DNA of 20,000 nucleotides from an uncultured virus (IMG/VR IMGVR_UViG_3300005526_000009) (IMGVR_UViG_3300005526_000009); one strand, 5' to 3'. Positions 1 to 20,000 are shown, numbered from the stretch's first letter. Made by a program: numbers and translations. Notes: a model not told the origin generated them from the sequence alone.

Positions 1-330
1 TATGAGTGCAAGAATGCTGACTATTTCAAGAACGCATCCTTTGAGGAATTGCAGTTGGGGCGTGAAAAGAGATACACATCAAGCAGGATAAACAACCTGA
101 ACAAGTTGCGCAGGGAGATAAACAGTGATGATGTTGTTGCGGAAACTCCCGTTACCAAACAGACACCTGTTCCCACAACACAGTTCGCAACAATCCCTAA
201 AAGACCCCAAACAGATAATACGGCCAATGCCGCAACAGTATCTAACAATGACAAATCCGAAAAGGAAAACGAAGATGTCACAATTCCAGCACATGTTAAA
301 GACCTCCCTGTGTCGAAGAAATCTAAGTAA
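1..330 (+). CDS. Hypothetical protein, 5'-truncated by the window edge, with low-complexity T/P/K/N-rich C-terminal tail
   Basis: Frame of ORF 49..330 is open from base 1 (YECKNADYFKNASFEELQLG...). TAA at 328-330 is followed by T-runs. Confidence 0.7.
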   Translation, partial: YECKNADYFKNASFEELQLGREKRYTSSRINNLNKLRREINSDDVVAETPVTKQTPVPTTQFATIPKRPQTDNTANAATVSNNDKSEKENEDVTIPAHVKDLPVSKKSK

Positions 331-808
331 CATCATCTTTTTTTCCGTTGTCTTTTTTTGCTGTGTGGCATTGATGTCCCATTTGGTCTATGCGATAGTG
401 GATTCTGAATCAAGTATAGAGAAGACATCATCCCCCTACAAGCCAGACACCATTATCACATACCTTTTGGAAAACCCAATTTCCTCAACCATTATCACAA
501 CATTAATTATCACAGTGTCAGCATACACCCTAAACAAAGGTAAGCAGATGAACCAGACATTGCGGGACATACCAATGCTCAAGCAGAATCAGGAAGAGAT
601 GAAGGTGGACCTGAAGGACAATGCTGACCAGATTAAGAAGCAGGTTGGCAATCTGGACAACAAAATGGACAAGCAGTTTGGTGAAATCATAAAGGAGCAG
701 CGCAGGATGGAGAATGACATATATAAGAGAATATATGACATATTGTTGTCCATGAAGGAGACACCTGAGACAACAGCTACCGGTAAGCGTAGGTATAAGG
801 GAGACTAA
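293..808 (+). CDS. Membrane-anchored coiled-coil protein, start uncertain (ATG 293 or ATG 374)
   Basis: From 293 there is a signal-peptide-like segment (RRNLSNIIFFSVVFFCCVALMSHLVYA), a hydrophobic helix (ISSTIITTLIITVSAYTL), then heptad-rich LKQNQEEMKVDLKDNADQIKKQVGNLDNKMDKQF. Confidence 0.65.
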   Translation: MLKTSLCRRNLSNIIFFSVVFFCCVALMSHLVYAIVDSESSIEKTSSPYKPDTIITYLLENPISSTIITTLIITVSAYTLNKGKQMNQTLRDIPMLKQNQEEMKVDLKDNADQIKKQVGNLDNKMDKQFGEIIKEQRRMENDIYKRIYDILLSMKETPETTATGKRRYKGD

Positions 809-852
809 GTTCTCTTCTTTTCCATATATTTTATAAATTCACAATCTTAATA

Positions 853-863
853 TTTGGTGCGGG
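853..863 (+). repeat. Dispersed 11-mer TTTGGTGCGGG (other copies at 7997, 9806, 10093)
   Basis: Four exact copies, all on the + strand; the 7997 and 9806 copies extend to 16 nt (TTTGGTGCGGGGTGTT). Confidence 0.7.
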
Positions 864-878
864 ATTACGCATCAATAT

Positions 879-1181
879 ATGGTATTTCTAATAACAACAG
901 ACACTCGCAGGCTGAAGAGTGACCTGGTGCAGATAACATTTGTGCTGTCATATAAGGATGCTGAGGTGTTTAAGAGACCTGTTAATGGCATAGGTGGTAT
1001 GCAGTCATTGTTGCGGGAACTACAGAAGCAGATGGAACAAAGAGATAATGACACGATGCTGATGTTGTCCAAAGACCAAATAAAAAGAATCAAACAATAC
1101 GCAACAAAATACGGTGAGTCAGGCGGGTTCCAGCAAAGGTTCCAGGGTATACTGAATTCATTAGAGGAACTGAGGATATGA
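879..1181 (+). CDS. Small hypothetical protein with internal GGxQ repeat
   Basis: 100 aa; GIGGMQSLL and ESGGFQQRF. AT-rich CTTAATAT about 26-33 nt upstream. ATGA overlap with next gene. Confidence 0.8.
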   Translation: MVFLITTDTRRLKSDLVQITFVLSYKDAEVFKRPVNGIGGMQSLLRELQKQMEQRDNDTMLMLSKDQIKRIKQYATKYGESGGFQQRFQGILNSLEELRI

Positions 1182-1345
1182 TGTTAAAGTTCTGTTGTGC
1201 AAGGTTTCAGGTGTTGTATAATAACGCATATTCCAATCTAGCTTTTGATTCCGTAGAACACAAGTTCTATTTCTTTAGGAAATATAACTATAATGAGGTG
1301 ATTTATCATTTGGATTATTGCATGTTTTGTGGTGCGAAGTTATAA
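1178..1345 (+). CDS. Small Zn-ribbon protein (CC...CxxCG), 55 aa, not in the ORF track
   Basis: Hand translation: MMLKFCCARFQVLYNNAYSNLAFDSVEHKFYFFRKYNYNEVIYHLDYCMFCGAKL*. ATGA overlap upstream, TAATG overlap downstream. Confidence 0.85.
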   Translation: MMLKFCCARFQVLYNNAYSNLAFDSVEHKFYFFRKYNYNEVIYHLDYCMFCGAKL

Positions 1346-1518
1346 TGAATAGGTATTGTTGTTCTAAATTAAAGGAAGTTGTTGAAGTGGATGAAAACCT
1401 AAAATTCAATAAAAATGGAAAGTTATCTATGTTCTGGAAACTATATGAACATGAGTTTAACAATGGCATATATGGTGAACCATTCAACTTTTGTCCTTTC
1501 TGCGGTGTAAAATTATGA
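1345..1518 (+). CDS. Small Zn-ribbon protein (CC...CPFCG), paralogue of 1178..1345
   Basis: MNRYCCSKL...FNFCPFCGVKL*. Start reassigned to ATG 1345 by TAATG coupling. Confidence 0.85.
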   Translation: MNRYCCSKLKEVVEVDENLKFNKNGKLSMFWKLYEHEFNNGIYGEPFNFCPFCGVKL

Positions 1519-1868
1519 TGGTAACACCAGTAGATGGTAATAAGAAACGAAGAAGGGTGTCACGTGTCTGCAAGCACAAGTTTGTGAATCCAATATATAA
1601 TAATAGTGATAACGGTTTTGTGATAAAGTGTGGATGGTGCAAGCAGGTGTTCCAGACTGTTGAGGAACTTGAAGCCGAATATCAAAGACTGCACATCCCC
1701 TACAAGAACGTGCCAATTGATGTATACAAAAAGGATGATGTCAACCAGTCGGAGTGGGATCCTACCAAAGAGAAGGAGCATTACAGGCAGTCTGACCACT
1801 ATGTTGGCAAGAGTGTTGGTGCGCATAGAAGTAACAAAAACCACTATAGTGGTTTCAGGTGGTGGTAA
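1515..1868 (+). CDS. Hypothetical protein with CxH...CxxC Zn finger and basic N-terminus
   Basis: KKRRRVSRVCKHKF...IKCGWCKQ. ATGA coupling at 1515-1518. Confidence 0.75.
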   Translation: MMVTPVDGNKKRRRVSRVCKHKFVNPIYNNSDNGFVIKCGWCKQVFQTVEELEAEYQRLHIPYKNVPIDVYKKDDVNQSEWDPTKEKEHYRQSDHYVGKSVGAHRSNKNHYSGFRWW

Positions 1869-1876
1869 TAATACCA

Positions 1877-2080
1877 ATGACCGTTAGAAAATACTACCAC
1901 TATGAGATTACGCAATTGAATGCGGATGAGTATGAGATAAGGAACAAAAAGAAGAATGTGACATATTCGGTTGTGAATACGGTGCGGGATGGTTTGAAAT
2001 GTAACTGTGACGCTACTAATTTTGGGACTGTAATATGCAAGCACAAAAAAATGATAATAAAATTATACTATAATCAATAA
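1877..2080 (+). CDS. SWIM zinc-finger protein
   Basis: YSVV...LKCNCDATNFGTVICKH matches SWIM CxCxnCxH preceded by Y-x-V strands. Confidence 0.8.
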   Translation: MTVRKYYHYEITQLNADEYEIRNKKKNVTYSVVNTVRDGLKCNCDATNFGTVICKHKKMIIKLYYNQ

Positions 2081-2084
2081 GCTA

Positions 2085-2264
2085 TTATTTTTTCTTTCCT
2101 TTTGGTTTTTTGTTTGCTGCTTCCTTTTTTGATGCTGCGGCTTTTTTCCCCTTAACGTTACCAGGTGGTGCTGATTTGTTTGAGCCTTTGGATGCTGATT
2201 CTGCTGCTGGCATGAATGGTGTTGCCTTTTTGTTTTTTAGTTCCTTTGGTGATTTCTTAACCAT
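2085..2264 (-). CDS. Small Lys/Ala-rich basic protein (candidate DNA-condensing/core protein)
   Basis: MVKKSPKELKNKK...KGKKAAASKKEAANKKPKGKKK. ATG 2264 with TTATATAA upstream; lies downstream of the capsid gene. Confidence 0.7.
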   Translation of the reverse strand: MVKKSPKELKNKKATPFMPAAESASKGSNKSAPPGNVKGKKAAASKKEAANKKPKGKKK

Positions 2265-2295
2265 ATCTGTGTCTAACAAAAAATATAATAGTATG

Positions 2296-2303
2296 TTATA
2301 TAA
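2296..2303 (-). promoter_or_regulatory. Archaeal-type TATA box for the Lys-rich gene
   Basis: TTATATAA 32-39 nt upstream of ATG 2264 in an AT-rich intergenic region. Confidence 0.5.
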
Positions 2304-2387
2304 GTGTTAAGCATAAAATGAAAAATAAATAGGTTTAATATTGGTCTGGAAATTATATGCCAAAAATGTTATCAGAATAAAAATTAT

Positions 2388-2399
2388 AAAAAAAAGAAA
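2388..2399 (-). terminator. Oligo-T (archaeal-type) terminator after the major capsid gene
   Basis: Minus strand reads TTTCTTTTTTTT about 25-36 nt after the stop; no GC hairpin. Confidence 0.45.
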
Positions 2400-2423
2400 T
2401 AGATAATTTGTTATCTTACTAGG

Positions 2424-3629
2424 TCATGCTATAACGCCTGTGGCTCCATATATAAGATTCGATTTTATTAGTGCCGTGTTAAAATATGTGCGAGTATTAG
2501 TGCCATAGTAACCTACCTCTCTGTTTTCGAATGGAACTGTTCTGATTCCACCATATAATTGCCAGATGGCGTTCTGGTTCCATGTGAAGAACCTGTTTGT
2601 GGTAAAGAGTGAATCTTCCACGAAGGTTAATCCTGGGAATGCTGGATATGATGTTTTGGTGCTGAGGATTGTGTTGGTGAAGGGTATCTCCAAGTTGTTC
2701 TGCTGTCCCATGAGTTGGGTTGTTGCCATGTTTCTGTAGAATGCTTCGAAAACGTCGGGATGCATACCAGCAAACTGTGTCTTGAAGTTTATGTATTGGT
2801 CATTGATTAATCTTACTGCTTCCCTTATGTCATCATATGCATAGTTGGTAAAGTGGTCTGTTGCGGTAAGTGTCTTCCAGTTTGCCTGTGAACCGGTGTT
2901 GCCGACTGCATTGATGATTGCTGCGACATCTTTTGTTCTGCGTAATTCGATTTTGCCTGCGAGTGCATTGAGTAAGAGATTATCCAGGTTCTGGATATCA
3001 AGGTTGACCAACCCAAGTTCATAGGAGAATGCAGTCCTGAAACCCCATCTCTTTGTATTGAGTGTGTAACTCAGTATATCGAGTGATGGAATGTCCTTTG
3101 GAATGGTGAACTCACCCTGCAACTGCAAGAGGTCTTCCCCAACGTTCTGGACATCAAGTATCTTAATGCCGTTAAAGTCGTTGGTGTTCTCTACCCTAAT
3201 GGTTGAAAGCAAGTCATGATCCTGCTGTTCCATGGAAACTATGGTTATTAGTCTTGGGATTGATTTGACTGAGGAGAATGTCTCTGCTGTTATAATCTCG
3301 TTATATCGTGGTGAACGGTCTTCTTTTGCGGCTCTTGCGGTTTCCTCAACATATTTCTGGCGTTCATTAAGGTGTTCCCCTTTCCATCCAAGAACTGCCT
3401 TTTCAAGTGGGTTGGTTATTTTTTCCTTTTTCTCGTTGAATTCCTTAAGGTCAAATGCCCGTTTCCCTGTGGGGTCTGGATATTTGACATAACCTAGGTT
3501 GATGTCACCCTCAATAAAGTCCTGAGTTCCGGCTCTATACCATGTGGAGATATCAGTTTCATGATATGCCCTATGTTTAGAAGCGTTCTCTAATAGTGTT
3601 GGTTGCTGTAATATTGTTTGTGAACTCAT
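2424..3629 (-). CDS. Major capsid protein, HK97-like fold, with ~110-aa N-terminal extension
   Basis: 401 aa. E-loop-like QGEFTIP...YTLNTKRWGFRTAFSYEL, spine helix LLLNALAGKIELRRTKDVAAII, A-domain YDDIREAVRLI...AGMHPDVF, PGLTFVED. Gene order protease-decoration-MCP. Confidence 0.85.
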   Translation of the reverse strand: MSSQTILQQPTLLENASKHRAYHETDISTWYRAGTQDFIEGDINLGYVKYPDPTGKRAFDLKEFNEKKEKITNPLEKAVLGWKGEHLNERQKYVEETARAAKEDRSPRYNEIITAETFSSVKSIPRLITIVSMEQQDHDLLSTIRVENTNDFNGIKILDVQNVGEDLLQLQGEFTIPKDIPSLDILSYTLNTKRWGFRTAFSYELGLVNLDIQNLDNLLLNALAGKIELRRTKDVAAIINAVGNTGSQANWKTLTATDHFTNYAYDDIREAVRLINDQYINFKTQFAGMHPDVFEAFYRNMATTQLMGQQNNLEIPFTNTILSTKTSYPAFPGLTFVEDSLFTTNRFFTWNQNAIWQLYGGIRTVPFENREVGYYGTNTRTYFNTALIKSNLIYGATGVIA

Positions 3630-3665
3630 GTCTATATCACTTTATACCTAATTATAGTATATTAA

Positions 3666-4157
3666 CTAAGCTCTCGGCTGTAGTAACTGAACGATAACAT
3701 TATCGTTTAATGCGGCGTTAGTGTATGCGTTTGCGATGTTGTCCTTCCAGAACTCAGATGCCTTGCAGATGAATTTACCAACTAGCTTATCGGTTCCTGC
3801 ATCGGTTCCGGCTGTGGCTGCGGTTTCAACAGAGCCTGCTACTGTAGTTGAGAATATCACATCATCACCTGGTATGATTGCACCTGAGCTTTTTAGTGTT
3901 ACCCAAACTTCAGTTCCATGGCCAAAGATTACCTCTCGTTGGCCATCATATGTTCCGTTTAGGTTAGAGAGAACTACCATGCCAAAGTATTTGCTTGTTG
4001 CTGATGTTGCGGGAAGTTTGAAGTATCCATTGGTTCTGTCCCAAACCACTAAGTTACCTGCTATCTGATTTTCCCCTGATTTGGTTTTTACCATCTCAGT
4101 AGGATGGCCTAAAGGCTTAACAATTGTCCCTAGGCTTGTTTTAAATGTTCCAACCAT
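3666..4157 (-). CDS. Capsid decoration/cement (beta-tulip-like) protein
   Basis: 163 aa, G/A/T-rich; IAGNLVVWD, YFGMVV, VWVTL...IIPGDDVIFS, LVGKF. Sits between scaffold and MCP. Confidence 0.7.
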   Translation of the reverse strand: MVGTFKTSLGTIVKPLGHPTEMVKTKSGENQIAGNLVVWDRTNGYFKLPATSATSKYFGMVVLSNLNGTYDGQREVIFGHGTEVWVTLKSSGAIIPGDDVIFSTTVAGSVETAATAGTDAGTDKLVGKFICKASEFWKDNIANAYTNAALNDNVIVQLLQPRA

Positions 4158-4179
4158 AAGGTATAATGTATGAAAAAGC

Positions 4180-4187
4180 TATTTAAG
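4180..4187 (-). promoter_or_regulatory. TATA box, probably a leaderless transcript of decoration + capsid genes
   Basis: CTTAAATA 23-30 nt upstream of ATG 4157. Confidence 0.55.
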
Positions 4188-4242
4188 GATTGTTAATGAT
4201 TGAGGAACTAAATGTTAAAAAAAGAGGATTGTTTTTAAAAAA

Positions 4243-5580
4243 TTAGGCATATTCCAATTGGAAGTAACCACTTAGGTCATCTTCTGCTTTCTTGGAACTG
4301 TCTACCGTCTCATTGTATTGAGTGGATTTGGTGACATCTTCAGGGTTGTATACTCTGGAGTTATACATTGTCTTTTTGCCGGATGTCTCTGCCGCAAGTT
4401 TTGGGTATGCCTTTGCGACAAACCATTTGACATCTGCTCGGTCAATGTCATATTTCTCTATAACGGATAGGAGATGTTCCCTTTCTTTTGTAAAGTCTTC
4501 CTCATTTTTGAATAAGCGTTGATCAATTGTTGACTCTAGAAAGTCCTCACGCCACACACGTTTGCCTTCGTTGACTGATTTTTCGAGTTGTGCAATGCGT
4601 TTCTGTGCTTCGGTTTCCTGTTCCTTGTTTTCCTCTTTAACAGGTTCCTGTTCTTTATTTTCTTTTGGTTGATTCTTTGATTCCTTTGCGGCCTTGTTTT
4701 CCTGCTCGGTCATCAAGGGGTTTTCAAATTTGTTTAAAACATCTAATGGTAACACTTCTGCTGGTGCTGTTACTTCCTTGATGTTGGATTGAGGAACTTT
4801 ATCGGAAATGGTTTCTTTTGCAACTGTAGGCTCTTTGGCCACTTCCTGCTGTTGCTGGACTGTTGATGCTGTTGATTGCTGACTCATATTATTATTAACG
4901 TTACTGTTGGTATTTATGCTTTCGTTGTTTAGTATCGATGAGAAGGTGAGTTCCTTTCTGCATGCGTCTCTTGTTCCCTTGCAGACACCCCTAATCAATG
5001 CCTTTACCTTACCAAATGCGGGATTGTTGGCGAATGATATGTGGAATGGCCTTATTTCGTTGAGGGATTTATACACCTTCTTTCCGTTTTCCTTTGTGAT
5101 TACAGGACCAAACAATGCTATCGATGTAAACAGTTTGGATGGTTTCTTATGGACGGAAATATAGTCATTCTCTTCCTTGTTCGTGATCTCAACATAGCCG
5201 TGCAGGTCAGGCATCACAGAGTTGTATGATATCTCAGATGGTTTCTGTATGTCAAACAATGTGCCTATGGCCCCATCCCTTGACTTTTCAATCAATGCCT
5301 GCCTTATCTCACAGTCTGTTTTTCCCTGTGATTCAAGTTCCCTGAACAACTCATCAAGTTCCAGGTTGTTGTGTTCCGGTGTCACTGGCAACCCAACCAT
5401 CTCGTTTAGTAGTGGCTCAGGCAGTTCCTTAATGTCATTGTAGGGAACGGTGCAGCCGTTACCGTTCTCTATGTTGGACAGCACATGAACCTTGATTATG
5501 TGGTTGCCTGTCTCTGAGTTCTTTCCTATTAGTTGGTTTTCTTCCTGTTGGTGCGGAAGTATCTGCATTGTGTTACTCAT
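4243..5580 (-). CDS. Prohead maturation protease fused to scaffolding domain
   Basis: N-terminal NGNG, GLPVTPEH (candidate His), FTSIAL (candidate Ser), HISFANNPAFG, resembling HK97/Mu-gpI/DUF2213-type head proteases. Q/E/K-rich linker and coiled coil EAQKRIAQLEKSV in the C-terminal half. Confidence 0.8.
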   Translation of the reverse strand: MSNTMQILPHQQEENQLIGKNSETGNHIIKVHVLSNIENGNGCTVPYNDIKELPEPLLNEMVGLPVTPEHNNLELDELFRELESQGKTDCEIRQALIEKSRDGAIGTLFDIQKPSEISYNSVMPDLHGYVEITNKEENDYISVHKKPSKLFTSIALFGPVITKENGKKVYKSLNEIRPFHISFANNPAFGKVKALIRGVCKGTRDACRKELTFSSILNNESINTNSNVNNNMSQQSTASTVQQQQEVAKEPTVAKETISDKVPQSNIKEVTAPAEVLPLDVLNKFENPLMTEQENKAAKESKNQPKENKEQEPVKEENKEQETEAQKRIAQLEKSVNEGKRVWREDFLESTIDQRLFKNEEDFTKEREHLLSVIEKYDIDRADVKWFVAKAYPKLAAETSGKKTMYNSRVYNPEDVTKSTQYNETVDSSKKAEDDLSGYFQLEYA

Positions 5581-5588
5581 ATATACTA

Positions 5589-6395
5589 TTATAGATTAGA
5601 ACCTGCTTGAAGTAAAATGTTTTCCTGCTTGTATTTTGGGCTTTTCACCAGACGTGTGTGAATGTTGTTCTCATGTGATATTGTTATCCATGGAGTCATG
5701 TCATCATTCAGGTGGATATCCTTTATGTGCAGCATGTCAACATCAAGGTCTGCCCAGCAGGTTACACCATCCCTCAAACAGTTGTTGTAGAAAAGGGTAT
5801 CAAGACCCATGCCATCACGGATAAGTCCAACTGGCTCAAACGGCCTGAAACCAAACTTTTGCAACACGTTTCTTGATATGATAGTGAATGGGAATGACGC
5901 AAACAGAACCTTCTTCAATCCCTTCTTTGGCATTTCACGATACTCTGATCTTTGCAGTAGGGATGTGTATTCATACTTTGCTATGGAACGGAACATTGGA
6001 TAGGCGTAGTAGCGTTCCGCTGGTATGATGGCAACGGTGTTGAAGAACTTTAAGTTTACCAATGAGAAGTTGCATATGCCTGACAGCACTTGAATGTCTG
6101 GGTGCGCAATCAGGTCATCAACAAGCTTGTCAACCTGGTATGTCTCAACCAAAAGGTCATCGGGTAAAATGGCAAAATGGGTATACTCTTTGTTGTCTAA
6201 AAAAAACTGCCTACCGGTTTCGTAGGCATCCTGTTCATCATAGTTAAACTTGACACGAAAGATATCGTATTTCTGGTTTAACAGTTTGATTTTTGTCTCG
6301 AATACAGGTATCAGTCTGGGTGATGGGTTATGGATAAGCAGCTTAAATGGCTGCTGGTTCTGGAGGGGGGCCGTCTGGATTTGTATTGTTACCAT
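5589..6395 (-). CDS. Glycosyltransferase, GT-A fold (GT2-like)
   Basis: YTHFAILPDDLLV (DxD-like), VLSGICN, FPFTIISRNVL, GLDTLFY, WADLDVDMLH. Confidence 0.8.
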   Translation of the reverse strand: MVTIQIQTAPLQNQQPFKLLIHNPSPRLIPVFETKIKLLNQKYDIFRVKFNYDEQDAYETGRQFFLDNKEYTHFAILPDDLLVETYQVDKLVDDLIAHPDIQVLSGICNFSLVNLKFFNTVAIIPAERYYAYPMFRSIAKYEYTSLLQRSEYREMPKKGLKKVLFASFPFTIISRNVLQKFGFRPFEPVGLIRDGMGLDTLFYNNCLRDGVTCWADLDVDMLHIKDIHLNDDMTPWITISHENNIHTRLVKSPKYKQENILLQAGSNL

Positions 6396-6552
6396 TGACT
6401 AGTCTGATACCGTATTGGGTTATTATGTTTAACTGAGCGGCTAGTTGTGTGAGGTTCTCCAGTGTTTTCTGGGTGCTGATGATATAATCCCAAACAAGGG
6501 ATGAAAGTTCTACTGTTTTGGTTGGTTCTTCAGTTGGTGGTTGTTGCGCCAT
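6343..6552 (-). CDS. Small hypothetical protein
   Basis: 69 aa; start 2 nt from upstream stop; amphipathic helix; 3' end overlaps GT start. Confidence 0.55.
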   Translation of the reverse strand: MAQQPPTEEPTKTVELSSLVWDYIISTQKTLENLTQLAAQLNIITQYGIRLVNGNNTNPDGPPPEPAAI

Positions 6553-6553
6553 G

Positions 6554-6841
6554 TTAGGTATTTGTAATTCCCTTTATTATATATTCCTTGTGCTTTTCAG
6601 ACTCAAAGAAAAGCATGTGATGGACTATGGTGTCAAAGTGTTTGTTCTGGACCATGGGATGCAGTTCACATCCCCACCTGATTATCTCTTCAATTCCCCT
6701 GTCCCTAATGCATGGAAAGAATGGATGTTTGTAGTAGTTCCTGACATATTCATCCATCAACCGCCTGCTCTTGTGTATGCGGTCAACATGGACTTCGGCT
6801 TCCCTGAAAACGTTCTCCACATCCTTAACTGTTATTGTCAT
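6554..6841 (-). CDS. Hypothetical protein, Cys/His-rich
   Basis: 95 aa; CELHP...IVHHML...EKHK; packed against neighbours. Confidence 0.65.
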   Translation of the reverse strand: MTITVKDVENVFREAEVHVDRIHKSRRLMDEYVRNYYKHPFFPCIRDRGIEEIIRWGCELHPMVQNKHFDTIVHHMLFFESEKHKEYIIKGITNT

Positions 6842-7064
6842 TCTTCTTCTCCATTTTCAGGTTCTGCATGAGATAGTCAATGGCGGCACAAATTTTTGTT
6901 TGGTTTCTATTGCGCTCATATTTGTCATTACCCTGTATGGATATGGTAATACCATCAGGTGTGATGAACTTCATGACATCGGCCACCAATTCTATATTAA
7001 TCCTGATCTGGTTAGGTGGTAATGGAAAGTTGCCACATTCCCTTTTGATTTTCAGTTTTCCCAT
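6825..7064 (-). CDS. Hypothetical protein
   Basis: Start reassigned to ATG 7064 (MGKLKIKREC...); short overlaps with both neighbours. Confidence 0.6.
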   Translation of the reverse strand: MGKLKIKRECGNFPLPPNQIRINIELVADVMKFITPDGITISIQGNDKYERNRNQTKICAAIDYLMQNLKMEKKNDNNS

Positions 7065-7213
7065 ATCTTCATTACCTGCCTGTATTGCATGCAGTGTTTG
7101 CACCAATACCATGTTCCTATTATTACGCTGTTATATGTCTTATGAACATGCAGGCAACCATGATACCAGACTGTTTTTATCTTGCTTCTGGGATCATAAG
7201 ATATCTCACTCAT
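7052..7213 (-). CDS. Small Zn-ribbon protein (CxH...CxxC)
   Basis: MSEISYDP...HGCLHVH...WYWCKHCMQY. TAATG coupling at 7211-7215. Confidence 0.7.
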   Translation of the reverse strand: MSEISYDPRSKIKTVWYHGCLHVHKTYNSVIIGTWYWCKHCMQYRQVMKIWEN

Positions 7214-7437
7214 TATGACTCGAATTGTTTGCAGCAAATGGCTGGTGCGAGATTTGTGGTGTCCACATGGTTATCATGTTTTGGAATTGGCAATATCACA
7301 TCATTTCCAATGTCAGTGAGGTTTGTCCCGATAAAGTCATCCATAGTCTGGCCATAGATTGTTGCGAGAAGTGAGCCACAACACAATATAAAAAGTGCCG
7401 TATAGACCAAGATTTGGCATATATCGAACCTATTCAT
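7213..7437 (-). CDS. Small secreted/membrane protein
   Basis: N-terminal hydrophobic helix ICQILVYTALFILCCGSLLATIYG; coupled to neighbours. Confidence 0.65.
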   Translation of the reverse strand: MNRFDICQILVYTALFILCCGSLLATIYGQTMDDFIGTNLTDIGNDVILPIPKHDNHVDTTNLAPAICCKQFES

Positions 7438-7732
7438 TATCCTTTACCTTATATGTATACTCTTTAAAGTCTATCGGGTTTTCCTTCTTGTCAAGTGGTG
7501 GCAGATATCCATCCCATAGCACTATGTGGTTTTGGGTGATATTGTATGCTGACCTGTTCTTGAACTTTCGTTGGTCAATGTCATATACCAGAAAATACTT
7601 TAACCAGTCACGGGTCTTGTCCTTTGTTGTTACCCATTCTTTAAAGTCCTTGACCTGTGTTTTGTATTCCCTGTCAGTCTTTATCGCATCAACCAATGCG
7701 GCCAATGCCTTGGATATCTTGGCTTCACTCAT
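7430..7732 (-). CDS. Hypothetical protein
   Basis: MSEAKISKALAALVDAIK...; 8-nt overlaps with neighbours on both sides. Confidence 0.7.
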   Translation of the reverse strand: MSEAKISKALAALVDAIKTDREYKTQVKDFKEWVTTKDKTRDWLKYFLVYDIDQRKFKNRSAYNITQNHIVLWDGYLPPLDKKENPIDFKEYTYKVKDNE

Positions 7733-7925
7733 TGTTATCATCAAACAACCTATAGAATATTAATGCCGTATAAACAACTCTTACCTGGTTTACATATTCC
7801 TGTTCCATATGTGAACTGTAGGCCACAGATATTATTTCAAGTGGTTGTTCAAGGAAGGAATTGATGCGGCTTGTTAGTATATTGGGGTCAGTGGCTGCTA
7901 CGTGAACGCACCTTATGTTACTCAT
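7725..7925 (-). CDS. Small protein resembling Cse60/DUF2758 family
   Basis: Pattern L...INSFLE...IISVAYS...YTALIFY matches my recollection of that family; not verified. Confidence 0.55.
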   Translation of the reverse strand: MSNIRCVHVAATDPNILTSRINSFLEQPLEIISVAYSSHMEQEYVNQVRVVYTALIFYRLFDDNNE

Positions 7926-8997
7926 CGAGTTTCTCCCCTTCGGTGTCCTTTACTGCGAACCTTTTGGATACCAGTTTTAGTATTTTTCTGGGAATGTTTG
8001 GTGCGGGGTGTTCCTCAATTGAGCGTATGACAACTCCCTCACTCACCTGTTCTGGATAAATGACTGAGTTCCTTTCTGCAAGACCATATATAGATTCCCT
8101 GTCAAAGTTGCCTATGGTTAGGATGGGAACTATGGGGAGTTGCAGTTGCTCGGCAATTGTGCAGAACTGGTAAAAGTCAACATATTTTCCCAATTCAATT
8201 GATATGTCAAACAGCCTGAAATCAACACCACTCAAACCATAATCCAGGTTCTGGATGCCCTTTCCAAACAACTCAAACCTGAGAACAAGGTTCTCATACC
8301 CTGACTCCATCATCTTTTTCTCAATCTCATATTTGTCGAAGATATGGTAAAATGCGTTGGTCTGATTTGCGATATCCTCACTTGCCATGATGGCTGGCCT
8401 GTCCCTCTCAAAGCACACACGCCTGCTCATGACATAAATCTTGTCACCAATCTTGGTAAACGTTCCGTTCATACCATGGATTTTTTCCGTGACCACAACA
8501 GAGTCATCATGGGTGAATACATTTGCAAAGTCGGGTCTCTGTATTGACTCAATGTCATAGTATTCAATCCTTGGATCCGGCCAGTTCTTTTGCCTTGTGA
8601 ACTTGTCACCATTTGCCGACAGCCTTACCTCCGGTTTCCATTTGGTGATACCCAAGTCGTCAGCAACATTTGCATATTGTATATAGACCATAAAGCCATC
8701 CCTTGTCAGTTTCTCCCTCACATAACCATCAATAGGTAGGAACAGTCCCTGTGAGTATACACCAGATAGTTTCATTGTCTTTACCCTGTTTCTCTTTAGT
8801 TTGAGTTGATAGAAGTCAGTCATCTCTTGCGGCAATATTGAGTCAACAGCAATGAACAAACCGATGTCTCCCTTCTTGAATTGATCGTTGCGGACTATCA
8901 CATCATAACCACCGATAGTAACTATAGATATCCTATCCTTATTGGGAATTGGCTGGAGTTCAGGACATTCCATAAAAGATGCGTAGGCGTCTGTCAT
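7918..8997 (-). CDS. rnl: ATP-dependent RNA ligase, DRB0094/Rnl5 type (N-terminal OB domain)
   Basis: OB: PIPNKDRI, FKKGD, VDSILP, KLSGVYSQG. Ligase motifs: I TEKIHG (K172), Ia SRR, III FELFG, IIIa FRLFDI, IV EGVVIR, V ILKLVS. Confidence 0.92.
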   Translation of the reverse strand: MTDAYASFMECPELQPIPNKDRISIVTIGGYDVIVRNDQFKKGDIGLFIAVDSILPQEMTDFYQLKLKRNRVKTMKLSGVYSQGLFLPIDGYVREKLTRDGFMVYIQYANVADDLGITKWKPEVRLSANGDKFTRQKNWPDPRIEYYDIESIQRPDFANVFTHDDSVVVTEKIHGMNGTFTKIGDKIYVMSRRVCFERDRPAIMASEDIANQTNAFYHIFDKYEIEKKMMESGYENLVLRFELFGKGIQNLDYGLSGVDFRLFDISIELGKYVDFYQFCTIAEQLQLPIVPILTIGNFDRESIYGLAERNSVIYPEQVSEGVVIRSIEEHPAPNIPRKILKLVSKRFAVKDTEGEKLDE

Positions 8998-9281
8998 TGT
9001 GGTATTACCTGATATACATGGTATGTTATGTGAATGTTTTGCAATGTGTATGACCCTATATATAGTATGGCATTATGGGTGCTGAATTCCTCATTTTCCT
9101 CAACAGTCATGAATGAGAATTTCTTGTAGGTTATGTTTGGATGGGACTCATAGACATATGATATTCTGGGAACACTATCTGACACGAATGGGCTTAGGAG
9201 GATGGTTGTGTTGGGCAGTTGCACGGACCACATCTCAGAGTCCTCAACTGCGAAACTCTTGATTATCTTGTTAACAGCCAT
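8994..9281 (-). CDS. Small beta-rich phage hypothetical protein
   Basis: 95 aa; VQLP...LLS and YIGSY...YHVYQ resemble a common small phage family. ATGA overlap with ligase. Confidence 0.7.
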   Translation of the reverse strand: MAVNKIIKSFAVEDSEMWSVQLPNTTILLSPFVSDSVPRISYVYESHPNITYKKFSFMTVEENEEFSTHNAILYIGSYTLQNIHITYHVYQVIPQ

Positions 9282-9533
9282 CTATTGTGTCACTACCTCT
9301 CTCATGTTTTCAAGTTCCCTTTGTTTGCGCAACAGCAGGTTGACTGCCAAATCACGCTCCAAATGCAACTCCCTTTCATGGTTATACACACGCCTGATGC
9401 AGTATCTCAATAGAGACTCTGGATTGTTTATCCCAGTATAGGTCATCAGTGACAGCGCATTGGATGCCAATTCATCACCCAGTCTTAGGATTATGGTTTT
9501 CTCGTCTTTCACTAAATTGTTTTTTCGCTTCAA
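9282..9533 (-). CDS. Ribbon-helix-helix (CopG-like) DNA-binding protein with C-terminal coiled coil (start may be GTG 9512)
   Basis: KTIILRL strand, helix, G turn, NPESLLRYCI helix. Confidence 0.6.
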   Translation of the reverse strand: MKRKNNLVKDEKTIILRLGDELASNALSLMTYTGINNPESLLRYCIRRVYNHERELHLERDLAVNLLLRKQRELENMREVVTQ

Positions 9534-9825
9534 TAAGATTCAAATATCGTTTATATTTTCTATTTATATAAATGTAGTTTTTTTCCAACTCTGAGTTCCT
9601 GAAGAATGGGTCTATGTTGTCCAAATAATGGTCAACGATTGTTGCCGGATCATTGTCATCTATCATAATCCTCTCAAAGAAAAAGAACATGTCATCAAGG
9701 TATCCCATGTGGATTGATGGATATCTCCATGGTGTCAAACAATATATCTTCCTAAACCCACGGTAGTCATTCAACTCCTTTATCTCCAAAAATGATATGC
9801 GTTGTTTTGGTGCGGGGTGTTGCAT
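9475..9825 (-). CDS. Hypothetical protein
   Basis: ATG 9825 (MQHPAPKQRISF...) avoids overlap with the 1324-aa gene. Confidence 0.6.
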   Translation of the reverse strand: MQHPAPKQRISFLEIKELNDYRGFRKIYCLTPWRYPSIHMGYLDDMFFFFERIMIDDNDPATIVDHYLDNIDPFFRNSELEKNYIYINRKYKRYLNLIEAKKQFSERRENHNPKTG

Positions 9826-9854
9826 ATGGGAAATAATGTGGTGGATAATATTAA

Positions 9855-12800
9855 CTATCCCAAAGTTGATCCTGCCCTCGGTTTCAGGGTAAATGGCAGT
9901 AATACTTCGTCCCTGCCAATGTTGGAGATGGTATAGCGATTGGAGTATAGGTTGTCGGCCATTGTGAGTGTTATCTCCTTTGAGTATATCCTGAGTTCTG
10001 ACATGACACACTCAAAGTGGCCTGAAAACCTGTTCTTTCCCACTGCTATTGCCAAGTCCTTTATTGCTGTTGGTGTTGCGTCTGGTGGCAGGTTTGGTGC
10101 GGGAGTGTAGGTATAGCCGCCGACATAAACGGTTGCAACCATGTCATATGCCTGCTCAGCGTCATTGTAGTTTAGCTCATTAAACTTCCTGATAAATGAG
10201 TATGTCAGGTCATAACTACCCTGCTGCACGAGAACACCCACCCTGTTTGTTGTGTTGCCGCCAGAGAACTCAAAGCACAATTTGTCACCAACATCCATAA
10301 CATAGTCGTTGCTCAAATCCACAAACTCCACAGGCGTTGGTGCTGCGGGGTCTGTGCTTAGTGTGGATGTGAATACCGTTCCCAATGTTGCGATAAGTTG
10401 GTCATCTATTCCCCTTCTCACAGTGCAGTATGCTATGCCGGATGTTGCGGCAGTTGTCTTATACAAAAAAAGGATTACCCTTGTTATCTTCTTTCCTTTC
10501 AGTAATGATGACTGGTTCTCAATTGACTGTGCTATTCTGGAACGGGAGTTGACATCCAGATCACCACCAATGTAGATTGTTCCAGCCAGGTCCTTGTAAC
10601 CAATGTCGTATGTGCTGCCGTTGTCAACATAAAAGGCAATGGAGTTTTGTTGGTCAACAAAATCCCTACCCATGTTCAACTCCACAGTGTCGGTCAGTGT
10701 TCCACCCTCATATTTCAGGAACACCCTGTCACCATCTATCGTGTTGTAGCCTGACCCTGGGTTCTGGAATATGGTGTTGGCATATTCAGGGGTGCTGCTC
10801 AATGTTGTCACATCCACAGAACCAAGCAGCACCTTTGTGTTATAGTTCACATCCATGATGCCACAGGTCATTATCCCTGTTGGGTTGCCCACCTTCTTTG
10901 ATCTGGCTATTGCCTTTGTGATTCTGCGGTTCCACATTGAGGACTGTGCGTTGACTATCTTCTCACCTATTATTGTCTTGGTTGGTGTGAACCTCTCAAA
11001 CGCATCAAAGTTGTTGCCACCAGATGATATGCTTCCTGATATGTCCAGACCGGTCATTGGCAACCATCCGTCTGTTGCGTCCCTATAAATGAGATAGGAC
11101 TTGTTGGTGTCGAAATTGACATTGGAGCCTGTGTTGGTGAGGACGTATACCGATGATGGTCCTGTGTCCACACAGACAAGAACGATTCTGTCACCTGCAA
11201 CTATGGGTGTGTTGTAGTTGGTGTTGCTCCAGACATAGTTGAAGTCGGTTGGCTCCACTATTGGCAATGATGTTGCGGCAACTGACCTTAGCACGGAACG
11301 CACAACACCTGTTGATGATATGTGCTGCAACTGGACTGTGCCACCCGCAATGGCAGGGTCAACATACACCCTGAACTTTGCGCCTGTTGGTGAGATTCCA
11401 ATCATTGAACTGCCGGCATCAAACAACTCTCCAATGGCATCAAGGTCTATGGCAGTTGATCCCAAAATATAGTATGGGTCAATGTCCGGTGTGACATATT
11501 GATAGGTGAGAACGGTCTTTATCTCAAAAGCGTCATTGATGCCCCATGAGCCGTCAGCCTGCTTTCTGGACTTTTGGGTGATTGAACTGTCAAAGTTGAT
11601 GCCACGTCTTTGGACCTTGATGATGTCAGATGAAGCACCGGTGGAGTATTCTATTCCTATGGTAAATCCCATTCCCATTGCCACGGTGTTGCCTGTGTTG
11701 GTAAACGTGAATTCCTCATAATCATCGGGGTCCGCATTTGCGCTGTTGAACTGTCCCATTGTTGCGACAACATTGTTTGAGGCGTCCCATATCCTGCAAT
11801 ATCCTGTTCCTGTTGGTGAGGACTCTCCCTTTAGGTAGAACTTTGCTTCCTTTATCACCTTGCCGAACAGTTCCTGACCAATACCGGTTGTGTTGTCCTG
11901 AATCATGATACCGACAGCGGTGTTGTTTGTCCCACTCTTTTGCAGGACGTTGTAGCTGTTGTCTGTGGATGGAACCGTTACCGAACTACTGACAGGGTTG
12001 CCAGGCACTATGGAGCCTGCCGGAACACTGTAGCGTTCTGTTATGGGGTCAACCACACTGGTTCCATCTGTGCAGCCATACACTATGAAAAAGGGATTGT
12101 CACCACCGGCGGAGTTGATGTAGCGGTAGTCACTTGCTGTGGGAACAGGTGTTGTCAGTGGCTGTAGGTTATAGACAGTTGTGTATGGGACTGTGATTGG
12201 CAATGGGTCAGGATCCGGTTCTGGCTGTATGGATTCTGGGTTTGGAAAGTCTGGATTATGGTAGTTCTCATTCCACTCTTCCGTCCTATCGGTATCCGTT
12301 ATCTGTGTGGTATAGAAGCGGAACAGTGCTATCCTACCCTTTATGGATTTGAGTCTGTTGAGCAGTCTTATGTTGTCAGTGGAATTTGATATTGTGGTGG
12401 TCACTGGTGAGCTGACTACATTGGTGGAGTTGTTTACCGACAGCTTTATCCCCTCACCTGATTTCCATTTGAAGGACACAAAGTTCCAGGCAAACGGTGT
12501 GAGTATCACCGGTGATGTCACAGATATTACCGTGCCGGATGATGTTCGTATATTGGCCTTTAGCTGGGATGTGTTTGGTATGTGTTCCACCCAGAATGAG
12601 TTGTTTACGTTTATGCCCTTGGAGAACACTATGGCCGGATATGTGTATGGGTTTGTTGCTGCGGGGGTTTCTGGATCATAAAACATTGACATGGTGAATT
12701 CGGTCAGGGTGTTGGCTGCTGCAATTGCTGGAACCTGAACCTCAAACCCATCACCCGTTCCTGCGGTGTTGGAACCGAAATTATATAACTCATTGAAGTC

Positions 12801-13829
12801 AAACCAGCCATATGTTCCTGATATGACGGCATGGTTGTTGTTGCCGGAAGCGTCATTAATGTTGAAATTGAACACCGTGTTACTGAAGTGGTTCCACCTT
12901 CCATCCTGCATCGGGTATAGCAGTCTTGGTTTTGGCGTAAACGCTGCGGAGTCTGCTGCTATAGTTTCACCATTTGATATAACATATAGCCTATTGGTAG
13001 TGGGGTTGAAGTTGAACACCCAATCCTCCAGGCTCAAGTCAGGTGAGTTTGCCAATGCGCAGAGATATTGGTAACTGGTCTGGAAGTTATAGACATTAAA
13101 GTTCTGTGGGTTGAATGATCCCCTTTGCCTGTATAGCAAATCATTGAACAGCCATGCATATGCGTTCTTCACAAACACATGATACTGCACATAGTCCTTC
13201 CTCACATAGAAATACATGTGACCGTATGAGTTTATGGTGACGCAGTAGCCGTATCGCAACTGGTCATCATCTATCTTCTGCGCAACGGTTGTGATTGCTT
13301 CATGAACAGGCTTGCCCATGGAGATGGGTCTCATCCTGACATGCAGTGCAAAGTTCTTGTTGTTGTCAACAATTATGTTCTTGAACTGTATCAGTGGATT
13401 GTCCTCAGTGTATGCAAAGTGGGATATGCCATTGAAGTAGGAGAACATCTCATACTTTACCTCATTGTCGGAGTTGTGGTATATGAACAGGCCAGGCAGG
13501 TTGTATTCACCTGCGGAATAGCTGGTTGTTCCCATGTTTGAATAGTCATGGAGCTTACCTGCGTTCTGGAACTTTAACCACAGTCTGGTATCCACACCGT
13601 CTGGCTCGAATGTCGGGAAGTGGTTTGTTGCGAACTCTTCTGATATGTTAAACACAACCTGTGTTGAAAGGTCGGCAATCAGGGCAATGTTCTTTGTGTT
13701 GCTAATCTTTACGGGGGTTTGGTTTTCAGAGTCTATTATATCTGTTGACGACAGATCGGTGTTTACCTGTTTCTGTATCAATCCCCTAAGTAGTTTACCA
13801 ATCTCCTTACTGGACTGACCCACCAACAA
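9855..13829 (-). CDS. Large virion adhesin/tail-fibre-like protein: LamG/ConA-like domains plus four ~150-aa beta repeats (TTG/GTG start)
   Basis: LamG motifs INDASGNNNH, FTMSMFY, WNFVSFKW, LSVN, KGRIALFRFY and FECVMSELRIYSKEIT. Four repeats end EIKTVLTYQY, DISGSISSGG, DLAGTIYIGG, DMVATVYVGG. Confidence 0.8.
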   Translation of the reverse strand: MLVGQSSKEIGKLLRGLIQKQVNTDLSSTDIIDSENQTPVKISNTKNIALIADLSTQVVFNISEEFATNHFPTFEPDGVDTRLWLKFQNAGKLHDYSNMGTTSYSAGEYNLPGLFIYHNSDNEVKYEMFSYFNGISHFAYTEDNPLIQFKNIIVDNNKNFALHVRMRPISMGKPVHEAITTVAQKIDDDQLRYGYCVTINSYGHMYFYVRKDYVQYHVFVKNAYAWLFNDLLYRQRGSFNPQNFNVYNFQTSYQYLCALANSPDLSLEDWVFNFNPTTNRLYVISNGETIAADSAAFTPKPRLLYPMQDGRWNHFSNTVFNFNINDASGNNNHAVISGTYGWFDFNELYNFGSNTAGTGDGFEVQVPAIAAANTLTEFTMSMFYDPETPAATNPYTYPAIVFSKGINVNNSFWVEHIPNTSQLKANIRTSSGTVISVTSPVILTPFAWNFVSFKWKSGEGIKLSVNNSTNVVSSPVTTTISNSTDNIRLLNRLKSIKGRIALFRFYTTQITDTDRTEEWNENYHNPDFPNPESIQPEPDPDPLPITVPYTTVYNLQPLTTPVPTASDYRYINSAGGDNPFFIVYGCTDGTSVVDPITERYSVPAGSIVPGNPVSSSVTVPSTDNSYNVLQKSGTNNTAVGIMIQDNTTGIGQELFGKVIKEAKFYLKGESSPTGTGYCRIWDASNNVVATMGQFNSANADPDDYEEFTFTNTGNTVAMGMGFTIGIEYSTGASSDIIKVQRRGINFDSSITQKSRKQADGSWGINDAFEIKTVLTYQYVTPDIDPYYILGSTAIDLDAIGELFDAGSSMIGISPTGAKFRVYVDPAIAGGTVQLQHISSTGVVRSVLRSVAATSLPIVEPTDFNYVWSNTNYNTPIVAGDRIVLVCVDTGPSSVYVLTNTGSNVNFDTNKSYLIYRDATDGWLPMTGLDISGSISSGGNNFDAFERFTPTKTIIGEKIVNAQSSMWNRRITKAIARSKKVGNPTGIMTCGIMDVNYNTKVLLGSVDVTTLSSTPEYANTIFQNPGSGYNTIDGDRVFLKYEGGTLTDTVELNMGRDFVDQQNSIAFYVDNGSTYDIGYKDLAGTIYIGGDLDVNSRSRIAQSIENQSSLLKGKKITRVILFLYKTTAATSGIAYCTVRRGIDDQLIATLGTVFTSTLSTDPAAPTPVEFVDLSNDYVMDVGDKLCFEFSGGNTTNRVGVLVQQGSYDLTYSFIRKFNELNYNDAEQAYDMVATVYVGGYTYTPAPNLPPDATPTAIKDLAIAVGKNRFSGHFECVMSELRIYSKEITLTMADNLYSNRYTISNIGRDEVLLPFTLKPRAGSTLG

Positions 13830-13954
13830 GCTTGAAAAAACGGAAATATTTGATTACCTCATGGTATTATACTCCCGATTTTATTTAATCTTTTTAATTT
13901 ACAGTAACATTTTCTACAAAGGAAACAGGAACTGCCTAATCAAAGTCAGTAAAA

Positions 13955-14188
13955 ATGTTTGAAGATAATATGGAACAGATTGCCAAAATACTGTGTGATG
14001 AGATTACCAGACTTAAGGATGAAAACAAGCAACTAAAGGAACAGTTGAGGTTGGCAGAGTTAAAATCCGCCACCACTGTTACTGCCATATCAAATAGAAC
14101 CAGTAACAATTTCCGGGTATGCAATAGATGTAGTTCAATACCATGTCAATGTGACACATCATTCAGCTATACGTTGTCTAGCGGATAG
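13955..14188 (+). CDS. Small coiled-coil protein with CxxC-PCxC tail
   Basis: EITRLKDENKQLKEQLRLAE; VCNRCSSIPCQC. Fills the gap between two minus-strand genes. Confidence 0.65.
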   Translation: MFEDNMEQIAKILCDEITRLKDENKQLKEQLRLAELKSATTVTAISNRTSNNFRVCNRCSSIPCQCDTSFSYTLSSG

Positions 14189-15662
14189 TAATGCTAAATG
14201 TGTCACGCTGGACCTCCACTGCCACGGCTCCCTGTGTTGATGTCACCGAAGTTGGCAGATAGTATTCATAGAAGATGAACAGTAGGGTAGGTCCACGCTT
14301 TGATGTTCTCTGCACGGATTTCACCATCAGGTATCCGATTGATGATGTGTTGGTGAGACCGTTTGCGATTATGGTGTAGGCTTTAGGTGTTGATGGTGTG
14401 TGCAATGGACGCATACCCCCCGTTCCAATGTTTATGAACAGGTTGCCTGTTGCGCCAAAGTTCTTCTGTCCCGCAGCTATGACATATGCAGGCTGCTGTC
14501 CTGTGAAGAATGTTGTTGGCGAGTCTGTGGATGTCTCGTTGAACCCAAGGACATGGTGACGCTGATAGTTTCTTGTCTGTCCACACACAACAACATGGAC
14601 ACCATATTGCGTGAATATCTTGTGATAGGTTCTGCGAAGGGTATCATCTATTGTCAATGCGGTGTCGTTGGATGCGCCTGTCATGTAGAATGCCTTGTTG
14701 CAGACAACCATGATAAAGTCGACAGATGCGGTTGCCTTTGCGGTTGTCAACTGTGATATGATAAAGTCGTATTGTGGTGAGGGATTTGCAAATGGCTGGG
14801 TGACATCCATATATATGATATACAGGTTATTATGTTTCTCAAATGAGTATCCAAGTGACTTGGAGTTCTGTGCGGTGCTTAAGGATGTGACTATCTGGTT
14901 TTTCATTGTCGGGTTTGCGTTATCCAGTGGTCCAAACGCTATGGCTGCCCTGTCCTTTAATGAGCCAAGCATGTTTAGCCATGTGATTGCGTTGCCTGAT
15001 GTTGTGGTGTCACCTGTGAATATATATGAGTTAACACCCGTCCTCAACTTTAGCCTGGCAACGGTTGTTGCGAAGGGTTGCAGAGAATCCATCTCCCCCG
15101 TTATGGCAACTATGGTGTCTGTTGTTGGGGAAACATAATCTGGGTCAGGCAATGTGTTACCAAATTTCAACCGGAAGGAACATCCATCCACAGGGGCCTT
15201 GTCGGTGTTGAGGAATATTACTAGCTTAAGCCATATGGCAATTACCTGCGCAGGTGGTATATCAGTTCCCAGAATAATACCCTTGCTTGCATCACTTGCG
15301 TTGGTAAACCTGACACCATCCGGTGCGGTGGACTCGTTTATTATTGATTGCGCAACACCACTGCCAGTCCCATTGCCTATGCCAGCGGCAATGTCAAATC
15401 CTATATACAGTTCAGTGGTTGATGACACAGTGTTCTTTGGAATATATGCTATCGGATTGATTGCGGTTTCTGTAAGACTGGTGTTCTTTGCGTAGATACA
15501 TCTGTATTTTGTCTTGCCGGAGGAACGCTCCACACCGGAAACTATGTTGAAAACATTATGAAGGGCGAAGGGGGATACACTGTCTGAATGCATTGGACCA
15601 CCAAGACCGTCTGCCGTCAATCCAGACTTGAAGTATTTGATGTCTTTACCTGTAAAAACCAC
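14178..15662 (-). CDS. Phage structural-type N-terminal domain fused to degenerate metallophosphoesterase (purple-acid-phosphatase-like) domain
   Basis: N-terminal DIKY..SG, LGG, NVF, YRCIYAKN, NESTAPDGVRF, DIPP...AIWL. C-terminal MPE scaffold: GYSF, SPQYDFI, YHKIFTQYGVHVVVCGQTRNYQR, FINIGTGG. GTG start. Confidence 0.8.
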   Translation of the reverse strand: MVFTGKDIKYFKSGLTADGLGGPMHSDSVSPFALHNVFNIVSGVERSSGKTKYRCIYAKNTSLTETAINPIAYIPKNTVSSTTELYIGFDIAAGIGNGTGSGVAQSIINESTAPDGVRFTNASDASKGIILGTDIPPAQVIAIWLKLVIFLNTDKAPVDGCSFRLKFGNTLPDPDYVSPTTDTIVAITGEMDSLQPFATTVARLKLRTGVNSYIFTGDTTTSGNAITWLNMLGSLKDRAAIAFGPLDNANPTMKNQIVTSLSTAQNSKSLGYSFEKHNNLYIIYMDVTQPFANPSPQYDFIISQLTTAKATASVDFIMVVCNKAFYMTGASNDTALTIDDTLRRTYHKIFTQYGVHVVVCGQTRNYQRHHVLGFNETSTDSPTTFFTGQQPAYVIAAGQKNFGATGNLFINIGTGGMRPLHTPSTPKAYTIIANGLTNTSSIGYLMVKSVQRTSKRGPTLLFIFYEYYLPTSVTSTQGAVAVEVQRDTFSITIR

Positions 15663-15665
15663 ATG

Positions 15666-15693
15666 TATTATATGTCGTTACTTCTACATATAT
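15666..15693. promoter_or_regulatory. Overlapping divergent TATA boxes forming an inverted repeat
   Basis: TATATGT (15669-15675) N10 ACATATA (15686-15692); each half is about 25-31 nt from the start of the gene it faces (ATG 15700, GTG 15662). Confidence 0.5.
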
Positions 15694-15699
15694 CATATC

Positions 15700-16005
15700 A
15701 TGAATTACACATATGAGCAGATGGTTGAGTTGCACTCCATGTATTATGATGAGCAGGGATTTGTGAGACATAGGGATTTGGTTCCCCTGAAGAAGATAGA
15801 TGGATTGAAAAGCAAGTGGTCCACACTTACGGAGGAAGAGAAGGAGGACAACAGGTTCCTGTTTGACATATTGGAGTTGGATGGTGCGGACTGTATAAGG
15901 TTTAACATAACTGCATATCATGGCTGTGGCTGTTCGTATAAGCTGATGAAGAGAAATGATCTGGAAAACCTGCATAGGTTTCTGGGTGAATATCTATCAG
16001 AATAA
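15700..16005 (+). CDS. Hypothetical protein (HGCGC motif)
   Basis: ATG 15700 MNYTYEQMVELH...; stop abuts tRNA 3' end. Confidence 0.7.
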   Translation: MNYTYEQMVELHSMYYDEQGFVRHRDLVPLKKIDGLKSKWSTLTEEEKEDNRFLFDILELDGADCIRFNITAYHGCGCSYKLMKRNDLENLHRFLGEYLSE

Positions 16006-16079
16006 TAGTCGATAGCAGATTCGAACTGCTGATTTTCTGGTTCAGAGCCAGACGGAGTTGTCCGCTATCCTAATCGACT
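16006..16079 (-). tRNA. trnQ: tRNA-Gln, anticodon CTG, no intron, CCA not encoded
   Basis: Full cloverleaf: acceptor AGTCGAT/ATCGACT+A73, D arm GGA..GG..TCC, anticodon stem TCTGG/CCAGA with loop CT-CTG-AA (anticodon 16043-16045), T arm AGCAG-TTCGAAT-CTGCT. Confidence 0.95.
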
Positions 16080-16104
16080 AACTAATGTTTAAACCAAATA
16101 TAAT

Positions 16105-16677
16105 TTATGCCTTTGGTTCTATCTCTTCAATATTAATATGGCTTAATAAAACATTCTCTGTATTGTCATTTATTTTGATTGCTATTTGGCATCCGTTTGG
16201 GTAATCCTCAACAAAATGTTCTGTGTCTTTATAACTAAACAATCTCATTTTATCACCATGTCTTATTTCATTGACCTCAAAATATGTTGCCTTTTCCTCC
16301 ATGTTATCAAGTTTAATAAACTCAAATGCTATAGATGAATTCTCAAGAGAATATCCTACAGTATCACCAACTCCTAGCGCATCTGTGTATTCTGGGTGCT
16401 GGTGTTCGTATCGAATCCTTGTTTGTCCGGTTTTGGTATCAAAACCAACATGAAAACACTTTACAATACTGTTTCCAGTATGTGGTGCTGCTGACCATCT
16501 CACATTTATTTCATTGTATGGTGCTAAAGAATCTGGTGAGTTTAGCCTAGCTTCAAACTTTACCACACTGCTTCTATATGCATTTGGTGTGTTTGTGTCA
16601 AAAACAAAGGTGGAATTTCGTATGGAGAAATTTGAGTTACTGTTACCGGTTAACTTGTATATATCTGCTAATTGCAT
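16105..16677 (-). CDS. Beta-rich single-domain protein, paralogue of 16726..17310 and of the C-terminal domain of 18191..19975
   Basis: NEINVRWSAAPH, VKCFHVGF, RIRYEHQHPEYTD, YPNG. Confidence 0.85.
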   Translation of the reverse strand: MQLADIYKLTGNSNSNFSIRNSTFVFDTNTPNAYRSSVVKFEARLNSPDSLAPYNEINVRWSAAPHTGNSIVKCFHVGFDTKTGQTRIRYEHQHPEYTDALGVGDTVGYSLENSSIAFEFIKLDNMEEKATYFEVNEIRHGDKMRLFSYKDTEHFVEDYPNGCQIAIKINDNTENVLLSHINIEEIEPKA

Positions 16678-16699
16678 TAACCAGTATAAACTGAATATG

Positions 16700-16707
16700 T
16701 TATAAAA
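16700..16707 (-). promoter_or_regulatory. TATA box, leaderless start of 16677 gene
   Basis: TTTTATAA 23-30 nt upstream of ATG; shares TATAACATA with the 2292-2300 promoter region. Confidence 0.55.
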
Positions 16708-16725
16708 ATGTTATGATATATGGGA

Positions 16726-17310
16726 TTAATATCCATAGACTAAAGGCTCAATCTCGGCAACTGACACATTACTCAGTATTATGTCATTGTTGTAGTCCTT
16801 CACTTTTATCGCTATCTGGGTTCCATTTGGATACTCATCTACATAGTGTTCTCTCTCCCTGAAGTTGAACAATTCCTTCCATCCACTTTCATCTATTCTC
16901 TGTGAAACTATGAATAATGTTGACCTGTCAAAGAAATCAATTTTTACAAACTTCAACTCAATTGGTTTGGCTGTGGATACTGGTGCGCCTTGTGTTCCAC
17001 CAACTGCCAGAACATCAGTGTATTCTGGATGTTGGTGTTCGTATCGAATCCTGGTTTTGCCGTTTACGATACCAAACGCAACATCAAAACACTTTACTAT
17101 GTTGTCACCTATATGTGGCGCAATTGACCATCTTACCGATATCTCATTATCAGGATAGCCTGTATATGGTGAATTGAGTTGGACTGAGAATGATATTTCA
17201 CTGTTTCTGTATTCATTTCTATTGTTTGTGGAAAACAATAATGTTGAGTTTCTAATTGAAAAATTTGTATTCCTGTTACCAGTATACTTGTAGATATCTG
17301 CTGATTGCAT
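16726..17310 (-). CDS. Beta-rich single-domain protein, tandem paralogue of 16105..16677
   Basis: MQSADIYKYTGN vs MQLADIYKLTGN; identical RIRYEHQHPEYTD; near-identical DNA at 17018-17052 vs 16385-16419. Confidence 0.85.
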   Translation of the reverse strand: MQSADIYKYTGNRNTNFSIRNSTLLFSTNNRNEYRNSEISFSVQLNSPYTGYPDNEISVRWSIAPHIGDNIVKCFDVAFGIVNGKTRIRYEHQHPEYTDVLAVGGTQGAPVSTAKPIELKFVKIDFFDRSTLFIVSQRIDESGWKELFNFREREHYVDEYPNGTQIAIKVKDYNNDIILSNVSVAEIEPLVYGY

Positions 17311-17348
17311 TGAATTTTATAAATGGTGTATATAATAAAAACATTATG

Positions 17349-18191
17349 TCATATGGGAATAAAAGCCATGTTGTTTTCCCATATGGTAATTTTGTATTTG
17401 TTGAAGAAGTTTGGTCCACCCATCAGGCATCTTGGATCACCACCACGTGCAAAGTCCTCATCATCATCCCTTGCCGTTACCTTGATGTTGCTCAATGTTA
17501 GGGGTATGGGTTTTGTCTCATCCCATTTGAATGTCCCAACAGCGTTTGACTCACCATTGCCTGATTTCCCATCACTTGATATCTTGAACCCTGCCTTGTC
17601 GCAGTAGGAACGTGGTATTATGAATCGGTAATCCCCAGTGTTGATATTGAACCACACGTTGGAATATGTTTTTGAGCCTATCATTGTTCCCTTTGACCAG
17701 TAATGTGCTGATGTGGGTGTGCCTGTTCTCTGCTGTGCTGGTGGCATTGTGATGATTCCTGGTGTTGAGAGTTCAGGTGGTTGTCCCATTGATTTTGGGT
17801 AGAATGTCGTCTTTGTGGTTTCAAAAACTATGGACAGATATGGCATCAGATCATAAACCCTGACCAATGGGTATCTGTTGGACTGTTTCCTAAACAGGTC
17901 ATAATGTGCCTTGTCCTGCACCATAATTGGAATGTCCAGTATTTGGTCACTATTAAACCCAGGTATTTTGATTTTCCCTGGCTGCGCCTTTCTCTTTGAT
18001 GTGGAAACCTGGCCACCAAAAGCCTTTAGAAGTTGCAATGGAACATCTGTTGGGGATGATGCACCAGTATCAAAGTTAAACTTGATGGGGTCACTCCAAC
18101 TTCCATCCGGTTTCTGCATCTGGATAGGAATGATTGGTCGTGATGATGAGGGTTTGGAACTGGTGTAGTTTGTTGGAATTGCCAGTGACAT
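17349..18191 (-). CDS. Two-domain retropepsin-like aspartic protease homologue (DTG + NTG)
   Basis: Domain 1 RPIIPIQM...FNFDTGAS (D41). Domain 2 FNINTGDY (N184)...CLMGGPNFFNKYKITI. TAATG-coupled to upstream gene. Confidence 0.75.
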   Translation of the reverse strand: MSLAIPTNYTSSKPSSSRPIIPIQMQKPDGSWSDPIKFNFDTGASSPTDVPLQLLKAFGGQVSTSKRKAQPGKIKIPGFNSDQILDIPIMVQDKAHYDLFRKQSNRYPLVRVYDLMPYLSIVFETTKTTFYPKSMGQPPELSTPGIITMPPAQQRTGTPTSAHYWSKGTMIGSKTYSNVWFNINTGDYRFIIPRSYCDKAGFKISSDGKSGNGESNAVGTFKWDETKPIPLTLSNIKVTARDDDEDFARGGDPRCLMGGPNFFNKYKITIWENNMAFIPI

Positions 18192-19975
18192 TACTGTAGT
18201 GACCTCTTTTGTGGCATTACCTCAACATAGCTCAGCCATTTGCTTTTGAGGTTTTCCTCAATCCCGTCACCGTCCAAACGGAGGACAGCATATATACCGT
18301 CTGGATAGTCTGTAACACTGTATTGTTTGTCCACCTTCCACTGTGCTAACTGAACCCATTCGTTTGCGGGTTTGTCGCCTTCATTGTTCCCCTGATCCTG
18401 CCATGCTTCAAGCTGGACAGTGCCATCCGGTAGGGTGATTCTGATGAATTTCCATCCACGATATTTGGATTCCAATGGCAAGCCGTTCCTTGAACCTGTA
18501 GCCAATGTGTTGGTGTAGTTGGGGTGTGGGTCTTCATAGCGATATCGTGCAGCACCATTTTTATTACCAACACCAATATCAAGGCATTTGACATGGTTTC
18601 CATCGGAGTGAGTCGTTACTGACCATTTTCCCGATACCTCATCGTCAGGTGCTTGGTTGATCGAGAAGTAGCCTGTGACCTCACCGTTTGGTGTTGGGAA
18701 TTTTACAGCGTCAAAGTTGTGTCTCAGTCCCTGGTTTGGTTTCAATATGTAGTCATATGTTATTTTTCCTGTTTGTGGGTATATCGATTTGACACCAAAT
18801 TTGTCAGCATCACCACCTGTTGGGTTTGGTGGGGGATTGCCTGGGTCTGTAGGTGGGGGTGTTGGGGTTGTTCCTGCTGCAACAACTTCCCTTACTGATG
18901 CATACTTGAAGTCTGGTGGGTCTCCCTTTGTAATGCCATCGATGCGGGATGTTACCAACGAGCCTGTAGGTGTAATAAAGTGTGCGTGGTCCAACTGTCC
19001 GGTATCGTTTACTGACCAGTATTCCCTCCAGTTGTTTGGTGGGTTGTTTATGTCAGTAACAGGTGTGTCAAGGTATGTTGCGATATAGCGGTCCTTTCCG
19101 TTGTTGATAAGATATGTTATGACTTTCACACCAATCCACTGCCCCACAATGGACTGGCCTATCTTGAATTTTGTTGGCTGGTGGTTTTGGAAATAGACGG
19201 GATGTGGTGATTCAGTCTTTAGTGTTTCCTTGTCTGAGCCATCGGTCTGTATTTCTGAAATATACCATGAACGGCCATCACCGTCCTGATGGGATGGACC
19301 CAACACCTTGGTTGAAATGTTGTCAGTTTCATCCTTAAATCCATTGATTTTCACATAATATGTTACCTCGATATCGGAGAGTTTGTCACCCAAATCGGCG
19401 GTGTATTCACAACTCCATTCCGATGGTGCGCCACTTGCGTAATTGCGCTCCTTTTCCTCCAGTGTAAAGTCTGTGTTTATCTTGCCACCTGTCTTGTCAG
19501 GTGCTATTTTAAGGATGCCAAACTGGTCCTTGTCTCCGGTTGGTGGGGGATGATCAGGTGTATCAGGAACACATTTTCCTGTTTCGTCATGGTGGTATCC
19601 TGGTTCACATATACCTGGTGTTACTGGTGGGTCTGGAGGTAACGGACCATGTTTCTTGGACCAATCTATGAATTGTTGGGCTGTGTCTTCAGAAGTAAAG
19701 TTTGTTGCGATGTTTACCTTTTTGTCATCGACAACCTTGAACTGGTCCTTTGGTTTCTTCATTTTGGATACCTTCCATTTGGCAGGGTTGTTGTTTCCAC
19801 CCCATCCTCCATGAAGGACGGTTCCCTTTTCTGGTGGTTGGGCATCTGGATCTGGGTCAGGATCAGGATTGGGTGTGGTGCTCACTATCTCCAGTGAAAA
19901 GTTTTTAATATCGGTAATCTTATATTTTATTCCGTTTATGATGATCATAGGCTCTGTTGCTGACATTATTACCAC
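18191..19975 (-). CDS. Multidomain Pro-linker protein with two copies of a beta-rich (possibly carbohydrate-binding) domain; start may be ATG 19966
   Basis: Repeats begin DKDQFGILKIAP / DADKFGVKSIYP and share EVT.Y, H.DG, E.PHP.Y, G.K, N.W, R.DG, S..EV. PD/PP linkers; mini-module CEPGYHHDETGKC. Confidence 0.85.
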   Translation of the reverse strand: MVIMSATEPMIIINGIKYKITDIKNFSLEIVSTTPNPDPDPDPDAQPPEKGTVLHGGWGGNNNPAKWKVSKMKKPKDQFKVVDDKKVNIATNFTSEDTAQQFIDWSKKHGPLPPDPPVTPGICEPGYHHDETGKCVPDTPDHPPPTGDKDQFGILKIAPDKTGGKINTDFTLEEKERNYASGAPSEWSCEYTADLGDKLSDIEVTYYVKINGFKDETDNISTKVLGPSHQDGDGRSWYISEIQTDGSDKETLKTESPHPVYFQNHQPTKFKIGQSIVGQWIGVKVITYLINNGKDRYIATYLDTPVTDINNPPNNWREYWSVNDTGQLDHAHFITPTGSLVTSRIDGITKGDPPDFKYASVREVVAAGTTPTPPPTDPGNPPPNPTGGDADKFGVKSIYPQTGKITYDYILKPNQGLRHNFDAVKFPTPNGEVTGYFSINQAPDDEVSGKWSVTTHSDGNHVKCLDIGVGNKNGAARYRYEDPHPNYTNTLATGSRNGLPLESKYRGWKFIRITLPDGTVQLEAWQDQGNNEGDKPANEWVQLAQWKVDKQYSVTDYPDGIYAVLRLDGDGIEENLKSKWLSYVEVMPQKRSLQ

Positions 19976-20000
19976 TAAGTAACGACGGATATATATTAGT

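Follow-up and report, generated by a model that had tools for sequence, protein, structure and literature searches.

In the streptococcal pilus tip adhesins RrgA and GBS104, two domains (D1 and D2) are described as non-contiguous, each folding back together from two halves, with a third domain (D3) inserted between (PMC7893114). In the evolved Dit proteins of siphophage baseplates, one or two carbohydrate-binding modules are described in the loops of a galectin-type domain (PMC7291167). The 1324-aa protein analyzed here appears to be an unusually deep new version of this nested design. It is encoded on the minus strand, at positions 9855..13829, of a 20,000-nucleotide stretch of DNA from an uncultured virus (IMG/VR IMGVR_UViG_3300005526_000009), and we refer to that whole stretch as the window. 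A preliminary description, made by inspection of the sequence, had proposed that the protein is an adhesin with a first LamG-like domain (LamG1) interrupted by a second (LamG2) and by four repeats, that short strands ahead of the repeats pair with them in reverse order, and that the protein grew by serial insertion inside itself into a stalk with repeat 1 at its tip.

As in the published account of RrgA, the outer domains are formed from N- and C-terminal halves placed around the inner ones, and both chain ends lie at the base; for the window's protein this layout comes from predicted models and from covariation within its family. RrgA as described there has three levels, with IgG-like/CnaB-type domains, a vWA tip and a sortase anchor, whereas the window's protein is predicted to have five (LamG1 > D4 > D3 > D2 > D1, where D1 to D4 are repeats 1 to 4), is made of lectin-like jelly rolls, and comes from a virus. 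Among its relatives, those with a foreign insert would reach six levels, and P0017 eight. Each outer domain, unlike those of RrgA, would give just one short strand to the outbound part of the chain. There were no vWA, CnaB or IgG-like Pfam families (E<=1) and no LPXTG motif in the window's protein (its C-terminus is LPFTL); it has no sequence relation to RrgA, and the two are alike in design and do not belong to one family. Like evolved Dit, it would have domains inserted into a lectin-type domain of a phage protein; evolved Dit, in the published description, has a single level of insertion on the Dit scaffold, whereas here the inserts would themselves be split and serially nested.

Results

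The gene and its relatives

The open reading frame (P0001) consists of 1324 codons and a stop codon, starts with TTG, and is real and conserved; the gene-caller version (P0002) starts two residues further in. A search with the protein gave 15 matches with identities of 38-100%, and homologues span 99% of the reading frame. In an alignment of the window's protein and 14 homologues (38-57% identity), prolines P548, P595 and P612 are invariant. Relatives numbered 160 at E<=0.001 and 45 at E<=1e-30. A metagenome scan gave 12 loci, most of them short; no relatives were found in the IMG/VR and GTDB genomes searched or, by tblastn, among isolated phages. Neither Pfam (E<=1) nor PHROGs matched any family, Dit included, in the window's protein, a negative result that applies at the sequence level. 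The genes beside it are mostly without annotation, the exceptions being an RNA ligase and a weak minor-capsid match. The open-access papers searched for nested or discontinuous domains in phage fibres contained nothing on this protein family.

Domain organization

All features below lie on the minus strand. The N-terminal part, aa 1-80 (13590..13829), is conserved in the alignment and is probably an anchor or linker; its counterpart in the model of the relative P0030 (described below) has a helix at residues 5-33 and low confidence beyond. The first four-fifths or so of LamG1 follow at aa 81-294 (12948..13589), where DSSP of the model, mapping from P0030 and VIA ranges place RLYVIS and ETIAA as the last strands, the closing strands being missing. 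LamG2, a complete ConA-like jelly roll, occupies aa 295-525 (12255..12947). An outbound linker, rich in proline (aa 526-546; 12192..12254), leads to a ladder of short strands at aa 547-611 (11997..12191), recognized by DSSP, by VIA ranges, and by the scaling of its length with repeat number. It contains strands S4 (aa 547-554), S3 (aa 578-586) and S2 (aa 595-602), assigned as the first strands of repeats 4, 3 and 2, respectively, and an extra strand at aa 567-571. Repeat 1 (D1; aa 612-776; 11502..11996) is innermost and is the sole contiguous lectin-like domain; its loop from the third strand to the first helix, aa 644-648 (QDNTT; 11886..11900), is the site of foreign inserts in relatives. The linkers and bodies of repeat 2 (aa 777-938; 11016..11501), repeat 3 (aa 939-1089; 10563..11015) and repeat 4 (aa 1090-1238; 10116..10562) come next, each ending in GG. 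A return linker, also rich in proline (aa 1239-1256; 10062..10115), precedes aa 1257-1299 (9933..10061), to which we assign the LamG1 closing strands and a short helix (DLAI, ECVMSELRIY, LTMADNLYSN) on the basis of model confidence, the VIA ranges and mapping of P0030, and a weak likeness to the LamG2 closing strand. The C-terminal tail, aa 1300-1324 (9858..9932), is outside the window model and has low confidence in P0030.

The residue positions quoted in the preliminary description were correct, both for NRLYVISNG (aa 279-287) and KDLAIAVG...ELRIYSKEIT...NLY (aa 1257-1295) and for the short segments VPYTTVY (P548), NPFFIVY (P579), DPITERY (P595) and NPVSSSV (P612). Its outline also held: LamG1 is without closing strands after aa ~294, the closing strands are at aa 1257-1299, LamG2 and the four repeats lie between, and, of the short segments, only the last (aa 612-643) runs directly into a repeat body.

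The four repeats, each of ~140 aa, are homologous; all six pairs were recognized by hhalign (probability 98.1-99.3%, E 9e-14 to 7.5e-21), and self-BLAST did not detect them. Pfam matched neither Lectin_like (PF18560) nor DUF7013 (PF22793) in the window's protein, and DUF7013 matched a repeat body in P0075, a distant relative (28.1 bits vs a cut-off of 27). The fold neighbours of the repeat unit are the lectin-like domain of Clostridioides difficile Cwp84 (PF18560; 4ci7_A, Z 11.7) and a PBCV-1 capsid jelly roll (8h2i_bG, Z 13.2-13.3); these domains are contiguous, unlike repeats 2-4 here, and the likeness is at the level of fold only. In the Atlas the clusters nearest to D1 belong to Uroviricota (0.95-0.96), and Lectin_like (0.89) is a lead only. 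Bacterial surface proteins also contain the repeat body, there in one contiguous piece, together with fn3, CHB_HEX_C and polysaccharide deacetylase domains.

PF13385 (Laminin_G_3) passed over the LamG2 region in four of six scanned homologues (28.9-31.6 bits vs a cut-off of 27.6) and had no match in the window's protein at E<=1. LamG2 is predicted to be a complete two-sheet jelly roll from contiguous sequence: in VIA comparisons its model (contiguous residues 214-444) aligned with ConA/LamG folds over 192-206 residues with Z of 19-21, including 192 of the 206 residues of 5hon_B (Z 20.3). Foldseek searches of PDB and BFVD confirmed the ConA-like domains and gave nothing further; in BFVD, the neighbours were structural proteins from cyanophages and Streptomyces phages that bear LamG, with low TM-scores (0.09-0.17 normalized to the query), and the domain type alone is common to them and the window's protein. 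Matches to the lectin-like HCN domain of clostridial neurotoxins reflect the common ConA-like fold of LamG2 and have no bearing on toxicity. LamG1 had no Pfam match and no detectable sequence likeness to LamG2 (hhalign E 0.52), and its assignment to the LamG fold comes from the P0030 model (Z up to 16.8). In sequence, residues 1273-1299 were only weakly similar to the strand that closes LamG2 (hhalign E 0.0014, probability 17%).

Predicted closure of LamG1 by the C-terminus

Two AlphaFold2 models were examined. The window model covers aa 82-1281 of the window's protein, a range in which LamG1 keeps its first strand and the larger part of its closing strand and lacks the final helix; its mean pLDDT was 88.2 and its pTM 0.51. 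The second model is of P0030, a natural relative of 1115 aa that lacks LamG2 and is 26% identical to the window's protein (pLDDT 86.0). The underlying alignments overlap and contain 60-65 sequences each, and since pTM was only 0.45-0.51 for the two models, the geometry between domains is uncertain. The short ladder strands were modelled with confidence in the window's protein (block pLDDT 72-90) even though they are far in sequence from the domain bodies, and so were the equally distant C-terminal strands (81-91 in 10-residue blocks). The structural elements of the two models correspond one-to-one. Pairings were deduced from the first and last VIA-aligned residues, as the aligned residues between them are not shown by VIA.

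For the P0030 model, 47 of the 50 best PDB matches by VIA were single ConA/LamG domains that started at residues 58-141 and ended at residues 1075-1109, with only 142-218 residues aligned (Z 10.3-16.8). One of them, 5hon_B, aligned over 191 of its 206 residues (Z 16.3) and its chain range, 642..845, is the whole domain; another, 1qu0_A, a laminin G domain, covered the range 134..1079 (Z 10.3). The P0030 elements used in these matches map to aa 81-292 and aa 1258-1297 of the window's protein. In the window model the ConA-like matches all go to LamG2, so that none of the 50 VIA rows aligned LamG1 with the C-terminus; the closure of LamG1 is thus transferred from P0030, at 26% identity. Five of those 50 rows did end at model residue 1183-1184, which puts the C-terminal strand near the LamG pair. 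In the P0030 model, then, LamG1 is a predicted jelly roll composed of the counterparts of aa 81-294 and aa 1257-1299, closing strands included, and for the window's own model the same structure is indicated indirectly. The proposal that the C-terminus completes the N-terminal domain was in this way supported by P0030 and by the mapping of its elements. Homologues with fewer inserts, which the preliminary description had proposed to look for, were found (some without LamG2, some with two repeats); a contiguous LamG1, which it had proposed to look for in them, was not seen in any of six short matches, all of them fragment-like.

Predicted pairing of ladder strands with repeats

Of the 50 VIA rows for the window model, one bears on the pairing of strands and repeats: 8h2i_bG aligned over model residues 499..1008, equivalent to aa 580..1089, with 146 residues aligned and Z 13.3, and so joins segment 3 to repeat 3. 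Three of the 50 P0030 rows join segment 4 to repeat 4, each with a jelly roll or lectin-like domain spanning residues 324/326 to 1014/1017; these were 8h2i_bG (Z 13.2), 4ci7_A (Z 11.7) and 9euf_0 (Z 11.6, with a poor rmsd of 17.8). Linkers of only 7-20 aa precede repeats 2-4, and ~30 aa of strands precede repeat 1. Models and family comparison together show the predicted pairings of S3 with repeat 3 and of S4 with repeat 4, and S2 would fall to repeat 2 by elimination. The reverse order proposed earlier thus stood for P579 with repeat 3 (window model), P548 with repeat 4 (P0030) and P612 with repeat 1 (contiguous), and for P595 with repeat 2 it follows only by elimination.

Variation within the family

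Relatives with two, four, five and seven repeats were compared, and independently of any model the strand region was longer by ~21 aa for each added repeat. The outer strand motif and the first repeat body were 43-57 aa apart with two repeats (n=3), 84-90 aa with four (n=3), 108 aa with five and 154 aa with seven; the HMM-anchored distance was 82-101 aa in all 30 four-repeat rows. Exceptions to the length rule are P0022 (six repeats, 87 aa) and P0051 (three repeats, 44 aa), which fit only if repeats that follow linkers of 39-41 aa carry their own first strands. An HMM of the S4-x-S3 part of the region ahead of the repeats matched one of four relatives with two or three repeats (P0096, 11.3 bits), too weakly to be used.

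LamG2 is missing from P0029, P0030 and P0056. Four of the 14 homologues (P0003, P0004, P0005 and P0007) carry foreign inserts of 255-536 aa at aa 644-648, and the order of the insert domains is swapped between P0005 and P0007. HMMs of the repeats, the LamG domains and the C-terminus did not match these four inserts (best E 0.022), and therefore they are not additional repeat copies. A tree built from 53 repeat bodies groups all the first bodies in one clade (99/96), together with five of the six extra bodies (the entries of this clade that bear extras are P0017 b1-3, P0020 b1-2 and P0022 b1-3); the remaining one, in P0017, is of D3 type and lies mid-series (b5, b6). Each of the four types of repeat is old, with orthologues throughout the family. 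The models and these comparisons suggest that the family lengthens mostly by D1-type units at the innermost position, and that the D1 loop is a slot for foreign domains. Growth by insertion, as originally proposed, is supported by the relatives without LamG2, by the scaling of the strand region over two to seven repeats, by the innermost type of the extra bodies, and by the inserts at aa 644-648.

Discussion

The gene quite probably encodes a large lectin-type protein of an uncultured tailed phage with its domains nested one within another, and association with the virion is probable. We propose that the chain would first build the greater part of a base domain of ConA/LamG-like type (aa 81-294) and then the complete LamG2 (aa 295-525), and would run outward laying down one short strand each for repeats 4, 3 and 2 (aa 547-602). 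D1 (aa 612-776), the only contiguous repeat, would fold next; on the way back, as far as aa 1238, the chain would form the bodies of repeats 2, 3 and 4, each of them pairing with the strand laid down for it, and aa 1257-1299 would close the base domain last. Such a path would leave both chain ends at the base, join neighbouring domains by two crossings, and make D1 innermost. The nesting and the closure of LamG1 are what models and family comparison show in predicted form; an extended stalk with D1 at its far tip, glycan binding, and a role as adhesin in host adsorption are what such a structure may imply. If a lectin unit were added within the first loop region of the innermost unit, a single contiguous insertion would give one more rung.

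It is rather unlikely, though not negligible, that the topology is real but has an origin other than the serial insertion of entire domains, the ladder and bodies having been duplicated separately or by recombination between paralogues, or strands having been exchanged in an ancestral tandem array. Such an origin would accommodate the mid-series D3-type extra of P0017, which one tip insertion does not explain, the age and family-wide orthology of the four repeat types, and hhalign scores that are out of nesting order (127.6 for repeats 3 and 4 and 115.8 for repeats 1 and 4 vs 89.6 for repeats 1 and 2). Serial insertion is nevertheless favoured by the innermost D1 type of five of the six extra bodies, and by foreign domains and LamG2 being gained and lost each as one contiguous block, at places consistent with the nesting; as the inner block of a nested chain is contiguous, one event is enough.

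Many phage fibres are trimers with exchanged strands. That the true form is an intertwined oligomeric fibre with pairing between chains, and that AlphaFold2, given a shallow alignment, forced the strands and the C-terminus onto nearby sheets, draws on this commonness, on the small number of sequences per alignment, and on the modest pTM values; we regard it as improbable. Two models of proteins 26% identical gave the same layout element by element at pLDDT 86-88, the scaling of ladder length is independent of any model, and pairing between chains would still complete each repeat with a distant strand. A string of beads, in which each domain is made in full by one contiguous stretch, residues 540-650 make up a small beta domain of their own, and the last 70 residues form a separate motif that only looks like a LamG closing strand, would agree with the failure of self-BLAST to see the repeats and of Pfam to see LamG in this protein, with the lack of sequence likeness between LamG1 and LamG2, with the repeat being contiguous in bacterial surface proteins, and with some repeats of P0022 and P0051 after 39-41-aa linkers being perhaps self-contained, but it is very improbable given that 47 of 50 P0030 matches require both chain ends for one ConA/LamG domain, that three others join an outer strand to repeat 4 while the window model links aa 580 with where repeat 3 ends, that only 7-20 aa precede repeats 2-4 vs ~30 aa of strands before repeat 1, and that strand-region length tracks repeat number.

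On the nested reading, sequence by itself is enough to reveal the architecture, by way of the relation between ladder length and the number of repeats. If confirmed, it would be a case of natural nesting five to eight levels deep and, since Pfam is blind to this protein of 1324 aa, a test case for domain-parsing and annotation software; it might also serve as a scaffold on which binding domains are displayed in a defined cargo slot. We suggest, with some reserve, that it may be the deepest natural nested architecture described (five levels here, eight in P0017), and an extensible one, whose innermost loop is a general cargo slot for swapping unrelated binding or enzymatic domains between phages. 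Descriptions of phage host-recognition proteins usually feature trimeric fibres or spikes with their modules in order along the chain. The design proposed here contrasts with this, in that a single chain would run out along a ladder of strands and back through the bodies, its joints would be doubly tethered, and its tip could be replaced or duplicated in one event. If true, a viral host-recognition organelle would here be built and retargeted in a distinct manner, unlike that of trimeric coiled or beta-helical fibres.

Results

The 1324-aa protein is encoded by a single ORF with a TTG start at 9855–13829 on the minus strand; the gene caller's version of it (P0002) starts two residues later. 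The gene lies in a run of minus-strand ORFs, almost all without annotation. The ORF just upstream (494 aa, 14178–15662, minus strand) gave a single match, to phrog_13135 (unknown function) over aa 17–149, and its match to purple acid phosphatase was not significant (E 0.16). An RNA ligase gene (7918–8997; PF09414 plus PHA02142 OB-fold, phrog_968) lies on the same strand about 0.9 kb downstream, and besides it the sole clues to the kind of virus were two weak, sub-threshold Pfam matches, that of a minus-strand ORF at 3666–4157 to the XM1 gp53 minor capsid protein (19 bits vs 27) and that of a minus-strand ORF at 16105–16677 to the T4 MotA C-terminal domain (16.8 vs 25). The 1324-aa protein itself had no match in Pfam, PHROGs or NCBIfam. 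A word-indexed search found 15 proteins at E<=0.001 (38–100% identity, mostly with 99% query coverage), and a phmmer scan with aa 82–1281 found 160 at E<=0.001, 80 at E<=1e-10 and 45 at E<=1e-30. None of the relatives came from isolated phage genomes, IMG/VR or GTDB genomes, and as judged by these searches metagenomes are the only known source of the family.

Every residue position quoted in the preliminary description was correct when checked against the translated ORF. The four repeats went undetected by self-BLAST; when profiles built from a 15-sequence alignment were compared with hhalign, all six profile pairs were homologous (probability 98.1–99.3%, E 9e-14 to 7.5e-21). A common repeat-body HMM placed bodies 1–4 at aa 642–776, 797–938, 952–1089 and 1097–1238, the last three ending in the motif Y-x-G-G. 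Among the four short segments that precede the repeats, P548, P595 and P612 did not vary across the 15-sequence alignment. LamG2, the second LamG domain (aa 295–525), was called as PF13385 by Pfam in four of six homologues scanned (28.9–31.6 bits, cut-off 27.6), and the end of the protein (aa 1273–1299) aligned weakly with the LamG2 closing strand at aa 497–523 (E 0.0014, probability 17%).

We folded aa 82–1281 by structure prediction with a 60-sequence alignment (mean pLDDT 88.2, pTM 0.51). DSSP assigned strands to aa 550–554, 568–571, 580–586, 597–602, 612–619, 626–629 and 636–643 in the segment region and to aa 1259–1261 and 1273–1280 at the chain end, and a helix at aa 649–654 opening repeat body 1. 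All of these elements were confident (10-residue block means 72–91), which would be odd were the strands isolated. Topology was then inferred from the first and last aligned residues of structural alignments, using the best 50 rows from a library of 48,161 PDB chains. Because LamG2 (model residues 214–444) was involved in 49 of these rows, with Z up to 21.0 (for 5hon_B, Z 20.3 over 192 residues), it is, in the model, a complete ConA-like jelly roll. The remaining row, a jelly-roll chain of PBCV-1 capsid entry 8h2i, aligned 146 residues at Z 13.3 across model 499..1008, corresponding to aa 580, where PFFIVYG of segment 579 begins, through aa 1089, at which repeat 3 ends. Five of the best 50 rows, all two-domain chains, ended at model 1183–1184 (aa 1264–1265), so that the C-terminal strand lies next to the two LamG domains and not, as in a row of beads, at the opposite end.

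Since LamG2 takes up all the ConA-like matches of this model, we chose for a second one P0030, a relative of 1115 aa and 26% identity that has LamG1, the strand region, four repeats and the C-terminus, and is missing LamG2 (pLDDT 86.0, pTM 0.45). Single ConA/LamG-type domains made up 47 of its best 50 rows, starting at 58–141 and ending at 1075–1109 with merely 142–218 residues aligned per row. The whole length of 5hon_B (642..845; 191/206 residues) matched model 84..1088 at Z 16.3, CBM40 6er4_A matched 78..1089 (179 residues), and laminin G 1qu0_A matched 134..1079 (142 residues). In the P0030 model, the last strands of a LamG fold are thus supplied by the C-terminal strand 1065–1074, to which most rows add part of the helix 1080–1089. 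The other three rows, jelly roll or lectin-like domains, began at 324/326, at the outermost short strand, and ended at 1014/1017, where repeat 4 closes with G-G: 8h2i_bG (Z 13.2), 4ci7_A, which is the lectin-like domain of Cwp84 (Z 11.7), and a chain of the phi812 baseplate (Z 11.6), whose rmsd of 17.8 was poor.

In alignment A3 these elements of P0030 correspond one to one with those of the 1324-aa protein: the short strands 327–331, 346–354, 366–371 and 383–388 with aa 550–554 (S4), 576–585 (S3), 597–602 (S2) and 614–619 (S1), the GG at 1014–1015 with that at 1237–1238, and 1036–1039, 1065–1074 and 1080–1089 with aa 1258–1261, 1273–1282 and 1288–1297. The closure of LamG1 by C-terminal strands, as the preliminary description had proposed, and the pairing of segment 548 (S4) with repeat 4 therefore transfer to the 1324-aa protein by homology. 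The pairing of segment 579 with repeat 3 was seen directly in its own model, and segment 612 (S1) is contiguous in sequence with repeat 1, to which it had been assigned. The claimed reverse order thus held for repeats 1, 3 and 4, and the pairing of segment 595 (S2) with repeat 2 follows only by elimination.

A design with one outbound strand per split repeat predicts a strand region that grows with the number of repeats. Between the outer strand motif and the first repeat body, this region spanned 43, 49 and 57 aa in relatives with two repeats (P0070, P0113 and P0096), 84, 85 and 90 aa with four (P0029, P0030 and the 1324-aa protein), 108 aa with five (P0020) and 154 aa with seven (P0017), a gain of about 21 aa per repeat that is close to the segment spacing of 16–31 aa in the 1324-aa protein. 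When the limits were anchored by HMM, the 30 four-repeat rows free of foreign inserts all fell at 82–101 aa, and by eye we counted seven strand-like segments in P0017 and about five in P0020. Two relatives, P0022 (six repeats, 87 aa) and P0051 (three repeats, 44 aa), were off this rule; each has some repeats whose preceding linker is 39–41 aa long rather than 7–20 aa. On the reading that such linkers give room for the repeats' own first strands, like the roughly 30 residues before repeat 1 of the 1324-aa protein, these two would mix nested and bead-like units; a further linker of 30 aa in P0022 is ambiguous as to its own first strand. The nested reading of the 1324-aa protein is supported, though not proven, by the two concordant models together with covariation across the family seen in sequence only.

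The family varies at several positions. LamG2 is missing from P0029, P0030 and P0056. A different domain, ending in YEFEVYG- or SEFDIYG-like sequences and by eye reminiscent of discoidin/F5-8 type C, replaces it in the two- and three-repeat relatives P0070, P0051, P0096 and P0113. Foreign inserts were present in 4 of 14 aligned homologues (P0003, 536 residues; P0004, 255; P0005, 522; P0007, 512), exactly between aa 644 and 648 of the 1324-aa protein (nt 11886–11900), in the loop that joins the third strand of the innermost repeat, D1, to its first helix. That they were further repeats was rejected (best HMM E-value 0.022). They have in common a domain of about 200 aa, without a Pfam match, joined to others in an order swapped between P0005 and P0007. 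For the P0004 insert (its aa 648–907) the nearest Atlas clusters were hypothetical proteins, mostly labelled Nitrososphaerota (0.94; leads only), and there was a faint polysaccharide-lyase lead, PF14099 (Polysacc_lyase) on 14% of one Atlas cluster (0.90); these leads may point to the host or to a tip that cleaves glycans. The relative P0019 (52–59% identical) has 624 aa and contains LamG1, LamG2 and the strand region to aa 612; despite lying on a long contig of 107 kb, it stops directly behind the strand ladder. A frameshift, an assembly break or a split gene may account for this, and in the last case P0019 would represent a nested protein that naturally comes in two pieces.

A maximum likelihood tree of 53 repeat bodies from 13 proteins placed every first body in one clade (99/96) together with bodies 1–3 of P0017, 1–2 of P0020 and 1–3 of P0022. 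From this composition, five of the six extra repeats belong to the D1 type, the innermost one, and the remaining extra (P0017 body 5 or 6) is D3-like. The five fit the proposed growth by serial insertion, taking place for the most part at the innermost position, where a single contiguous insertion would suffice, but the D3-like extra shows, as placed by the tree, that this was not the sole route.

Discussion

Nested discontinuous domains are already established. RrgA and GBS104, both pilus tip adhesins, build D1 and D2 each from an N- and a C-terminal half that are folded back together, with D3 between them (PMC7893114), and loops of the galectin domain in 'evolved Dit' proteins accommodate one or two CBMs (PMC7291167). 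Compared with these, the 1324-aa protein is set apart by depth and regularity: it would have five nesting levels, with six, counting cargo, in P0003, P0004, P0005 and P0007 and eight in P0017, and its family's levels repeat one lectin unit, of which a single strand is given on the outward pass. The open-access literature searched contained no description of this family. We regard the protein as an unusually deep version of a known nested design, likely to be of interest to structural virologists and to those who parse domains.

In the distant relatives P0065, P0075, P0085, P0090 and P0097 the repeat unit is contiguous within large bacterial-type surface proteins, beside fn3, CHB_HEX_C, Ig-like and polysaccharide deacetylase domains, and thus is not restricted to viruses; the repeat of a distant relative was barely above the DUF7013 threshold (28.1 vs 27 bits). 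The Atlas clusters nearest to D1 were small hypothetical Uroviricota proteins (0.95–0.96), with Lectin_like (PF18560; 0.89) as a lead, consistent with the Cwp84 fold match. Neighbours in BFVD were LamG-bearing structural, baseplate or 'adhesin' phage proteins, with low TM-scores. As modeled, LamG1, LamG2 and the repeats are lectin-type folds, and we infer that the 1324-aa protein is most likely a glycan-binding virion appendage. The N-terminal part of the P0030 model consists of helices followed by a flexible stretch. In such an appendage, attachment would be through the conserved N-terminal 80 residues, and D1 or its cargo slot would form the distal end that can be exchanged.
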